Part shown: one piece after another, positions 1-64,000 of the stretch
Numbering within the stretch: position 1 is the stretch's first letter
How the letters are laid out: every line of letters starts with the position of its first letter
Assembly: GCA_035692985.1 (NCBI GenBank)
Contig: DASSHG010000009.1
Span: 7,717 to 71,716 of the forward strand
Length of the DNA: 64,000 nt
DNA from: Candidatus Saccharimonadales bacterium
Lineage (GTDB): Bacteria; Patescibacteriota; Saccharimonadia; Saccharimonadales; UBA4665
Reading direction: 5' to 3'
Notes under the pieces: generated by a model
What the model was told of the DNA's origin: nothing
Seen by the model: the letters and a program-made list of their open reading frames with translations, nothing else
The model's database searches: none
Position numbers and translations under genes: made by a program

Positions 1-405
1 AAAGCACTCAACGAAAAACTGCACCCTAACCTATTCCCCGGCCTCAATCCGGACAATTTACCCTATTTTGTGCCGATTGCTGCCGTGGCCCGCGGCCGCA
101 CCCTCATCCACGACTGGATGTACGAAAACCGTGCCATTTATTACACCGAGATGACCAAGGTCGGGGCTACTGTCGAGCTAGCGGATCCGCACCGCATCTA
201 CATTATCGGACCGACTAAGTTCAAAGCGGCCGACGTTGTCTGCCCACCGGCGCTGCGTCCCGCCAGCTTACTGCTAATCGGCATGCTCGCCGCCAAAGGC
301 ACCAGCATGCTGCGCAACGTCTACACTATCAATCGCGGCTATGAAGACCTGGCCGCTCGCCTCAACAGCCTCGGCGCCAAGATTACCGTATTGCACGAGA
401 TATAA
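1..405 (+). CDS. murA: UDP-N-acetylglucosamine 1-carboxyvinyltransferase, C-terminal part (5' end outside window)
   Basis: The frame is open from the window edge. The C-terminus ...CPPALRPASLLLIGMLAAKGTSMLRNVYTINRGYEDLAARLNSLGAKI is MurA-like. Stop TAA at 403-405. Confidence 0.85.
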   Translation, partial: KALNEKLHPNLFPGLNPDNLPYFVPIAAVARGRTLIHDWMYENRAIYYTEMTKVGATVELADPHRIYIIGPTKFKAADVVCPPALRPASLLLIGMLAAKGTSMLRNVYTINRGYEDLAARLNSLGAKITVLHEI

Positions 406-408
406 AGA

Positions 409-762
409 TTATGCGACCACTGGCTCTGCTGCCAGCTCACTGAAATATTCGCTGATTACTTCTGTCATGTGCTGGCTGGGAATAGCAACGTCTTTGCCAG
501 ACAGGTCTCTCATCATGCTTAAATTTCCTAAGGCTCTGCCCAGAGTTGCTACTCTCATATCAACAAACTGAGGATAATCTTCAGGTTTATGAGAATACGG
601 CCTCACCAGACCTAATGACAGCATGCCTGCGCCAACGTAGTTCCAGAAACGAAGCCCTTCAAGGCTACTAAAGCGAACGGCATCACCGAATGCCCATCTT
701 TCGTCATGCGTATCAAATCTCACTCGCGCTTTGTTACCCTCGTCAAGTGATTCGATATCCAT
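409..762 (-). CDS. hypothetical protein (117 aa), host-type composition
   Basis: ATG at 760-762, which is Met103 of the 409..1068 track ORF. Preceded by TGATATAAT plus 7 nt. The longer track version would cross attL into GC-rich foreign DNA. Confidence 0.5.
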   Translation of the reverse strand: MDIESLDEGNKARVRFDTHDERWAFGDAVRFSSLEGLRFWNYVGAGMLSLGLVRPYSHKPEDYPQFVDMRVATLGRALGNLSMMRDLSGKDVAIPSQHMTEVISEYFSELAAEPVVA

Positions 763-769
763 GACAATA

Positions 770-778
770 ATTATATCA
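770..778 (-). promoter_or_regulatory. extended -10 box (TGATATAAT) 7 nt upstream of ATG 762; leaderless-type promoter
   Basis: The reverse complement of 770-778 is TGATATAAT, the same 9-mer found at the tRNA and GGDEF promoters in this window. Confidence 0.45.
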
Positions 779-1173
779 TGCTGGTACCCCTCACGGGAGC
801 ACTTTCCAAAAACGGAACCGCCAATCAGCTCGCACGCCTGAACGCGCTCCGCAAGAAGCTGCTCCGGGAAGCCGCCAAAGCGCCCAAGCTTCCGACACCT
901 CCCCCACCACGCCGCATTGGCGAAATCTCCGGGGCCATCAACGAAGTCTTGACCAACGCGTGCGAGCCGCTGCATGCCGCCGAAATCCATCACGCAGTCG
1001 AGCGCCTGCTTGGCCGCTCCGTCAACTACCGCTCCGTCAAAGGCTGTCTGTCCGAGGGAGCGGCGCACCGCCCACCGCGATTTGAGCGCATCAGCTACGG
1101 GCGATACCGGCTAGCAGCAAACGCAGGACTGGCCTCGGCGAACCGCCGCCGAGATCGGGGGAGACAAACCTAG
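778..1173 (+). CDS. detached C-terminal segment of the split serine integrase (winged-helix, HARE-HTH-like pattern); expressed alone it would be 131 aa
   Basis: GC-rich third codon positions. ...EPLHAAEIHHAVERLLGRSVNYRSVKGCLSEGAAHRPPRFERISYGRYRL resembles a winged-helix pattern. The frame is in phase with the int ORF across the 9-bp repeat. ATG 778-780 lies in host DNA just outside the repeat. Confidence 0.55.
   Translation: MLVPLTGALSKNGTANQLARLNALRKKLLREAAKAPKLPTPPPPRRIGEISGAINEVLTNACEPLHAAEIHHAVERLLGRSVNYRSVKGCLSEGAAHRPPRFERISYGRYRLAANAGLASANRRRDRGRQT
782..790. repeat. attL core, direct repeat TGGTACCCC
   Basis: Identical 9-mer to 13121-13129. GC-rich DNA starts here. Confidence 0.7.
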
Positions 1174-2402
1174 AACGGAATATCCTGACTATCGTCTTCG
1201 TGTGCCTCAGCTCCGGCGCCGTCGTCTTGTGGAACCGTTTCAGAACCACCGTTGCCATCGCTCTCAAGCACCTCATCAGATTCCTGACCAAACAGAATTC
1301 GCAGCCGTCGCAATACCTCGTCATAGGTGATTACCGTCAAACTGAATAGCCCTTGTCGGAAATGGTTGAACGAGTCCTGCTGACGCTGATCAAGAGAGTC
1401 GAGCATTCCGCAGATGAGCACGCCCTTTGGATGCACGCGATTCAGCCCCGCGAAGCCGAGTCCAAGCGTATGACTGAAATTGTCAATGGCGACTGCTATC
1501 TGATTCCGCACTTGAACAATCCCACCCGAAAGATCGGCATGGATACTGTAGCTCTCATTTGGCAATCCAGAGCCAACATCTCCACGGTAGATCGAGCCGA
1601 CAAGCCCAGCCGACGGAGTCTTGATGTCCACTACAGAAAAGCTCTTGGTGCTTGCATCTGAGGCGAGAAAGTCCGTCGCCACACCACCTTTACCCTGACG
1701 CCCAAGCGGAAGCTTTCCCCCGAGATAAACCTCATCCCCAAGTATAAACACGGATGCTGAAAAGACTGCTTGGAGAATCCACGGATTACTAGAGAAGAAC
1801 TCGTGCCAGAAGGGCTCATCCCCCCGATGGCTTTGGAGGGCTGCTTCAAGCTCGTCTATGACAGCCTCACGATCAAGTTGTATCTTCGCAATCGCAAGAC
1901 GAGAAGCAAGGTCAGGGTCTTTTTCGGTCAGCGCCTTCCAAAACTCTTGCGAATAGCCATGATCCAGCATCTCTTGAATAGCCTGGGATTTGGTACTGTC
2001 GTCAACGATCAGCACCTCCTCCTTCTTTGCGACAACGAAGTTGGCGTCCCCGTATTGAACACCCTGCCCCTGGACGCGATATAGATGGGTCAGCTTCTCG
2101 AACAGCCGAGTCGTCGCCTCGGTGTCAAGCTCAATCGCCACACCACAGTCGGCAGGGACTTTGGTGAAGTTGACCTCATTCACATCCTTCCATGAACCGT
2201 CTTGGCCGATCTTTTGTCGGATGATTTCCCCTCGCACCCCGCCGGAATGAAGCCCAGGTCGAAACACCGTGCGAGTTCGAGCCGTGGTACTCAGCACGAT
2301 GTCATCCGCCGTGGCGTAACCACGCTTAACGTAGTGCGTCTTAATCTCGTCTGCCAAGTTACCTCCTAAGGTGAACGCGCCGGACAGCGGCCCGGCAGCC
2401 AC
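1170..2402 (-). CDS. sduA: Shedu-type defence nuclease SduA (DUF4263, PD-(D/E)xK)
   Basis: FWHEFFSSNPWILQ..., TDFL...SFSVVDIKTP (D...D-x-K), VQVRNQ, KGVLICG and a C-proximal VITYDEVL match the DUF4263 pattern from memory. Start is GTG 2402; an alternative TTG at 2357 follows GGAGGT. Confidence 0.7.
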   Translation of the reverse strand: MAAGPLSGAFTLGGNLADEIKTHYVKRGYATADDIVLSTTARTRTVFRPGLHSGGVRGEIIRQKIGQDGSWKDVNEVNFTKVPADCGVAIELDTEATTRLFEKLTHLYRVQGQGVQYGDANFVVAKKEEVLIVDDSTKSQAIQEMLDHGYSQEFWKALTEKDPDLASRLAIAKIQLDREAVIDELEAALQSHRGDEPFWHEFFSSNPWILQAVFSASVFILGDEVYLGGKLPLGRQGKGGVATDFLASDASTKSFSVVDIKTPSAGLVGSIYRGDVGSGLPNESYSIHADLSGGIVQVRNQIAVAIDNFSHTLGLGFAGLNRVHPKGVLICGMLDSLDQRQQDSFNHFRQGLFSLTVITYDEVLRRLRILFGQESDEVLESDGNGGSETVPQDDGAGAEAHEDDSQDIPF

Positions 2403-2482
2403 ACACGTAGTCTACGCCCAATGAGATAGTCGTGACAAGCGCTACACGGTCGGCCAGGCAGAGACGGCGTCGCTGCACCTAC

Positions 2483-2584
2483 CTAGCCACCAGCGCCTAT
2501 GCCAAAAAACACGGCAACGATCAGAACGAGTCCCGCAACAATGATGAAAACATTAATCGCCGTAGTATCAGCGAGAACGATCAC
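2483..2584 (-). CDS. 33-aa hydrophobic single-TM peptide (MIVLADTTAINVFIIVAGLVLIVAVFFGIGAGG)
   Basis: Below the ORF-track size cutoff. GTG start preceded by GGAAGGAGAA plus 6 nt. Lies 26 nt downstream of the 162-aa gene on the same strand. Confidence 0.4.
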   Translation of the reverse strand: MIVLADTTAINVFIIVAGLVLIVAVFFGIGAGG

Positions 2585-2610
2585 CTAGATTTCTCCTTCC
2601 TCGGGCGACT

Positions 2611-3099
2611 CTAGTCGATGATTGGCGTAAGCCACGCCGAAGCGTCGGAGAAATTGACGGGCTCAGTTCGAGAGTCAGCTCGTAGCTTGTTGAGGCGAAC
2701 ACGACGCTGGTTCTTGCCATCAAGATTGAAACGATCCTCAATGACCTCTCGCGTGGCTTTGAGGCCCTCGGTAATCTGGAAATCCTCATCGAAAAGAACC
2801 ACGACAACTGAGTCGTACTCGTCCTCGCTAATGGGCGATAAGACGGTGGGCGTGGAGTCCGGCGTTTCGCGACGGGACTTGACCTGGATTCGCTCGCCAG
2901 ACGGGGTCTTCACGTCCCATCCCTTCTGACTAAAGGAAGCCCGCTCGCCCTTGAAGTGGTCGCAGACAATCGCCTCAGCGATATCCCCCACAGGGTTATT
3001 ATTGGTGCGGATAACTCCGAGAGCACGAAGCTGGCGCATAATCGCAACCCAGTCGCTTAATAGCTCACATTTATCCTTGCTACTTGCGTCGTAGGCCAC
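2611..3099 (-). CDS. small PD-(D/E)xK-like nuclease-fold protein (162 aa), family not identified
   Basis: GDIAEAIV...KGWDV...RIQVKSRR reads as a D...(E/Q)xK-type motif. GTG start with GGTGGAG upstream. Confidence 0.5.
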   Translation of the reverse strand: MAYDASSKDKCELLSDWVAIMRQLRALGVIRTNNNPVGDIAEAIVCDHFKGERASFSQKGWDVKTPSGERIQVKSRRETPDSTPTVLSPISEDEYDSVVVVLFDEDFQITEGLKATREVIEDRFNLDGKNQRRVRLNKLRADSRTEPVNFSDASAWLTPIID

Positions 3100-3123
3100 G
3101 CCTTATCTGCTCCACCCCGACGG

Positions 3124-3294
3124 CTACGTCTTCGGACGTTCGCCAGCCTCTTCACGAAGCATTTCAATTTCCCGTCGCACTCCATTCAGTAAGTCCCAAG
3201 TGTACTCATCGTCTTCGGTCTTGATCTGAGCAGCAAGCTGACGGACAACCTCCTCAAGATTCCGCAGAGCGTTGAGTATCGTTGTTGAGGTCAT
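3124..3294 (-). CDS. 56-aa helical/charged small protein
   Basis: Translated by hand as MTSTTILNALRNLEEVVRQLAAQIKTEDDEYTWDLLNGVRREIEMLREEAGERPKT. Its ATG abuts the upstream stop (TAGATG). Below the ORF-track cutoff. Confidence 0.4.
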   Translation of the reverse strand: MTSTTILNALRNLEEVVRQLAAQIKTEDDEYTWDLLNGVRREIEMLREEAGERPKT

Positions 3295-3693
3295 CTAGCC
3301 CTGGTTTTCGTCTGCGAGCTGGCGTGCAGTAAGCCCAACTACGAGGGCAAGGAAGGCAGCTGCATCAGCTTGCCTCTCAGCCGCTGCCACGACCGATCCA
3401 GTGGCCTCGCCCTCTGGTACCTGTAAATGCAAGGGAATTGCAGCACGATGCGCTTCCATGCCTTCCCAAAAAGCTCGCTGCGCATCATCACCCATACCGA
3501 CCGATTCCCGAAGGGCTCGTAGCTGATCGGTCGTTTTCTCGCCGCCCGTGAAGCTCTGCTCGATCGCTTCACGCACCGTGATCTCACCGGCCTCGGCTTG
3601 CGCCAAAAGCTCGTCGCTAACTGGCTCAAGCGTCACGAAGTCTCCCCAGCGTCTGAACGCCTCTCTGACCTCCTCTGGGCCGATCTCCGCCAC
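3295..3693 (-). CDS. hypothetical protein (132 aa)
   Basis: GC-rich ORF with a GTG start. It is the second gene of a same-strand operon. No recognisable motif. Confidence 0.55.
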   Translation of the reverse strand: MAEIGPEEVREAFRRWGDFVTLEPVSDELLAQAEAGEITVREAIEQSFTGGEKTTDQLRALRESVGMGDDAQRAFWEGMEAHRAAIPLHLQVPEGEATGSVVAAAERQADAAAFLALVVGLTARQLADENQG

Positions 3694-3717
3694 CGAGCGA
3701 AGCCTACCGCCTGTCCG

Positions 3718-4050
3718 CTAGCTCCTGACGATCTGCGAAACGCGCTGATGGCTCATGCCCATCACCTGGGCGATGGCCTTCATCGGCAGACCGTCCTTGT
3801 AGGCGGCGCGAACGGCTTCGTCCCGCTCCTCGCGGAGCCGCTCGGCCGCCTTCTCCAGCTCGCCTTGACGACGGGCATAGTCCTTGGCAAAGGCCTTTAG
3901 GCGGGTTTTGGCCTGCGGTGCATGGCGTTTGGGACGGGCGATACAGAGGATGCTCTGCGGTATTCCTGCTAGTCGGTTAGCATGAAGTCCTACGCAGGGA
4001 GAGGCGGCCGCCTCATCCGACCTCGATTCACAAGGAGGCGTCGTTGCCAA
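3718..4050 (-). CDS. helix-turn-helix DNA-binding protein (sigma-70 region-4-like C-terminus); start uncertain
   Basis: The C-terminus is DGLPMKAIAQVMGMSHQRVSQIVRS. The only in-frame start candidates are TTG 4050, a TTG near 4110 and ATG 4221. The longest version overlaps the well-supported gene at 4044. Confidence 0.5.
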   Translation of the reverse strand: MATTPPCESRSDEAAASPCVGLHANRLAGIPQSILCIARPKRHAPQAKTRLKAFAKDYARRQGELEKAAERLREERDEAVRAAYKDGLPMKAIAQVMGMSHQRVSQIVRS

Positions 4051-4889
4051 GCCGAGTCCGACTTTCCACCAGCCGCGTGGCAGTTCTGATCGGAGCCGTC
4101 CTCTTGCTCCTGCCCACGTCAACGCTTGCAGCCAGCGCCGGGGGCAAGCACCGTCGTCACGCTCATCCCCAGGTGTCCTGGACGCTGCCGCATGTAGTGA
4201 GCGAAGGCCAAACGATTCCATTTACCTGGAAGGCCACCGGCCACCTTGGCCCCAACTACCGCCTCGTCGTCCAGCGGCCGGTGGGTACCGCCCATACCTG
4301 GAAAACCATGCTGAGACTGAAAACCCGTAAGGGCTCAGCCGAGCTGCCAGGACAAAAGCTTGGCACCTACCGCTTCCGACTGGCAGCGCTCCGAGGACAC
4401 CTGGTGCTGGCCCAGAAAGTCCTCGGCATCGATGCGTTCGGTCAAGTGCCGTTCTCGGTGCTGCTGCGCAATGGCTACCTGACTACTGGACACCTGGAAA
4501 ACGGCGTCTATGCCACGCCATCAAGCAGCTTTCCCTATGTCGGGGGAGCCTACGTTGGAGACCATGGACGACCGAACACGGTCTTTTCGGTGAACCACAA
4601 CCGGTGCTCGGCAGTCCACGTTGGCTTCGTGCTCGGTGAAACGCCCGGCGAAGGCTATAGCTACCCCGCATCAATCTACGGTGTCGTTACGCTGGTACAG
4701 CAGTCCCGTGATCCGGTTGCATCGGAAGTGCCCTTCAATGGCATCGGCTCGGTAGACGCGGAACTTGTGCCTGGTCAGACCTGGTCCCTGCTGGTTGAAG
4801 AAAACAACCGGGAAGGCAAGCTAGGGTCGCCGACCGTCTACTTCAATGGCTACGCCATCTGCGACAGCACGGAATCGTTCTTCTCGTAA
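4044..4889 (+). CDS. secreted hypothetical protein (281 aa)
   Basis: TTG start 5 nt after AAGGAGG. Signal-peptide-like N-terminus RVAVLIGAVLLLLPTSTLAASA. Confidence 0.6.
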   Translation: MPSRVRLSTSRVAVLIGAVLLLLPTSTLAASAGGKHRRHAHPQVSWTLPHVVSEGQTIPFTWKATGHLGPNYRLVVQRPVGTAHTWKTMLRLKTRKGSAELPGQKLGTYRFRLAALRGHLVLAQKVLGIDAFGQVPFSVLLRNGYLTTGHLENGVYATPSSSFPYVGGAYVGDHGRPNTVFSVNHNRCSAVHVGFVLGETPGEGYSYPASIYGVVTLVQQSRDPVASEVPFNGIGSVDAELVPGQTWSLLVEENNREGKLGSPTVYFNGYAICDSTESFFS

Positions 4890-4955
4890 AGCGCCAGGGT
4901 GGAGCGGGCGTCTCAACTTCGTTGATACTCCGATCTGTGCATACTTCACCCTCTA

Positions 4956-5738
4956 ATGGCGGACGGAGCGAATAGAGCCGCAGAACTGCTTCAGCAAGCC
5001 TATGCGAGCGGAGAGCTTTCTGAGGAGTCCTCACAGGCTCTGATCGCGGCTGGAGACGTTGGTCGGGAGGTCGGCTACGCGCTCGGTGGGGGCGGCCACG
5101 GTGACGAATTGTTGCTTGTCACTATCCTTGCCGACGATTCAGGGTCTATCTCAGTCATTCCGGGCGGTGCGGAGGCGGTTCGCCAGGGTCACAACCACTG
5201 CCTTGACGCGCTCGACACCGAACAGGGAGCCGAAGCGCTCGTCCACACGCGCTATCTGAATGCCGGCAGCTTGTCCCCCTATCGAGGTCTAGCTACTGCC
5301 ACGCGCCTTAGCGCCGAGAACTTTAATCCCGTAGCCGGTCATACGCCGCTCTACAGGCAATCCGTTCTCACGCTAGGTGCCGTCATGGCGAAGGTTCAAG
5401 AGCAGAAGGCCGAGGGGCGGCTTGTCAGGGCTTTCACGCTCATCATTACCGACGGCGGCGACAATGCATCGGGCCAGGTAAGCGCCCAGCATGTGAACTT
5501 CCTCGTCCGCGACATGCTGGACTTCTCAGACGATTACATCGTCGCCGGTATGGGCATCGGTCAACGCGCCACATTCCAGCCCATCTTTCGCGCGATGGGA
5601 ATCCCGGAGGGTTGGATTCTCACCGCCGATGCCTTGCCAGAGGAGATAAGCAAGCTGTTCCGCAAAATCGCGCAATCCCTCCAGCTTGCGGCAAGCGGCG
5701 AGGCTGGCTGGCTTCAACTGGAGGCCGGACCGCCCTGA
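4956..5738 (+). CDS. von Willebrand factor A (vWA) domain protein with intact MIDAS
   Basis: LLLVTILADDSGSIS (DxSxS), GHTPLY (Thr) and LIITDGGDN (Asp) are arranged as in vWA domains. Confidence 0.7.
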   Translation: MADGANRAAELLQQAYASGELSEESSQALIAAGDVGREVGYALGGGGHGDELLLVTILADDSGSISVIPGGAEAVRQGHNHCLDALDTEQGAEALVHTRYLNAGSLSPYRGLATATRLSAENFNPVAGHTPLYRQSVLTLGAVMAKVQEQKAEGRLVRAFTLIITDGGDNASGQVSAQHVNFLVRDMLDFSDDYIVAGMGIGQRATFQPIFRAMGIPEGWILTADALPEEISKLFRKIAQSLQLAASGEAGWLQLEAGPP

Positions 5739-6094
5739 GATGGTGGCGATTGACGCCCATCGCCGGTTTCCTCCTCCTGTGGCCAGCAGCGAGCCAGCTC
5801 CTGGTCGGCATCCGGACCGGCATAAATGCCAAGACCGGGCTTGTGGGCTAATGGCCGCTCTTCGTCCAAGTCGAAAGCGTGGCCAGTGTAGACATTTTTC
5901 GAACCAAAGAAGTTTTCGACACTGTCAATTCGCGATAGGTGGGTCGCATCTGCTCGATCTTCCTGATTTTCTAAAAAGACAAAGCCCTTCGCCGCATATT
6001 CCGGCCAATTGTCTTCGGTAATAATGTCACGCCGTACCCGCACGAAGTTGGGGTCGCTATCAGCGGTTGGCTGCTGGGCTGAGGATTCACTCAT
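5714..6094 (-). CDS. hypothetical protein (126 aa)
   Basis: ORF with an ATG start. It converges on, and overlaps, the vWA gene by 25 nt. It diverges from the J-domain gene across an AT-rich ~65-nt spacer. Confidence 0.45.
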   Translation of the reverse strand: MSESSAQQPTADSDPNFVRVRRDIITEDNWPEYAAKGFVFLENQEDRADATHLSRIDSVENFFGSKNVYTGHAFDLDEERPLAHKPGLGIYAGPDADQELARCWPQEEETGDGRQSPPSQGGPASS

Positions 6095-6159
6095 ATATTA
6101 CATCCTGTTTACATACCCAGCGTACGCCCCCCTCCCGTGTAAGTCCAGAGGGTGATGCA

Positions 6160-6924
6160 ATGCCCGACGATGCATCACTGGACTTCTTCAAGCTGCTTGG
6201 GGTCGGGCGCGATGCCTCCGACCAAGAAATCAAGAAAGCGCACAAACGGCTGGTCCGGAAGTACCACTCAGATACTGGCGGCGCGACAGCGAACGACGAG
6301 AAGTTCATGAAAATACAGGCGGCATATGAGACGCTTAAAGATCCCTACAAGCGAGCAGAACACGAAGCCGAGCTAGGAAAACAGGAGCAAGCGAAGATGC
6401 GTCGCCGCGAGCAAGCACGGCGGCGCCGAGCCCGCGCCCCAACGGAAGACGCGACGAATATCTTCGGGGAACACATCCGTGATTCCCACTCCAATACTGG
6501 ACCGGGCGTGTCGTCTCGGCCACCACACGCCGCGAGCCCACCCCCAAGAGCATCACCAGCCCCTCCGCCGCCAGGCTCTACCAACCGGCCGAAGCCGTCA
6601 CCGACCCCAGCGCCATCTTACCCGCCTCCGATGAGATGGTACGAGTATTTCCTCGCGGATTCCGTATCCGGAAAACTCCTCGCGCTGTTCGCATCAGCGG
6701 GACTGACGACTGCGGTCATTCTCATCCCCCATGCGGTGGCTACCGGCATAGAAGCGGGGGCATCTCAAGATCACAATTTTCTCGCGGCGCTTGTACTTCT
6801 CGCGGCCGGGCTCGCGGGCGGTATCGGGGGAATCTTTGGAATACTCCTGACGGCATACTGTTTCTTCTCCCTTATCGCTGTGACCCTACGGGAGATAGGC
6901 AGCGCCTTGCGTCAGACGCCGTAA
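6160..6924 (+). CDS. J-domain membrane protein with HSD in place of HPD
   Basis: LDFFKLLGVGRDASDQEIKKAHKRLVRKYHSDTGG...KIQAAYETLKDPYKRAEHE is a J domain. A Pro-rich linker and 2-3 C-terminal TM helices follow. ATG 6160 is Met32 of the track ORF. Confidence 0.7.
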   Translation: MPDDASLDFFKLLGVGRDASDQEIKKAHKRLVRKYHSDTGGATANDEKFMKIQAAYETLKDPYKRAEHEAELGKQEQAKMRRREQARRRRARAPTEDATNIFGEHIRDSHSNTGPGVSSRPPHAASPPPRASPAPPPPGSTNRPKPSPTPAPSYPPPMRWYEYFLADSVSGKLLALFASAGLTTAVILIPHAVATGIEAGASQDHNFLAALVLLAAGLAGGIGGIFGILLTAYCFFSLIAVTLREIGSALRQTP

Positions 6925-7952
6925 GTGTCGGCCTCCTCACCGGATAGTCGATAGAAGTCCGCCACCCGATACCAGTCCTCATCAATGAGGCCGATGAATT
7001 CATCGGCTGCTCGTTGCCAACGGTGGTAATCGCAGTCGCACTCTCCGCCGTCCGGCTCTAGGCAGTTCGCCCACCGGAGCCATACCCCCATCAGCTCTTG
7101 GCGTCGCTCACCAGCCTCGACCAAGAGATTTCCAAAGCCGTCCAACTCCTCATGCGGCGCATCAGCCAGCAACGTCCGGAGCCAGGAGCTGTCGGTCTCG
7201 CCTAGCGGCGCAAGAAGCTGGAGCTGGTAAATAGCGTCGGCCGCGGCGATCTCGCAGTCCATCTCCGCCAGCAGCCACAGGCCGCCTTGCTCATCCACGA
7301 AACGCTGCAAGGCCAGCTCAAACCTAGCCCACTGCCAGGTGATGTTGGCCAGGCGGTCAGAGACGGCGTGCCGGTCCTCCTCCTCGGCCGCCAGGTATCC
7401 CCTGAGCACCACCAGGTCATTTCTCATGCCAGCTACCGGTGTCCAGATGCGCCGGTAGCTACGGTGTTGCTCCAGCCAGTCGATGCCCAGGCCGGACTGC
7501 TCCGGCGTGCGCTCGGCTTCCATTCGGTGCCGGTGTCGCAAGCGGTAAGCGCTGTCAGCCGCACACAACTCGTCGGCAACCGCTTCGAGCAGCAATGGCT
7601 CGCGCTCCTTGCGGAAATGTTCCTGCGAGACGTGCAGGGCTCCGGCGGCTTGCCGTCGCCGCTCCTTGAGCAAGGAGCCACGAGTACCCGTAGCCAGGCC
7701 CAGCAAGATAGAGGCTGGCCCATTGCTACCGCCATCCAACCGCTGCGCGGCCTCCACGATCAGGGTATGGGCAGCCACCGCGAGATCGGTGTCTTGCTCG
7801 CTAGCTGACTTAGCTTTCACGAGCGCCAAGCCCAGGACCGTCGAGCAGGCCCGTAGGCCCTCGGTCGTGACGCCGCCGCGCAGCAAGTCTCCCAGCTCAG
7901 CGGCCAGCTCATCAGGTGACGGGATAGCTGCCTCGTTCATCAAGTTCCCCAC
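6912..7952 (-). CDS. hypothetical protein (346 aa; start GTG 7952 or ATG 7940)
   Basis: Long GC-rich ORF with a Cys/His-containing C-terminal part (CLEPDGGECDCDYH). No family recognised. Confidence 0.6.
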   Translation of the reverse strand: MGNLMNEAAIPSPDELAAELGDLLRGGVTTEGLRACSTVLGLALVKAKSASEQDTDLAVAAHTLIVEAAQRLDGGSNGPASILLGLATGTRGSLLKERRRQAAGALHVSQEHFRKEREPLLLEAVADELCAADSAYRLRHRHRMEAERTPEQSGLGIDWLEQHRSYRRIWTPVAGMRNDLVVLRGYLAAEEEDRHAVSDRLANITWQWARFELALQRFVDEQGGLWLLAEMDCEIAAADAIYQLQLLAPLGETDSSWLRTLLADAPHEELDGFGNLLVEAGERRQELMGVWLRWANCLEPDGGECDCDYHRWQRAADEFIGLIDEDWYRVADFYRLSGEEADTYGV

Positions 7953-8316
7953 TAAAGCACCGGGAAGCCCCCACTTGCTTCCTCGACGATGCGGTCGTGA
8001 ACAAACCGACCGTCTTTCTCATCGTCGCCATCGTAACCCTGAGCTTCTTGGTCTCGGCTGGACCGGCGCTGGTGGCTCTCGCTAACGCTGCCGTTCCACT
8101 CGTCCTGGTCGTCGGCGTGGTGGTCGTGGCGCTACGGCTCGTCTTTTTCCACACCCGACGCTGGTGATGGCAGGTGGAGATTTCAAGTTGTGCATTCCAC
8201 GCCTTGACCGGCCAACTGAAGCAGGCGGACAATGGAGGGTTACGTCTGAACCTGAGTTCCTCGCCCTCATCCCCGAAAACGTGACCTTCAAGAACTAAAT
8301 GAAGGGAGGTATCACC

Positions 8317-8469
8317 ATGCCAAGAAAACGAAAACCGACCAGGCAGGTCCGGGTCCGCGACATACCGCTGTCTGAGATTGACGAGACGAAGGTCGCCCTG
8401 GCGTTCTGGCTGATGGCCAAGCGCCTCATTGACGAACAGGACGCCGAAAGCGAATCGGTAGCGCCGTGA
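8317..8469 (+). CDS. 50-aa basic/acidic small protein, first gene of the transfer operon
   Basis: GAAGGGAGG lies 7 nt before the ATG. Its stop overlaps the next start (GTGA). Sequence MPRKRKPTRQVRVRDIPLSEIDETKVALAFWLMAKRLIDEQDAESESVAP. Confidence 0.45.
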   Translation: MPRKRKPTRQVRVRDIPLSEIDETKVALAFWLMAKRLIDEQDAESESVAP

Positions 8470-10547
8470 CCCACAAGAAGCTGGACTGGTTTCAGCTTCA
8501 GTTTCCGCAGGGAGTTGAGACAGACCACCTGCTGGCTGGCCTGTCGTCGTTCTCCGGCGTCCCGTTCCGCGCCCGCATCGTCCTCGACCTGACCGCCACG
8601 GCGGAAGGCATCAAGCACTTGCTGGGCGTAACGCCCAAAGACACCGGCACCGTCACCGCCGCGCTGCGCGCCGCCATGCCGAGTCTGCGCCTGGCTCACG
8701 TCGAAGCGCCACCGCGCCCACCACGCCGCTGGCTGTGGCAGACAGCGCCCCGCGTCGCCAGCCTGCGTAGTGAGGAGCCAATCGCCATTGCCGCCGCTCT
8801 CTTGTCCAGCCTGTTCCCGCTGGACGGTGATGAGGCTGTCCGTCTCACCTGGACGCTGCGCTCCTGGCCACGGCCGCCGTTGCCAGTCGGCCGCTATGAC
8901 GCCCAGGACGGACGAGAAAGGGTAGTGCGCGCCAAGCTGAGCCTGCCGGGCCTTGCCGCCTACGGCGAGCTGTCAACTGTCGCCAAAACGCCAGCCCGCC
9001 GTGCCGAGCTGACTCAGCGCACCGCCTCGGCCCTATGGAGCCTCAGCACTCCCTTTGGTCGCTTGGCCGTTGACCCATACTGGCTCGGACAAGTAGCCCG
9101 CCTGCTTGGCCTGCGCGGCCGTTACCTGAGCGCTCCAGAGCTGGCCGCCGTCATCGGCTGGCCGGTCGGCAGTCCCGACCTACCAGGCCTGGAGCTGGGC
9201 GCGGCCAAGCGGCTGGTGCCCGCCGCCAGCCTGCCCGAAGACGGCCGGGTTCTCGGTGTAAGCGACTTCGCCGGAATCACCCGACCGGTTGCTATCTCCG
9301 CCACCGCCTCGACGCGCGGGCTGTACGTCCTCGGCCCCACCGGCACCGGTAAGACCAATCTACTCAAGAACCTCATCCGCGATGACCTCGAGCAGGGCCG
9401 GGGCCTGGTGGTCGTGGAGACCAACGGCGATCTCATCCAAGAGCTGTGCGATGTCATCCCGCCGGAGCGTGTGAATGACGTAGTGCTGCTCGACCCGACC
9501 GACCGCGACAGCGCCGTCGGCTTCAACCCCCTCGCCAGCGGTTCCGAGCCCTCCCTGATCGCCGACCAGCTCTCTGAGCTGTTCCAGCGGCTCTGGGAGG
9601 CGTTCTGGGGACCGCGCACCGCCCAGCTGACCCACATGGGCTTGCTAACCCTGGCGCGCCGTCCTGGTTCCACGCTACTCGACCTGCCGCGCCTCTACCT
9701 TGACTCCGCTTTCCGCGAGAAGGTGTTGGCCGACCTGGACGATCCTCTCGGCCTCGGCCCGGACTGGCAGTGGTTCGAGAACCTGCCGACCCGCGAACAG
9801 GCCAACGTCGTCGCCCCCCTGCTCAACAAGGTGCGCGCCTTCACCGCGCGTCCGGCCATCCGCGCCATCGTCGGCCAGCCGAAGCCGCGCCTCACCATGC
9901 ACCAGATCATCGAGCAGAAAAAGGTGCTGCTCGTCCACCTGCCAAAGGGCCTGATCGGCTCCGAGACCGCACAACTGCTCGGCTGTCTCGTCCTCACAGC
10001 CGTTTGGCAGGCCGCCGCCGAACGGGCCGCCTTGCCGCCGAGCCAGCGCCACCCGGTCTCGCTCTACGTCGATGAGGTACAGGACTTCGCCTCGGCCCCG
10101 GTGCCCTGGGACGAGATGTTCGCCCAGGGGCGCAAGTACGGGCTGGCTCTGACCGCCGCCCATCAGAACCTTGAGCAACTGCCGAAGGAGCTGAGGGAGG
10201 TTGTGCTGGCCAATGCCCGTTCAAAGGCGGTGTTCGCCCTCAGCGCCACGGACGCGAGGACTATGGAGCGGCTGTTTGAGCCCGCCCTGACAGCCGCCGA
10301 CCTGCAAGCCCTTGACGCTTACTCGGTCGCCGCCCTGGTGGCACTGGACAATGGCAGCGCCGCCCGGCCGGTGACGCTGACCACGCCGCCGCCCGTGAAG
10401 TCACTGGGCAGCAGGGCGCAGGTCCGCGCGACCTCGCACCAACATTACGCCCGCCCGCGAGCTGAGATCGAGGCCGAACTGCGCCGAGGCGTAACTCCAA
10501 GGCGACCCAAAACGCCAGTCGGCCGCAAGCCCCGGAGGGCGTCATGA
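8466..10547 (+). CDS. TraD/VirD4-family (type IV secretion DNA-transfer) P-loop ATPase without N-terminal TM
   Basis: Walker A GPTGTGKT and Walker B LYVDEVQDF. The C-terminal FAQGRKYGLALTAAHQNLEQL resembles the TraD/TraG coupling-protein module. Confidence 0.7.
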   Translation: MTHKKLDWFQLQFPQGVETDHLLAGLSSFSGVPFRARIVLDLTATAEGIKHLLGVTPKDTGTVTAALRAAMPSLRLAHVEAPPRPPRRWLWQTAPRVASLRSEEPIAIAAALLSSLFPLDGDEAVRLTWTLRSWPRPPLPVGRYDAQDGRERVVRAKLSLPGLAAYGELSTVAKTPARRAELTQRTASALWSLSTPFGRLAVDPYWLGQVARLLGLRGRYLSAPELAAVIGWPVGSPDLPGLELGAAKRLVPAASLPEDGRVLGVSDFAGITRPVAISATASTRGLYVLGPTGTGKTNLLKNLIRDDLEQGRGLVVVETNGDLIQELCDVIPPERVNDVVLLDPTDRDSAVGFNPLASGSEPSLIADQLSELFQRLWEAFWGPRTAQLTHMGLLTLARRPGSTLLDLPRLYLDSAFREKVLADLDDPLGLGPDWQWFENLPTREQANVVAPLLNKVRAFTARPAIRAIVGQPKPRLTMHQIIEQKKVLLVHLPKGLIGSETAQLLGCLVLTAVWQAAAERAALPPSQRHPVSLYVDEVQDFASAPVPWDEMFAQGRKYGLALTAAHQNLEQLPKELREVVLANARSKAVFALSATDARTMERLFEPALTAADLQALDAYSVAALVALDNGSAARPVTLTTPPPVKSLGSRAQVRATSHQHYARPRAEIEAELRRGVTPRRPKTPVGRKPRRAS

Positions 10548-10663
10548 GCGCGCCGCTCGCCCGTCCGGTCGCGTCGAGCAGACCGCCGCTCATTCCAGCT
10601 CTCAAAGCCCCAACCCGGCCCATTTCGCTAACGACTGATTACGGAAAACGAGGTTGGCAATGA
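10544..10663 (+). CDS. possible 39-aa Pro/Arg-rich micro-ORF
   Basis: ATGA overlaps at both ends (10544-10547 and 10660-10663), with CGGAGGG upstream. Its composition could equally be GC-rich noise. Confidence 0.3.
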   Translation: MSAPLARPVASSRPPLIPALKAPTRPISLTTDYGKRGWQ

Positions 10664-11478
10664 GCGCCCGCTACGTCACGGCAGCGGCACTGCGGAAGCT
10701 GGCCGCCCAGCTCACCGAGCGGGACCACGAACTCGTCCAGACGGTCTGCGTCCTGCGCTTCGTGTCCGGCTCCCAGCTTCAACGGATGCACTTCACGGAC
10801 GCCGAAGGCGACGACGCCAACGCCCGCACCGCTCGCCGGGCTCTACTGCGCCTCGTCAGCCTGGGCGTGCTGGAGCGTCTGCCACGCCAGGTCGGAGGCG
10901 TCCGCGCCGGGAGTGCTGGATTCGTCTACCGGCTTGGCCGTGCCGGTCAGCGCCTGGCCGTCGAGCGGGGCTGGTCGTCGAACAGCCGCCGCCAGTGGCA
11001 GTCGCACGTACCGGGCAGGTTGTTCCTCGACCACGCCCTCCAGGTTGCTGAACTGCACACGCTGATCGTGGAAGCCGACCGCGCCGGGCTGGTCGAGTTG
11101 CTGTGGCTGGAGGCAGAGCCCGCCTGCTGGCGGTCCTACGGCCAGCGCGCCACTCTCAAGCCGGACAGCCATGTCCGGCTGGGCATCGGTGACTACGAGG
11201 ACAGCTACATGATTGAGGTGGACATGGGAACCGAGAGCAGCCGGACGCTGGAGCGCAAGCTGGGCGACTACCTGACCTACGAAGCCAGCGGGCGCGAGCA
11301 GGCCGAGCACGGCGTCTTCCCCAAGACGCTCTGGCTGGTGCCGGACGCAGAGCGGGCGAGGGTCATCGAGAGCTGCATCGAGCGGCTGCCGCGCTCAGCG
11401 CATCGGCTGTTCGCCGTCAACCAGTTCAAGGACGTGATCGCGGCCGTCGCGACCCCTGAACCAGCGGACAAAGGCTAG
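10660..11478 (+). CDS. replication-relaxation (Replic_Relax-like) family protein
   Basis: RRALLRLVSLGVLERLPRQVGGVRAGSAGFVYRLGRAGQRL (wHTH) and KPDSHVRL...YMIEVDMGTES...LERKLGDY match my recollection of the family. ATG 10660 follows ACGAGG. Confidence 0.65.
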   Translation: MSARYVTAAALRKLAAQLTERDHELVQTVCVLRFVSGSQLQRMHFTDAEGDDANARTARRALLRLVSLGVLERLPRQVGGVRAGSAGFVYRLGRAGQRLAVERGWSSNSRRQWQSHVPGRLFLDHALQVAELHTLIVEADRAGLVELLWLEAEPACWRSYGQRATLKPDSHVRLGIGDYEDSYMIEVDMGTESSRTLERKLGDYLTYEASGREQAEHGVFPKTLWLVPDAERARVIESCIERLPRSAHRLFAVNQFKDVIAAVATPEPADKG

Positions 11479-11526
11479 GAACGACTTGTTCCTGCAAGTA
11501 AAATAGAAGGAATAGAGAGGAGGGAT

Positions 11527-13329
11527 ATGAACCAAGAACAACCAACTAAACGCGCCGTCATCTACCTGCGCGTGTCGTCGGCCCAGCAGGCCGACAAGGA
11601 CTTCGACGCCGAGGGCTTCTCCATCCCCGGCCAACGCGAAGCCTGCACCCGCGAGGCCGACAAGCTCGGCGCTGAGATAGCTGATGAATACATCGACCGG
11701 GGCGAGTCCGCCAAGACCGCCCGCCGACCGGCGCTCCGGGCAATGCTCGACCGACTAGGGCGCAGCGACATTGACTACGTGATCGTCCACAAGGTGGACC
11801 GCCTGGCAAGGAACCGCGCCGACGACATCGAGATCGTCATGACCATCCGCAAAGCCGGAGCCCAGCTCGTCTCCGTCACCGAGAACATCGACGAGACGCC
11901 CTCGGGCCTGCTGATGCACGGCATCATGTCGTCAATCGCCGAGTTCTACAGCCGCAACCTGGCGGCTGAGGTCATGAAGGGGACGACGCAGAAGGCCAAG
12001 AGCGGGGGCACGCCGTTCCGTGCACCGGTCGGCTATCTGCACGACCGCCTGACGGTCGATGGCCGCGAGGTCCGCACCGTGGTTCTCGACCCGGAGCGCG
12101 CCCCGTTGATCCGCGAAGCCTTCAAGCTCTACACCACCGGCGACTACTCGCTTGCCGAGCTGGCGGCGATCATGGAGGAACGCGGCCTGCGCTCCCGCCC
12201 GACCCGCAAGTACTCGTCCCGCGCCCTCAAAGTCAAGGATCTGCACGCCATCCTGCGCAACTCCTACTACGTAGGCGTCGTCACCTACAACGGCAAGACC
12301 TATCCCGGTCGACACGAGCCGCTGGTGGACGAGGCGACGTTTGAGGAAGTTGGGGAGCTACTGACTTCCAAGCGCGTCAGCGGCGAACGCCCCTGGCGGC
12401 ACTTCCACTACCTGCGCGGTTCCATTTACTGCGGCGAGTGCCGCCGACGCCTGATCTACAGCCGCGCCAAAGGCAAGGGCGGCGAGTACGAGTACTTCGT
12501 CTGCGGGGGTCGCCAGCACGGCAACTGCAAACAGCGCAGCCACCGCGTGGAAGCAGTCGAGGCAGCCGTAGAGAACGCCTACGCCGACAAGGAGCTGAAC
12601 GACGAGCAGCGCGAGAAAGTCCGGCAGGCGATCCAGTCTCAGGTAGACGCCCTGACGCTCTTGTCCGCCGAGAAGGTGGCCGAGGGCGAAACGAAACTCG
12701 CCGAGCTTGAGAGGCAGGAACGGAAGCTCCTGACCGCCCACTACGCCGACCAGATATCCGAGGCGCTGTTCGCCGAGGAGCAGAAACGGATCAAACGGGA
12801 GCGCGTCGGTGCCGAAAAGCGCATCGACAGCCTGAGCGTCGATCACGAACAAGCCATGCAGACGCTCGACCTGGCACTCGCCCTGACGGACGACACCCAG
12901 CGGGCCTATCTGCAAGCTGGGCCGCAAGAACGGCGGCTACTGAACCAGGGGCTCTCAGACCGATTCGAGATACGGGACGAGGAAGTCGTCTGCGACCACC
13001 GAGCCGAGCCCTTCGGCCAGCTCCGCAAGCTCGGCAAGGGCTGGGACGGCAGCGAAGCCGCCACCAAAGCCAAAACCCTCGCCTCTGCTGAGAGAGACGA
13101 GGGTTTGAACGTCGCAAGCTTGGTACCCCGGGTAGGATTCGAACCTACGACCTATGGGTTAGAACTCCATTGCTCTATCCAGCTGAGCTACCGGGGCTTG
13201 GGGTGTTACGTGGTGCGGGATGGCGGAATCGAACCGCCAGCTCTAGCTTGGAAGGCTAGCGTATTAGCCGTTATACAAATCCCGCATAACAGAGGTGATT
13301 ATATCATACATGCTACAATCACAGCATGA
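11527..13329 (+). CDS. large serine recombinase (integrase); the last ~70 codons are read antisense through host tRNA genes
   Basis: AVIYLRVSSAQQ (catalytic Ser), VHKVDRLARN, a recombinase domain, the zinc ribbon CGECRRRL...FVCGG...GNC and a coiled coil. There is no stop before the att core at 13121. Stop TGA 13327-13329 lies in host DNA. Confidence 0.85.
   Translation: MNQEQPTKRAVIYLRVSSAQQADKDFDAEGFSIPGQREACTREADKLGAEIADEYIDRGESAKTARRPALRAMLDRLGRSDIDYVIVHKVDRLARNRADDIEIVMTIRKAGAQLVSVTENIDETPSGLLMHGIMSSIAEFYSRNLAAEVMKGTTQKAKSGGTPFRAPVGYLHDRLTVDGREVRTVVLDPERAPLIREAFKLYTTGDYSLAELAAIMEERGLRSRPTRKYSSRALKVKDLHAILRNSYYVGVVTYNGKTYPGRHEPLVDEATFEEVGELLTSKRVSGERPWRHFHYLRGSIYCGECRRRLIYSRAKGKGGEYEYFVCGGRQHGNCKQRSHRVEAVEAAVENAYADKELNDEQREKVRQAIQSQVDALTLLSAEKVAEGETKLAELERQERKLLTAHYADQISEALFAEEQKRIKRERVGAEKRIDSLSVDHEQAMQTLDLALALTDDTQRAYLQAGPQERRLLNQGLSDRFEIRDEEVVCDHRAEPFGQLRKLGKGWDGSEAATKAKTLASAERDEGLNVASLVPRVGFEPTTYGLELHCSIQLSYRGLGCYVVRDGGIEPPALAWKASVLAVIQIPHNRGDYIIHATITA
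13073..13106. repeat. perfect 9-bp inverted repeat (AAACCCTCG N16 CGAGGGTTT) 14 nt from the att core
   Basis: Seen directly. It lies inside the int ORF. It could be part of an att arm or a hairpin terminating the tRNA transcript. Confidence 0.5.
13121..13129. repeat. attR core, direct repeat TGGTACCCC (reverse complement of the tRNA-Arg 3' end GGGGTACCA)
   Basis: Identical to 782-790. GC-rich DNA ends here. Confidence 0.7.
13121..13197 (-). tRNA. tRNA-Arg (anticodon TCT), CCA encoded
   Basis: Hand-folded cloverleaf GCCCCGG/TA/GCTC..GAGC/ATGGA-GTTCTAA-CCCAT/AGGTC/GTAGG-TTCGAAT-CCTAC/CCGGGGT-ACCA. It has an A31-C39 mismatch and a G1-U72 pair. Confidence 0.85.
13211..13285 (-). tRNA. tRNA-Gly (anticodon TCC), CCA encoded
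   Basis: GCGGGAT..CTAGC-CTTCCAA-GCTAG..GGCGG-TTCGATT-CCGCC-ATCCCGC-ACCA. Confidence 0.9.
13289..13306 (-). promoter_or_regulatory. tRNA-Gly/Arg promoter: TGATATAATCACCTCTGT, ending 3 nt before the mature tRNA 5' end
   Basis: The 15-nt TATAATCACCTCTGT is identical at 16274-16288 (+) and 19513-19527 (-). Confidence 0.6.
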
Positions 13330-13553
13330 TAAGTGACTTTGCTTTCCTGGGCTTCGGCCCACTTATGAGCACAGTGGTCATCTTGGTTTTGCTGATTATT
13401 TTCGCGTTTGAAATTTGGATGTTCGTCAGCGCTATCACCAATAAAGTCATTGCCGGTACCGCCAAAATCTGGTGGATCGTGGGGATGGTGCTGATACACC
13501 CAATCGTGGCCATTATCTATTACTTTACCGACTATAAAAAAGAAGGCAGATAA
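13326..13553 (+). CDS. small membrane protein, PLD-nuclease N-terminal (PLDc_N)-like
   Basis: Two TM helices. ...FEIWMFVSAI...AKIWWIVGMVLIHPIVAIIYYF resembles the PLDc_N pattern. TGCTACAAT lies 6 nt before the ATG. Confidence 0.5.
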   Translation: MISDFAFLGFGPLMSTVVILVLLIIFAFEIWMFVSAITNKVIAGTAKIWWIVGMVLIHPIVAIIYYFTDYKKEGR

Positions 13554-13819
13554 TGGCCGCTCAACGATCCGACCCAGATAAAATTACCGAGATATCCACC
13601 GAGGCTCTGCACAGGCTGATCCAACAGCGGGACAGCGCCTTTAAGCGCCTGCCCCTCCTCTTTACTTTGCTGGGCGCATTCGGGCTAATGGCAACGTTTT
13701 ACGGATTCCAGCACATCATTAATAAGATTCCCGTACTGGCTGACAACCCCCTAATCACTCTCTGCGTAGGTTTGTTAACCCTTCTATTGACGGGTACTTT
13801 ATACAAGAAACTTGGCTGA
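13553..13819 (+). CDS. hypothetical membrane protein (88 aa)
   Basis: TAATG overlap with the upstream gene. Two predicted TM helices. Confidence 0.45.
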   Translation: MAAQRSDPDKITEISTEALHRLIQQRDSAFKRLPLLFTLLGAFGLMATFYGFQHIINKIPVLADNPLITLCVGLLTLLLTGTLYKKLG

Positions 13820-13900
13820 TGGTAAACCTGTTGTTCTGCGTTATTGCTTCTTAAAGGTGTCTGCTATATGCTGAGGATAGATTAAGCGTAAGGATTATCC

Positions 13901-14440
13901 ATGGCAAAAATACAAAGAAAAGTTATTGATAAGGTTTTCATCATGCTCGGCGTCTGTGCTACGGCAGTGTTGCTGGTAGTCGGCGGATTGGCCTGGTATG
14001 GTTATTCGTTCACTCATAAACAAGTAAAAGACGAGCTGTCGTCGCAAAAGATTTACTTTCCACTGAAAGGCAGCGCGGCGTTTAGCCCGGCTGAGTTCCC
14101 CGATCTTCAGAAATACGCCGGACAGCAAGTGGATACCGGCATCAAAGCCAAGGCTTACGCCAACGATTTCATTGGCCGGCACATAAAAAAGATTGCCGAT
14201 GGACAAACCTACTCCCAGGTCAGCACGGCGGCCCAGGCCGACCCAACCAACGCCACTTTGCAACAAGAAAAAAGCACCCTGTTCCAGGGTGAGACCCTGC
14301 GCGGTCTGCTACTGAACGCCTACGCGTTCGATACACTGGGCATGATTTCGTACTACGTGGCAATCACCGCTTTTATTGGCGCGATTATTTTTGCCCTGCT
14401 GGTGTTGGCAGGTTTGGGACACCTCAAACGCCTGGGGTAA
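13901..14440 (+). CDS. membrane protein (179 aa) preceding the ABC exporter
   Basis: N- and C-terminal TM helices flank a soluble domain. AAGGA lies upstream of the ATG. Confidence 0.55.
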   Translation: MAKIQRKVIDKVFIMLGVCATAVLLVVGGLAWYGYSFTHKQVKDELSSQKIYFPLKGSAAFSPAEFPDLQKYAGQQVDTGIKAKAYANDFIGRHIKKIADGQTYSQVSTAAQADPTNATLQQEKSTLFQGETLRGLLLNAYAFDTLGMISYYVAITAFIGAIIFALLVLAGLGHLKRLG

Positions 14441-14441
14441 T

Positions 14442-15155
14442 ATGCAGCCGGCTATCCGCATCAAAAATCTTTCCGTAATTCTGGGCGGACACTTTAAGGC
14501 GCTCAAAGATGTCAGCGTTGACCTGCCGGCCGGTCAGGTGATTGGTTTTATCGGGCCAAGCGGGGCCGGTAAAACGACGTTGATCCGCTCAATTATTGGA
14601 CGACAGTCTATAACCGGAGGATCAATAGATGTGCTGGGAATACCGGCTGGTTCGGCCAAATTGCGGCCTGAAATCGGCTATATGCCGCAGGCTCCGGCCG
14701 CCTATTTCGATCTGACCGTACGCCAAAACCTCCGTTATTTCGCAAAAATGAGGGGTAAAAGCAGCGGCAGCGTTGAATCCGTAATTAAGGAAGTCGGGCT
14801 GGATAAGCAAGCCAACCAGCTGGTATCGACACTATCGGGCGGACAAAAATCCCGCGTTTCTCTGGCCATTGCCCTACTGGGCGAACCGAAGTTACTGGCT
14901 CTAGATGAACCGACGGTCGGGGTGGATCCGGTGCTACGACAACAATTGTGGCAACTTTTCCGCAAACTGACCGATAGCGGCTCAACGCTGATAGTCAGCA
15001 GCCATGTCATGGACGAGGCCAGCCGCTGCGACCAGCTGCTGTTAATCCGCGAGGGCTCAATCCTGGCTTACGGAACTCCCGTCGAGTTAAAAAAGCAGAC
15101 TGGCACGCATTCCGTTGAAGACAGTTTTTTGACGCTGGTGGAGGGTAAGAAATGA
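14442..15155 (+). CDS. ABC transporter ATP-binding protein
   Basis: Walker A GPSGAGKTT, signature LSGGQKSR and Walker B LLALDEP. ATG 14442 is Met23 of the track ORF. Confidence 0.85.
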   Translation: MQPAIRIKNLSVILGGHFKALKDVSVDLPAGQVIGFIGPSGAGKTTLIRSIIGRQSITGGSIDVLGIPAGSAKLRPEIGYMPQAPAAYFDLTVRQNLRYFAKMRGKSSGSVESVIKEVGLDKQANQLVSTLSGGQKSRVSLAIALLGEPKLLALDEPTVGVDPVLRQQLWQLFRKLTDSGSTLIVSSHVMDEASRCDQLLLIREGSILAYGTPVELKKQTGTHSVEDSFLTLVEGKK

Positions 15156-15886
15156 GTCCCGCTAAAACCAGTGCTACGGCCGCCCGGGTAATCCGCCAAT
15201 TATCGCACGACCCCCGTTCATTGGCGCTGCTTTTCATAGTACCACCGGCGCTAATCACCATACTCAAGTACGTTTTCCAGGATGCGCCGCAGACCTTTGA
15301 CTACATTGCGCCGATGCTGCTCGGCATTTTTCCTTTGGTGATAATGTTTCTGGTAACCTCCATTGCCACGCTGCGCGAACGCACCAGCGGCACGCTCGAC
15401 CGGCTGATGGTTACGCCGGTGGCGAAGATAGATTTCATATTCGGTTACGCGATAGCTTTTTCGCTGGTGGCATTGATCCAGGCCTCGATAACTTGCTTCG
15501 TTATGCTTGGACTCTTGCAAGTAACGGTGCTAGGCGGAACCCTGCCGGCTTTGATTAGCGCCGTGCTAGCGGCTTTCCTGGGTACATCCATCGGCTTGTT
15601 CACAAGCGCTTTCGCTAACAGCGAGTTCCAGGCTATCCAATTCATGCCGGCTTTCGTTTTTCCCCAGCTATTGGTTTGCGGATTGTTCGTGGCCCGCGAC
15701 CAGATGGCCCGGCCGCTGCAGTGGTTTGCCGACATTATGCCGCTGACTTATAGTGTTGATGCTATGAAACAGGTAACTAAGCAAAGTGCTTGGACCGGTA
15801 CGCTATCGCGTGATTTGCTGGTGGTGGTTGGTTTTGGGATTGTAGCCCTGGTACTTGGCTCCATTACTATTCGACGCCAGGAGTAG
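15152..15886 (+). CDS. ABC-2 type transporter permease
   Basis: Six-TM protein whose start overlaps the ATPase stop (ATGA). Confidence 0.8.
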   Translation: MSPAKTSATAARVIRQLSHDPRSLALLFIVPPALITILKYVFQDAPQTFDYIAPMLLGIFPLVIMFLVTSIATLRERTSGTLDRLMVTPVAKIDFIFGYAIAFSLVALIQASITCFVMLGLLQVTVLGGTLPALISAVLAAFLGTSIGLFTSAFANSEFQAIQFMPAFVFPQLLVCGLFVARDQMARPLQWFADIMPLTYSVDAMKQVTKQSAWTGTLSRDLLVVVGFGIVALVLGSITIRRQE

Positions 15887-15992
15887 CACGGCGTGATTAA
15901 TATCGCTTGTGTTTTTATATTTTAGGCAGATAATGAGAAATGTGCTAGAACACAAAAATTCTGGCATGATAAATACACAAAGGTGAAACCAA

Positions 15993-16193
15993 ATGAAGGG
16001 TTTAGAAGAACTCTCTCGTAAGGCTCAGGTTGAAACGGGCGTGTTTGTACATGAGCTTGGCGCTTTCGTCATAGACGAGACGACCAGGTTAGTCTTGCGC
16101 GAACCTATCGAGCTAGGCTGGGTCCTGGAGAAATCAGCGGCAGTCGTACCTCTGCCAGCTCCTGCCCACGCGCTGGAACCCATGGCGGCATAA
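15993..16193 (+). CDS. hypothetical protein (66 aa)
   Basis: AAAGGTGA lies 6 nt upstream of the ATG. No motif recognised. Confidence 0.3.
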   Translation: MKGLEELSRKAQVETGVFVHELGAFVIDETTRLVLREPIELGWVLEKSAAVVPLPAPAHALEPMAA

Positions 16194-16273
16194 GCGGTCA
16201 TAAAAACTTGTCATTTTGGCAATGGTTGTTTATTTTTATATTTTTAGCGTTTGTAAAGTAATCAGTTTTTGCG

Positions 16274-16288
16274 TATAATCACCTCTGT
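16274..16288 (+). promoter_or_regulatory. tRNA-His promoter/leader motif TATAATCACCTCTGT
   Basis: Identical 15-mer to the other two tRNA promoters. It ends 4 nt before G-1 of tRNA-His. Confidence 0.6.
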
Positions 16289-16292
16289 TTAT

Positions 16293-16370
<78 letters not shown>

Positions 16371-16375
16371 GATTA

Positions 16376-16822
16376 TTAGTGATGATACTCGTGGACGATA
16401 GCATGGCCTTTGCCACGGGCAAGCAAGTAGCGGTTGACCGGCGTTGCAAAGATGAAAGCCACGAACAGGGCCAGCGTCAGGCTCCACCAGAATAGCAACG
16501 TGCCCGGACCAGCGGCTAAGGCGCCGGGAACCAGCAAGATTACGGCAGTATCGACAATTTCCATGGTGACTATCGACATGGTATCCGAAGCCAGAGCTAT
16601 CCGGCCGGCTCGTTTAAATGGCAACCCGCTCCGCAGTAAAGGCCGCATTGTCATAAGATAACCGAAGAAGAAAGCCAGCGGAATAGTCAGGCATTCGGTG
16701 GCCAAGTTGCTCCAATTCAACCCCGAGCCGATAACGCTGCCCAGTACTTCGCCAATAGCGCAACCGCTCAGGCAATGCAGGGTGGCCATGATGGCTAGTT
16801 TTGTAAGTGCCATAGCTTCCAT
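16376..16822 (-). CDS. DUF4396-like membrane protein
   Basis: N-terminal HCLSGCAIGE motif and 4 TM helices. Divergent from the P-type ATPase gene. Confidence 0.6.
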   Translation of the reverse strand: MEAMALTKLAIMATLHCLSGCAIGEVLGSVIGSGLNWSNLATECLTIPLAFFFGYLMTMRPLLRSGLPFKRAGRIALASDTMSIVTMEIVDTAVILLVPGALAAGPGTLLFWWSLTLALFVAFIFATPVNRYLLARGKGHAIVHEYHH

Positions 16823-16854
16823 TATAATCGGAAGAACGATTAAACTAGGAATTC

Positions 16855-18687
16855 ATGAAACGCGTACTGCATTTTTTGTGCCATTATAAGCTGTTTAGCT
16901 TAGCCGTATTGACTATCGTGGCTGGCCTAGTGCTGCAATTTAGCGGTCACCAGACTATCGCAAAATGGCTGATAAGTGTCGTTTCGATCGGGGAGGTCTT
17001 GCCGCTGGCCTGGAACATGTGGCAGGATATCCGGTCCGGCCGGTATGGAATTGATATCTTAGCGGCGACTGCCATCATCGCTTCAGTAGTTCTCGGACAG
17101 TATTGGGCGGCCATAGTGATTGTGCTAATGCTGACTGGCGGTGAGGCGCTGGAAGATTTTGCCCATCACCGCGCCCAGACGGAGCTAGATGAACTGCTCA
17201 AGCACGCGCCGCAAAAAGCCCGTATGTTGCGCAAAGGCAAAATTACGGAAGTGCCGGTAAGCGAGCTAAAAGTTGGCGATAAGATTATCATTAACGCCGG
17301 TGATCTAGTGCCGGCCGATGCCGTAGTGCTAGAAGGGTCGGCTAATTTTGACGAATCGTCTTTGACCGGTGAAAGCCTGCCCCAGTCCAAATCGACTAAA
17401 GACGATTTGCTTAGCGGCGCTATTAACCTGGACGGCGCAGTGACAGCCAAGGTGACCGCCGCGGCCAAGGATAGCCAATACCAGCAGATCATTAAACTGG
17501 TACGCAGTGCCGCCGGCAGCCAGGCGCCGTTCGTCCGGTTGGCCGACCGTTATAGTATCCCTTTTACGCTCGTGGCCTATGCTATCGCCGGGTCAGTTTG
17601 GGCCTATACTGGCCAGCCTATTCGTTTCCTGGAGGTGATTGTAGTGGCTACGCCTTGCCCATTATTGTTGGCAGCCCCAATCGCGCTAATCAGCGGGATG
17701 GCTAGAGCCAGTAAGTACGGTATCATCGTCAAGACCGGGTCAGCGCTGGAACGGCTGGCCGAAGCCCGGTCCATGGCTTTTGATAAGACCGGTACGCTGA
17801 CCCGAGGCAATCTGACGGTCGGCGACATCAGCGTCTACGGCCAATACACGAAAGATGAAGTTTTGGGTTTGGCGGCAAGCTTAGAACAAGGTTCTAATCA
17901 TTTAATCGCCCGCGCCATTATTGCCGGTGCCCAAGACCGGGGACTTAAAACTAAAAAAGCCAAGCACGTCCGTGAAGTGCCGGGTCTGGGTTTATCATCT
18001 GCCGTAAAAGGTAAAGAGGTGCTGGTTGGACGCCTGAGCTTCCTAGAAAAAAATAGTATTAAAATGCCACCCAGGTTTCATCAAGGTAACTCGCAGCAGA
18101 GCGTGGTTTATGTAGCTATGGATGGCAAGCTGGCTGGCATTATCAGCCTAAAGGATGAGTTGCGGCCGGAAACCGCCGATACATTGGCACGGCTGCGCGA
18201 GTTGGGTATCCGCGAGACTCTCATGGTTACCGGTGATAACAAGGCGACCGCTCAGGCTATAGCCAACCAGCTCGGTATCAGTCACGTACACGCCGAGGCC
18301 TTGCCCGCCGAAAAACTACACATCCTGGATGAGATTAAGCAGCGCCCCATCGCTTTCGTGGGCGACGGCGTCAATGACGCGCCAATCCTGACGGCCGCGG
18401 ATATTGGAATCGCCCTGGGCGCCCGCGGCTCGACCGCCGCCAGCGAGTCAGCGGATATGGTTATTATGCTGGATGATCTGGGCCGGGTGCCCGTGGCGGT
18501 AGCAGTGGCTAAACAAACCTTCCGGATAGCCCGGCAAAGTATTTTAATCGGTATCGGTCTGAGTGTGATGCTGATGCTTGTTTTTGCTACCGGTAAATTT
18601 TCACCCCTGACTGGCGCCGTAGTCCAGGAAGGCGTAGATATATTCGTAATTTTCAACGCTTTGCGTGCTCATATGATTACTACGTAA
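16855..18687 (+). CDS. heavy-metal P1B-type ATPase with TPCP membrane motif and no N-terminal metal-binding domain
   Basis: DKTGTLT, TGES, GDGVNDAP and VVATPCPLLLAAP. Confidence 0.85.
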   Translation: MKRVLHFLCHYKLFSLAVLTIVAGLVLQFSGHQTIAKWLISVVSIGEVLPLAWNMWQDIRSGRYGIDILAATAIIASVVLGQYWAAIVIVLMLTGGEALEDFAHHRAQTELDELLKHAPQKARMLRKGKITEVPVSELKVGDKIIINAGDLVPADAVVLEGSANFDESSLTGESLPQSKSTKDDLLSGAINLDGAVTAKVTAAAKDSQYQQIIKLVRSAAGSQAPFVRLADRYSIPFTLVAYAIAGSVWAYTGQPIRFLEVIVVATPCPLLLAAPIALISGMARASKYGIIVKTGSALERLAEARSMAFDKTGTLTRGNLTVGDISVYGQYTKDEVLGLAASLEQGSNHLIARAIIAGAQDRGLKTKKAKHVREVPGLGLSSAVKGKEVLVGRLSFLEKNSIKMPPRFHQGNSQQSVVYVAMDGKLAGIISLKDELRPETADTLARLRELGIRETLMVTGDNKATAQAIANQLGISHVHAEALPAEKLHILDEIKQRPIAFVGDGVNDAPILTAADIGIALGARGSTAASESADMVIMLDDLGRVPVAVAVAKQTFRIARQSILIGIGLSVMLMLVFATGKFSPLTGAVVQEGVDIFVIFNALRAHMITT

Positions 18688-19309
18688 GAAATCGCAGCGC
18701 GCCTGCCACTAGCACCGGTACCAGCAGATTATCCAAGCCGGCCACGCCGACATTTTCTACCGCGCTGGTAACTACTGAAAGATCAAAGATGAAAATCGCG
18801 GTCAGGTGCTGGCTGCTCTTGTACGAAAAGCCAGCTAAGATAGCCGCCGAAACTACCAGGAAAGTTAGCGTACCCAAGATGCTCTTGGCATGTCCAAACA
18901 CTATGTACCGGAAACGCTGGCCGTAGCGTGTACCGATAACGGCCGCGAAACCGTCCGCCAGGCTCATTTGCAGAAGCGCCGCCGCGTAAATCCATTTGTC
19001 GTGAGTGATAAACGTGACGGCGCCTACGGCTAGCGCGAAAAACAATTCTCCCCAAGTCGGCCGTTGCACGGTATGGATAGCCCGGAAAACGCGTAAGTAT
19101 TTTGATACGCCGACCACCAGCAAAAAGGCTACACTTAGCAACCGGATCTCATTCCAGCTTAGGAAAAACGGCCAAAATGCCACGAACGTGCCCACAGAAA
19201 TGTGGACGAACTTGCGCGTGAATTCAGTGTGCAGCCTTTGTTTGCGCCACCAAAGCTCACCAATTACCAACAATAAAAAAACTACCAGGCAAGTCGCGAG
19301 AATTCTCAT
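18680..19309 (-). CDS. polyprenol/diacylglycerol kinase-like (CTP-transferase family) membrane protein
   Basis: Multi-TM protein. ...SLADGFAAVIGTRYG resembles the phosphatidate cytidylyltransferase/dolichol kinase family. ATG 19309 is preferred over TTG 19327, which abuts the tRNA. Confidence 0.5.
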   Translation of the reverse strand: MRILATCLVVFLLLVIGELWWRKQRLHTEFTRKFVHISVGTFVAFWPFFLSWNEIRLLSVAFLLVVGVSKYLRVFRAIHTVQRPTWGELFFALAVGAVTFITHDKWIYAAALLQMSLADGFAAVIGTRYGQRFRYIVFGHAKSILGTLTFLVVSAAILAGFSYKSSQHLTAIFIFDLSVVTSAVENVGVAGLDNLLVPVLVAGALRFLT

Positions 19310-19330
19310 GCTTTGATTGTACAGCAAAAT

Positions 19331-19407
19331 TGGTCGGGGATGCGGGATTTGAACCCACGACCTCCGCGTCCCGAACGCGGCGCGCTACCAGGCTGCGCTA
19401 ATCCCCG
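19331..19407 (-). tRNA. tRNA-Pro (anticodon CGG), CCA encoded
   Basis: CGGGGAT..CCGCG-TTCGGGA-CGCGG..GTGGG-TTCAAAT-CCCGC-ATCCCCG-ACCA. Confidence 0.9.
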
Positions 19408-19425
19408 AAACTATCGTCATTGTAA

Positions 19426-19502
19426 TGGTCGGGGAGACAGGATTTGAACCTGCGACCCCGCGCTCCCAAAGCGCGTGCGCTACCGGACTGCGCCACTCCC
19501 CG
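19426..19502 (-). tRNA. tRNA-Pro (anticodon TGG), CCA encoded
   Basis: CGGGGAG..CGCGC-TTTGGGA-GCGCG..GCAGG-TTCAAAT-CCTGT-CTCCCCG-ACCA. Confidence 0.9.
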
Positions 19503-19512
19503 ACATATAAAT

Positions 19513-19530
19513 ACAGAGGTGATTATATCA
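19513..19530 (-). promoter_or_regulatory. tRNA-Pro operon promoter TGATATAATCACCTCTGT
   Basis: Same motif as at 13289-13306 and 16274-16288. Confidence 0.6.
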
Positions 19531-20310
19531 GAAAACTTGTCGAATTTGCTCAATAGAATTGGCTAGGCCGTTTTTGTTGGCGTTAACGAGCACGGCGTTG
19601 AATTGTTTTGGGCCTTTGGTTTCTAAAATGTTGCGGGTTGGTTTGCCGTCGCGCCAGCGAGGGATAACACTGTCAAATGTGATACCCAATGAGGCGTCCA
19701 GCGCGCCGCACATACCGACGTCGGTGACATGTGCCGTACCACCCGGCAGTACTCGCACGTCGGCCGTCGGCACGTGCCAATGGTCACCGGCCACCAACGT
19801 GGCCCGGCCATCCAGGTAGTGCCCGATGACGACTTTTTCGCTACTGAAGTCGCCATGCAGATTCACGACGATTGCCTTTTTCTCGACATCTTTTTGGTCT
19901 TCCAAAATCCTGTCGATGATTTGCAACGGGTTATCTATCGGTTTATCGGCATCTTTACCAACGATTTGTCCTAGCAAACTGACAACCAGTACACCGTCAA
20001 TATATTTCCAGCCGAGCCCTGGCGTGCCATCCGGATAGTTGGCCGGCCGGATGATTGGTTGCTTGGGATCGCTCATGGCGGGAATGATATCTTCGCGGTG
20101 CAAGCTCCAGTTGCCACCGGTGCAAAAATCCACGCCGGCTTTCCGTAACCTTTTGAAATCCGCCAATGTTATCCCCTTGCCCTCGCTGACATTCTCGGCC
20201 TGCGCGATGACCAGGTCAATTTTCTTATCTTTACGGAGCCCGGGTAAGACCTTCTCAACCGTCTCGATGCCCATCTCGCCCATCACATCACCAACATAGA
20301 GAATGCTCAT
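19528..20310 (-). CDS. ymdB: YmdB-like metallophosphoesterase (2',3'-cyclic-nucleotide phosphodiesterase family)
   Basis: [11 protein letters not shown]..., [10 protein letters not shown] and [10 protein letters not shown] motifs. It occupies the conserved position downstream of rny. Confidence 0.8.
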
Positions 20311-20319
20311 AGAGGTGTT

Positions 20320-21828
20320 TTACTTAGCGAACTCTATGGCGCGGGTTTCGCGGATGACGTTCACTTTGATGGTACCGGGATATTGCATGGTGGACTCAAT
20401 CTTAGTGGCAATGTCGCGGGCCAATTTGATGGCGCTGAGGTCGTCAATCGATTGCGGCTTAACAAAAACCCTGACTTCGCGGCCGGCGCTGATGGCGTAC
20501 GATTTCTCGATGCCCTTGAAACCATTGGCGACATTTTCCAGGTCACGCATACGGTCTCCGAAATTCTCGGCCGAGATATTGCGGGCGCCCGGGCGGGCAG
20601 CACTAATAGCATCAACCGTGCGGACAACTAAAGCCTCCACGGTCGTGGCCTCGACGTCATCGTGGTGCTGTTCGGCAGCCAGCGCGACCTCTTCCGGTGC
20701 ACCGTATTTGCGCAGGATCTCGCCGGAAATATGGTGATGCTTGCCTTCCATCTTGTGTGTCAGCGCCTTGCCGATATCGTGGACTAAGGCAGCGTATTTA
20801 GCCGTTTTGATGTCAGCGCCGACTTCCTCGGCGATCACCGCCGAGATGTGCGCCATTTCGGTAGAGTGCTTCAAGACGTTCTGGCCATAGCTGGTGCGGT
20901 ATTTTAGCTCGCCCAGCAGTTGCAAAATTTCTTTCGGAATGCCCACTACGCCGACTTCGCGGGCAGCGTCTTCACCAGCCCGGACAACATCTTTCTCAAC
21001 TTGCTTTTGGGCCTTGGCGACAACTTCTTCAATCCGGCCCGGATGAATCCGGCCGTCTTTTATGAGCATTTCCATGGCCTGGCGGGCTACCTCGCGGCGC
21101 ACCGGATCAAAGCTGCTCAAAACTATGTAGCCAGGCGTATCATCAACCATGATATCGACGCCGGTCGCCCGTTGCAGGGCCTGAATATTGCGGCCTTCCT
21201 TGCCGATAATCCGGCCTTTCATTTCATCATCTTCCAGTTTAATGCTGGTAACTGTGCGTTCGGCCGTAACCTCGCTGGCCATACGCTCCATGGCGGTGGT
21301 GATAATGACGGCTGCCTTTTCTTCGGCATTATCCCGGGCTTCGTTCTGCATTTTTTCAACCAGTCCAAGCAGGTCGTTTTTGATATCGCGTTCGGTCATT
21401 TGCATAAGCTTGTCGGCGGCATCAGCCTTGGAAAGCTTGGCGATTTTCTCCAGCTTGTCTTGTTGTTTACCACGGATCTCGCGGATTTCGTTTTTCAGTT
21501 CGTCAACCTCGTCTTCGCTTTTGCGAAGTTTCTCGCCGCGCTTGTCGAGCTCGTCGAGTTTTTTGTCCAGAGCCTCTTCGCGCGTTATCAGGCGTTTCTC
21601 CAGGTCCTTCAATTCCCGGCGCCGGGACTGCTCTTCTTTACGCGTTTCTTCAACGGCTTTGTTGGCTTCTTCGCGGGCTTGTTCCACCAGCTTTTCAGCC
21701 TCTTTTTTAGCCTTTTGGAGTTCTTTTTTAGCTTTTTCTTCTGCCGAGCCGACACGCTGTTTATTGATTGCCACATTGGCACCAAAACCAGCAGCCAGCC
21801 CAACTATAGCGAGCAATACTGCTAACAT
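20320..21828 (-). CDS. rny: ribonuclease Y
   Basis: N-terminal TM helix, Lys/Glu-rich coiled coil, KH domain (GRIIGKEGRNI) and HD domain (HDIGK). Confidence 0.9.
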   Translation of the reverse strand: MLAVLLAIVGLAAGFGANVAINKQRVGSAEEKAKKELQKAKKEAEKLVEQAREEANKAVEETRKEEQSRRRELKDLEKRLITREEALDKKLDELDKRGEKLRKSEDEVDELKNEIREIRGKQQDKLEKIAKLSKADAADKLMQMTERDIKNDLLGLVEKMQNEARDNAEEKAAVIITTAMERMASEVTAERTVTSIKLEDDEMKGRIIGKEGRNIQALQRATGVDIMVDDTPGYIVLSSFDPVRREVARQAMEMLIKDGRIHPGRIEEVVAKAQKQVEKDVVRAGEDAAREVGVVGIPKEILQLLGELKYRTSYGQNVLKHSTEMAHISAVIAEEVGADIKTAKYAALVHDIGKALTHKMEGKHHHISGEILRKYGAPEEVALAAEQHHDDVEATTVEALVVRTVDAISAARPGARNISAENFGDRMRDLENVANGFKGIEKSYAISAGREVRVFVKPQSIDDLSAIKLARDIATKIESTMQYPGTIKVNVIRETRAIEFAK

Positions 21829-21995
21829 ACTAGGTCCTTTCTATCTGCAGACCGGCGGTTCAAACAATCGCTATCACGTCTCTAGCCTGATAAAACCAAT
21901 CTGTAAGTTCGAATTAATTTAGGGTTTGTGAGGATCTGCAACTCTCAAAACGTGGCAATTCCTACCTTTAATATACGCCGCGCGGGCAGCCCTGG

Positions 21996-22388
21996 TCAAT
22001 GTTTCGGCTTGGTTATATGCGGCGGGGAGCCATACTCAGGTATTACAAGTTTGTCGTTTTTGCCGGCCCGTAATTCCTTGATTGACACTTGAATCCAGTT
22101 AGTGCCGGTTGCGCCAATAATTGGAATTGTTAGACTGTCGGCCAATGCGTTGGCCACGGTGACACCGATACGCAAGCCGGTAAAACTGCCCGGACCTTTA
22201 AAAACCGCTATGGCATTCAGGCCGTTTAATGAGCAGTCTTGGGATTCAAGCAATTCCTTTATCTTAATGTGGATTGTTTCAGCCAGTTGCCGGTGCGCCT
22301 GCCAAACTTCATAAGCTAATTGCCGGTCATCGTTAAACAAGCCGATTTCGGCCTCTGGTTTATCGGTACGGATGGTTAGTATTAGCAT
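21996..22388 (-). CDS. tsaB: tRNA t6A biosynthesis protein TsaB, short form (130 aa)
   Basis: LLILTIRTDKPEAEIGLF...VFKGPGSFTGLRIGVTVANALA is the TsaB/YeaZ N-terminal domain. It is followed by tsaE. Confidence 0.7.
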   Translation of the reverse strand: MLILTIRTDKPEAEIGLFNDDRQLAYEVWQAHRQLAETIHIKIKELLESQDCSLNGLNAIAVFKGPGSFTGLRIGVTVANALADSLTIPIIGATGTNWIQVSIKELRAGKNDKLVIPEYGSPPHITKPKH

Positions 22389-22396
22389 AATATTCG

Positions 22397-22864
22397 TTAA
22401 ATATTCTCCAAAAGATGTTCGAGGTGCTCAGGATAGGTAAAAACCAGGGTGCGGCTATTAGCGTCTTGCCCGTGAGACAATATCTTAATATTTATTCGTT
22501 GCCGAGGCAGCACGCCTTCCACGATATCACCCCATTCCACCACCACTACAGCCTTGGGATCGGCCAGCACCTCAGTTAGTTCATCACGCATAATTCCCGG
22601 CTCGGCCAGACGATAAAAGTCAAAATGGTACAAAGTTAGGCCTTTGGCCTTAGCATGGTATTCGTTACGTAGCGTGAAACTCGGACTGCGGACCGCGTCA
22701 CGGCTACCCATGCCGCGGGCCAGGCCGCACACAAAGGTGGTTTTGCCGCCGCCTAAATCGCTGGCCAGCTCTATCACTTCGCCGCCCTGCAATTCCCGAC
22801 CGACCTTTCCTGACAGCCACACAGTATCGTCAGGGCTACCTGACATGATTTGCCGTTTATTCAT
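22397..22864 (-). CDS. tsaE: tRNA t6A biosynthesis ATPase TsaE
   Basis: LASDLGGGKTTFVCGLARGMG, VRSPSFTL and YHFDFYRL motifs. Confidence 0.8.
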   Translation of the reverse strand: MNKRQIMSGSPDDTVWLSGKVGRELQGGEVIELASDLGGGKTTFVCGLARGMGSRDAVRSPSFTLRNEYHAKAKGLTLYHFDFYRLAEPGIMRDELTEVLADPKAVVVVEWGDIVEGVLPRQRINIKILSHGQDANSRTLVFTYPEHLEHLLENI

Positions 22865-23148
22865 CCTGCCTACAATTTACCACGCGGCGGAAACGTGCCG
22901 TAAGGAACGACCGGCCTGTTGCGATAAATTGAAACGATGCATGTCAAGGGAGAGGACATTCGCCGTCACTATTTCGCCGCACCGGTTTGTGATTGCACTT
23001 TATCCGCCGCATAGCATAGAGCGGATTGTACTGGGCGCCTGTCGCGATCCGCAAGCAGTAGCGTTTTGGAAGTGTCTCAAACATTAAATAAGTTAAGAAA
23101 TTGCGGTAAATACTTCGGGCTCTAACCCGAAAGCTATATACTATAAGC

Positions 23149-23667
23149 ATGTTGCAGTTGAGCGCCTCTTTGTTGAATAAAGCCGTGCTGTCACTCCGGA
23201 CAGGTACTCCAGTGGCGGCCATTTTGGGTCCGGTCATCAATCCCGACAACTTAAAGATTGAGGGATTTTACTGCCAGGACAGTATCGACAAAAAAGAACT
23301 CATTTTGCTTTCCCAAGATATCCGCGACATGTTGCCTAACGGCTACGTGGTGAACGACCACGACGTATTATCCGAGCCGGAAGAATTAGTCCGGCTGAAA
23401 GAGGTGCTGGCGCTGCGTTTTGATCTGATTGGCAAACAGGTCGTGACGGTTGACGGTCAAAAGGTCGGCAAGGTTAGCGATTACGCCGCCGAAACAGGTA
23501 CGATGGCGGTTCAGAAAATTTATGTAGCCCAATCAATATTAAAAAATTTTACGGGCGGATCTTTGAGTATAGACCGCTCCCAGATCCAAGAGATCACGCC
23601 GCGGCGCATCGTTATTAGTGAACTTTTGAAGAAAAGCCCGGCTACGGCGCCGGCGGCTATAGCTTAA
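23149..23667 (+). CDS. PRC-barrel-like domain protein (172 aa)
   Basis: Two repeats of the type L.GK.V....G.KVG.V.D. TATACT lies 6 nt before the ATG. Confidence 0.45.
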   Translation: MLQLSASLLNKAVLSLRTGTPVAAILGPVINPDNLKIEGFYCQDSIDKKELILLSQDIRDMLPNGYVVNDHDVLSEPEELVRLKEVLALRFDLIGKQVVTVDGQKVGKVSDYAAETGTMAVQKIYVAQSILKNFTGGSLSIDRSQIQEITPRRIVISELLKKSPATAPAAIA

Positions 23668-24266
23668 TCGTCATCCGTTAGCGCCGCTTTGATATCGTGA
23701 TAGTTGAAGCCTTGCCGCGCCAGGTATTGCATTAATTTTTGATCGTCCTGATATTTGGTTTGGCGGCGTTTGCGCCCAATGGTAGCTTGCAGGGCGGTTT
23801 GTTCGTCTGCGTGTTCCGAACCGAGGGCCTGTTCAATAATATCCGGCGAAATACGTTTTTTGCGAAGCTCAAGCGTGAGCTTGCGGCGTGAAGTAGGCTT
23901 GAGCAGTCGGCGGTCATTAACGAATGCCTGGGCAAATTTTTCATCGTCAACCAAGCCGATAATACTTAACTTGTTAAGTATTATTTCTATCTGGGGTAGG
24001 GGAGTTTTTTTGCGTTGTAGGTAGAATTCGATCTCCCATTTCGACCGCGGCCTGAGGGCGATATAGCGCAGCGTTTGGTTGTAGATTTTGTCGTCTTCGG
24101 AAAGTTTCTTGAACTCTTTCAGTTGCCCTGCTGTCAATACGTCGCCTGACGCTAATTTGCTTTCCAGCAACGCCGCCTCGCTCAACGAAAACGCGTATTT
24201 GCCATCAACAAAAATCGAATAGCGGTCTGTTCTTTTTATCTGCTGTTTTATGCTTGTAATTTTCAT
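23664..24266 (-). CDS. recX: regulatory protein RecX
   Basis: Three-repeat helical protein directly downstream of recA (RYSIFVDGKYAFSL..., ...YLARQGFNYHDI). Confidence 0.75.
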   Translation of the reverse strand: MKITSIKQQIKRTDRYSIFVDGKYAFSLSEAALLESKLASGDVLTAGQLKEFKKLSEDDKIYNQTLRYIALRPRSKWEIEFYLQRKKTPLPQIEIILNKLSIIGLVDDEKFAQAFVNDRRLLKPTSRRKLTLELRKKRISPDIIEQALGSEHADEQTALQATIGRKRRQTKYQDDQKLMQYLARQGFNYHDIKAALTDDD

Positions 24267-24307
24267 TACTCAAGTTGAAGCATCAGCTGTAAACCATTTT
24301 AGGTCAT

Positions 24308-25366
24308 CTACTCCTTGGCGGCTTCGATAGCGGCGGCGCGGACTTTTTTGGCCAGCTCGCTCAGGACTTTGGGATTTTCTTCGAGATATTTTTTGGTGGC
24401 CTCGCGGCCCTGGCCGATTTTCTCGCCGTTATAGGCGTACCAGGCTCCGGATTTTTCAACGATTTCGGCGGCGGCAGCCAGATCCAGGACGTCGCCCGGA
24501 ATGCTTATGCCTCGGTTGTACATAATGTCGAACTCAGCTTGGCGGAAAGGCGGCGCGACCTTGTTTTTGACAACTTTGACGCGCGTTCGGTTGCCAACCA
24601 CTTCCTCGCCCTGTTTAATTTGGCCGATGCGCCGGATATCCATACGCACTGATGAATAGAATTTCAAAGCATTGCCGCCAGTGGTCGTTTCCGGGTTACC
24701 GAACATTACACCAATCTTCATGCGAATCTGGTTAATGAAAATGACTGTAGCTTTGCTGCGGCTAATAACACCGGTCAGCTTGCGCAACGCCTGGCTCATG
24801 AGGCGAGCTTGCAAACCGGGCAGACTGTCGCCCATATCGCCCTCGATCTCAGACCGTGGCACGAGGGCTGCCACTGAATCGACAACGATTATATCCACGG
24901 CGTTGGAGCGGACCAGCGTTTCGGTAATTTCCAGGGCTTGTTCGCCATTGTCGGGTTGCGATAACAACAAATTGTCGGTATCAACGCCAATGCGTTTAGC
25001 GTAGGCCGGATCCAGGGCATGCTCGGCGTCGATGAAAGCCGCCGTGCCGCCGCTGCGCTGTACCTCGGCGATAGCGTGCAGTGTTAAGGTCGTCTTGCCG
25101 GAGCTTTCCGGGCCATAAACTTCGATGACGCGGCCACGCGGGATGCCCCCGCCCAAAGCCAAATCAAGACTCAAAGCACCGGTCGGAATGGTTTCCACGT
25201 TAGTGGTATGGGCTTCTCCTAATTTCATGATAGAACCCTTGCCAAACTGTTTTTCGATAGTTTCTACGGCCAAACCAAGTGCCTTGGCCTTGGCCTTGCC
25301 CTCGCTGGCGCTATTCTTAGCGGCTTTGTCTTTAGCTGTTTCTTTGATCGTTTTGCTGTCTGCCAT
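24308..25366 (-). CDS. recA: recombinase RecA
   Basis: [48 protein letters not shown]. Confidence 0.95.
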
Positions 25367-25567
25367 GAACCCTCCTGGCGTTTATTGTTGCCTTTTCTTT
25401 ACTAATATTTTAGCACTATAAAGCCCGCCTGTCGCTTTAGTAAATTGCTAGCGCTTAGTTTGTCCTGAAATTTTAATGACTAATTAATATTAATGACAGC
25501 TGGAGTCTAGTAAGCGTAACTGGTATGATAACTGTAGTATGAAAATAAAAAATGGTGGGGCCGGCAT

Positions 25568-27373
25568 ATGCGTATAGACGATTCCCTGCTTGAGAAGTTT
25601 CTGCTGGATGGCAAGCGTGCCAGTCAAGAAAAAATTGCCGGGCTGCGCCAGCAGGCGGCCGATGAGAAAAAGCCATTGCAAGACCTGGTGCTCCAGAATA
25701 ATTTGCTGAGCGAAAAAGACCTGACCAAACTCTACGCCGATGAGATTGAAGTGCCTTTCGTGGAGCTCAATCCGCAGGAAATCAAGCACGATGCCATGCA
25801 GTTGTTGCCGGAGCGGATTGCCCGCCAGTATAACGCCATTGTTTTTGACACCGATAAAAGCGGGATCAAGCTGGTGGCCATGGAGGATCCGGACGATATC
25901 CAGGCGCTGAACTTCTTGCACAAACAGCTGGGCAGCAACCTAAAGATTTATATAACTCCACGCAGCCAGTTGCAGACCGCGCTGGACCAGTACAGGGACA
26001 ACATTAGCAGCGAGTTGACTAAAGTTATCGCTGATGACACCGACGCCGAAGATAGCGGTGACATCGATGAACAAGATGTCGCCGAAGATTCGCCGATTGC
26101 CCAGACCGTAAATATTATCATTGAATACGGCGTTAAGGCGGGAGCCAGCGACATCCATATCGAGCCGCGCGAAAACGACGTGGTGGTGCGTTACCGGATT
26201 GACGGCTTGCTGCGCGAAGCCAACAAGTTGCCCCGCAAATTGCTCGGCGCCCTGATCAGCCGTATCAAAATTCTCAGCAACCTGAAGATCGACGAGCACC
26301 GGGCGCCGCAAGACGGGCGCTTTAAAGTCAACTTTAACGGCCAGGTATATGCCCTGCGCGTTTCAACATTACCAATTTTGGACGGTGAAAAAGTCGCCAT
26401 CCGGTTGCTGAACGAGTCCAGCAAACCGGCATCTTTTACGGAACTTGGTTTTTGGGGCGCCGCGCTGGAAGATTTACAGCACGCCATAGTCCAGCCTCAC
26501 GGCATGGTACTGGTAACCGGGCCAACCGGCTCCGGCAAGTCGACAACTTTGTTTAGCGTGTTGACTTCGCTGAATACTCCGAACGTAAATATCTCGACCG
26601 TGGAAGACCCTATTGAGTACCACATAGTCGGTGCTAACCAAACGCAAGTCAATCCGGTGGCCGGCATGACATTCGGCAGCGGCCTACGTGCCCTTTTGCG
26701 GCAGGATCCGAACATCATCATGGTCGGCGAAATCCGTGATAAAGAAACGGCCGATTTGGCAGTGCAAGCCGCCCTGACCGGCCATTTGGTCTTTAGCACG
26801 CTGCACACTAACAATGCCGCGACCTGCCTGCCGCGTTTGCTGGATATGGGCGTGGAGCCGTTCCTGATTGCCAGCACGGTGCGTGTCATCATTGCCCAGC
26901 GGCTGGTGCGTCGGCTATGCGGCGATTGCCGCGAAAGTTTTACGCCTGATACTACCTCCCTAAAGCAACTCGACAAATCATTCCGTCTAAGCGATAACGG
27001 CGGTTTCGAAAAACTTCACAAGCTGGAAGAATCGGCCCTGCAAGGTGGTATAGGTAAAGCTACCGCGGCCGGCAACGCTGAAGCCGACAAGTTAAGCAGT
27101 ACTGAATCCACTATCACCCGGCTGTGGCGTCCGCACGATGGCGGCTGTGAGAACTGCAACCATAGCGGCTATAAAGGACGTATTGGCATTTATGAAGTCT
27201 TAAATAATTCTGAGAATATCCAAAAAATGATTGTCGGCAGCAGCACCAGCGAGGACATCCAGCGGACTGCCATTGCCAGCGGCATGATTACTATGCACTT
27301 GGACGGCCTGGTTAAAGCCCTGCGCGGGCAGACTAGCGTGGAAGAGGTTTTGCGCGTGACAGTGGAGGAATAA
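25568..27373 (+). CDS. pilB: type IV pilus assembly ATPase PilB (GspE family)
   Basis: Walker A GPTGSGKST, the Asp/His boxes, and the tetracysteine CGDC...CENC. Confidence 0.9.
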   Translation: MRIDDSLLEKFLLDGKRASQEKIAGLRQQAADEKKPLQDLVLQNNLLSEKDLTKLYADEIEVPFVELNPQEIKHDAMQLLPERIARQYNAIVFDTDKSGIKLVAMEDPDDIQALNFLHKQLGSNLKIYITPRSQLQTALDQYRDNISSELTKVIADDTDAEDSGDIDEQDVAEDSPIAQTVNIIIEYGVKAGASDIHIEPRENDVVVRYRIDGLLREANKLPRKLLGALISRIKILSNLKIDEHRAPQDGRFKVNFNGQVYALRVSTLPILDGEKVAIRLLNESSKPASFTELGFWGAALEDLQHAIVQPHGMVLVTGPTGSGKSTTLFSVLTSLNTPNVNISTVEDPIEYHIVGANQTQVNPVAGMTFGSGLRALLRQDPNIIMVGEIRDKETADLAVQAALTGHLVFSTLHTNNAATCLPRLLDMGVEPFLIASTVRVIIAQRLVRRLCGDCRESFTPDTTSLKQLDKSFRLSDNGGFEKLHKLEESALQGGIGKATAAGNAEADKLSSTESTITRLWRPHDGGCENCNHSGYKGRIGIYEVLNNSENIQKMIVGSSTSEDIQRTAIASGMITMHLDGLVKALRGQTSVEEVLRVTVEE

Positions 27374-27385
27374 GGAATACCAATA

Positions 27386-28654
27386 ATGCAGTTTACCTAC
27401 AAGGCGCTCAATATAGACGGCAAGACTGTCACCGGCACGGCCGAGGCCACATCCAAACAGGCCCTGTTGGCGCTATTACGCCGGCAAGGTGTCCGGCCAA
27501 TGCTAATAGAACCCAAAAAGGAAAAAAAGTGGTTCAGTAGTCTGTTCGGACCGTCCAAAAAAATTAAATCGTCCGATTTGGTTATTTTTACTCGGCAACT
27601 ATCGACAATGGTTTCGGCCGGCGTACCGTTGGCCCGTTCTTTGGCCGCTCTTCAAAGTGATGCCGCCAGTCCGTATATGCGCCAAGTGCTGGCCGGAGTT
27701 ACTAAAGACGTCGAGAGCGGCCTGCCGCTGGGCGCGGCCTTCGCTAAATATCCAACGGTGTTTTCTGACGTTTACGTAAATATGGTGAAAGCCGGCGAAG
27801 AAGGCGGTATCCTGGATAAAATCCTGAAGCGGCTGGCCTTACAGGTCGAGCTAGACGCTAGCATACGCAAGAAAATACGGAGCGCCATGATGTATCCGAT
27901 GGTGATCCTAACGATTACTATCGTGGCCTTTTTCGGCATTATGCTGTTTATCGTGCCAAAACTGGGTAAATTACTGACCGGCCTGGGCGGCCCCAACGCC
28001 AAGCTGCCCGTCTATACGCAGGTCCTGCTGAGTATAAGCAATTTTTGTTCCAGGCCGACTATCCTGGCCCATACCCATCTGCCGCTAATCTCCAAAACCC
28101 CTAATTTGATCTTGTTGCTTATTCTGGCGGCTATCGGCGCCGTGTACCTGGGGCGCTATATCCGGACACCAAAAGGCAGATATCGTTTTGACGACCTGAT
28201 GCTGCGGTTGCCGGTGATAAAAGTTATTGTACTGAAAACCGCCATAGCCCGTTTCGCGCGGACTTTCGCGGCATTAATGGGCGCCGGCGTGAGCGTTCTG
28301 GATTCCTTGGATGTTACCGGCGCGGCTATTGGCAACAAGGTCATTGAAGAAGAGTTGAGAGCGGCGGCCAAGGAAGTCCAGAGCGGCAAACAGCTTAGCG
28401 AGCCGCTGGGCCGCAGCAAGCACTTTCCGCCGATCGTAGCCCAAATGCTAATGGTCGGCGAAGAAACTGGCCAGATCGACACGGTACTGGTCAAGATAGC
28501 TGATTTTTACGAGGAAGAGGTCCAGGTGCTGATTGACGGTATGGCCGCCATAATCGAACCAGTGATGATTATATTTCTGGGTGCCGGTGTCGGCCTGATT
28601 GCCGCCTCGGTAATGGGTCCCATAGCCAATCTGAGCAAAAACATCGGTAATTAG
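27386..28654 (+). CDS. pilC: type IV pilus platform protein PilC (T2SS F family)
   Basis: Two T2SF repeats, three TM segments, and GGAGGAATAAGGA upstream. Confidence 0.9.
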   Translation: MQFTYKALNIDGKTVTGTAEATSKQALLALLRRQGVRPMLIEPKKEKKWFSSLFGPSKKIKSSDLVIFTRQLSTMVSAGVPLARSLAALQSDAASPYMRQVLAGVTKDVESGLPLGAAFAKYPTVFSDVYVNMVKAGEEGGILDKILKRLALQVELDASIRKKIRSAMMYPMVILTITIVAFFGIMLFIVPKLGKLLTGLGGPNAKLPVYTQVLLSISNFCSRPTILAHTHLPLISKTPNLILLLILAAIGAVYLGRYIRTPKGRYRFDDLMLRLPVIKVIVLKTAIARFARTFAALMGAGVSVLDSLDVTGAAIGNKVIEEELRAAAKEVQSGKQLSEPLGRSKHFPPIVAQMLMVGEETGQIDTVLVKIADFYEEEVQVLIDGMAAIIEPVMIIFLGAGVGLIAASVMGPIANLSKNIGN

Positions 28655-28670
28655 TTTTTCCACAGAACGG

Positions 28671-28698
28671 TTGACGTTATACCGTTTATGTTTATAAT
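28671..28698 (+). promoter_or_regulatory. sigma-70-type promoter of the major pilin gene (TTGACG-16 nt-TATAAT)
   Basis: Read directly. It implies a leader of roughly 85-90 nt before ATG 28790. Confidence 0.55.
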
Positions 28699-28789
28699 CA
28701 TACCCAGATACTTGGACTTGCTATAATTAAGGCGCGTCCAAAGATCAATAATCAAAATAATAACAAATTTAGGAAGGGTGGGTCCTTAA

Positions 28790-29278
28790 ATGATCTCTCT
28801 CAAGAAACGAAACCTTAACAACAAGGGTTTTACTATCGTCGAACTCTTGATCGTAATTGTCGTCATCGGCATTTTGGCGCTGCTAGTTATAACTACATAC
28901 AGCGGCATTCAGGCCAAAGCGCGCAACGCTAAACGCCAGACTGATATCCAGTCTATACAGACACAGCTGGAAGCTTTCTTCAGCCAGAACGGCTACTATC
29001 CGAACTTGGGTGATATGAACGATTCCACCTGGTTGGACACTAATATGAAGAGTCTGGACCAGACCGCTTTGACTGACCCGTCAAATCCGAGCGATAGCAA
29101 GACGCTGGCCGATACCCCGACCGACAAGCAGTACTCTTACCAAGTTACAAAGTCTGACGGCACGAGCTGCGAAGGCGCTACCCCCGCGGACACCGCCTGC
29201 GCCAAGTACACCTTGACCGCTAAGTACGAAGGCACCGTAAACGGTCAAACCGAGTACCAGAAGTCGAACCTCGACTAA
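28790..29278 (+). CDS. major type IV pilin
   Basis: Prepilin leader ...NNKG/FTIVELLIVIVVIGILA with Glu5. C-terminal Cys pair. Confidence 0.85.
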   Translation: MISLKKRNLNNKGFTIVELLIVIVVIGILALLVITTYSGIQAKARNAKRQTDIQSIQTQLEAFFSQNGYYPNLGDMNDSTWLDTNMKSLDQTALTDPSNPSDSKTLADTPTDKQYSYQVTKSDGTSCEGATPADTACAKYTLTAKYEGTVNGQTEYQKSNLD

Positions 29279-29300
29279 GGAACGAGCGACTCTCCCGCTC

Positions 29301-29330
29301 AAAAGACCTCCGGACAACCGGAGGTCTTTT
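29301..29330 (+). terminator. rho-independent terminator after the pilin gene
   Basis: AAAAGACCTCCGG-acaa-CCGGAGGTCTTTT. Confidence 0.8.
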
Positions 29331-29361
29331 ACTAAGCGGTTAATTATTCCTATAATAAAGC

Positions 29362-29763
29362 ATGAGCATGATAAAAGATGAGCCGGCCGGTTTCACGATA
29401 GTAGAGTTATTGGTAGCCATAGCTGTGATCGGTATAGCGATTGGTTCGCTCACCAGCCTGTTTATTAGCATCCGGAATATCCAGCAGCAGACTATCTATG
29501 CCGACACTGCCACCCGGGCCGCCCAGCGTGAAATCGAAACACTGCGCAACGACAACTACGCCTCTTTGACGCCCGGCCAATCAATTGATTTTACTTCCCA
29601 GCTGACCGGCAGCCTGCCGCCCGGCAGCAGCGGTTCGGTCCAGGTCAGCCAGCCAGCCACCGACCTGAGGCGTGTGGATGTAACCGTCACCTATACGGCT
29701 GACGGGAAACAGCACAACACTACCCTAAGCTCCTTAATTGGCGTGATTGGAATAACCCAATGA
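29362..29763 (+). CDS. minor pilin / pseudopilin
   Basis: ...PAG/FTIVELLVAIAVIGIA prepilin N-terminus. TATAAT lies 5 nt before the ATG. Confidence 0.75.
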   Translation: MSMIKDEPAGFTIVELLVAIAVIGIAIGSLTSLFISIRNIQQQTIYADTATRAAQREIETLRNDNYASLTPGQSIDFTSQLTGSLPPGSSGSVQVSQPATDLRRVDVTVTYTADGKQHNTTLSSLIGVIGITQ

Positions 29764-30428
29764 AGCGGCTTGATGGTGGCGGTTTTACGCTCGTTGAAGC
29801 CCTAGTGTCATTGGTGGTGACGACAGCAGTAGTCTTGGTGCTGACCAATTATATGCTTGGCAACGTCCAGCAAAGCACTACCGACCTGAGCCGTGATACG
29901 ATTATAAAAGAAACTGAGCAGGGTCTGGATCTGGCCGCTAACGACATCCGTGTCAGCGCCAACGCCGACGACAATAACCGCTGGCCGGACGCCAACAGCC
30001 CCGGCGGTGCCGCCAACCAATACGGCTGGCAATCCAATGGTTCTACCCTGGTGCTGGCTACCGCCGCCACGGACCAATCGGGCAATGTTATTTTCTCTGA
30101 TGCCGCCAATTACATAACCGCAAAAAATAATGTTGTGTACTACGTGCAAAATAGCACATTATACAAGCGGGTGATCGCGGCGCCGGCGGCGGGTAATGCC
30201 GCCGTTACGACCTGTCCGGCTGCCAGCGCTAGCAGCTCCTGTCCGGCTGACAAAGAGCTGCTACACAACGTAAGTGATTTTAGTGTTACCTATTTGAATG
30301 GCCAAAACCAATCGGTCTCCCCAACTGACGCGCGTTCCATAGAGCTGCACGTAACGGTCACTAAGAAAGTATTCGGCCAGCCGGTAAACGCCGATTACAC
30401 GACAAGGATGGTATTCCGCAATGATTAA
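29760..30428 (+). CDS. minor pilin
   Basis: ...GGG/FTLVEALVSLVV prepilin N-terminus. ATGA overlap with the upstream gene. Confidence 0.75.
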   Translation: MKRLDGGGFTLVEALVSLVVTTAVVLVLTNYMLGNVQQSTTDLSRDTIIKETEQGLDLAANDIRVSANADDNNRWPDANSPGGAANQYGWQSNGSTLVLATAATDQSGNVIFSDAANYITAKNNVVYYVQNSTLYKRVIAAPAAGNAAVTTCPAASASSSCPADKELLHNVSDFSVTYLNGQNQSVSPTDARSIELHVTVTKKVFGQPVNADYTTRMVFRND

Positions 30429-31833
30429 GCAACACGATCAAGATAGCCAGAGCGGGCTAATACTCATTAGCGTTATTATTGCTATCAGCGCGCTGATGAT
30501 AGTGGGGTTCGCGCTGGTGAGTTCCAGCACCAGCCAGTATTTGTTAACCAGCCAGAGCACCTATCGTGCTAACGCTCTGTTAGCGGCCGAAGCCGGCATT
30601 GAGCAGTCCTTGCAGCAACTAAACAGCAACGATAACTTCAGCGGCTACCCTACGGCCCAGCAATTTTTTGACGATACCGACCAGGGCTTGGGTACCTATA
30701 CCGCCACCGTCACAAACGACCCCCATAACGCCAACGCGCGGGTTATTACCTCTACCGGCAAAGTCTATCGCTACCATAACACCAGCTCGCCGGTCAGTAC
30801 CCGGATAGTCCGGGTCACAGCCGTAGGCACCAGCTCACAGGGATATTCCGTGTATTCAGGACCGGGCGGCTTGATACTGGGCGGCAGCGCGGCGATTACC
30901 AACTCTTCGGTCTACGTTAACGGTACGATTTCGCTATCCGGCACCGCTAAAATCGGTACCGCCAGCCAGCCGCTGACGGTAAATGTCGCCAATCAGGCCT
31001 GCCCCGCCGGTAACGACCCCGGTCCGACTTACCCGCAAGTCTGTACCTCCAGCCAACCTATAAGCCTAGCTTACAGCACTAATATATACGGAACTGTCTG
31101 CGCTACCGGCCAGACCAGCACAGGACCAAACAATAATATCCAGGGAGGCAATGGCGGTGCCGGCCTGAAGCCGGGCTGCACCGCTCCAGCCGTTAGCACG
31201 CCAACCTATGACCGCAATGCCCAAATCGGTGCTGTCACCACAACTAGTGCCGGCAATAACAATACCTATGTGTGTGACTCCTGGCCGTTTGACCGCACTT
31301 GGCCGGCCAACTTAGAATTAACCGGCAACGTCAGCGTCGGCAACAGTTGCAACTTAGTAGTTAAAGGCAATGTTTATATAACCGGCAATCTGGACATCAG
31401 TGGCGCGGCGCGCATCACCGTGGACGATAGTGCCGGCACAACCCGACCGGTAATTATCGTCGACGGCACCATAACGGTTGGCGGGTCGGCCCAATTGATC
31501 ACCAACTCGTCCGGTACCGGCATTGAGTTCATCAGTTTTAAGAGTACCGCCAGCTGCAGCCCCAATTGCACCAGCCTAAGCGGCAGCGACCTGAAAACAT
31601 CATCCAGCACCCAAACAGTCAGCATTGGCGGCGCGGCCAGCCTGCCTGGTATGGTGTTTGACGCCTATTGGGGGAAGATTAAGGTAGCTGGCAGCGGCAA
31701 CATCGGTTCGGCGATTGGCCAGACTGTTGATATGAGCGGCGCCGGTACGGTAACTTTTGGCACTACATTATCGTCCGGAGCCCGCACCTGGACTATCAGT
31801 AGCTATCAGGAACTGTACCCGAACCAGCTTTAA
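30421..31833 (+). CDS. large PilX-like minor pilin / putative tip protein (470 aa)
   Basis: Hydrophobic N-terminus SGLILISVIIAISALMIVGFALV. The C-terminal part is rich in G/N/T/S short repeats (GNVYITGNLDISGAARITV), which looks beta-helix-like. Confidence 0.6.
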   Translation: MIKQHDQDSQSGLILISVIIAISALMIVGFALVSSSTSQYLLTSQSTYRANALLAAEAGIEQSLQQLNSNDNFSGYPTAQQFFDDTDQGLGTYTATVTNDPHNANARVITSTGKVYRYHNTSSPVSTRIVRVTAVGTSSQGYSVYSGPGGLILGGSAAITNSSVYVNGTISLSGTAKIGTASQPLTVNVANQACPAGNDPGPTYPQVCTSSQPISLAYSTNIYGTVCATGQTSTGPNNNIQGGNGGAGLKPGCTAPAVSTPTYDRNAQIGAVTTTSAGNNNTYVCDSWPFDRTWPANLELTGNVSVGNSCNLVVKGNVYITGNLDISGAARITVDDSAGTTRPVIIVDGTITVGGSAQLITNSSGTGIEFISFKSTASCSPNCTSLSGSDLKTSSSTQTVSIGGAASLPGMVFDAYWGKIKVAGSGNIGSAIGQTVDMSGAGTVTFGTTLSSGARTWTISSYQELYPNQL

Positions 31834-31926
31834 CGGTATAATTATTAGACAGACGAGGTCTGGGTGGGCAGCCATGAAAACGATTACACAATACAAAATT
31901 TTATCTGATGTCAAAATAACTATTCT

Positions 31927-33030
31927 ATGAATATGACAAAGAGCGCGGCTTTTTTTCATGATAAACCATTGTTTGGACTGGAGATCGGTCACGGATCAAT
32001 GAAAGTCATGCAAGTGGGCGCTAATCTGTCTCCAGCCAGCGCCAAGTCCGCTCCCGCGGCACGGCGCCTGATTGGCTACGGAGCCACGACTTTTGACACG
32101 GCATCGCAAAAAGACGGTGTTATCGTCCAGCCGGAAATTGTGGCCAAAGCCGCGTTGGAGCTGTTTCGAAACCGTCTGGTCGGTGATATAACTACCCGCC
32201 GCGTGGCGATCGCCATACCAGCTTACCGGACCTTTACCAGGTCATTGCGCTTACCAAAACTTAAGCCTAAAGAGCTCAGCGAAGCTGTCCAGTTGGAGGC
32301 AGAACAGTATATACCGCTGCCGCTGGAAGAGCTTTATTTAGATTACGATGTCATCGGGCAGATAGGTGATTCTATGGAATTGTTCGCCGTGGCTACGCCG
32401 CGCAATATCGTTGATTCATACCTGGATTTGGCCCAAATTCTCGGTCTGGAAACAGTTTTGATAGAGCCCACCTTGAGCTCGCTCGGAAGACTTTTCTCTC
32501 TCGACAGCCAGCATGATATACCGGCTATTATTATTAATCTGGGGTCGGTTTCGTCGGATATCAGTATCTTTGATGGCCGCATACTAATAACTGGCACGGT
32601 TCAGGGCGGCGGCGAAGATTTTACCCGTTCAATTAAAGAAAAACTGGATGTCAGCCTGCAAGAAGCGGCGTTGATAAAAACCCGCTACGGCCTGGGCGTC
32701 AGCAAAAAACAAGTCGCTATTAAAGAAGCCTTGGAACCAATTTTGCAGGAAATTGTCAAAGAGATCCGCCGCATGGTGCGTTATTATAGCGAACGCTACG
32801 GCTTAAAACGGCCTATCGAACAGGTCGTTACGCTTGGCGGCGGCGCCAACATGCCAGGGCTTGACGAATATCTAACGGAAACTTTACATTTGGCCGTACG
32901 CCATAGCGAACCCTGGCAATATTTGGATTTTAAAGGCTTGCAGCCGCCCGGTGTATCGGACCGCCCGATGTATTCTACCGCGGCCGGCCTGAGCTTGGCG
33001 CGGCCACACGAGGTTTTCGGCAATGATTAA
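31927..33030 (+). CDS. pilM: type IV pilus assembly protein PilM (actin-like ATPase fold)
   Basis: LFGLEIGHGSMKVMQV... and position directly before the pilN-like gene. Confidence 0.8.
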   Translation: MNMTKSAAFFHDKPLFGLEIGHGSMKVMQVGANLSPASAKSAPAARRLIGYGATTFDTASQKDGVIVQPEIVAKAALELFRNRLVGDITTRRVAIAIPAYRTFTRSLRLPKLKPKELSEAVQLEAEQYIPLPLEELYLDYDVIGQIGDSMELFAVATPRNIVDSYLDLAQILGLETVLIEPTLSSLGRLFSLDSQHDIPAIIINLGSVSSDISIFDGRILITGTVQGGGEDFTRSIKEKLDVSLQEAALIKTRYGLGVSKKQVAIKEALEPILQEIVKEIRRMVRYYSERYGLKRPIEQVVTLGGGANMPGLDEYLTETLHLAVRHSEPWQYLDFKGLQPPGVSDRPMYSTAAGLSLARPHEVFGND

Positions 33031-33616
33031 CCTGCTACCTCCGGAAATCAAAGAAAATTACCGGTATGGACGCCGCAATGTCAGCCTGCGCAAGTGGGCT
33101 GTCGGTTGTTTAGCTGCTCTGGTTGGCCTGGGCATTATAACGACTTACGGGCTGCTGGTCCTGCAACAATCAACGAATCATTACAACCACAAGATCGCCG
33201 CTTCAAAAGCCCTATTCAAAAAAGAAGATTTCACGGGCACCCAGGCGCACGTCCAGGATATAAGCAATAGCTTTAAACTAGTGGTGAAAGTTTTGGGCAA
33301 AGAGGTGCTGTTCTCACAGCTTATCAAACAAATCGGCGCTAGTATGCCGGCTAACGCTAACCTGACAGGCCTGGATATCAGTAGCGTGCAAGGCGGATTA
33401 GATATAACGGCGAACGCAATTGACTATAAGACCGCGACCCAAGTCCAGGTCAACCTGTCGGACCCGGCTAATAAAATATTCGACAAAGCGGATATAGTAA
33501 ATATCACTTGCAATGATGCCACAAACTCAAGCTACCCATGCCAAGTAACCATCCGTGCCCTCTTTGCTAAGAATAATCCCTTCCTGTTCATTAACAATAA
33601 GACGGGGCAACCATGA
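33023..33616 (+). CDS. pilN: PilN-like fimbrial assembly protein
   Basis: MINLLPPEIKE... followed by a single TM helix. Confidence 0.7.
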   Translation: MINLLPPEIKENYRYGRRNVSLRKWAVGCLAALVGLGIITTYGLLVLQQSTNHYNHKIAASKALFKKEDFTGTQAHVQDISNSFKLVVKVLGKEVLFSQLIKQIGASMPANANLTGLDISSVQGGLDITANAIDYKTATQVQVNLSDPANKIFDKADIVNITCNDATNSSYPCQVTIRALFAKNNPFLFINNKTGQP

Positions 33617-34275
33617 ACGTAAGCAGCAAGCAGGTATATTGGGGTCTGTTGGTTTTAATTGCTCTGTTGCTGTTAGCATTACCGGTAAGCGCTTACAAAA
33701 TTAACGGCTTACTAGCTTCACGGGCCCAGGTACAGCTGAAAGCCAAAAGCGAGGCTTTAGACCAGGAACAGAATAGTTTTGAGATAGCTCAACAAAATAT
33801 CAAGAAATATGCCGGCCTGGAGAAAATCGCCCAGGCGATTGTACCGCAAGATAAAAGCCAGGCCGAAGCCGTACGTGAAATTGTCAACATAGCAGACCAG
33901 AATGGCATTGCTATAGGGTCGCTTTCTTTTCCGCCTTCGTCGCTTGGCAGTACCTCCGGAGCTGGCACCAGTTCCAGCAATAGCTCCGCGAGTTCCGCGG
34001 CGTCGGCTTCCAGCCCCGCCGCTAATGCCAGCAGTTCGCAGAACAAACTTTCACAACTGACGTCCGTAAGCGGCATACCTGGAGTTTACCAACTGCCAAT
34101 TACGGTCACTAGCGATTCTAAAAAACCAATCCAGTATAATCAGTTAATTAATTTCTTGGGCGACCTGGAGCATAACCGCCGTACGGCCCAGGTTAATTCT
34201 ATTAGTATTAGTCCCGTGGGAAATGGTAAATACCTGACTTTTGTTATTGTATTAAATGAGTATATTAAGCCATGA
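33613..34275 (+). CDS. PilO-like pilus assembly protein with Ser/Ala-rich insert
   Basis: N-terminal TM helix, coiled coil and position after pilN. Low-complexity SSSNSSASSAASASSPAANASSS. Confidence 0.5.
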   Translation: MNVSSKQVYWGLLVLIALLLLALPVSAYKINGLLASRAQVQLKAKSEALDQEQNSFEIAQQNIKKYAGLEKIAQAIVPQDKSQAEAVREIVNIADQNGIAIGSLSFPPSSLGSTSGAGTSSSNSSASSAASASSPAANASSSQNKLSQLTSVSGIPGVYQLPITVTSDSKKPIQYNQLINFLGDLEHNRRTAQVNSISISPVGNGKYLTFVIVLNEYIKP

Positions 34276-34583
34276 AAAGCAACACGCCAAACGCCCGGTT
34301 AGAAGATATAAGCAGGCAATTTAGCGCCTTAATGATAAGGTTGCGGCGTTACCGTCTGGAACTGTTCCTAGTATTCGTTATCTGCATATACGGCCTGGTA
34401 ATCTGGCGGATCAATACAATGTTAACAGCCCAGCCAACCCCCGAAGCGGTCACCAGTCAAGTTAAAGCCAACGGCATTCCCCAGATCGACCCCGCAGTTG
34501 TCCAACAGCTGCAAAACCTCCGTGATAATAGCGTTAACGTGCAGGTGCTATTTGACCAGGGGCGCAATAACCCGTTCCAGTAA
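34272..34583 (+). CDS. hypothetical single-TM protein (103 aa), last gene of the pilus operon
   Basis: ATGA overlap with the upstream gene. One TM helix. Confidence 0.5.
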   Translation: MKSNTPNARLEDISRQFSALMIRLRRYRLELFLVFVICIYGLVIWRINTMLTAQPTPEAVTSQVKANGIPQIDPAVVQQLQNLRDNSVNVQVLFDQGRNNPFQ

Positions 34584-35237
34584 TTATTGTGGGGCAGCGT
34601 CCGGAAACACTGGCGGAGCGCTATATGGTTCCTGTTTGCCCCCATGGTGAGCCTGCTCAAAGGCTTCCCTGGCAGCCAGGATTTTTTGGGCGTAGTAATT
34701 AGAGTTGGGACAATACGGAAAAACGAACTTACTGCGCTCACCGGCCGTTTCCACCCTAAGCGTACCGTATCTAAATAATTGGGCCGGTATGCCGGTTTGT
34801 TCGGCAGTAACATCTTCCAGGTTACCCAACGAAAGCTGTGAAGATTGCCTGCTGAATAAGCTGGTCTGCGTAATTTGCGTTAGGCTGTCGCTGGTCACTA
34901 CCCAGCTATTACCCCAATAAACCTTGTTAGCAATGAACACGAAAGCCAGGACTATACCGGCAATCACCAGGAAAATAAGGCTGCTGATTGTCATGACTGG
35001 TCCGCGGTGGTCAGAATCAATGCCCGGCGCTACAACAAATGCCAGCACGGCAAACACCAAAAGCAAAATGCCACCCATACTGTAAACACCGAACATACCG
35101 ATAGGATGACGCTTTATCTCACAGATAGTTTGTTCGCCGGGTTGCGTAACCTCCAGGGGATTGTGGATTTGCGGCAGCTGTGTCAATTGTGGCGATGGTT
35201 GAGACGGTGGTTGCGGATTGGCGTCTTGGGGGTTCAT
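34584..35237 (-). CDS. membrane protein with bacterial PH (YdbS/YdbT-like) domain
   Basis: Pro/Gln-rich N-terminus, two TM helices, then ...LGNLEDVTAEQTGIPAQLFRYGTLRVETAG. Confidence 0.55.
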   Translation of the reverse strand: MNPQDANPQPPSQPSPQLTQLPQIHNPLEVTQPGEQTICEIKRHPIGMFGVYSMGGILLLVFAVLAFVVAPGIDSDHRGPVMTISSLIFLVIAGIVLAFVFIANKVYWGNSWVVTSDSLTQITQTSLFSRQSSQLSLGNLEDVTAEQTGIPAQLFRYGTLRVETAGERSKFVFPYCPNSNYYAQKILAAREAFEQAHHGGKQEPYSAPPVFPDAAPQ

Positions 35238-35247
35238 AACTGTCTCA

Positions 35248-36279
35248 TTATAACAACGATGGCTGTTGTTTGTCGTTCTTTGGCCGCCTGTTTAGGTGTT
35301 TGTAAGCCCGCGGCGTTGCCTTGCGGCCCCGCGGCGTACGTTCCAATAATCCAATTTGCAACAAATACGGCTCATAAAAATCTTCCAGCGTGCCACGCTC
35401 TTCAGCTGTCAGGGCAGCCAGTGTTTCTACCCCAACCGGGCCACCGTCATAGTTGTCGATAATGGCCGTTAGCAACATCCTGTCGGCGGCGTCCAGGCCA
35501 AGTTCGTCAATATCGAGCAGCTCCAGGGCCTTGTGGCCCAGCGGCACGTCAATTATGCCATCGCCATTGACGTCGGCGTAATCGCGCACCCGTTTTAGTA
35601 AGCGGTTAGCGATGCGCGGGGTCAGGCGGGAGCGTTTGGCCAGTTCAGCGGCGGCTTTCTTATCTATTTTGACGCCTAGTATCTTGGCAGCCCGCTCGAT
35701 GATCTGTTGGACCTCTTCGGGTTTGTAGAATTCCAGACGGTGGATCATGCCGAAACGATCGCGCAAAGGCGCGGCCAGCGAGCCAGTGCGGGTAGTGGCG
35801 CCAATAATTGTAAATTTTGGTAAATCCAGCCTTAGGGAGCGCGCGCTTGGACCCTTGCCCAGCATAATATCCAGCTTGAAATCCTCCATGGCGCTATACA
35901 GCACTTCTTCGACGTTGCGGTTCAAGCGGTGGATTTCGTCTATAAATAAGATGTCGCCGTCTTGGAGATTAGTCATCAGGCTGGCTAAGTCGCCGGCCCG
36001 CTCGACAGCCGGCCCGGATGTTACCCTGATCTGCGCGCCCATTTCATTGGCGATGACATTAGCCAGCGTCGTTTTGCCGAGGCCTGGCGGGCCGTGCAGC
36101 AGCACATGATCGATCGGTTCGCCGCGTTTTTTTGCGGCTTTTATAGACAGCTGCAAATTCTTTTTGAGCCGCTCCTGGCCGATGTAATTGGCAAAATCCC
36201 GCGGCCGCAGCGTAACTTCTATCTTCTGTTCTTCCGGCTCCTCCGGCTCCGCTCCGGCATTTACGATACGGTCAATCAT
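35248..36279 (-). CDS. ruvB: Holliday junction helicase RuvB
   Basis: [26 protein letters not shown]. Confidence 0.95.
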
Positions 36280-36905
36280 TTAGCCGCCTTAAGATTAACG
36301 ATAATTTCTGATACTTCCATGGTTTTTGGCAAATCCAGTAGCTGCTTAATAAACTTTGCAACGTCTTGAACGTTCATTTGATTGTTATCATCTTCTGGCC
36401 CGAACGCGGCTGGAAATAAACTTACGACGCGGGACGGGTATTCTTTTAGCGCGAGGCGCAGATCAGCACTGAATCCACGCAAAGCCCACTTGGACGCGCT
36501 ATATGCCGGAGCGCCAGTTGAGGTATTGATTGCCGCTATAGAAGAAATATTCACAATATCCGTACCGTCTTTTTTAATCCGGTCGATAAGCTCGGATTCC
36601 AACAACATAGGCGCCTTGGCATGAATCGCCATGTTAAGTTCAATTTCTTCCTCGGAAATTTTTCCTAGTGGCGCGGCGTTATATAAGCCAGCGGCACTGA
36701 TAATCGCTTCCAGGGGTTCGTTGATTGATTCTATATCTTTGGCTGCTGATGTTACCTCTCCGCCGACAAGAAAATCGCATGAAATGTTATGATCGGCCTC
36801 AGGATTCTTATGCCGCGCAATGCTAACTACGGTTTTGTTGTCAGCTTTGAACAGTTTTACCAGCTCTTGCCCGAGCCGGCCACTGCCACCGGTAATAACA
36901 ATCAC
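36276..36905 (-). CDS. short-chain dehydrogenase/reductase (SDR) family protein
   Basis: TGGSGRLG Rossmann motif and YSASK catalytic motif. GTGA and ATGA overlaps with ruvA and ruvB. Confidence 0.8.
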
Positions 36906-37489
36906 TTGGAAACTCCTTTCAAAGCCTGTTTGATGCGGTCTTCGGTCGGTAATTTGGCGTCGATTTTCTGCAATGCGGCGGCGGCATCGGCGGTAGTGTA
37001 GCCCAGAGCAACCAGCGCCTCCACGGCCTCGTCTTTCATTAATCTTTCGTCCGATTGCAGCATGCCGGTTGATTCCAAGTCCACGCCGACTAGGCCGACC
37101 TTATCCTTTAGATCCACAACCACACGCTCGGCTACTCGTTTGCCGACACCTGGAGCCTGCTGGATAAATTTCACGTCGCCGGCGGCAATAGCCTGGCGTA
37201 CATCTGTCGCGGAACCAATGCTTAACATGTTAAGTGCCATTTTAGGCCCCACGCCATTAACGCCTAGCAACTGTTCAAACAAGTTTTTAATATCGCGGCT
37301 TAGAAACCCGAACAAATCGTGCGACTGCTCGCGGATGTGTTCGTAAATGTAAGCTTTTACCTGCTCGCCATTAACCAGCTTGCCGTGGTCTTCGGCCGTC
37401 ACGTATACGCCATAGCCGGTACCCTGAACCTCGACCACTACCATGTCCGACAGTTTTTCCTGGACTACACCAGTAAGCGTTGCAATCAT
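36902..37489 (-). CDS. ruvA: Holliday junction DNA-binding protein RuvA
   Basis: MIATLTGVV... OB domain and LLGVNGVGPKMAL HhH motifs. Confidence 0.9.
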   Translation of the reverse strand: MIATLTGVVQEKLSDMVVVEVQGTGYGVYVTAEDHGKLVNGEQVKAYIYEHIREQSHDLFGFLSRDIKNLFEQLLGVNGVGPKMALNMLSIGSATDVRQAIAAGDVKFIQQAPGVGKRVAERVVVDLKDKVGLVGVDLESTGMLQSDERLMKDEAVEALVALGYTTADAAAALQKIDAKLPTEDRIKQALKGVSK

Positions 37490-37531
37490 TAGCTATATTA
37501 TCTCATAAGGCGGCGCCCGAGGCTACGCCGT

Positions 37532-37570
37532 AAAAAACCGCCAACACAGTAAGGATAATGCTGGCGGTTT
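37532..37570 (-). terminator. probable intrinsic terminator between the Pro-rich ORF and ruvA
   Basis: Minus strand AAACCGCCA-18 nt loop-TGGCGGTTT followed by TTTTTT. The loop is long, so confidence is only moderate. Confidence 0.45.
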
Positions 37571-37589
37571 GATTACGTTGCGGCAAAAA

Positions 37590-37769
37590 TTAGACTGCCG
37601 GGTCGGCTGGAGGACCAGCCGGCGGTTCAACAGGTGTAACCGGAGCTTCCGGAGCACCTGGCTCTGGAACCGGTGACGGACCGGGGTCCGGTGCTGGTGT
37701 CGGGTCGGGTGCCGGAGGCGGCGTGACGCCGGGATCGTTAGCCGGCGGAGTTGGATCTGTTGGGGGCAT
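37590..37769 (-). CDS. 59-aa proline-rich small protein
   Basis: AAGGAG lies 8 nt before the ATG. Sequence MPPTDPTPPANDPGVTPPPAPDPTPAPDPGPSPVPEPGAPEAPVTPVEPPAGPPADPAV. Just below the ORF-track cutoff. Confidence 0.45.
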   Translation of the reverse strand: MPPTDPTPPANDPGVTPPPAPDPTPAPDPGPSPVPEPGAPEAPVTPVEPPAGPPADPAV

Positions 37770-37829
37770 GGGAGAGTCTCCTTATTTTTATTGTTTAATA
37801 TGACCTCTTAACTGTAACACAAGAAAGCT

Positions 37830-38306
37830 TTAGCGCAAATGCTTTGTCATGCTATGCGTGATAGCGGCAGCCAGGGCGTCGGCGCAGTCATCCGGCGTGG
37901 GCACGGTTTTAAGTTTCAAAATTACCCGCACCATCTCTTGGATCTGTTTCTTTTCGGCCCGGCCATATCCAGTCAGAGCCTGTTTTATTTGCAGTGGCGT
38001 ATATTCATAAATTTCCAGTCCGGCCTGCTGGCCAGCTAGTAGTACCACTCCGCGGGCCTGGGCGACCGTCATAGCGGTAGTCACATTTTGGGCGAAATAG
38101 AGCTTTTCTACCGACATAACCGTTGGCTTGGATTGGGCAATTATGTCTGATACTTCTTCGAAAATTGTCTGCAGCCGTACCGCATCGTCTTCTTTAGCCG
38201 GTGTCCGGATCACGCCAGCATCCACTAACTGTGCAGTATTGTTGTCGGCCTCAATCACCCCGAAACCGAGGATGCCAGTGCCAGGGTCAATACCTAGGAT
38301 TCTCAT
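37830..38306 (-). CDS. ruvC: Holliday junction resolvase RuvC
   Basis: MRILGIDPGTGILGFGV... is a RuvC/RNase H fold. Overlaps the yebC stop. Confidence 0.9.
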   Translation of the reverse strand: MRILGIDPGTGILGFGVIEADNNTAQLVDAGVIRTPAKEDDAVRLQTIFEEVSDIIAQSKPTVMSVEKLYFAQNVTTAMTVAQARGVVLLAGQQAGLEIYEYTPLQIKQALTGYGRAEKKQIQEMVRVILKLKTVPTPDDCADALAAAITHSMTKHLR

Positions 38307-39034
38307 GGCTGCTTCAGCAGTTCCTCGGGAATATCGAAGTTTACGTGCGTGTTGGTGATTTCGTCGATGTCTTCCAGGGCGTCCATCAGGCGCATGATTT
38401 TGGCAGCGGTGGAAGCATCGCTGACTTCTACGGTGTTTTTTGGCACGTAAGTCAGTTCGGCGGATTCAATTTTGAGGCCGCTTTTGTCCAGGGCTTCGCG
38501 AACTTTCATCAGCTCTTTCGGGTCGGTGTAAATCAGTGATTCGCCGTCTTCTTCCTGCACGTCATCGGCGCCAGCTTCCAGAGCTTGCAAGAGCATCTCG
38601 TCGCCAGTTTCCTTTACGCGGATCATACCGCGTCGATCAAACTGAAAAACCACGGCGCCTTTCTCGGCGATGTTGCCGCCATGCTTGGAAAAGGCCAGTC
38701 GGACGTCGGGATATGTGCGGTTAATGTTATCTGTGGCGCACTCCGCCAGGATGGCCACGCCGCCCGGGCCATAACCTTCGTACAAAACTTCCTGCATCTG
38801 CGCGGCATCTTTGTCTTTGGCCCGATCAATTGAGCGCTGGATGTTGGCAGCCGGCATATTGGCAGACTTGGCGTTGTCGATCGCCATGCGCAGGGCAAAG
38901 TTGCTTTCCGGATCGATGCCGCCACGGGCGGCCACGGCGATGGCGTTGCCCAGTTTGGTAAATACCGCACCGCGAGCCGCGTCCTTAGCCGCTTTCTGCC
39001 GTTTGATAGTTGACCATTTACTGTGTCCGCTCAT
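38303..39034 (-). CDS. yebC: YebC/PmpR family DNA-binding regulator
   Basis: MSGHSKWSTIKRQKAAKDAARG... is canonical. Confidence 0.9.
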   Translation of the reverse strand: MSGHSKWSTIKRQKAAKDAARGAVFTKLGNAIAVAARGGIDPESNFALRMAIDNAKSANMPAANIQRSIDRAKDKDAAQMQEVLYEGYGPGGVAILAECATDNINRTYPDVRLAFSKHGGNIAEKGAVVFQFDRRGMIRVKETGDEMLLQALEAGADDVQEEDGESLIYTDPKELMKVREALDKSGLKIESAELTYVPKNTVEVSDASTAAKIMRLMDALEDIDEITNTHVNFDIPEELLKQP

Positions 39035-39044
39035 TTTCTATCTG

Positions 39045-40634
39045 TTATTTTAGCAGATTTTGGATGTTTTGTCTGCGGAGCATCCTGGCCTTGAGCCTCT
39101 CCCAACCTATCGAAAGCTCTGGGTGCCATTCGTATAGAATGTAGACGCCGGCGGCAGCCACTACCGCGGCAATCGCGTACCAATGCTGACCAGCAGCCCT
39201 GGCAGCGGTTTTGATGTCGTGAATAGCTGTTATTTTGGGTTGGATTTTGCGGCATCGGCCAGTGTCAGGGTTTCGCTTCTGTCCAGCCTTGCAAGGTTTT
39301 TGGCTTTTTGCGGCGCCCAGCACAGAGCGACACCGGTTAGTAGCTGGATTCCGTTCCTGACCCTGCTTGCATGGAGTTGCTGTTTTGACAATTGCTGTAA
39401 TTGATTTGCAGCGGCCAGTGTCAGGGTTGCGCTCTTGGCCCGGCTTGCAGACCGCCGGCACAGCGGTGGCCGTGGCTATAGCACGGCAACGATTGGTTTC
39501 AGGATTACGTTCTTGATTGACGGCACAGGGTTTTAGCGATGGAGCAGCCATTGCGGGCGCGGTAAGTACCACTAAGGGAAAATAATTTGGTCCGGCCGGT
39601 TGGGGCGAGCTGGTCCACTGCCAGTCAGCGCCGTCAAAGGCCCAGGCCTGGCCGGTTTTACTGTCGGTGCTGGCATCAGGATATTCTATAACCGGCTGGT
39701 AAGTTTGCGCGCCGTAAGCGTCTTCCAGCCATACATAGCCGCCCGTCTGGGTCAGGCCCAAGGCCGAACCGTCATTTTTGGTATTGACCAATTGGTACTG
39801 ACCAGGTGCCAGATCGCCACTTAGACTAATCGTGTTGCTGGACGAGGTTTTCAAGCCGCCATAACTAGTACGCAAGCGGTAGTTTACCAGGTCTATCGTG
39901 GTACCAGAGCCATTGAATAATTTTACGTAATCATCGCACAGCAAGCTGGTATCGGTCGGCGAACAGCTAAGCGAACGGGGCAGCAACTCAACGATTTGCA
40001 GACCAGCAGTATCTGGTGGCGGTTGGTATAACGGCGTGCTGTAGAGTCCGGCCGTACCGGTCGCGAGCAAATTATAGTCCGCTGCGAAAGTACCAGTGAC
40101 ACTTAGCGATGACTTGCCGCGCTGCTTATGCTGGGCCCAGTTGTTGGCCGTTAATGTACCCGGCAAGAAAGTGATATTCTGCCAGTTAGTGCCGTCAGCA
40201 CCTAGCAACTGTATTGCGGACAGCTGCGCCGAAACGCAACCCGCTAAAAAATCATCCGGAACCGAAAAATGGGCTTCTGTTGCGTCACCGTTGGGAGCAC
40301 CCCGCTCAAAGCTAAAGTAAGATTTGGGCAGTAGCCAGCCCGCCGGTGCCGTCGCCGAATAGGTACGATCCACGCATCCGGCCGCCAAATCATGCACGGT
40401 GAACCGCAGCTGGGCGCCGGTTAGCTGCACCGGCGCGTCGGATTGGTTATATAGTTCGGCGAACTCCAACATACTGCTGCCACCAAAAGTAGTAATCAAT
40501 ACATCCGGCTGGCTGCTAGCCGGCGTGGAGGCCGGCGGCTGGACAGTGCTATCAACCGCTTGGGCGGAAATTGGAGTGATGACCGGCATCACCACGCTCA
40601 CGGTTATAACAACCAAGCTGATAATTTTTTTCAT
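39045..40634 (-). CDS. surface protein with signal peptide, two lamin-tail-domain (LTD)-like modules, 4 Cys-bracketed repeats and a C-terminal TM anchor
   Basis: LEFAELYNQSDAPVQLTGAQLRF and DDYVKLFNGSGTTIDLVNYRLRT resemble the LTD core. AAAGGAGAGG ribosome-binding site. Confidence 0.6.
   Translation of the reverse strand: MKKIISLVVITVSVVMPVITPISAQAVDSTVQPPASTPASSQPDVLITTFGGSSMLEFAELYNQSDAPVQLTGAQLRFTVHDLAAGCVDRTYSATAPAGWLLPKSYFSFERGAPNGDATEAHFSVPDDFLAGCVSAQLSAIQLLGADGTNWQNITFLPGTLTANNWAQHKQRGKSSLSVTGTFAADYNLLATGTAGLYSTPLYQPPPDTAGLQIVELLPRSLSCSPTDTSLLCDDYVKLFNGSGTTIDLVNYRLRTSYGGLKTSSSNTISLSGDLAPGQYQLVNTKNDGSALGLTQTGGYVWLEDAYGAQTYQPVIEYPDASTDSKTGQAWAFDGADWQWTSSPQPAGPNYFPLVVLTAPAMAAPSLKPCAVNQERNPETNRCRAIATATAVPAVCKPGQERNPDTGRCKSITAIVKTATPCKQGQERNPATNRCRSVLGAAKSQKPCKAGQKRNPDTGRCRKIQPKITAIHDIKTAARAAGQHWYAIAAVVAAAGVYILYEWHPELSIGWERLKARMLRRQNIQNLLK
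39246..39527 (-). repeat. four tandem 26-aa (78-nt) coding repeats, C-x-x-G/N-Q-E/K-R-N-P-x-T-x-R-C-R/K plus an 11-aa spacer
   Basis: CAVNQERNPETNRCR / CKPGQERNPDTGRCK / CKQGQERNPATNRCR / CKAGQKRNPDTGRCR at aa 370-463. Confidence 0.8.
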
Positions 40635-40721
40635 AATTGCTACCTCTCCTTTCTGTTAATCTACTATTGGGATTTGCATTGTGACGCGGCAGCCGAGATC
40701 CTGTCAAACTTCCATTAAAAT

Positions 40722-42197
40722 TTAATGATATTCTTCGCCAACTAGGCTTCCGGTTCGGAAATCATAACCAATTTTACGTTTTAGCCGCCAGATAAACAGC
40801 AGTATCGCAGCGTATGCCAGCACCATGCCGCGCGCGTCCAGACGGGCCACGGCGCCGGCGCCCGGAGCACCCGCCATCCAGACCGTCACTTTGCTTGTAT
40901 AGCTGAGCAGCACAGAGGCTGGCCAACCCGCCCAATGGGTCGCGGCTGCCGGCAGGAACATGCCCGCCGCGCCGGCCACAGTCGCAGCCAGCATAGTAAG
41001 CGGCATAAACGGCAATACCAGCAAGTTGGCTGGCAAACCATATATCGAATATTGCTGGAAGGCGAAAGCCATAAGCGGCGTGGTGACGATTTGTACCGCT
41101 AGAGTGTCGACAATAATCTGCTTGATCTCACCGTGGTGTTCCTCGCCCCAAAACCAGCGCTTGAGCATCGGCCCCAGCACAATCAGACCGCCGTACGCCA
41201 CAAAAGTCATATACCAGCCGACATCTCCCCAGACAAACGCTGGATCAATAAACGCCGTGGTAGCAGCCGCCACCGACAGCAAAACCACAGGGTGTGGCCA
41301 ACGGCCGTAATACCAAGTGGCCAAGCTCAAACTGGTCACTATAGCAGTCCGCGCCATTGGTGCCACGAACCCGGCAACCAGCGTTAACCCAAAAAGCATT
41401 CCTCCTGCCGCCAACATAGCCAACCGCTTGGAAATACGCAGGCAAAGCCGGCGTATCAAACGCACTAAAATAGTCACATTGTAGCCGCCGGCAATTACCA
41501 GATGTATCAATCCAACCAATTGCAGTTGCTTGATCAGGATGTCCGGCACCAGGTTATGCTGGCCGGTCAAATAACCAATCCCTAAAGCCGCTTCTTGCTG
41601 CGGTACGGTTCGCTCCAAACCGGTATCAAACGCGTCGCGCACGCTTCGTGATGGATCACCGCCAGGCGGCCGGATGGCACTCGTTAGTTTGGCGAACGAC
41701 ATGCTGGCAGCATAACTGCCGAAGCCAGGCCGCAGCTCGCCCGATAATTCAATCTGGTCCCCACGCTTTAAAGACAGCCCCGTTGAAGAGCTAGCCCACA
41801 CTTGGCCGCCCAAACGGGTTTGGCCAATCCGTACGTCTCGCAATCTTAGGCCGGCTTGACCGCTTTTGACAGTTATGTCGTCGGCAATGGTGCCATGCAG
41901 CTGCACTGTTTGGCCTATAAAAACCCGGTAATTAGATGTTTCTGCCAGCCGGTTTTCACCGCGCCACAAACCCAGCACCAAGCCGGCGGCAATTGCTATG
42001 AACACTAGCGCGACCGTGGGCGACCGTTTCATAACGACAACCGCTAGCAATAAACCTCCGGCGATAGCCGGCTGAGTGCCAGCAAATAGAGGCTTGCGGA
42101 ACGTAGCCGCCAAAATAATTCCGGCCATCAAGGCAGCCGAAAACCACGTCAAAAGCCAGGATACATGCAGCGGCCGCCGCCAAATGCCCAACAACAT
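40722..42197 (-). CDS. comEC: ComEC/Rec2 DNA-uptake channel protein lacking the C-terminal metallo-beta-lactamase domain
   Basis: An N-terminal TM and OB-like part, then the Competence domain (...LVGLIHLVIAGGYNVTILV...). At 491 aa it ends after the last TM segments. Confidence 0.7.
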   Translation of the reverse strand: MLLGIWRRPLHVSWLLTWFSAALMAGIILAATFRKPLFAGTQPAIAGGLLLAVVVMKRSPTVALVFIAIAAGLVLGLWRGENRLAETSNYRVFIGQTVQLHGTIADDITVKSGQAGLRLRDVRIGQTRLGGQVWASSSTGLSLKRGDQIELSGELRPGFGSYAASMSFAKLTSAIRPPGGDPSRSVRDAFDTGLERTVPQQEAALGIGYLTGQHNLVPDILIKQLQLVGLIHLVIAGGYNVTILVRLIRRLCLRISKRLAMLAAGGMLFGLTLVAGFVAPMARTAIVTSLSLATWYYGRWPHPVVLLSVAAATTAFIDPAFVWGDVGWYMTFVAYGGLIVLGPMLKRWFWGEEHHGEIKQIIVDTLAVQIVTTPLMAFAFQQYSIYGLPANLLVLPFMPLTMLAATVAGAAGMFLPAAATHWAGWPASVLLSYTSKVTVWMAGAPGAGAVARLDARGMVLAYAAILLFIWRLKRKIGYDFRTGSLVGEEYH

Positions 42198-42261
42198 TGG
42201 CCCTGATTATCGTCCATGCCCACCCGATAAACAAAAGAGAGTGCCAAAGACATTAAATAAT

Positions 42262-42981
42262 TTAATTTCCTACGGTTGGCACTACTTGGTCCGGGCATAA
42301 ATCCAGCACTTTTACCATAGCTTTGTGCTCCGCGGCCGTTACCCATAAACGATACTTCCGTTTCACAGCTATCTGCCGGGCCACATAACGGCATTCATAA
42401 TTCACATTCGGCGGCAGCCAGGCAGCCGCGTCGCCATCACCCTTTTGCTCATTGGACGGCCCATCGACCGCTAACAGTTCCAGCGGATCGTTATACAGTT
42501 GCTCGCGCTGGCTTTTAGAAAGTTGCTGGGCGCCGGTTTGCCACGAATCTGAGACAGCCACCACGTGGTCAATCTGTACCGCCGCGGACGTATTCGGGCC
42601 GCGTACGAAATGAATAGCCTTGCCCGTATATGGATCATTCAGGGTACCGGCCATAACCGTACAATCCGCTGGCGAGCGGTAGTACACGCCAATCATATCC
42701 CTGGCCAAAATTTTGTCGCGGATAGTACACGTATCCACCTTAGCCCAGCCGTCGCTAAATTGCTGGCGGTTGTAGCCGGTCTTCGAGGCCGGCGGCCGGA
42801 CCGCCAGCCCGCTCAGAACCGTCATCGCCAAAGACAGCTTCTGGTTCGCCGGCACCGATACGGTCTGGTGCGACTGCCGCCAATCCGCCGCCATCAAACC
42901 GCCAACTACCATGGCAGCAATCAGCACGATCGTCATACTGCGCCGCAACCGCCATTTTCCGATCGGTTTCATATCCGGCAT
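42262..42981 (-). CDS. secreted/membrane-anchored His-Me finger nuclease (DUF1524 / GmrSD C-terminal-like)
   Basis: N-terminal TM helix. VQIDHVVAVSDSWQTGA and LLAVDGPSNEQKGDGDAAAWLPP match the DUF1524 motifs. Confidence 0.7.
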   Translation of the reverse strand: MPDMKPIGKWRLRRSMTIVLIAAMVVGGLMAADWRQSHQTVSVPANQKLSLAMTVLSGLAVRPPASKTGYNRQQFSDGWAKVDTCTIRDKILARDMIGVYYRSPADCTVMAGTLNDPYTGKAIHFVRGPNTSAAVQIDHVVAVSDSWQTGAQQLSKSQREQLYNDPLELLAVDGPSNEQKGDGDAAAWLPPNVNYECRYVARQIAVKRKYRLWVTAAEHKAMVKVLDLCPDQVVPTVGN

Positions 42982-43059
42982 TTTACCAGCGCCGGCAATG
43001 AATGTTTTACAACTTTAAGGAAAGCTTAATGAAATTTCGCTTATTTTTACTTGTTTTTA

Positions 43060-43248
43060 TCAGCTTTTAGGATATCTGTGATCGCCTATAAAAGCCTGAG
43101 CAGAAAATACTATGACAGGAATGCTTAAGAAACCTGTAAGGTATTGCGGCAGAGTTGTGACTTCACCGGGCTTAAATACATCGTGAAAAAACAGTAAATC
43201 TACGAAGAGGAATCCAAGGATGAGCACAGCACTGATTATCTTTTTCAT
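43060..43248 (-). CDS. small two-TM membrane protein (62 aa)
   Basis: Hydrophobic ORF with no recognisable motif. Confidence 0.4.
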   Translation of the reverse strand: MKKIISAVLILGFLFVDLLFFHDVFKPGEVTTLPQYLTGFLSIPVIVFSAQAFIGDHRYPKS

Positions 43249-43289
43249 ATATTTATTGTACTACGTAAGACAAATACTTATGAGTGGTC

Positions 43290-43366
43290 TGGAGGGCCCA
43301 GTGGGACTCGAACCCACGACACCCTGCTTAAAAGGCAGGTGCTCTAACCAGCTGAGCTATGGGCCC
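43290..43366 (-). tRNA. tRNA-Lys (anticodon TTT), CCA encoded
   Basis: GGGCCCA..CCTGC-CTTTTAA-GCAGG..GTGGG-TTCGAGT-CCCAC-TGGGCCC-T-CCA. Confidence 0.9.
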
Positions 43367-43435
43367 GCACTTTAAGTGGCGGGAGGCCGGTAAATTAACT
43401 CCTTACATTATCTGTAATTCAGCCAAAAAGTCAAT

Positions 43436-43951
43436 CTAGCTCTTGTGCTTACGATGTTTGGACCAGCCGCCCGCGTGCGGACGCTGCATCCAGAGAACCA
43501 CCAAACAAACCACGGCACTCAGGCCGATAATCACGTTTTGGGCTTGCTGGGCTTGCCACCACAGATTAGAAGCAATTATATTATGCGACAAATTTGGTGA
43601 CAGCAGCGGAACTACCAGTAAAGCTCCCAACAGCCCGACGCCAGCTGCCGGTAAAAGATTCATGGCCAAGCGGACGCTATCACTAACTGTGCGGATCATA
43701 AAAAACGCTGTCAGCACTGCCGGCAACAGCAATAAAGCCAGCTTAATATTACCGTTTGTGGTCGTGACCACAGTGGTGGTGTGCGACGACGAAAAAGTGG
43801 TCAGCCAAGTGCTGGCATCACTGGCCACGAACTGCACCAACACATTGCCTAAGCAGAGGCTCAAAAAAACCAAAGCAGCGTTGATGCGCAGCACCATCAG
43901 CAAAACGGCAGGAACCAGGACGATGGCGGCAAGTGTAAGTTCAGGCGACAT
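43436..43951 (-). CDS. multi-TM membrane protein (171 aa)
   Basis: Five hydrophobic segments and a basic C-terminus. Confidence 0.55.
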   Translation of the reverse strand: MSPELTLAAIVLVPAVLLMVLRINAALVFLSLCLGNVLVQFVASDASTWLTTFSSSHTTTVVTTTNGNIKLALLLLPAVLTAFFMIRTVSDSVRLAMNLLPAAGVGLLGALLVVPLLSPNLSHNIIASNLWWQAQQAQNVIIGLSAVVCLVVLWMQRPHAGGWSKHRKHKS

Positions 43952-43974
43952 ATGATTAAACTATACCATGAGCG

Positions 43975-44118
43975 CTATGGCCAGGATATGTGTTGCTGGG
44001 CGTGCAGCACACGCGTATAGGCCAAATAAATCACTGCGCCAAGAATGATTAGGATAAGGATCAGCATAGGGATAAACCCAGATTGGTTAAGTTGTCGTTT
44101 TAAATCCACAATAAGCAT
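43975..44118 (-). CDS. possible 47-aa single-TM peptide
   Basis: MLIVDLKRQLNQSGFIPMLILILIILGAVIYLAYTRVLHAQQHISWP. It lies 23 nt upstream of the 171-aa gene. No clear ribosome-binding site. Confidence 0.25.
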   Translation of the reverse strand: MLIVDLKRQLNQSGFIPMLILILIILGAVIYLAYTRVLHAQQHISWP

Positions 44119-44166
44119 AATTATTAACGAAATGTTACGTTTGCGCAAGGCATATACCGCTTAAAC

Positions 44167-44195
44167 TTGCTTTGCTTAATTTATTATGATATAAT
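44167..44195 (+). promoter_or_regulatory. promoter TTGCTT-17 nt-TATAAT with TG extension, 6 nt before ATG 44202 (leaderless type)
   Basis: Read directly: TGATATAAT-actacc-ATG. Confidence 0.5.
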
Positions 44196-44201
44196 ACTAC
44201 C

Positions 44202-44885
44202 ATGACATCTCCCGATCTAACCCCGCCAGAAGTAGACGACCATTATTTGGCCACCCATGACCACCTGACCGGCTTGCTGAACCGGCGCGGGATGGACGAG
44301 CAACTGGATATTTTTTTGGAAGAGTATCCAGGCCATTTCGCCGCGCTTATGGTAGATCTGGATGAGCTGAAAAAGACCAACGCCCAGCAAGGATATGATA
44401 ATGGGAGCGAACTTGTAAAACATGCCGCCCTGACGTTACAGGTTGCTACCAGACACCATGATGAAGAGCGTGAAGCTAAAGACAATCTTCGCAAAAAAGA
44501 ATTTCATGACGACGTTTTATCTATTAGCCGCCATTCTCAGGAGGCGCGCATGGGTGGCGATGAATTCCTCTTGCTTCTCCCCTGCGTCGATACCCCCGAG
44601 AAACTGGCAATTGTCGGTGAGCGGGTCCGGCAAAAACTGAAAGTGGAAAGTATACGCGCGTCTGTCGGAGGCGCGGTCCATCAAAGACCCATGCAGCCCT
44701 CTGAACTGCTTAGCCTTGCCGATTTCGCCATGCGAGCAGATAAGGAAAAACGCAAACTTGGCCGCTATACTCCGGAACAGCATGAGGCTGTGTTGTATAT
44801 TGGCTCCATAGCGTCAGACCACAATATTGATCCATTTGATATTTCTTCTTTGCTGATTGCGCTTGAGCACCGCGGCCAGAAATAA
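44202..44885 (+). CDS. stand-alone GGDEF-domain protein
   Basis: HDHLTGLLNRRG, MVDLDELKKTN and ARMGGDEFLLLLP. No sensor domain and no RxxD I-site. Confidence 0.75.
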   Translation: MTSPDLTPPEVDDHYLATHDHLTGLLNRRGMDEQLDIFLEEYPGHFAALMVDLDELKKTNAQQGYDNGSELVKHAALTLQVATRHHDEEREAKDNLRKKEFHDDVLSISRHSQEARMGGDEFLLLLPCVDTPEKLAIVGERVRQKLKVESIRASVGGAVHQRPMQPSELLSLADFAMRADKEKRKLGRYTPEQHEAVLYIGSIASDHNIDPFDISSLLIALEHRGQK

Positions 44886-44905
44886 AAAAAGCGTTTTATG
44901 CTTTC

Positions 44906-45985
44906 TTATGCTTTATCAAAATCAGCCAGTAGCTCTTTTTGACGCTTGCTAAGTTTAGCCGGCACATCGACCAAGATGGTCACGATCTGGGCGCCCCGGC
45001 TGTTGCCTTTTAGATGAGGCACGCCGTGGCCGCTGAGTTTGAAGTCCGAGCCGGGCTGGGTGCCAGCCGGTACTTTCATAAGTACCGGTCCGTCGACGGT
45101 CTGCACTTCTATTTCCGCGCCTAGAGCTGCCTCTACCATACCGATATGTTCTTCGCTTAAGATTAAATCGCCCTCGCGGGTGAAGTGTTTATGCGGTTTG
45201 ACGCGGACATTCACATACAGGTCGCCCTTGGGTCCGTTAGCGATAGCTTCGCCGTGTTCGCGCAGGCGGATGGTTGCGCCGTCGTCAATACCAGCCGGGA
45301 TTTTCAGTTGGACTGTCTGCTTTTTGGTTTGCGTGCCCTGGCCCTTGCAAACAGTACATGCTTTTTCCGGCACCTTGCCGGCGCCATGGCACTTTGGGCA
45401 AATTGCCGCCTGCTGGATATTGCCAAATATGGTCCGCGATACGGTTACCACTTGGCCGGAGCCGCCGCACTGGTCGCAGGTCTTTAGCTCGTGGCCCGGC
45501 TCCACGGTGGTGCCTTTGCAATGTTCGCAGGTGTCATCGAGGTTCAGCGTTAAGTCGACTTCAGTACCAAAAACAGCCTGCTCAAAACTGATTTCCACAT
45601 TGGCTTCTACGTCGCGACCGCGGGTCTGGCGGCGCTGGCCCTGCGGCTGGCCGCCGCCAAAGAAACTGCTGAAGATATCGCCCAGGCCCAGATCGCCGAA
45701 GTCAAAGTTTACATTCTGGCCCCCTGCGCCGCCGAATGGATTGCCGCCGCCAAACGGGTTGCCGCTGGCACCACCTACCCCGGCGTGGCCGAACTGGTCG
45801 TAACGCTTGCGTTTCTCTGTGTCCTTAAGAACTTCGTAGGCCTCGTTAATTTCTTTGAACTTTTCTTCATTGCCGCCGCGGTCCGGATGGTGCTCGATAG
45901 CCGCCCGACGAAAAGATTTTTTAATCTCGTCCGCCGAGGCGTCTTTCTTTACCCCCAAAACTTCGTAATAATCGCGCTTAGCCAT
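44906..45985 (-). CDS. dnaJ: chaperone DnaJ
   Basis: MAKRDYYEVLGV...HHPDRGG, a G/F region and 4 CxxCxGxG motifs. ATG 45985 follows AGGGAG. Confidence 0.95.
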   Translation of the reverse strand: MAKRDYYEVLGVKKDASADEIKKSFRRAAIEHHPDRGGNEEKFKEINEAYEVLKDTEKRKRYDQFGHAGVGGASGNPFGGGNPFGGAGGQNVNFDFGDLGLGDIFSSFFGGGQPQGQRRQTRGRDVEANVEISFEQAVFGTEVDLTLNLDDTCEHCKGTTVEPGHELKTCDQCGGSGQVVTVSRTIFGNIQQAAICPKCHGAGKVPEKACTVCKGQGTQTKKQTVQLKIPAGIDDGATIRLREHGEAIANGPKGDLYVNVRVKPHKHFTREGDLILSEEHIGMVEAALGAEIEVQTVDGPVLMKVPAGTQPGSDFKLSGHGVPHLKGNSRGAQIVTILVDVPAKLSKRQKELLADFDKA

Positions 45986-46262
45986 TGGACGCTCCCTGGC
46001 GTATCGCTGTTTCAGCCAGAATAAGCACATCTTCGCAACGATTTAGCGGCACGTTGCAGGCATTGGCCAAATACTTTCTGAGCGCCTTCCTGCAGTCTCT
46101 CTCTACTGAGGGGTCATTAAAATTGCACTCCGCAAAAACACCTAGCACATCCTGCACTATAAGACTACCGGAGGCATCAGCAACCAGCACGTCTGCTTCG
46201 TGCCTTTTTTCCATGTCCCTCCATATGGGATCTTCTGCAGTGATTCTTCTAGCTCTACTCAT
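45978..46262 (-). CDS. hypothetical protein (94 aa) inside the dnaK operon
   Basis: Its stop overlaps the dnaJ start by 8 nt. No motif recognised. Confidence 0.5.
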   Translation of the reverse strand: MSRARRITAEDPIWRDMEKRHEADVLVADASGSLIVQDVLGVFAECNFNDPSVERDCRKALRKYLANACNVPLNRCEDVLILAETAIRQGASNG

Positions 46263-46281
46263 CGTTATATTCTATCAATCT

Positions 46282-46767
46282 TTAGGTTGTGTCGCTTGGC
46301 GCGCGGCGTTCTCTAGCCAACCATGACCTGATTATATCTATAAAGCCAAGCATATCTTCCGCGTTCGGTGTGGTTGTACCTAGTTTGGCCTGCTCCATCA
46401 TATCATCACGCAGCCACTCTAAAAGTTCTCGAGGAACCAGGGCTTCGCGATCATGCTCCAGATATAGATCCAGCTCCTTGGTGTCAAATACCCGCAACTT
46501 AGTTTTGTCTGGCTCTATAAACGCTAAATATATCTTGGTGTCTGCGGTTTCTTGATAGTCATTGCCGTCGATAGCCATGAACGAATACTGGCTTGGTTCA
46601 CCCTCTTGTGGGGGATTATGTATCAACTGGTATTGGAGGTCGCGGCTTACCGAGCCAAAGATAACACTCAGGTGTTCATAGCGCGAGGTTTGGTCCAGTT
46701 CACCTAACGGAGCCCAGGGGCCCTCATGAGGCAGCTCGCCGGGATCAGCTGGTGGCCGCTCCTCCAT
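46282..46767 (-). CDS. hypothetical protein (161 aa) inside the dnaK operon
   Basis: Starts 3 nt after the dnaK stop. No motif recognised. Confidence 0.55.
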   Translation of the reverse strand: MEERPPADPGELPHEGPWAPLGELDQTSRYEHLSVIFGSVSRDLQYQLIHNPPQEGEPSQYSFMAIDGNDYQETADTKIYLAFIEPDKTKLRVFDTKELDLYLEHDREALVPRELLEWLRDDMMEQAKLGTTTPNAEDMLGFIDIIRSWLARERRAPSDTT

Positions 46768-46770
46768 TGA

Positions 46771-48690
46771 CTATTTGTCTTCCTTGTCTTTGTCGTCGAC
46801 AACTTCGCCTTCCACGGCTTCGTCCTTTTTGCCATCTTTGTCGTCAGAGTCGCTTTCAGACTTAGACTCATCAGCCGAGGCTTGCTCGTACATCTTGCTG
46901 CCGATTGGCATCAGTTTGTCGTTCAGTTCCTTGGTGGCGTTTTCCAGAGCCTCTTTGTCGGCCTTCTCGTCGGCCACGACTTTCTTGGCAGCCTCTACGG
47001 CTTCGTCCAGAATCTTCTTGTCATCGTCGCTCAGTTTGTCGCCGTTGTCGTTCTTGAGCTTTTCGGCCTGGTAAACAGCGCTGTCCAGCAAGTTGTGGGC
47101 TTCTACCAACTCTTTCTTGGTTTTGTCTTCGTCGGCGTGAGCTTCGGCGTCTTTGGCCATCTTCTCAACTTCTGTCTTATCTAGGTTGCCCGAACCGCTG
47201 ATGGTAATGCTCTGTTCTTTGCCGGAACCTTTGTCTTTGGCGGTGACGTTTAGGATGCCGTTGGCGTCGATATTGAAGGTGACTTCAATCTGCGGAACGC
47301 CGCGCGGTGCCGGTGGGATGCCGTCCAATATGAAGCGGCCGAGTGATTTGTTGCCTTCTATCATGTCGCGCTCGCCTTGGGCCACATGGACTTCCACTTG
47401 CGGCTGGTTGTCGGCGGCGGTTGAGAAGACTTCTGATTTGCTGGTCGGGATGGTGGTGTTGCGCTCGATCAACTTGGTCATGACACCACCCATAGTCTCG
47501 ATGCCGAGACTCAGTGGCGTTACGTCCAGCAGCAGCACGTCTTTGACGTCGCCCTGCAGAACACCACCCTGTATAGCCGCGCCAATAGCTACGACTTCGT
47601 CCGGGTTAACGCCTTTCATAGGGTCTTTGCCGAAGATGCCTTTGACCTTTTCCTGAACGGCCGGCATGCGGGTCATGCCACCGACTAAAACGACGGCGTC
47701 GATGTCGCTGGCCTTAAGGCTGGCGTCTTTCAATGCTTTTTCGCACGGAGCGGCCGTCTTGTCGATCAGCTCGGCCACCAGACTTTCCAGCTTGGCGCGG
47801 GTCAGTTTATGCTCAAAGTGTTTAGGCCCTTCGGCATCAGCCGTTAGAAATGGCAGGTTTACATCAACCTCTTGCGCTGTCGAAAGTTCGATCTTGGCCT
47901 TTTCGGCTTCGTCACGCAGCCGTTGCATGGCAGCTTTATCGTCAGTGATGTCGATACCGTGTTCTTTTTTGAACTCATCGGCAAAGTAGTTGATGACCAC
48001 GCGGTCAAAGTCGGCGCCGCCGAGGTGAGTGTCACCATTGGTAGACTTAACTTCAAAAACGCCGTCGCCCAGTTCCAAAATAGAGACATCGAACGTACCG
48101 CCGCCAAGATCATAGACGGCGATTTTCTCGTCTTTTTTGCCTTCTTTATCGAGACCATAGGCCAGTGCAGCAGCTGTCGGCTCATTAATGATGCGCTTGA
48201 CTTCCAAACCGGCGATCTTGCCGGCGTCTTTGGTGGCTTGGCGCTGGGAATCATCAAAGTAGGCCGGCACGGTAATAACGGCTTCAGTAACTTTCCCGCC
48301 GAGGAAACTTTCGGCATCACTCTTGAGCTTGCCGAGAATCATGGCGCTAACTTCTTCCGGACTGTACTCTTTGTCGCCCATCTTTACTTTGGTGCTAGTG
48401 CCGCTTTTGACGATCTCGTAGCCCATCAATTTAAGGTCGCGCTGAACTTCTTTATCGCTGAACTTGCGGCCAATCAGGCGCTTAACTTCATAGATAGTGT
48501 TTTTGCTATTGGTAACCTGCTGGCGCCGGGCCACTTGGCCGACTAGCCGTTCGCCGTTTTTATTGACAGCCACGACAGACGGCGTGGTGCGGTTGCCCTC
48601 GCTGTTAGCTATAATTTCCGGTTTGCCGCTTTGCATGACGGCCATGGCCGAGTTAGTGGTACCAAGGTCAATTCCGATTATCTTGCTCAT
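46771..48690 (-). CDS. dnaK: chaperone DnaK (Hsp70)
   Basis: [28 protein letters not shown], and an acidic C-terminus. Confidence 0.97.
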
Positions 48691-48747
48691 GAATACATAC
48701 CCTTTCTTTAATTAGCAGACTTATATTACTGATGTCAGTGTAGTAAA

Positions 48748-48774
48748 TTAGCACTCTCGTGTCAAGAGTGCCAA
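48748..48774. promoter_or_regulatory. CIRCE operator (TTAGCACTC-N9-GAGTGCCAA) overlapping the dnaK promoter
   Basis: One mismatch to the TTAGCACTC-N9-GAGTGCTAA consensus. On the coding strand the spacer begins with TTGACA, followed 17 nt later by TACACT. Confidence 0.85.
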
Positions 48775-48802
48775 ATGTAGTTCTTTTGTCTACAGCCAAT
48801 AA

Positions 48803-49084
48803 TTAAAAGAATTCGTTTGTAAATCCGCTCTCCAGTCGTTCCCGAGCCGCTACCGATCCAATCTGTTTCTCCAGAATATAAGATTTCAGCAAAACCTCGT
48901 CAGCTTCTTTTCTCTCTTCTGCTCTTCTACCTAGATATGACAATAGCCCCTCGCCTTTCTCAATATGACTCGGAACAAAAGCGTCCCTATAAGTACTGGC
49001 TATGTCTGCGACGGCCAACCTGAACATTTTCTGCCCTATTAAAAACCTATCGGTTAGTGTGGTGGTTTTATCTTGTCGTTCCAT
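48803..49084 (-). CDS. hypothetical protein (93 aa) between grpE and dnaK
   Basis: Starts 4 nt after the grpE stop. No motif recognised. Confidence 0.5.
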   Translation of the reverse strand: MERQDKTTTLTDRFLIGQKMFRLAVADIASTYRDAFVPSHIEKGEGLLSYLGRRAEERKEADEVLLKSYILEKQIGSVAARERLESGFTNEFF

Positions 49085-49088
49085 GCAA

Positions 49089-49550
49089 TTAGTTTTTAAC
49101 TTTCACCATGGCGTGGCGGATGACTTCGTCGCCGAGTTTGTAGCCGGCCTGGAGCTCTTCGGATACGATTTCGTGTTCGCCGTCACCTTCTTCCATGCCG
49201 ACCGCTTCGTGCAAGTGCGGATCAAACGGCTGGCCGACCGTTTTGATACGCTCCACGCCCATGTCGGCCAGGGTTTTTTCGAATTGTTTGACTACACCCT
49301 GGACGCCCTTTATATAGTCATCGTCTTTGAGATTGGCCGGTACGTGCTTGAGCGCCCGCTCGAAATTGTCAATTACTGGTAACAGATCATGGATGACATT
49401 TGCTTTGGCGGCGCTGCGCAGCCGCGCGATTTCTTCTTCGTGCCGGCGGCGCAGGTTGAGAGCGTCGGCCCGTTCGCGCTTGAGTGCGTCAGTCAATTCT
49501 TCAATTTGATCGTTATTAGTCGCTGGTTTGCCGCTTTTTGGCTTAGTCAT
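49089..49550 (-). CDS. grpE: nucleotide exchange factor GrpE
   Basis: ...RRHEEEIARLRSAAKANVIHDLLPVIDNFERAL...GYKLGDEVIRHAMVKV. Confidence 0.9.
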   Translation of the reverse strand: MTKPKSGKPATNNDQIEELTDALKRERADALNLRRRHEEEIARLRSAAKANVIHDLLPVIDNFERALKHVPANLKDDDYIKGVQGVVKQFEKTLADMGVERIKTVGQPFDPHLHEAVGMEEGDGEHEIVSEELQAGYKLGDEVIRHAMVKVKN

Positions 49551-49833
49551 TAGAGTTCCTCCCGTCCGACAAAACGTGGTTCATGATTATAAAATCGGTG
49601 TTTTTACAGATAGCTATCCTGGCCAGCATGCTAATCTGCCGGTCGTCAATATCTTTACCGATACCTTCATCATAAAGGTCGTCTATGTAATCATTGGCTT
49701 CTTTGATGGCGTCTTTTTGGCCGTAAATAGTAGTTGTGGACTTGTCGTGGCCTAGTTCAATTGTGAAGGTATCGGCGGCATCATAAAAAATTTTATAAAT
49801 TACGGCGTGTTCAGCCGCCAGATTCTCAGTCAT
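49543..49833 (-). CDS. hypothetical protein (96 aa) between hrcA and grpE
   Basis: 8-nt overlaps with both neighbours. AGAGGAGGTG ribosome-binding site. Confidence 0.55.
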   Translation of the reverse strand: MTENLAAEHAVIYKIFYDAADTFTIELGHDKSTTTIYGQKDAIKEANDYIDDLYDEGIGKDIDDRQISMLARIAICKNTDFIIMNHVLSDGRNSND

Positions 49834-50533
49834 ACAACACCTCCTCTAATTCCTGACCGGCGCGGGAGACCAGGGCCATAACGTCACGGTAGCTTTGGCG
49901 GGTCGGACCGAGCGTGCCTATGTAGCTGCGATCGGAAAAAGGACTGCGGAAACGGCTGATTACCAGGCTGGCGCCGGCCGTACGGCCCACCGGGTTTTCG
50001 TGGCCTATATATACGCTGAGAGGTTCGTTGGGCGCGGCCTCGCGCAGCCATGGTTCGAGATTATCGAGCAGTTGCGCGATTTGTTGTACCTGGGCGCCGC
50101 CAACAAATTCCGGCTGGCCGAAGAGGTTGCTTAGGCCGCTCATATATAACTGGTTGCCGATGGTCGCCAGGCCAAGGTTATGAGTAAGTTCGACTAGAGT
50201 ATCGACGGCATTGCGGATCATGCGCTCCGGCGCGCCGGCTTGTTGCACGCGGGCTGCCAAAGCTTTCTCGGCCCGTCCTGCCGGCAATTTTTTACCTTCC
50301 GGTTCGTTTAAATTATTAACATAAAAGCGATAGCCTTTATCCGTCGGCACGCGGCCGGCGCTGGTATGCGGCTGGGTAATGTAGCCGTGGCGCTCCAATT
50401 CGGCCATTTCGGCGCGGATAGTAGCCGAGCTGACATTAAAAAGCTTGGCCAGCAAAGTAGAGCCGACCGGGCTGGCTACCTCGGCGTACTGTTCGACTAT
50501 GGCACTTAAGATACTCTGTTGGCGCTGCGTCAT
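49826..50533 (-). CDS. hrcA: heat-inducible repressor HrcA, short form (235 aa)
   Basis: The N-terminal wHTH is QRQQSILSAIVEQYAEVASPVGSTLLAK...SSATIRAEMAELERHGYITQPHTSAGRVPTDKGYRFYV. The C-terminus is GTLGPTRQSY. Confidence 0.85.
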   Translation of the reverse strand: MTQRQQSILSAIVEQYAEVASPVGSTLLAKLFNVSSATIRAEMAELERHGYITQPHTSAGRVPTDKGYRFYVNNLNEPEGKKLPAGRAEKALAARVQQAGAPERMIRNAVDTLVELTHNLGLATIGNQLYMSGLSNLFGQPEFVGGAQVQQIAQLLDNLEPWLREAAPNEPLSVYIGHENPVGRTAGASLVISRFRSPFSDRSYIGTLGPTRQSYRDVMALVSRAGQELEEVLYD

Positions 50534-50552
50534 ATGCCTGCATTTTATAATC

Positions 50553-50579
50553 TTAGCACTCTGACGTCAAGAGTGCTAA
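50553..50579. promoter_or_regulatory. CIRCE operator (TTAGCACTC-N9-GAGTGCTAA) overlapping the hrcA promoter
   Basis: Perfect consensus. On the coding strand the spacer begins with TTGACG, then 17 nt, TAAAAT, 8 nt and the ATG. Confidence 0.9.
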
Positions 50580-50588
50580 CAGGCCAAT

Positions 50589-51305
50589 CTAGTTAAGTTT
50601 TGCCAGCAAATCCTGGGCCAGGGCTCGGGCAGTTTCGGACTCACGACCGGGGGGTGCGCCGTGAGCGATGGTGTCGGCGGTCTCGACTGCCCGGTCGAGG
50701 TCGTCGTTGATGACGAATCGGAAGTAATCTTTTTGGAGGGCTTCGTGGAGTTCTGTCTTGGCGGTCTGCATGCGGCGGCGAATATCTTCGTGTTCTATGA
50801 CGCCCTCATAACGGCTTTTCAGACGCTGTTGCCAGACTTCGTAACTTGGTGGCAATACGAACAGCGCTTGCACGCTATCAGTAATGGTTTCATATTCGGC
50901 TACGCCTTGCACTTCTATGTCGGTCAAGGCGATTTTGTGCTCATCATGAGCGCGTTGAATTTCGGCGGCGCTGGTGCCGTAGACGTTGCCGCTATACATC
51001 TTGGCCTCCACGAAAGCGCCATCATCTAGCATTTTTTCGGCGTCAGCTAAGTTTATAAAATGATACTCGCGGCCATCTTGCTCTAGTATCCCCTGGTTTT
51101 CCCGGGGCCGGCGCGTAGTGTGCGAGACAATGTGATGATAGCGGCGGGTTTTTAGCAATTGGTGCTTGATGCTGTCTTTGCCGGCACCAGAAACGCCTAC
51201 CAACAATAAAATCGGGGTGTTTTGAACTAATTCAATAGTGGCGGCCGAGGGCTTGTAGTCCTGTAGTTTTTGTTTCAGACCCGCCGCCTGCGCGGAATCT
51301 TCCAT
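50589..51305 (-). CDS. gmk: guanylate kinase-family protein
   Basis: GVSGAGKDS P-loop and HTTRRPRENQGILEQDGREYHF. ATG 51305 is preferred because TATAAT lies 6 nt upstream. The track start at 51347 is a TTG. Confidence 0.7.
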   Translation of the reverse strand: MEDSAQAAGLKQKLQDYKPSAATIELVQNTPILLLVGVSGAGKDSIKHQLLKTRRYHHIVSHTTRRPRENQGILEQDGREYHFINLADAEKMLDDGAFVEAKMYSGNVYGTSAAEIQRAHDEHKIALTDIEVQGVAEYETITDSVQALFVLPPSYEVWQQRLKSRYEGVIEHEDIRRRMQTAKTELHEALQKDYFRFVINDDLDRAVETADTIAHGAPPGRESETARALAQDLLAKLN

Positions 51306-51350
51306 TGCCTTATTATAAACCGTGCCATGCTTTCCCCGCAAGTGCAAATA

Positions 51351-52085
51351 TTAACTAGATGATGAGTAGGGTCTGGGAACGTAATGGCTAATGCCGTAAA
51401 TCATGGATGGGACAACCAGCCAACCTACTGCTAGAGCAGCCAGTAACCCGAGCTTGGGCTGAAGAAGCCAAACTATTAGGAAAAACGTAAAAAGTGCCAG
51501 GAAGTTTCGAATCTGTTCAGTTATAAGCACCGGGAGTTGCTCGCGCATTATATAGACAGTGAAGATTCCGTTGAATGGAAAAGTTATAGCCGCTCCAAAT
51601 ATAAGACCTTTTATGCCGATTATCGAGTATGCCAATACAAAAATAATTGATCCTCTTATTATGTAATCTTTGCCTTTTAAATTTACTTGAACCTTGCGGT
51701 AATGCTTTTGATGTAATTTGATCGGTTTCACTATATATATGAGCCAGCAGACAACAAGAATAAAATACCCGATCAGAAATGGTACGTTAACGATGAATCT
51801 ATTGAGCGTACCGAGTCCAACATAAAGGGCTACGCTGATAATAATCGCCGGTATTATATGGATTTTTAATTTCTTGTGTAGCAACCAGGTCACAGTCATG
51901 AATGTCAATACAAGCAGCAATCCTACCAAGTAAGTGATGTTTACGTTTCCTCCTGTTCCAAACAATAGAATAGTTATAGGAATTGGCAGACTATAAATAG
52001 CCGCTCTGAGCTTTGGCGAAGAAACCGATGATATTAGCAATATACTGATTGTAATTGCGGTTGCTAATATGACTTCTTCCATCAA
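51351..52085 (-). CDS. polytopic membrane protein (244 aa)
   Basis: About 8 TM helices. ATGA overlap with the lepA stop. Confidence 0.6.
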   Translation of the reverse strand: MMEEVILATAITISILLISSVSSPKLRAAIYSLPIPITILLFGTGGNVNITYLVGLLLVLTFMTVTWLLHKKLKIHIIPAIIISVALYVGLGTLNRFIVNVPFLIGYFILVVCWLIYIVKPIKLHQKHYRKVQVNLKGKDYIIRGSIIFVLAYSIIGIKGLIFGAAITFPFNGIFTVYIMREQLPVLITEQIRNFLALFTFFLIVWLLQPKLGLLAALAVGWLVVPSMIYGISHYVPRPYSSSS

Positions 52086-53863
52086 TCCTTCCTTTTTAGC
52101 ATGACAGTGAAAGCCTCGGCTGGAATGTCGACTTTGCCGAATTTTTTGAGGCGTTTTTTGCCTTTGGCCTGTTTGGCCAATTGTTTCTTTTTGCGGGAGA
52201 CGTCGCCGCCGTACAGGCCGGATGTGACGTCTTTGCGGTAAGCGCTGAGATCTTCGCGGGCGATGAATTTGCCGCCGATAGCCGCCTGCAAAGCAACTTT
52301 GAAATTCTGCCGCGGAATGACGTCTTTGAGTTTTTCGACCGTTTCGCGGCCTAGCTTTTGGGCCTCGCTGCGGTGGGCCATGACGCTCAGCGCGCCGACA
52401 ATCTCACCGGCCACGTAAAAATCGACCCGTACTAAATCTTCTGGCCGGTAATCGGCCAATTCGTAATTGAATGACCCGTAACCGCTGGTCAGGCTTTTGA
52501 GCTGGTCGTAAAAATCTGTCAATAGATTGGCCAGCGGCGCCTCAAAACTTATGACCGCTCTTTTGTCGACATAGCTAATGTTCTTTTGCTGGCCGCGCTT
52601 GGCACTGATAAGCTGGATGACCGGTCCGACGTAATCCTGCGGCACAATGATTTCACCGTTAATCCATGGCTCATGGATTTCTTTGATTTTGGCGGGATCG
52701 GGCAGATCGGCGGCGCTTTTTATATCCAGGTCCGCGTCGCCCAATAAGACGACGTGATAGTCAGTCGACGGGTTGGTGACGATAAGTTCCAGGTTATATT
52801 CGCGCTCCAGCCGCTCGCGGATAATGTCCATGTGCAACAAGCCGAGGAAACCGACTCGCACGCCGAAACCCAGCACCGGTGAATTTTCCGGCGCGAACCT
52901 GAGCGCCGAATCGCTCAGGCTGAGTTTTTCGACGGCATCTTTTAGGAGCTGGTAATTTTCGCTGCTATCCGGGAAAAAGCCGGCATAGACGAACGGCTGG
53001 ACGTCTTTATAGCCCGGTAATGGTATGGCGGCAGTATGGGCGTTTAAAGTAATCGTATCACCCACTTTTGCCTCTCTCGTGCTCTTGAGATTAGTTACGA
53101 TGTAACCGATTTCACCCGCGCCCAATGATTTCTCGGCAGTCATTTCCGGCGTTAGCGCACCGACTTCTAATGCTAGGCCGCTAGCGTTGGTGGCCATCAT
53201 TTTAATCTGTGTGTTTTTATCTATCGCGCCGTCAAAAACCCGCACATATAGAATGACGCCGCGGTAATCATCGTAATATGAATCGAAAATTAGCGCCCTG
53301 GTCTCTGTCTTTTCCGATTTTTTAGGCGCGGGAACTTTATCAATGACGGCTTGCAGAACCGCTTCGACGTTCTGGCCGGTTTTGGCCGAGATCTCGATGA
53401 TATCTTGGCGCTCACAGCCGAGCAAGCTAACGATCTCGGCGCTCACCCGCTCCGTGTCAGCAGCCGGCAGATCAATCTTGTTAAGCACCGGTATGATAGT
53501 CAGATTAGCGTCCATGGCTAAATACACATTGGCCAGCGTCTGCGCCTGGATGCCCTGCGTAGCATCCACCACCAGCAGCGCGCCTTCGCAGGCTTGCAAA
53601 CTGCGCGACACTTCGTAGCTGAAATCCACGTGGCCGGGCGTATCAATCAGGTTCAGCTCGTAGCCATCATGGCGCATTCGCACCGGCGCCAGCTTGATAG
53701 TAATGCCTTTTTCACGTTCCAGCTCCATCTTGTCTAGAAGCTGGGCTTTCATGTCGCGCTTCTGCACGGTGCCAGTCAGCTCGAGCAACCTGTCGGCCAG
53801 CGTCGACTTACCGTGGTCAATATGAGCAATGATACAAAAATTGCGTATGTGGTTCTGAGTCAT
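52082..53863 (-). CDS. lepA: translation elongation factor 4 (LepA)
   Basis: IRNFCIIAHIDHGKSTLADR, DTPGHVDF, NKID, and the LepA C-terminal domain. Confidence 0.95.
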   Translation of the reverse strand: MTQNHIRNFCIIAHIDHGKSTLADRLLELTGTVQKRDMKAQLLDKMELEREKGITIKLAPVRMRHDGYELNLIDTPGHVDFSYEVSRSLQACEGALLVVDATQGIQAQTLANVYLAMDANLTIIPVLNKIDLPAADTERVSAEIVSLLGCERQDIIEISAKTGQNVEAVLQAVIDKVPAPKKSEKTETRALIFDSYYDDYRGVILYVRVFDGAIDKNTQIKMMATNASGLALEVGALTPEMTAEKSLGAGEIGYIVTNLKSTREAKVGDTITLNAHTAAIPLPGYKDVQPFVYAGFFPDSSENYQLLKDAVEKLSLSDSALRFAPENSPVLGFGVRVGFLGLLHMDIIRERLEREYNLELIVTNPSTDYHVVLLGDADLDIKSAADLPDPAKIKEIHEPWINGEIIVPQDYVGPVIQLISAKRGQQKNISYVDKRAVISFEAPLANLLTDFYDQLKSLTSGYGSFNYELADYRPEDLVRVDFYVAGEIVGALSVMAHRSEAQKLGRETVEKLKDVIPRQNFKVALQAAIGGKFIAREDLSAYRKDVTSGLYGGDVSRKKKQLAKQAKGKKRLKKFGKVDIPAEAFTVMLKRKD

Positions 53864-53931
53864 TCGTTCCAGTATAACAGAGGTGCGGTAATGAGCTTGC
53901 TTTTTAAAAAATTTGATGAATAATATACTGT

Positions 53932-54522
53932 ATGTCAGAACTTACGACAGATACTGGCCAAGCCGCGTCCCCCGGCACAAGATTAATGCACCTTTACCAT
54001 GATTTATGGCGCGCCAATAATACAATAGAGTCAAATGGCGACATTCTACGGGGCTCCCTTGATGATGCTGTGGGTACATTTATAAACACCGGGCTAAACA
54101 ACGAAAGAGTCCAATCTGGCCATATTACTCTAGAAGAGTTAGCCAAATTAGGTAAAACTGCGCTTGAAACGTATAGTGCCCGCCAGGTAGCTGAGTCTGA
54201 AAGTATGGAAGCAGAACACAGAAAAGATACGGTAATAAAATCTATTAGCGAGGTGTGCGCCGAGCTAGTTGGCAGCACCGTACACGTAGAGGCTATCGAC
54301 AAGCCAGGATCCATTAAGCCCATCCTATATAGGTCAAGCCCTTGGAATAGAGACAAGTGGGCACCTCAAGCAAGCGGTTTATTAGCCCGTTCACGATCAT
54401 ATGAACGACTTAGGTTACTGCCTAGAGGTTTCTTGAGTAGCCTGCGTGGTAGTGATTACGTCGTAGGGCCTTTCTTCGATAGCGACGGTGATCAAATAGT
54501 AGAGCTTACGATTGAAGCTTAG
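53932..54522 (+). CDS. hypothetical protein (196 aa)
   Basis: ORF with no recognisable motif. Convergent with radC, overlapping it by 4 nt. Confidence 0.5.
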   Translation: MSELTTDTGQAASPGTRLMHLYHDLWRANNTIESNGDILRGSLDDAVGTFINTGLNNERVQSGHITLEELAKLGKTALETYSARQVAESESMEAEHRKDTVIKSISEVCAELVGSTVHVEAIDKPGSIKPILYRSSPWNRDKWAPQASGLLARSRSYERLRLLPRGFLSSLRGSDYVVGPFFDSDGDQIVELTIEA

Positions 54523-55286
54523 TCTTTCCCCTCAATCATTTCCAGGATGCTGACATATTGGCCGGGCGTAATGACCAGATGGTCAAGCAGTTCGATGCCG
54601 AGAACTTTGCCGGCAGCGATTAACTGTTCGGTGATATGAATGTCGGGCGTGGTCGGTTCCAGCTGGCCGGATGGGTGATTGTGCGCCAGGATGATCGCCA
54701 CGGCACCGCGTTCAATCGCCGGCTGGAAAACCTCGCGCGGATGCACTACGTTGGAAGTCAAGCTGCCGATAGAGATTACCTCGTCGTGTACAACCCGGTA
54801 GCGGCTATTTAGGTATAGGCCGCGCAGCTGCTCTTTTTGGTTGGTTCCGATCTCCTTAAGGTATTGGTAGGCTTGTTTGGCGTTGCGGACGTGGACCGGC
54901 CGACCCGATGTTTGGCGGGCATAAAAACGCCGCCCCAGCTCCAGGCTGGCAACTATCTGGCAGGCTTTGTTCAGGGAAATTTCCGCGGTCTGGCTAAGGC
55001 GCTGTGGGTTGAACTCGCTGGCAATCGCCTTTTCGCCGTATTCGCGCAGAGTGCGGCGGGCCATAGCTAAAACATCTTCGTTGCGGTTGCCTACGCCCCA
55101 TAAGATAGCTACCAGCTCGGCAACTGAAAGGTTGGTCGCGCCGCTGTGCAGCATGCGCTCGCGTGGCCGTTCGTCTTCGGGCAGGTCTTTGACGCGCAGT
55201 ACATACTGCGGATCAGTTTCGGTAAAAACCAGGTCATGGTCTGTGACGGCATAATCAGTGCTGGTTTTCACAAGTGTCTGTGGCAT
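54519..55286 (-). CDS. radC: RadC-like JAB-domain protein
   Basis: DERPRERM..., HhH region, ILAHNHPSG. Confidence 0.85.
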   Translation of the reverse strand: MPQTLVKTSTDYAVTDHDLVFTETDPQYVLRVKDLPEDERPRERMLHSGATNLSVAELVAILWGVGNRNEDVLAMARRTLREYGEKAIASEFNPQRLSQTAEISLNKACQIVASLELGRRFYARQTSGRPVHVRNAKQAYQYLKEIGTNQKEQLRGLYLNSRYRVVHDEVISIGSLTSNVVHPREVFQPAIERGAVAIILAHNHPSGQLEPTTPDIHITEQLIAAGKVLGIELLDHLVITPGQYVSILEMIEGKD

Positions 55287-55347
55287 AGCCCTAATTATAC
55301 CTCCCTCTACCCCAAAAAATATTAAATCTTTGTTAAATAAGACAAAA

Positions 55348-56946
55348 TTACAATCCCAGCTTGATTGGTTTCAGGATAATTTTACGCAGCCGGTTAAAGA
55401 GCGGTTTGACCTCATCCAGGCCGAACAGCGCCGATACGCCAATATGAACGCCGAAAGTAACAGCGGCTATAAGCAGTAACTTGGAACCCAGCTCAAAAAT
55501 ACCTTTATCCTTAATGCCGAGCGGATATAGCGATATCATAACGAAAGCGGCGACCACGCTAAAGCCGGTTACCGACACAATACGCCAGACACCGCCCCAG
55601 AAACGGACATCAAACAGCTTGGGGTCGCGTACCAGCATGATGATTGACAGCACAAAAACTTCTAGCGCGGCAACGATTGACTGAGCCAGTGCCAGACCGG
55701 CTACGCCGTAAGCGCGAGGCCGGGACAAGCTAATCGCCAGGAATACGTTCAGAGCGATAACAAATAGCGAAACAACCAGCGGGGTAATAGTGTCTTTTTG
55801 GGCATAATACCAGCGCGAAATCAGCGAATATAATATGCGGAAGAAGATGGCCGCCGCGAGAAAACCAAAGATGGTGGCGATCTGGTTGTTGCCGTTAGTA
55901 TAAATCAAGCGAGCCAGGTAGCCGCGGGCGAAGTAGCAAACCGTCACCAGCGGCGCGCTAATCCAAATCATAGCCCGTAGGACCGTTAAGAAATCTTTTC
56001 GGAATAGATCCGGCCGGTGCTGGCTGAGCCGCGCATTAAGCCGCGGGAAAGCCGCCGTGGAAATAGCCGTGCCAATGAGTAAAATCGGTGCCGTGCTCAA
56101 AATATAGGCATTGCTCCAATAGGTTATACTGCCCGATCCCAGACCGCTGGCAATATGTGTCTCAACTACGTTTTCAACCTGGTCCATGCCCTGGTCCAGC
56201 GAGCGCGGAGGCAAGTTGCGCAGCACGGTGTGGAATTCACGGCTTTTCCACATAATGTTCGGCCGCCAATTAAAACTGGTGCCCCACAAGCCGCAAGCCA
56301 CTATTATCAACTGCAAAACGGCGCCAATCAGGGCGCCTACGCCCAAACCAACCAACCCAATATTGTCCTTGAAAATAAAGATACTCATAATGATCGACAG
56401 GTTGTAAAACAGCGGTGCGATGGCAAAGAAGAAAAAGCGCCCCATAGTTTGCTGGACACTGGTCAGGATTCCGGAAATAGTAAATAGCAACGGGTTAAGA
56501 GCCAGGAAGCGCATAATGGTGGCCGCAGTATGCAGCTGCGTCGGCGACAAGCCTGGCGCCACGATATGCTTAATAAGCGGTTCGGCAAAAATCAGGATGA
56601 TAACTGCTACCACTGCCATGATGATAGCCAGCAGGTTCAGCAGCGAGTCAGCCAGCTCCCAGGCGCTGCGCCGGCCAATACGATGCAGCCGGTCTGATAA
56701 AACAGGCATGAAAGCCACGCCCAAAGCACCGGCCGCCAACGTGAAAAAGAAAAAATCCGGAATGGTGAAAGCGGCGAAATAGGCATCGGTGCTTTGCGGT
56801 CCGGTGGTTGGGAAGTTAGCATTTACCAGCTTGGTGCGCAAGAAACCCAGCAATTGGCCGGCAAAAGCCGTCGACATTAGCAATAAAGCGGCATTGCTGA
56901 TGTTGATGCGCGGCTTCTTTTTTATCGGCGCGGTCGGGCTATTCAT
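55348..56946 (-). CDS. murJ: lipid II flippase MurJ (MviN)
   Basis: 532 aa with about 14 TM helices. The N-terminus ...LLMSTAFAGQLLGFLRTKLVNANF is typical. Confidence 0.8.
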   Translation of the reverse strand: MNSPTAPIKKKPRINISNAALLLMSTAFAGQLLGFLRTKLVNANFPTTGPQSTDAYFAAFTIPDFFFFTLAAGALGVAFMPVLSDRLHRIGRRSAWELADSLLNLLAIIMAVVAVIILIFAEPLIKHIVAPGLSPTQLHTAATIMRFLALNPLLFTISGILTSVQQTMGRFFFFAIAPLFYNLSIIMSIFIFKDNIGLVGLGVGALIGAVLQLIIVACGLWGTSFNWRPNIMWKSREFHTVLRNLPPRSLDQGMDQVENVVETHIASGLGSGSITYWSNAYILSTAPILLIGTAISTAAFPRLNARLSQHRPDLFRKDFLTVLRAMIWISAPLVTVCYFARGYLARLIYTNGNNQIATIFGFLAAAIFFRILYSLISRWYYAQKDTITPLVVSLFVIALNVFLAISLSRPRAYGVAGLALAQSIVAALEVFVLSIIMLVRDPKLFDVRFWGGVWRIVSVTGFSVVAAFVMISLYPLGIKDKGIFELGSKLLLIAAVTFGVHIGVSALFGLDEVKPLFNRLRKIILKPIKLGL

Positions 56947-57007
56947 TGTTCAATTCACCCTATAGTATAAAGCAGCCGGTGGTGAGATAACAGGGCAATT
57001 ATAGCTA

Positions 57008-58876
57008 TTAATACAAGCTGGCGCCGGCAGGCATTTTGGAGCCTTTGAGGGTTTCCAGGACTTCGTCGGCGTTGACGGTTTCTTTTTCCAGCAGCCTGTC
57101 TTTGAGTTTTTCGAGATGTGACAGGTTGGCTTTTATAACGGTGCGGGCGCGGGTAGCCGCTTCCGTGATCAGTGACTCTACTTCGTCATCGATGGCTTTG
57201 GCCGTTTCGTCGGAGTAGTCGCGTTCGTGAATGAGCTTGTCGATCATCATGCCGTCATCGGTCTTGAAGACCTGGTCGCGCAGTTTCTGGCCCATGCCCT
57301 GGTTGACAATCATATCGCGGGCTACTTCGGCGGCATGTTGCAAGTCGTTGCTGGCGCCGGTGGTTATGCGGTCTTTGCCCAGCACCACTTCCTCGGCGAT
57401 GCGGCCGCCGAGGCCGCGGGCCAGCATATCTTTGAATTGTATGAGCGAAACGAACACCCTGTCTTCGGGCGGGATGAACCAGGTTACACCGCCGGCGGCA
57501 CCGCGCGGAATAATAGTCACTTTGTGCACCGGATCGCTATCCGGCAATACGTGGCCCACCAAAGCATGTCCGGCTTCGTGGTAGGCGGTTGTTAGCTTAT
57601 CGGCCTCGGTCATAACTTTGCTCTTGCGTTCCGGACCAATGGCGACGCGCTCAAAAGCGTCGGTTACGTCATGCTCGGTGATTTCATTATGCGAGTTGCG
57701 GGCGGCGATGATGGCTGACTCATTGGCTATGTTGGCTAGGTCGGCGCCGGATGAGCCGGCGGCTTTGGCGGCCAGAGAATCGAGGTCGACTTTTTTGCTA
57801 AGCGGCTTTTTGGCAAAATGGACCTTCAGGATGGCTTCGCGGTCTTTGCGGTCCGGCAGACTGATGTTAACCCGGCGGTCAAACCGGCCGGGTCGCAACA
57901 GCGCCGGGTCAAGCACGTCAGACCGGTTAGTGGCGGCTAAGACAATAACGTTTTGGCCCTGTTCAAAACCGTCCATCTCTACCAGGATCTGGTTCAGTGT
58001 TTGTTCGCGCTCGTCGTGTCCGCCACCCATGCCGGAACCGCGGCGACGGCCAACGGCATCAATTTCATCAACGAAAATAATACATGGGGCGTTCTTTTTG
58101 GCTTTGGCGAACAGGTCGCGCACCCGGCTGGCACCGACGCCGACGAACATTTCCACGAACTCAGAACCGGAAATACTAAAGAATGGCACATTGGCCTCGC
58201 CGGCGGCGGCCCGGGCTAGCATGGTCTTGCCAGTGCCCGGCGGGCCGACCAGCAACACGCCTTTGGGAATCCGGGCGCCCATACTGGCGAATTTTTTAGG
58301 AAATTTAAGGAATTCAACGACTTCTTCCAAATCTTGCTTGGCCTCAGCGCTGCCGGCAATCTCTTTAAATGTCATTTTATCTTTTTCGTTGCCGTAGAGG
58401 CGGGCCCGGCTTTTGCCGAAACTCAGCGCCTGGTTGCCCTGGCCCTGGGCGCTCCGCAGCATGTAATAAAGAATGCCGCCGATTAACAGCACCGGTACGA
58501 TAGCCTCGGCCAAGCCGAGCCAAGTAGAGTTACTGCTGGAGGCGGGCTTGTACGAAACAGAGACTTTGGAAGTATTGAAACCCTGCTCTTTCAAGCTGGA
58601 GTTAGTGTCCACATAGGTCTTTAGGGTAGCGCGGCTCTCGCCTTTCGGTGTAATATCTAGCTCGTTATTGCTGACTACTATTTTGCTGTACTTACCGGCG
58701 TTGGTATCAGCGATTGCCTGGCTGGCGGAAATAGTCTTTAGCGAACTGGGTTGGTTCACTGCCGCCACAATCACCAGACCGAATAATATAATCAGCGCGA
58801 TAAAACCCGCATTTTTCATGCCGCGATTATTGCCCTTGGTTGGCTTACGATTGGGCCGTAAGGATTTTTTATCCAT
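57008..58876 (-). CDS. ftsH: ATP-dependent zinc metalloprotease FtsH
   Basis: [20 protein letters not shown] region, HEAGHAL. Confidence 0.97.
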
Positions 58877-58909
58877 GGCTAAGATTATACCCTCGCATGT
58901 AAATTTTTC

Positions 58910-59785
58910 CTAGCGCTCTGCCACGACGAGTGCCAAACTATCGTGCTGGGCTTTCATAATGGCCCCTCCCGCCACATCGAATTGCCGGTCAGTCGGCCCT
59001 GTCTTAGCGGCTACTACTAGCCTCTCCAGCGTCCTGCGATCAAAGTCGCGGATGTCATGCTGGCGCAACCACGCAGCCATAACCTCCAGTGACACTTGAT
59101 GCGGCAGTTGGTTAAACCACAGCTTATCTATGAGTTGGCCACTGATTTGCTGTCCTAAAAATATGTCGAGTTCGTTATTATTATCCCGCGCTTGTTCCAA
59201 AAGTTTTAAAAAAGCTTGCCTATTTTGTTCGTCAAAACGCGGCACAAGATTGTGGCGGATGTAATTCCGCAAATAAGTCCGGTCTGTATTGGTGCTGTCT
59301 TCGCGCCACTCTAAGCCATGCCGATGAGCATAGGCAATGAGGTCCTTTTTAGGTACTTTGAGCAGCGGCCGTTTTAGGCCTGGCCGGTCACCAAGAGCGC
59401 TCAAACCTTTCCGGCCGGTTCCGCGCAACAGATTAATAATGGCTGTTTCCAGAACGTCATCCTGGTGATGGGCAGTGATAATTGCATGGGCCCCATACTT
59501 ATGCTGGATTTTTTTTAGGAAGTCATAACGGGCCTGCCGGGCTGCGGCCTCGCTGGCACCGGCTCCCAGCCGGCCTTCGGCGCACTCAAACGGTACATCG
59601 TAATTCCGTGTCAAAGACTCCGCGAACCACTTGTCTTGGGTTGAATCACTCCGCATGCCATGGTCAAAATGCGCCACCACGAGGTCTACATTAGGCAACC
59701 CGCATAGCAAATCCAGCAAAACCACCGAATCCACGCCGCCTGATACGGCAACTACATACTTGCCCGGCTCCAGCTTAATATCCAT
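58910..59785 (-). CDS. tilS: tRNA(Ile)-lysidine synthetase TilS
   Basis: PP-loop VAVSGGVDSVVLL. It occupies the conserved position upstream of ftsH. Confidence 0.85.
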   Translation of the reverse strand: MDIKLEPGKYVVAVSGGVDSVVLLDLLCGLPNVDLVVAHFDHGMRSDSTQDKWFAESLTRNYDVPFECAEGRLGAGASEAAARQARYDFLKKIQHKYGAHAIITAHHQDDVLETAIINLLRGTGRKGLSALGDRPGLKRPLLKVPKKDLIAYAHRHGLEWREDSTNTDRTYLRNYIRHNLVPRFDEQNRQAFLKLLEQARDNNNELDIFLGQQISGQLIDKLWFNQLPHQVSLEVMAAWLRQHDIRDFDRRTLERLVVAAKTGPTDRQFDVAGGAIMKAQHDSLALVVAER

Positions 59786-59801
59786 CCAGTATAATTATAG
59801 T

Positions 59802-60344
59802 GTGAAACAGCTCTACTTCATACGCCACGGCGAAAGCGAGTTCAATGCCGCCCATGTCTGGAACGGTTCATCGGACACGCCGCTGACGCCCAAAGGCCGC
59901 GAACAGGCCAAACTGGCGGGACAAAGGGCTCGCCAGCAAGGTCTGGCGTTCGATGTTATTATCAGCTCGCCGCTCTCACGAGCTCACGATACAGCTAAAC
60001 ACGTGGCTTCCGAACTAGACTATCCCCATGACAAGATTATCCTCAGCGACCACTTTATAGAACGCGATTTTGGCAATCTGGAAGGCCGCAAAGACCTGGT
60101 GGCCGGCACTAAATATTTCATAGACGAGTCAGCCATAGACCCTTACGATGGCGTGGAACGGTTGCAAGACCTACAGAAACGCATGGATGATTTCCTAGCT
60201 TACCTGCATAGTCTGCCGCACGACACGATTCTGGTAGTTGGCCACGGCGGCTCCGGACGGGCTTTGCGCCGGGCCATCCACAAAGAGCCGCTAGGCAAGC
60301 GCGGTAAAAGCCTCGGCAACGCCGAACTAGTGAGGTTTATATGA
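59802..60344 (+). CDS. histidine phosphatase (phosphoglycerate mutase-like) family protein
   Basis: LYFIRHGESEFN and ...VVGHGGSGRAL. GTG 59802 lies 6 nt after TATAAT. The track ORF start at 59631 lies inside tilS. Confidence 0.75.
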   Translation: MKQLYFIRHGESEFNAAHVWNGSSDTPLTPKGREQAKLAGQRARQQGLAFDVIISSPLSRAHDTAKHVASELDYPHDKIILSDHFIERDFGNLEGRKDLVAGTKYFIDESAIDPYDGVERLQDLQKRMDDFLAYLHSLPHDTILVVGHGGSGRALRRAIHKEPLGKRGKSLGNAELVRFI

Positions 60345-60964
60345 CAAAGCAAGGTAACCTACCATCAATGGACAGGCTAATGGAGCTGCAGCAACTAATC
60401 GCCGATTTTGCTGATATTAAACGCATGGTACCTATCATGGATAAGCAACGCAGCGAAAATGATGTTGAACATAGTTACGGACTGGCGCTTACCTGCTGGT
60501 TCCTAGCACCCAAAATTGCCCCGACTTTAGCTTTAACTAAAATCCTCAAGTATGCCCTCGCCCATGACATAGTAGAAATACATAGCGGTGATGTTTTCGC
60601 ATTTGATAAAAAGAAAGTCCACACCAAAGATGCCCAAGAAGATAGGGCGCTGAATAAACTGGGTCGGGAGTGGGCAGATTTTCCTGAGTTAGTCGATGCT
60701 GCCCGTACTTATAAAAACAAGAGTGATGCCGAAGCCAGATTCGTGTATGCGGTAGATAAAATATTGCCAGCGATCATGACTAAAATCGGTGTAGATGAAA
60801 AATTTTGGACAAAACATAAAATAACGCGTGAGATGCACGAAACAGAAAAGCGCACTAAGATGAGTCATTCGCCAGAGGTTCTACCTTATGTAGACCTGAT
60901 TAATGAATGGATGCTCAACCCTGACAGATTTTATAAGCCATCACGAGCTGGCCAACAGATGTGA
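60341..60964 (+). CDS. HD-domain phosphohydrolase (YfbR-like 5'-nucleotidase family)
   Basis: VEHSYGLA...ALAHDIVEIHSGD. ATGA overlap with the upstream gene. Confidence 0.7.
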   Translation: MTKQGNLPSMDRLMELQQLIADFADIKRMVPIMDKQRSENDVEHSYGLALTCWFLAPKIAPTLALTKILKYALAHDIVEIHSGDVFAFDKKKVHTKDAQEDRALNKLGREWADFPELVDAARTYKNKSDAEARFVYAVDKILPAIMTKIGVDEKFWTKHKITREMHETEKRTKMSHSPEVLPYVDLINEWMLNPDRFYKPSRAGQQM

Positions 60965-60996
60965 ATCGTGGTATATTTTACCCTGATACGGCATAC

Positions 60997-61073
60997 GGCG
61001 GCGTAGCTCAGTTGGTTAGAGCACAGGACTCATAAGCCTGGGGTCAGTGGTTCAAGTCCACTCGCCGCTACCA
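60997..61073 (+). tRNA. tRNA-Met, elongator-like (anticodon CAT), CCA encoded
   Basis: GGCGGCGTAGCTCAGTTGGTTAGAGCACAGGACTCATAAGCCTGGGGTC... is very close to enterobacterial elongator tRNA-Met. tRNA-Ile2 (lysidine) cannot be excluded. Confidence 0.8.
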
Positions 61074-61133
61074 TTTTTATTCATGCTTATGCTTGCTCAC
61101 GAGTTGTTAGATAGTTTAGGATAATGACAGCTT

Positions 61134-61832
61134 ATGTCCAATCCTGAACATACTACAAATCATGACATTGACAACTACATTCATCCTCCCCTAAATCCTG
61201 GTTCTGATCCTGCCGAAACAGCCGTTAGGCTGGAAGCCAAACGAGCTAAAATTAGACAATCTATGGAGACTTTCAGTCAGCGGCAGGCGGCATCGGCGGC
61301 CAGAGCCCAGGCCCGGAAAGACAAACGTGACCGCGAACTGCTAGCCCAGCGAGAGGGTAAAACTTACCGCCGGCCAAAACTGACTTATAAAGACAACCCA
61401 ACGGGCTATGGCTGGCTCATACCTAAAGATGGCAGCACGCCGCCTATCTTAGTTTCTCACGACGCAAAGACCGACGGTCTCTTCATCTCACGAAATGGTG
61501 ATGACGAAAAAAGCCAGAAAAGTCCGGTCTTTGAGCTGATTTACCAAGGCTCCTGGGACATAGTTAATCTTCTGGAGATGCAGGTCTTGCCTGACACTAC
61601 AGAAGATCAACCGCCGCGACACCTAGCTTTTTTTGATAAAAAAGGAGTGTTCTACGATCAGGCCAGGCTAAAGAGGCTTGACGAACATCTTCATAACGAT
61701 GGCGAGACATTTTCCGTCAAGCACACTGCCGTCTTTTCCCTGCCACACAATGGCAAGGAGTATGATATGCCCATAGCTATTGATAACATTTATTGCATCT
61801 CTCTGGCTAGGCCAGAAGACCCCGGTTCTTAA
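61134..61832 (+). CDS. hypothetical protein (232 aa)
   Basis: ORF with GATAAT 8 nt before the ATG. No motif recognised. Confidence 0.5.
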   Translation: MSNPEHTTNHDIDNYIHPPLNPGSDPAETAVRLEAKRAKIRQSMETFSQRQAASAARAQARKDKRDRELLAQREGKTYRRPKLTYKDNPTGYGWLIPKDGSTPPILVSHDAKTDGLFISRNGDDEKSQKSPVFELIYQGSWDIVNLLEMQVLPDTTEDQPPRHLAFFDKKGVFYDQARLKRLDEHLHNDGETFSVKHTAVFSLPHNGKEYDMPIAIDNIYCISLARPEDPGS

Positions 61833-62061
61833 GCAGAAAAATTTTAGATGCTTTGTCTAGATAACTAGAGCTTTTCCAATATAAGATCAACTTCTTTGAT
61901 CTCCTGGTCGGGTGTGGCCACGTACTCAAACGATAGGCCGCTGGAAGATTTCACTACAATTACTCCTTTTTTGTTTTATTTTTTAGTGTTGGTTTATTTT
62001 TGTTTGGATTAACCTATGTCCATAATACCGTTTATGCTTACCGCGGCACAAGTGCGTTAGG

Positions 62062-62430
62062 TCAATAATGTGTTGTATTTTTTGCAGATTTGTTGGTCAC
62101 CCAGACAGCTACCACAGCCAGCACTACCAGAATAGCCACCACGACCAGCAAGACACCATTCGGATGATGCTGCGGTTTGGGGTCCGGTTTAGTCGTTTGG
62201 GCAACGGTTTGCGTCGAGGCGTCCAGGTTGGCCACCGGCAAGATAGTACTGTTTAACGGAATGCCGTCGCTGCCGCCCCCCGGTCCAGCCAAAAGACTAT
62301 CAGCCGTACCCGGCTGAACGCTCTTAGCCGCCGCGGCCGGCGGCGCGCCGGAACCAGCCGACATTTGCGGGCTCTGGGTGTTTGCCTGGCTGGTAGGTCC
62401 CCCACCGCCGCCAGTAATTGATAGTGCCAT
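62062..62430 (-). CDS. C-terminally anchored Gly/Pro/Ala-rich surface protein (122 aa)
   Basis: Low-complexity N-terminal part and the TM helix LLVVVAILVVLAVVAVWV near the C-terminus. Confidence 0.45.
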   Translation of the reverse strand: MALSITGGGGGPTSQANTQSPQMSAGSGAPPAAAAKSVQPGTADSLLAGPGGGSDGIPLNSTILPVANLDASTQTVAQTTKPDPKPQHHPNGVLLVVVAILVVLAVVAVWVTNKSAKNTTHY

Positions 62431-62577
62431 TACGCCCTATTGTAAAGTACCTGGCCAGGATTAACTACTTTTTCTTAGCCCTGGAAACAGTCGGCAAGCG
62501 GCCGCATGACAATGAACTCGCGTGGCTAGGTTAGCGGACATTAGCGGCAAGATAGACTATATCAGGCTGCCAAATTA

Positions 62578-63444
62578 CTAATTAATGCAGGAAGCGTCGT
62601 AATCAATGTTCTTAGAGACGTACTGGGCAAGTACGACTTGACTACCAGTAGTTAAGCCTGGCAGTTTACAGTTCGCTTGCGCGCCAGAAATCGAGCTAGC
62701 GCCAGGCAGCCAGCTTGGTAGACCATTCAAACTGCTGGTCGCGCTAACCGTGCCGGCTATTTGCTGCCATTGGTAACCTGTAGAATAGAGACCGACTTTT
62801 GCTCCACCGACGCCCGTAAAATAAGCAACCATGCCTTCAAGATCGGCAGTATTCTTGGAATTATCATTAGTCCAGCTATTGCCAGTTTCTACGTCCAAGT
62901 ACCACGTGTAAGTACTTGGATTCGTAACACCTCTTCGATTAAAATCGAGGTTTGCCATATTGTAGCCGTACTGCCATGCGCATGCAGTATCATTGGCGCC
63001 TGTGCAAGAGCCATACGGATCTTGATCTATGGCACCGGTAACAACGTCATTGTTATTCTTCGGCCAGTCGCCCACAGCCGGGGTTACATCACCCGGGTTA
63101 GCCGTATTCACATATAGAGAAGCTTTAGGCTGGTTTGTGCCGCCCTTTGAAGCGTTAGCCCATGACACTTCTTGAGCAAGACAAGGGTTGGTCGTATTCG
63201 CCAAGCCGCCATTCACGCCTACAATACCGAATGCCTGCCCTCTTGGCAGTGACATATGTTTTGCACACTGCGGCCATGAGACGTCATTACCGGTCAGGAC
63301 AGTTGGTGCAGGTGTGGCACCACCGCCACCTCCTCCGCCCGGATGAGTTGGCTTAGCTGCTGCCGCTGGCGCTACAAGCATCAACGAAGATATGAGACTA
63401 AGAGTGATAACTTTGAGAATATTTTTCATTTCTTCAGTATACAC
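62578..63444 (-). CDS. secreted glycoside-hydrolase-like protein (GH25-like / muramidase-like fold?)
   Basis: Signal peptide. GNDVSWPQC... and TWYLDVETGNSW resemble the GH25-type D-x-E region. This is a weak assignment made by eye. Confidence 0.4.
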   Translation of the reverse strand: MYTEEMKNILKVITLSLISSLMLVAPAAAAKPTHPGGGGGGGATPAPTVLTGNDVSWPQCAKHMSLPRGQAFGIVGVNGGLANTTNPCLAQEVSWANASKGGTNQPKASLYVNTANPGDVTPAVGDWPKNNNDVVTGAIDQDPYGSCTGANDTACAWQYGYNMANLDFNRRGVTNPSTYTWYLDVETGNSWTNDNSKNTADLEGMVAYFTGVGGAKVGLYSTGYQWQQIAGTVSATSSLNGLPSWLPGASSISGAQANCKLPGLTTGSQVVLAQYVSKNIDYDASCIN

Positions 63445-63513
63445 TAGATGCTTTGTGCCATTACCTTTTGCAGATCAAACAAAAAGTCCTCCGAAGAGGA
63501 CAGTAGTCTCACT

Positions 63514-63588
63514 TGGTTGCGGGGGCAGGACTCGAACCTGCGACCTTGTGGTTATGAGCCACACGAGCTGCCGCTGCTCCACCCCGCA
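63514..63588 (-). tRNA. initiator-like tRNA-Met (anticodon CAT), CCA encoded
   Basis: TGCGGGGTGGAGCAGC..AGCTCGTGTGGCTCATAACCACAAGGTCGCAGGTTCGAGTCCTGCCCCCGCAACCA closely parallels bacterial tRNA-fMet. It has U1-A72 and only two G-C pairs next to the anticodon loop. Confidence 0.8.
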
Positions 63589-63648
63589 CATCATCCATAA
63601 CGGATGTTGATTTTGTTTACATTAGTGTAGCAAACAGAGGTCACCAAG

Positions 63649-64000
63649 TCAATTGCCGCCGTTATCTTGGCGATGTAAAAAGAAGTCGACCCAAGACTGG
63701 AAATTTTTCTGGTAAGCGGGTTGGTGATCGCTGGCCGATGGCGTCTTGCTGGCCGGCGGATCCACCGTATATGATAACGCCACGCTCTGTGGTACTATAA
63801 TCTCCTTCTCGCCGGGCGCCGCCAAACCGAAATTCTGGCGTGCCGACAGCTCCAAATACTGATTGCTGTTGAAATAATTATTCTGTAGTGCCAGGTTATT
63901 GTTCTTGAGTTTCTGGACATCGGTCTGTTGGCGCAACCCGGAAATTTGTTTCTGCAATTCATAATTAGTCTGGATGCTCTTGATGCCGCTCCAACTTATC
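63649..64000 (-). CDS. ftsB: septum formation initiator FtsB/DivIC family protein (5' end probably outside window)
   Basis: A coiled-coil segment followed by YLELSARQNFGLAAPGEKEIIV. The frame stays open to the window edge upstream of the track TTG start. Confidence 0.65.
   Translation of the reverse strand, partial: ISWSGIKSIQTNYELQKQISGLRQQTDVQKLKNNNLALQNNYFNSNQYLELSARQNFGLAAPGEKEIIVPQSVALSYTVDPPASKTPSASDHQPAYQKNFQSWVDFFLHRQDNGGN

Follow-up and report, generated by a model that had tools for sequence, protein, structure and literature searches.

A large serine integrase gene predicted to be split when its element enters a tRNA gene and to be rebuilt with a winged helix upon excision

Results

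An AICE-like element at the 3' end of a tRNA-Arg gene

The window, that is the whole 64-kb stretch of DNA that was analysed, contains an integrated element of about 12.34 kb (787..13123), delimited by a GC step at both ends (0.58-0.71 between the two repeats described below vs 0.47-0.55 outside), by its Pfam content and by comparison with its relatives. Pfam assigned to it a Shedu SduA gene (1170-2402, minus strand), a gene for a DnaJ-domain protein (6067-6924), a gene for a TrwB/TraG-like ATPase of 693 residues (8466-10547) and a Replic_Relax gene (10654-11478; PF13814, 1e-31), which precedes the integrase gene, int. The order ATPase, Replic_Relax, int is common to this element and to those of two other loci, L003 and L004. 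The ATPase matches TrwB_AAD_bind (9.2e-10) and, weakly, the TraG P-loop, with no Pfam match to FtsK_SpoIIIE. Concerning the RepSA, RepAM and Prim-Pol modules of AICEs and the Rep families used by Ghinet et al. (2011), none was found in the element with Pfam, only Replic_Relax. As in AICEs, the integrase gene lies at one end of the element and att repeats flank it. The contig is labelled Candidatus Saccharimonadales, whereas nearly all the relatives belong to Actinomycetota.

Over the 64 kb, the 9-mer TGGTACCCC has exactly two copies, one at 782-790 and the other at 13121-13129; by chance, 0.23 copies are expected in shuffled sequences, and two copies or more were obtained in 2 of 100 shuffles. 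The right copy corresponds to the CCA, the discriminator and the acceptor end of tRNA-Arg(tct) (13121-13197, minus strand), identified with ARAGORN together with tRNA-Gly(tcc) (13211-13285, minus strand). The tRNA-Arg gene remains intact, its CCA end and possibly its discriminator being supplied by the element after integration. The locus is a 12.3-kb integrative AICE-like element whose large serine recombinase (LSR) apparently inserted it at the tRNA-Arg(TCT) 3' end.

The int ORF ends in host DNA

The int ORF (11527-13329, plus strand) encodes 600 residues and its translation ends with ...NVASLVPRVGFEPTTYG...HATITA*. Its first in-frame stop codon, TGA 13327-13329, lies in host DNA: in the window the element itself supplies no stop, and the tail is antisense to tRNA-Arg and tRNA-Gly. 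The original prediction of an ORF without element stop, running antisense through two tRNA genes, was thus borne out by translation and ARAGORN. Codons 1-533 (11527..13125) form the element-encoded part; residues 535-600 (13130..13329), down to the TGA, form a host-encoded replacement tail of the integrated Int, in which GC3 falls to 0.49 from 0.83 in int.

As in other LSRs, Int has a resolvase domain with its Arg and Ser motif (PF00239, residues 10-161, 11554-12009, E 6.7e-34), then a recombinase domain (PF07508, residues 189-280, 12091-12366, E 2.8e-14), then a four-Cys zinc ribbon (PF13408, residues 296-352, 12412-12582, E 1.7e-09). Residues Y13, R15, S17, S18, C302, C305, C326 and C334 are invariant among the 22 sequences aligned. 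The Pfam matches of Int are to serine-recombinase families only, the tyrosine recombinase fold (Phage_integr_3) being absent. In the AF2 model, a coiled coil (about 12601-12954; helices 359-406 and 412-436) is inserted in the zinc-ribbon domain, whose last strands resume at residues 477-492 (12955-13002) and are followed by a disordered linker (about 13009-13125). Confidence in the full-length model extends through residue 492, with disorder over residues 495-544. In agreement with the claim that the catalytic, recombinase, zinc-ribbon and coiled-coil parts stay intact after integration, Pfam and AF2 place all of them before the junction; every canonical LSR domain is predicted to stay on the attR fragment of Int.

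A putative detached winged helix at the other end of the element

At the left end lies an ORF (778..1173, plus strand), a hypothetical protein (VFH99_02650) in the source record, which we identified as the putative detached 3' part of int from its translation, Pfam, AF2 and its homologues. Its start codon (ATG 778-780) is host DNA and its element-encoded part extends from 787 to 1170. As claimed, the two repeats have the same codon phase, TTG-GTA-CCC from 13120 in int and CTG-GTA-CCC from 781 in this ORF.

The AF2 model (pLDDT 88.8 for the winged helix) shows a long helix (about 814-879) and a winged-helix core (about 916-1113) with the topology H-b-H-H-b-b. The Pfam match to HARE-HTH is weak, under the curated cut-off, and Foldseek returned generic winged-helix DNA-binding folds only (best E 1.7e-3), so that no specific function can be assigned. 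The GC contents at the three codon positions of 787-1170 are 0.70, 0.55 and 0.70, the third being GC-rich as had been noticed for this ORF, and dN/dS is 0.30-0.33 against three homologues and 0.21-0.33 for the winged-helix part. The sole in-frame start within the element-encoded part is TTG 949, and the conserved first 55 codons contain no element-encoded start. The winged-helix part is, by these measures, apparently coding, yet without a start of its own. In the window the junction codon at attL is CTG, ATG 778 being a chance host codon, and the sole promoter-like match near the fragment ends at 779.

We observed at least 536 clusters of homologues of this fragment, small "hypothetical" proteins many of which start at the junction. 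Their upstream extensions are mutually unrelated, as expected of host read-in. Among 96 homologues bearing the junction motif, 53 start at most 3 residues from it, with M (47), V (5) or L (1) as first residue. Each of the best 120 profile matches to the winged helix is a short ORF standing alone, 85-205 aa long, and a junction-spanning word-index search gave 4 matches, each a winged-helix fragment.

att sites inside the coding sequence

attL and attR have in common the core TGGTACCCC in the window, GTAC in L003 and TACC in L004; TAC is present in all three. This comparison places the predicted crossover within the 9-mer and not elsewhere; in GGTACC it falls at TA or at AC, inside the codon for Val533: TA 785-786 (or AC 786-787) in the attL core (782..790) and TA 13124-13125 (or AC 13125-13126) in the attR core (13121..13129). 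On tRNA-Arg, the attR crossover coincides with the discriminator and with position 72.

The P' half-site of attP (787..815), now the inner arm of attL, was located by P'/B' alignments and encodes ...PLTGALSKN. It mimics the acceptor and T-arm of the tRNA with a 5-bp insertion; a net gap of 5 nt between P' and B' was found in 4 of 6 unsupervised alignments, and the remaining two agree by eye. The P half-site (13099..13123), the inner arm of attR, was located by half-site comparison and encodes GLNVASL; it carries GGTTTGAAC, similar to the inverted tRNA T-loop motif GGTTCGAAT, and is near-invariant in DNA among 10 relatives, synonymous sites included. In LSRs, the motif of the zinc-ribbon domain is 5 bp nearer to the centre in attB than in attP (PMC3783163). 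The att sites of the element appear to obey this rule, being short, with a central crossover dinucleotide and the 5-bp offset between attP and attB. The L.GALSN motif with which the fragment begins is accounted for by the half-site in the DNA and thus gives no evidence of translation. The expected attP of the element is ...GAACGTCGCAAGCTTGGTACCCCTCACGGGAGCACTTTCC... and the expected attB is ...TTATATCATGCTGGTACCCCGGGTAGGATTCGAACC....

A GC-rich hairpin followed by UUUUGGCUUUGG (13069..13110, minus strand) lies 15 nt downstream of the CCA end of tRNA-Arg, antisense within int codons 515-528 (KAKT...EGLN motif) and overlapping the outer P half-site. With 10 close relatives of equal length, RNAalifold gave 18 pairs, 7 of them with compensatory double changes (-30.5 kcal/mol), and similar hairpins are present at most tRNA-linked loci. 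This covarying hairpin probably provides the tRNA operon with a replacement terminator and is a candidate for that role. A simple terminator scan did not flag it, and RNAalifold found no structure in 27 diverse hairpin regions, because MAFFT misaligned the variable stems.

Reconstruction of a 661-aa protein and natural fusions

Joining residues 1-531 of Int to residues 2-131 of ORF 778-1173 gives 661 aa without any stop. As predicted for recombination between the repeats, this product reads in frame and ends in a winged helix: the AF2 models comprise the complete LSR core, the disordered linker and, modelled separately, the confident winged helix. The C-terminal part of the full-length model is of low confidence, and the winged helix does not dock on the core there. 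In the free (attP) form, int is predicted to be this single 661-aa ORF; in the integrated Int, the last 127 residues are swapped for 66 host-encoded residues.

A colinear full-length homologue was found. P0108, on L001 (the first 12 kb of a 22-kb contig), is an uninterrupted LSR-winged-helix ORF with no tRNA, which aligns with the reconstruction over residues 4-640. Compared with its integrated relative P0112, it shows 82% identity as far as the junction and no relationship past it, the two DNA sequences diverging immediately after AAGCTTGGTGCG. The ORF upstream on L001 has no similarity with the Replic_Relax gene of the window. Fused ORFs were also observed at L054, L006 and L058, and as fragments in P0172 and P0224. 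The chromosomal fusions L006, L054 and L058 are best read as tandem-array junctions and not as free elements; fused forms are rare in databases. P0005 (L002) was considered as an attP form and rejected, as int at L087 abuts TGGTACCGCTAACTGGACGGTATTCCAACC, which looks like a degenerate tRNA-Glu-like remnant, and its tail of 18 codons has no winged helix.

Viral contigs scanned with the 661-aa sequence gave no relative. An alignment-based scan of viral contigs gave relatives at 41-45%, mostly with tRNA-antisense tails and a few with their own stops, and no fusion among them. A metagenome scan with the C-terminus of Int gave 14 loci and no clean free form.

The layout is found throughout the family

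Tails antisense to tRNA genes were observed in about 109 of the 120 closest integrases (104 by regular expression, about 5 more by eye), and none of these 120 has a stop before the junction. At 59 of 83 genome loci int overlaps a tRNA gene of the opposite strand, and the tail motif is present at 68 of the 83. The family is mostly actinobacterial, with loci from Mycobacterium, Nocardia and Streptomyces. Each of the five attL/attR pairs (the window, L003, L004, L110/L112 at tRNA-Leu and L114/L115 at tRNA-Ala) rejoins in frame; they span four tRNA targets and 55-90% integrase identity. The frame is kept although the linker upstream of the junction differs in length among homologues, and the host-encoded tails differ freely in length and sequence. 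The layout is conserved across a large family, with at least nine tRNA species as targets.

Two patterns had been named as pointing to independent genes. The first, integrases ending near residue 530 with their own stop, is correct for the length, since homologues end near 540-570 aa, and wrong for the stop, which is host DNA in tRNA antisense. The second, winged-helix homologues that are always independent genes, agrees with the annotation of nearly all of them as small and stand-alone, but these small genes start at the junction and fusions exist. Host stops in tRNA antisense and small genes starting at the junction are both predicted by the split.

In two distant pairs, the ATG of the attL ORF is made of a host A and of TG from the core, the corresponding codon being GTG at attR. 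An origin of the attL start codon in the antisense of an encoded CCA does not hold for every element and is wrong for two pairs, in which the tRNA genes have no encoded CCA; there, the start is a host A followed by the antisense of the discriminator and position 72. In addition, P0005 (L087) and P0058 (L109) stop 18-30 codons past the junction without a winged helix, about 30 codons past it and upstream of GmrSD genes for P0058, so the module is not universal among relatives.

Discussion

We consider it very probable that integration of the element splits its int gene, from which excision would rebuild a 661-aa ORF with a winged helix. The 9-mer and its phase would be weak evidence alone, but the in-frame pairs, the natural fusions and the family comparison make chance untenable. 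The whole explanation, an element with attP inside int whose split yields a state-dependent protein, seems likely to us; as to any regulatory consequence of the split, we would put the chances at somewhat below even.

According to this explanation, attP would be located in the disordered linker that follows the LSR core and precedes a C-terminal module (the long helix and the winged helix, about 110 aa). Integration would leave the Int core at attR and the winged-helix-coding fragment 12.3 kb off at attL, behind a host start codon, while the element side would regenerate the 3' end of the tRNA. Since int would be split by integration, the protein would differ according to the state: Int fused to the winged helix when free, Int-deltaC, possibly with a free winged helix, when integrated. 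In the reading that we prefer, the winged helix may bias the enzyme towards integration or control the expression of int and of the element, and its loss upon integration would change activity or directionality, in parallel with IntP/IntX of phage Mx8 and with SSV-type integrases. It is conceivable, and we propose it tentatively, that this constitutes a family-wide covalent switch, in which the winged helix licenses or biases integration, is removed on insertion and may be re-expressed from a junction start codon. The architecture of the int gene, and not only a separate RDF, would then set directionality or mobility.

It is also possible, though on balance unlikely, that the fusion is real and the split a neutral by-product without regulatory meaning, attP mimicking a tRNA 3' end within a linker that tolerates it. 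Int would then have a fully competent core in both states, and the winged helix would serve elsewhere, e.g. in element transcription, fused or free. This fits with the position of the junction, in the disordered linker and after all the canonical domains, with tails free in length and sequence, with relatives lacking the winged helix past the junction and with the many attL fragments that gain a junction ATG and could be made separately. It accounts less well for the frame and the absence of a stop being kept over 55-90% identity and four tRNA targets. Moreover, because the winged helix has no start of its own, the free form would make it only as a fusion, which suggests that the fusion itself is selected. 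Precedents also speak against neutrality, as integration alters the specificity of the Mx8 enzyme (PMC6070905) and SSV-type fragments are described as inactive (PMC8371274).

A trans-acting fragment strikes us as rather improbable. Here the winged helix would be translated alone from the attL start and would act with Int-deltaC as a directionality factor or a repressor, the split turning one protein into a two-component system. The ATG formed by a host A and the core TG in two distant pairs and the M that begins 47 of the 53 junction-starting homologues point in this direction, and the conserved, confidently modelled long helix before the winged helix may be a docking element. In addition, tethering a directionality factor in engineered Int-RDF fusions reportedly changes directionality (PMC5737554). 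However, the excess of ATG may reflect gene-caller bias and tRNA-trailer composition, and in the window the junction codon is CTG, with a chance host ATG and a promoter-like match ending at 779. No promoter or ribosome-binding site is conserved, since the upstream DNA is host DNA. Finally, an excision-promoting module would, if fused, favour excision, which is wrong for a free element.

A chimeric assembly, in which a GC-rich element of actinobacterial type was misjoined to a Saccharimonadales contig, could be evoked from the conflict between the label and the Actinomycetota relatives and from the sharp GC step at each end, but is very hard to believe: both junctions fall at one exact site in a tRNA gene that is complete, a direct repeat is present, the half-sites have the geometry of LSRs, host DNA is present on both sides in one contig, no assembler would produce such a pattern, and the family-level finding would be unaffected. 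Coincidence, with ORF 778-1173 an independent gene, int merely lacking a near stop and a phase matching by a 1-in-3 chance, is scarcely credible: a single 9-mer is weak and the homologues are listed as separate hypothetical proteins, but the reading is already contradicted by the five in-frame pairs, the fusions and the P0108/P0112 homology ending exactly at the junction, besides the 55 conserved codons without an element start and the unrelated upstream extensions.

The value of serine integrases lies in a unidirectional integration that takes no more than one protein and a pair of short sites, and how this reaction is reversed or locked in nature is a central question. An Int whose composition changes with the integration state would be a natural and testable route to the control of directionality or to immobilisation. 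If the covalent switch is true, bacteria would have, among serine recombinases, an equivalent of the "suicidal" integrases of archaea, but one whose catalytic core stays intact. For annotation, a spurious tail encoded by the host is attached to about 109 of the 120 closest homologues, and pairing int with its detached winged-helix fragment reveals both ends of an element together. For engineering, the family offers attP half-sites copied from conserved tRNA arms with a 5-bp offset, and a candidate terminator placed antisense inside a coding sequence.

Comparison with known systems

Canonical LSRs (phiC31, Bxb1, A118/LI, SPbeta SprA) have the same domain order as the Int of the window, and short att sites. 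To our knowledge, attP lies outside int in these systems, the protein is identical in both states and directionality relies on an RDF encoded separately. According to a survey of AICEs (Ghinet et al. 2011, PMC3218068), serine recombinases rarely use tRNA targets, and eight serine-recombinase AICEs of Mycobacterium form one group located in a tRNA-Leu gene. The serine-recombinase passages of that article do not mention an int running into the tRNA or split; these eight AICEs may belong to the same broad family as our element, since its loci include Mycobacterium, Nocardia and Streptomyces.

As the original prediction had stated for large serine recombinases, we found no description of an int gene split by integration in serine recombinases, the precedents in the literature being tyrosine recombinases only (SSV-type, Mx8). 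It had also presented partition as the hallmark of archaeal SSV-type integrases; the archaeal precedent is right, but Mx8 is a bacterial tyrosine case (PMC6070905). Self-splitting recombinases were stated to be confined to archaea (PMC8371274), a rule that the present family breaks. In the SSV-type suicidal integrases (SSV1, pTN3, pT26-2), the int ORF contains attP, the element carries one int fragment at each end once it has entered a tRNA gene, and excision restores int; the same is predicted for the window. These are tyrosine recombinases of archaeal viruses and plasmids, whereas ours is a bacterial serine recombinase with another fold and chemistry. The SSV-type split separates essential parts and its fragments are described as inactive pseudogenes (PMC8371274); in contrast, the split in the window would remove an accessory C-terminal module only and leave the catalytic and DNA-binding core whole.

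Mx8 IntP/IntX resembles our case by an attP in the 3' part of int and by a new host-encoded 3' end (residues 535-600 in the window). Mx8 also integrates at a tRNA gene. Integration turns its int into a recombinant gene whose 3' end is new; the product, altered in specificity, stays active (PMC6070905). It is nevertheless a tyrosine integrase from a single phage, in which integration is not known to cut off a separately folded domain as a potentially expressible fragment.

In engineered Int-RDF fusions, a C-terminal module tethered covalently to an LSR reportedly changes the att pairs that are recombined, a likeness with the proposed fusion, although those constructs are artificial (PMC5737554). 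The likeness to mycobacteriophages BPs and Brujita lies in an attP located in a coding gene, whose product changes its C-terminus and its behaviour upon integration, making a state-dependent switch. This integration-dependent immunity was reportedly described by Broussard et al. in 2013. There, the split gene is that of the repressor and the integrase is of the tyrosine type; in the window, the gene that is split appears to be that of the integrase itself.

The int ORF reads through two tRNA genes

The region between 11527 and 13329 contains a single long ORF (11527..13329 (+), 600 aa), whose translation ends ...ERDEGLNVASLVPRVGFEPTTYGLELHCSIQLSYRG...HATITA*, the TGA at 13327-13329 being the first stop. 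The original prediction held that int lacks a stop codon inside the element and runs antisense through tRNA-Arg and tRNA-Gly to this TGA; translation and ARAGORN both bore this out. Since tRNA-Arg(tct) (13121-13197) and tRNA-Gly(tcc) (13211-13285) lie on the minus strand, the final 66 residues of Int consist of antisense tRNA and spacer. In the window, TGGTACCCC is found only at 782-790 (attL) and 13121-13129 (attR), and the right copy corresponds to the CCA, discriminator and acceptor end of tRNA-Arg. GC content is 0.58-0.71 between the repeats versus 0.47-0.55 outside. The equal codon phase proposed for the two cores was also found, with CTG GTA CCC from 781 in ORF 778-1173 and TTG GTA CCC from 13120 in int, as was the in-frame reconstruction: int residues 1-531 followed by residues 2-131 of ORF 778-1173 give an open sequence of 661 aa.

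We also observed three copies of ATGATATAAT, an extended -10-like motif, versus 0.12 expected (window 770-779 (-), 13298-13307 (-) and 44186-44195 (+)). One is located upstream of tRNA-Gly and another between attL and a minus-strand ATG (763-761), just 7 nt 3' of TATAAT, a spacing which suggests a leaderless host transcript beside the insertion site.

Homologues throughout the family lack a stop of their own

Nearly all of the best 120 homologues of the reconstruction are 540-570 aa long, cover ~80% of the query and end near residue 531-535. Their C-termini (...SLVPLRGFEPRFPD, ...SLVELGGFEPPTSW... or ...MVRAEGLEPPR...) are antisense translations of tRNA acceptor and T arms and, on this evidence, are non-native ends. 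Such a tail was detected by regular expression in 104/120, and by eye in ~5 more. We then retrieved 80 genome loci, nearly all from Actinomycetota (Solirubrobacterales, Acidimicrobiia, Streptomyces, Mycobacterium, Nocardia, Microbacterium and others). The tail motif is present in 68 of their 83 int ORFs, and 59 of the 83 overlap an opposite-strand ARAGORN tRNA (Ala, Val, Leu, Arg, Glu, Gly, Lys, Phe or Met). The absence of an element-encoded stop, the strongest argument of the original prediction, is thus shared by the family and is no accident of sequencing. Some relatives have no wHTH module.

In-frame attL/attR pairs and uninterrupted forms

An HMM of the wHTH part, the detached 3' part of int, was used to locate attL fragments in two other loci, L003 and L004. 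The core common to attL and attR is TGGTACCCC in the window, GTAC only in L003 and TACC only in L004, so the crossover dinucleotide would be TA or AC of GGTACC, a sequence of the tRNA's discriminator/position-72 region. All three elements keep the GTA codon in phase at both attL and attR. Two further pairs, from distant clades, were recognised since int and wHTH are on one contig. The first, P0046/P0199, is at tRNA-Leu(gag) (core TGCGGCTG, element ~22 kb), with ATG CGG CTG at attL and GTG CGG CTG at attR, in phase; the second, P0073/P0321, is at tRNA-Ala(ggc) (core TGGAGCTA, element ~26 kb), with ATG GAG CTA and GTG GAG CTA, likewise in phase. In-frame reconstitution is therefore observed in 5/5 pairs, at integrase identities of 55-90% and four tRNA targets. 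The linker upstream of the junction differs in length among homologues.

An uninterrupted form was found in P0108 (674 aa, Logan contig L001), which aligns to residues 4-640 of the reconstruction in a single HSP spanning the junction; no tRNA was found in the 12 kb of L001 examined. A near relative of P0108, P0112, sits integrated at tRNA-Leu(cag). As far as ...SLVR(L/M)(S/R)G the proteins share 82% identity, and beyond this point they are unrelated; their DNA is near-identical up to AAGCTTGGTGCG and diverges right after. Judged by these sequences, they are a natural attP/attR pair. Other in-frame LSR-wHTH fusions occur in L054 (663 aa), L058 and L006, where a different LSR runs in frame into the wHTH of a downstream element, and are interpreted as internal junctions of tandem arrays. 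P0172 and P0224 are pieces of fused forms, which are rare in databases.

Tandem arrays at one tRNA were seen in L006 (2-1889), L054 (5347-7336), L058 (1-973) and L004 (11640-11680 and 19201-19275). In L054, a full fused LSR is followed 2.4 kb downstream by another LSR, whose reading frame enters tRNA-Leu. An island with a tyrosine integrase separates, in L004, the element, which retains a partial tRNA-Glu copy, from the intact tRNA-Glu. These arrays imply that newcomers would be able to use attR-like sites. In L087 (10281-10320), a close-clade integrase adjoins TGGTACCGCTAACTGGACGGTATTCCAACC, also present identically in L002 (~2030-2070), whose match to tRNA-Glu extends over 11 nt, after which it resembles a decayed T arm; the ORF stops after 18 codons. 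No tRNA was called at this position, which perhaps represents a secondary attachment site or one that has eroded.

att-site anatomy and an antisense hairpin

The attP half-site P' is a copy of the tRNA-side half-site B' with a 5-nt insertion ahead of a T-loop-like motif: TACCCC..GGGA GCACT TTCCAAAA versus TACCCC..AGGA TTCGAACC in the window, and ...GGAG CACTT TCGAACC versus ...GGAG TCGAACC in the tRNA-Leu pair L110/L112. In 4/6 pairs an unsupervised global alignment places a net gap of 5 nt between P' and B', and the remaining two fit by eye. In the structural study of LI integrase (PMC3783163), the zinc-ribbon-domain motif was described as shifted by an equal distance between the attP and attB sites, and the anatomy seen here fits that of a serine integrase site. 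The other half-site, P, is near-invariant in DNA, synonymous sites included, and carries GGTTTGAAC, an inverted T-loop-like motif.

A GC-rich hairpin (13069-13110 (-)) is encoded antisense within the 3' end of int, 15 nt 3' of the CCA end of tRNA-Arg. Next comes UUUUGGCUUUGG, with a U-rich tract to ~13062. A simple terminator scan missed it. Across 10 close relatives the hairpin comprises 18 pairs, 7 of which show compensatory double changes, and similar hairpins, flanked by (T)TC(A/G)AACC...GGTT(T/C), are found after the tRNA at most loci of the family (most of L003-L084). It probably supplies the tRNA with a new terminator after integration, and it accounts for the conserved protein motif (K/R)TP-x7-GG(L/S)xV.

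The reconstructed protein and the detached fragment

In the 661-aa reconstruction, Pfam identifies Resolvase (residues 10-161), Recombinase (189-280) and Zn_ribbon_recom (296-352); the sole match in the C-terminal part is a sub-threshold HARE-HTH (583-643). AlphaFold2 models the protein with confidence as far as the coiled coil and last zinc-ribbon-domain strands (477-492), and as disordered over 495-544, a stretch which includes junction residues 532-534. Modelled alone with 35 homologues, the C-terminal part reaches a pLDDT of 88.8 and forms a long helix and then a winged helix of H-b-H-H-b-b topology. Foldseek against the PDB gave matches only to generic DNA-binding domains of winged-helix type (Rok, ZBP1 Z-alpha, Fur/Zur; best E 1.7e-3).

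dN/dS is 0.21-0.33 for the wHTH part versus 0.14-0.25 for the int core. The only in-frame start in the element-encoded part of the window wHTH ORF, TTG 949, lies inside the winged helix, 3' of 55 codons including the conserved long helix. By its sequence, the wHTH part is coding yet without a start of its own.

An exhaustive HMMER search gave 536 clusters homologous to the wHTH, most of the best 150 being 100-190 aa long. Those reaching upstream of the junction have mutually unrelated extensions, one being an alpha/beta hydrolase read-through. The junction motif is present in 96 homologues, of which 53 begin <=3 residues from it, 47 of these 53 with Met; the motif L.GALSN is translated P', so that alone it is no proof of translation. 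The attL junction often itself forms the start codon. In the tRNA-Leu and tRNA-Ala pairs (attL junctions L110 3001-3012 and L114 3001-3012), a host A joins TG, the antisense of discriminator and position 72, to form ATG; the attR codon there is GTG. In the window (778-786) the junction codon is CTG, with an in-frame host ATG one codon upstream. The detached fragment may thus be expressed on its own.

Cargo and host of the element

The element spans 787-13123. Besides int, it encodes the defence protein Shedu SduA, a protein with a DnaJ domain, a TrwB/TraG-like ATPase and a Replic_Relax protein; the order ATPase - Replic_Relax - int is common to relatives. The Shedu anti-phage gene (window 1170-2402 (-); SduA_N 7.6e-11, SduA_C 7.6e-17) is convergent with the wHTH fragment, and related elements have different defence cargo at the equivalent position, e.g. 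GmrSD in L109 and DUF4917 in L001. The integrase is 89-90% identical to those of Solirubrobacterales/Actinomycetes MAGs which target tRNA-Glu, the target in the window being tRNA-Arg(tct). The contig is labelled Candidatus Saccharimonadales in its source record yet its integrase is actinobacterial-like, which could mean that the element passed into a Saccharibacteria epibiont of an actinobacterial host, or that the contig was binned in error.

Possible role of the split and comparison with known systems

In the free form, int would encode Int-wHTH; in the integrated form, the Int core carries a host-encoded tail, with the wHTH fragment detached at attL. This coding difference is established at the level of sequence, and we infer that it has consequences for recombination or for regulation. 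According to the main rival reading, the split is neutral and follows from where an attP that mimics a tRNA can sit. If the difference does matter, the intact LSR core favours modulation over inactivation, and loss of the wHTH on integration would modulate Int. In phage Mx8, integration changes integrase specificity (PMC6070905), and split SSV-type integrase fragments are considered inactive (PMC8371274).

A full-text literature search returned no description of a serine integrase with attP inside its own ORF. Ghinet et al. reported AICEs with a serine recombinase that sit in a mycobacterial tRNA-Leu gene, and described tRNA genes as rare targets of serine recombinases; their passages on these AICEs make no mention of a split int (PMC3218068). 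The archaeal review describes self-disrupting recombinases as exclusive to archaea (PMC8371274). The layout therefore appears to be new, and combines two things already known, large serine recombinases and an attP internal to int.
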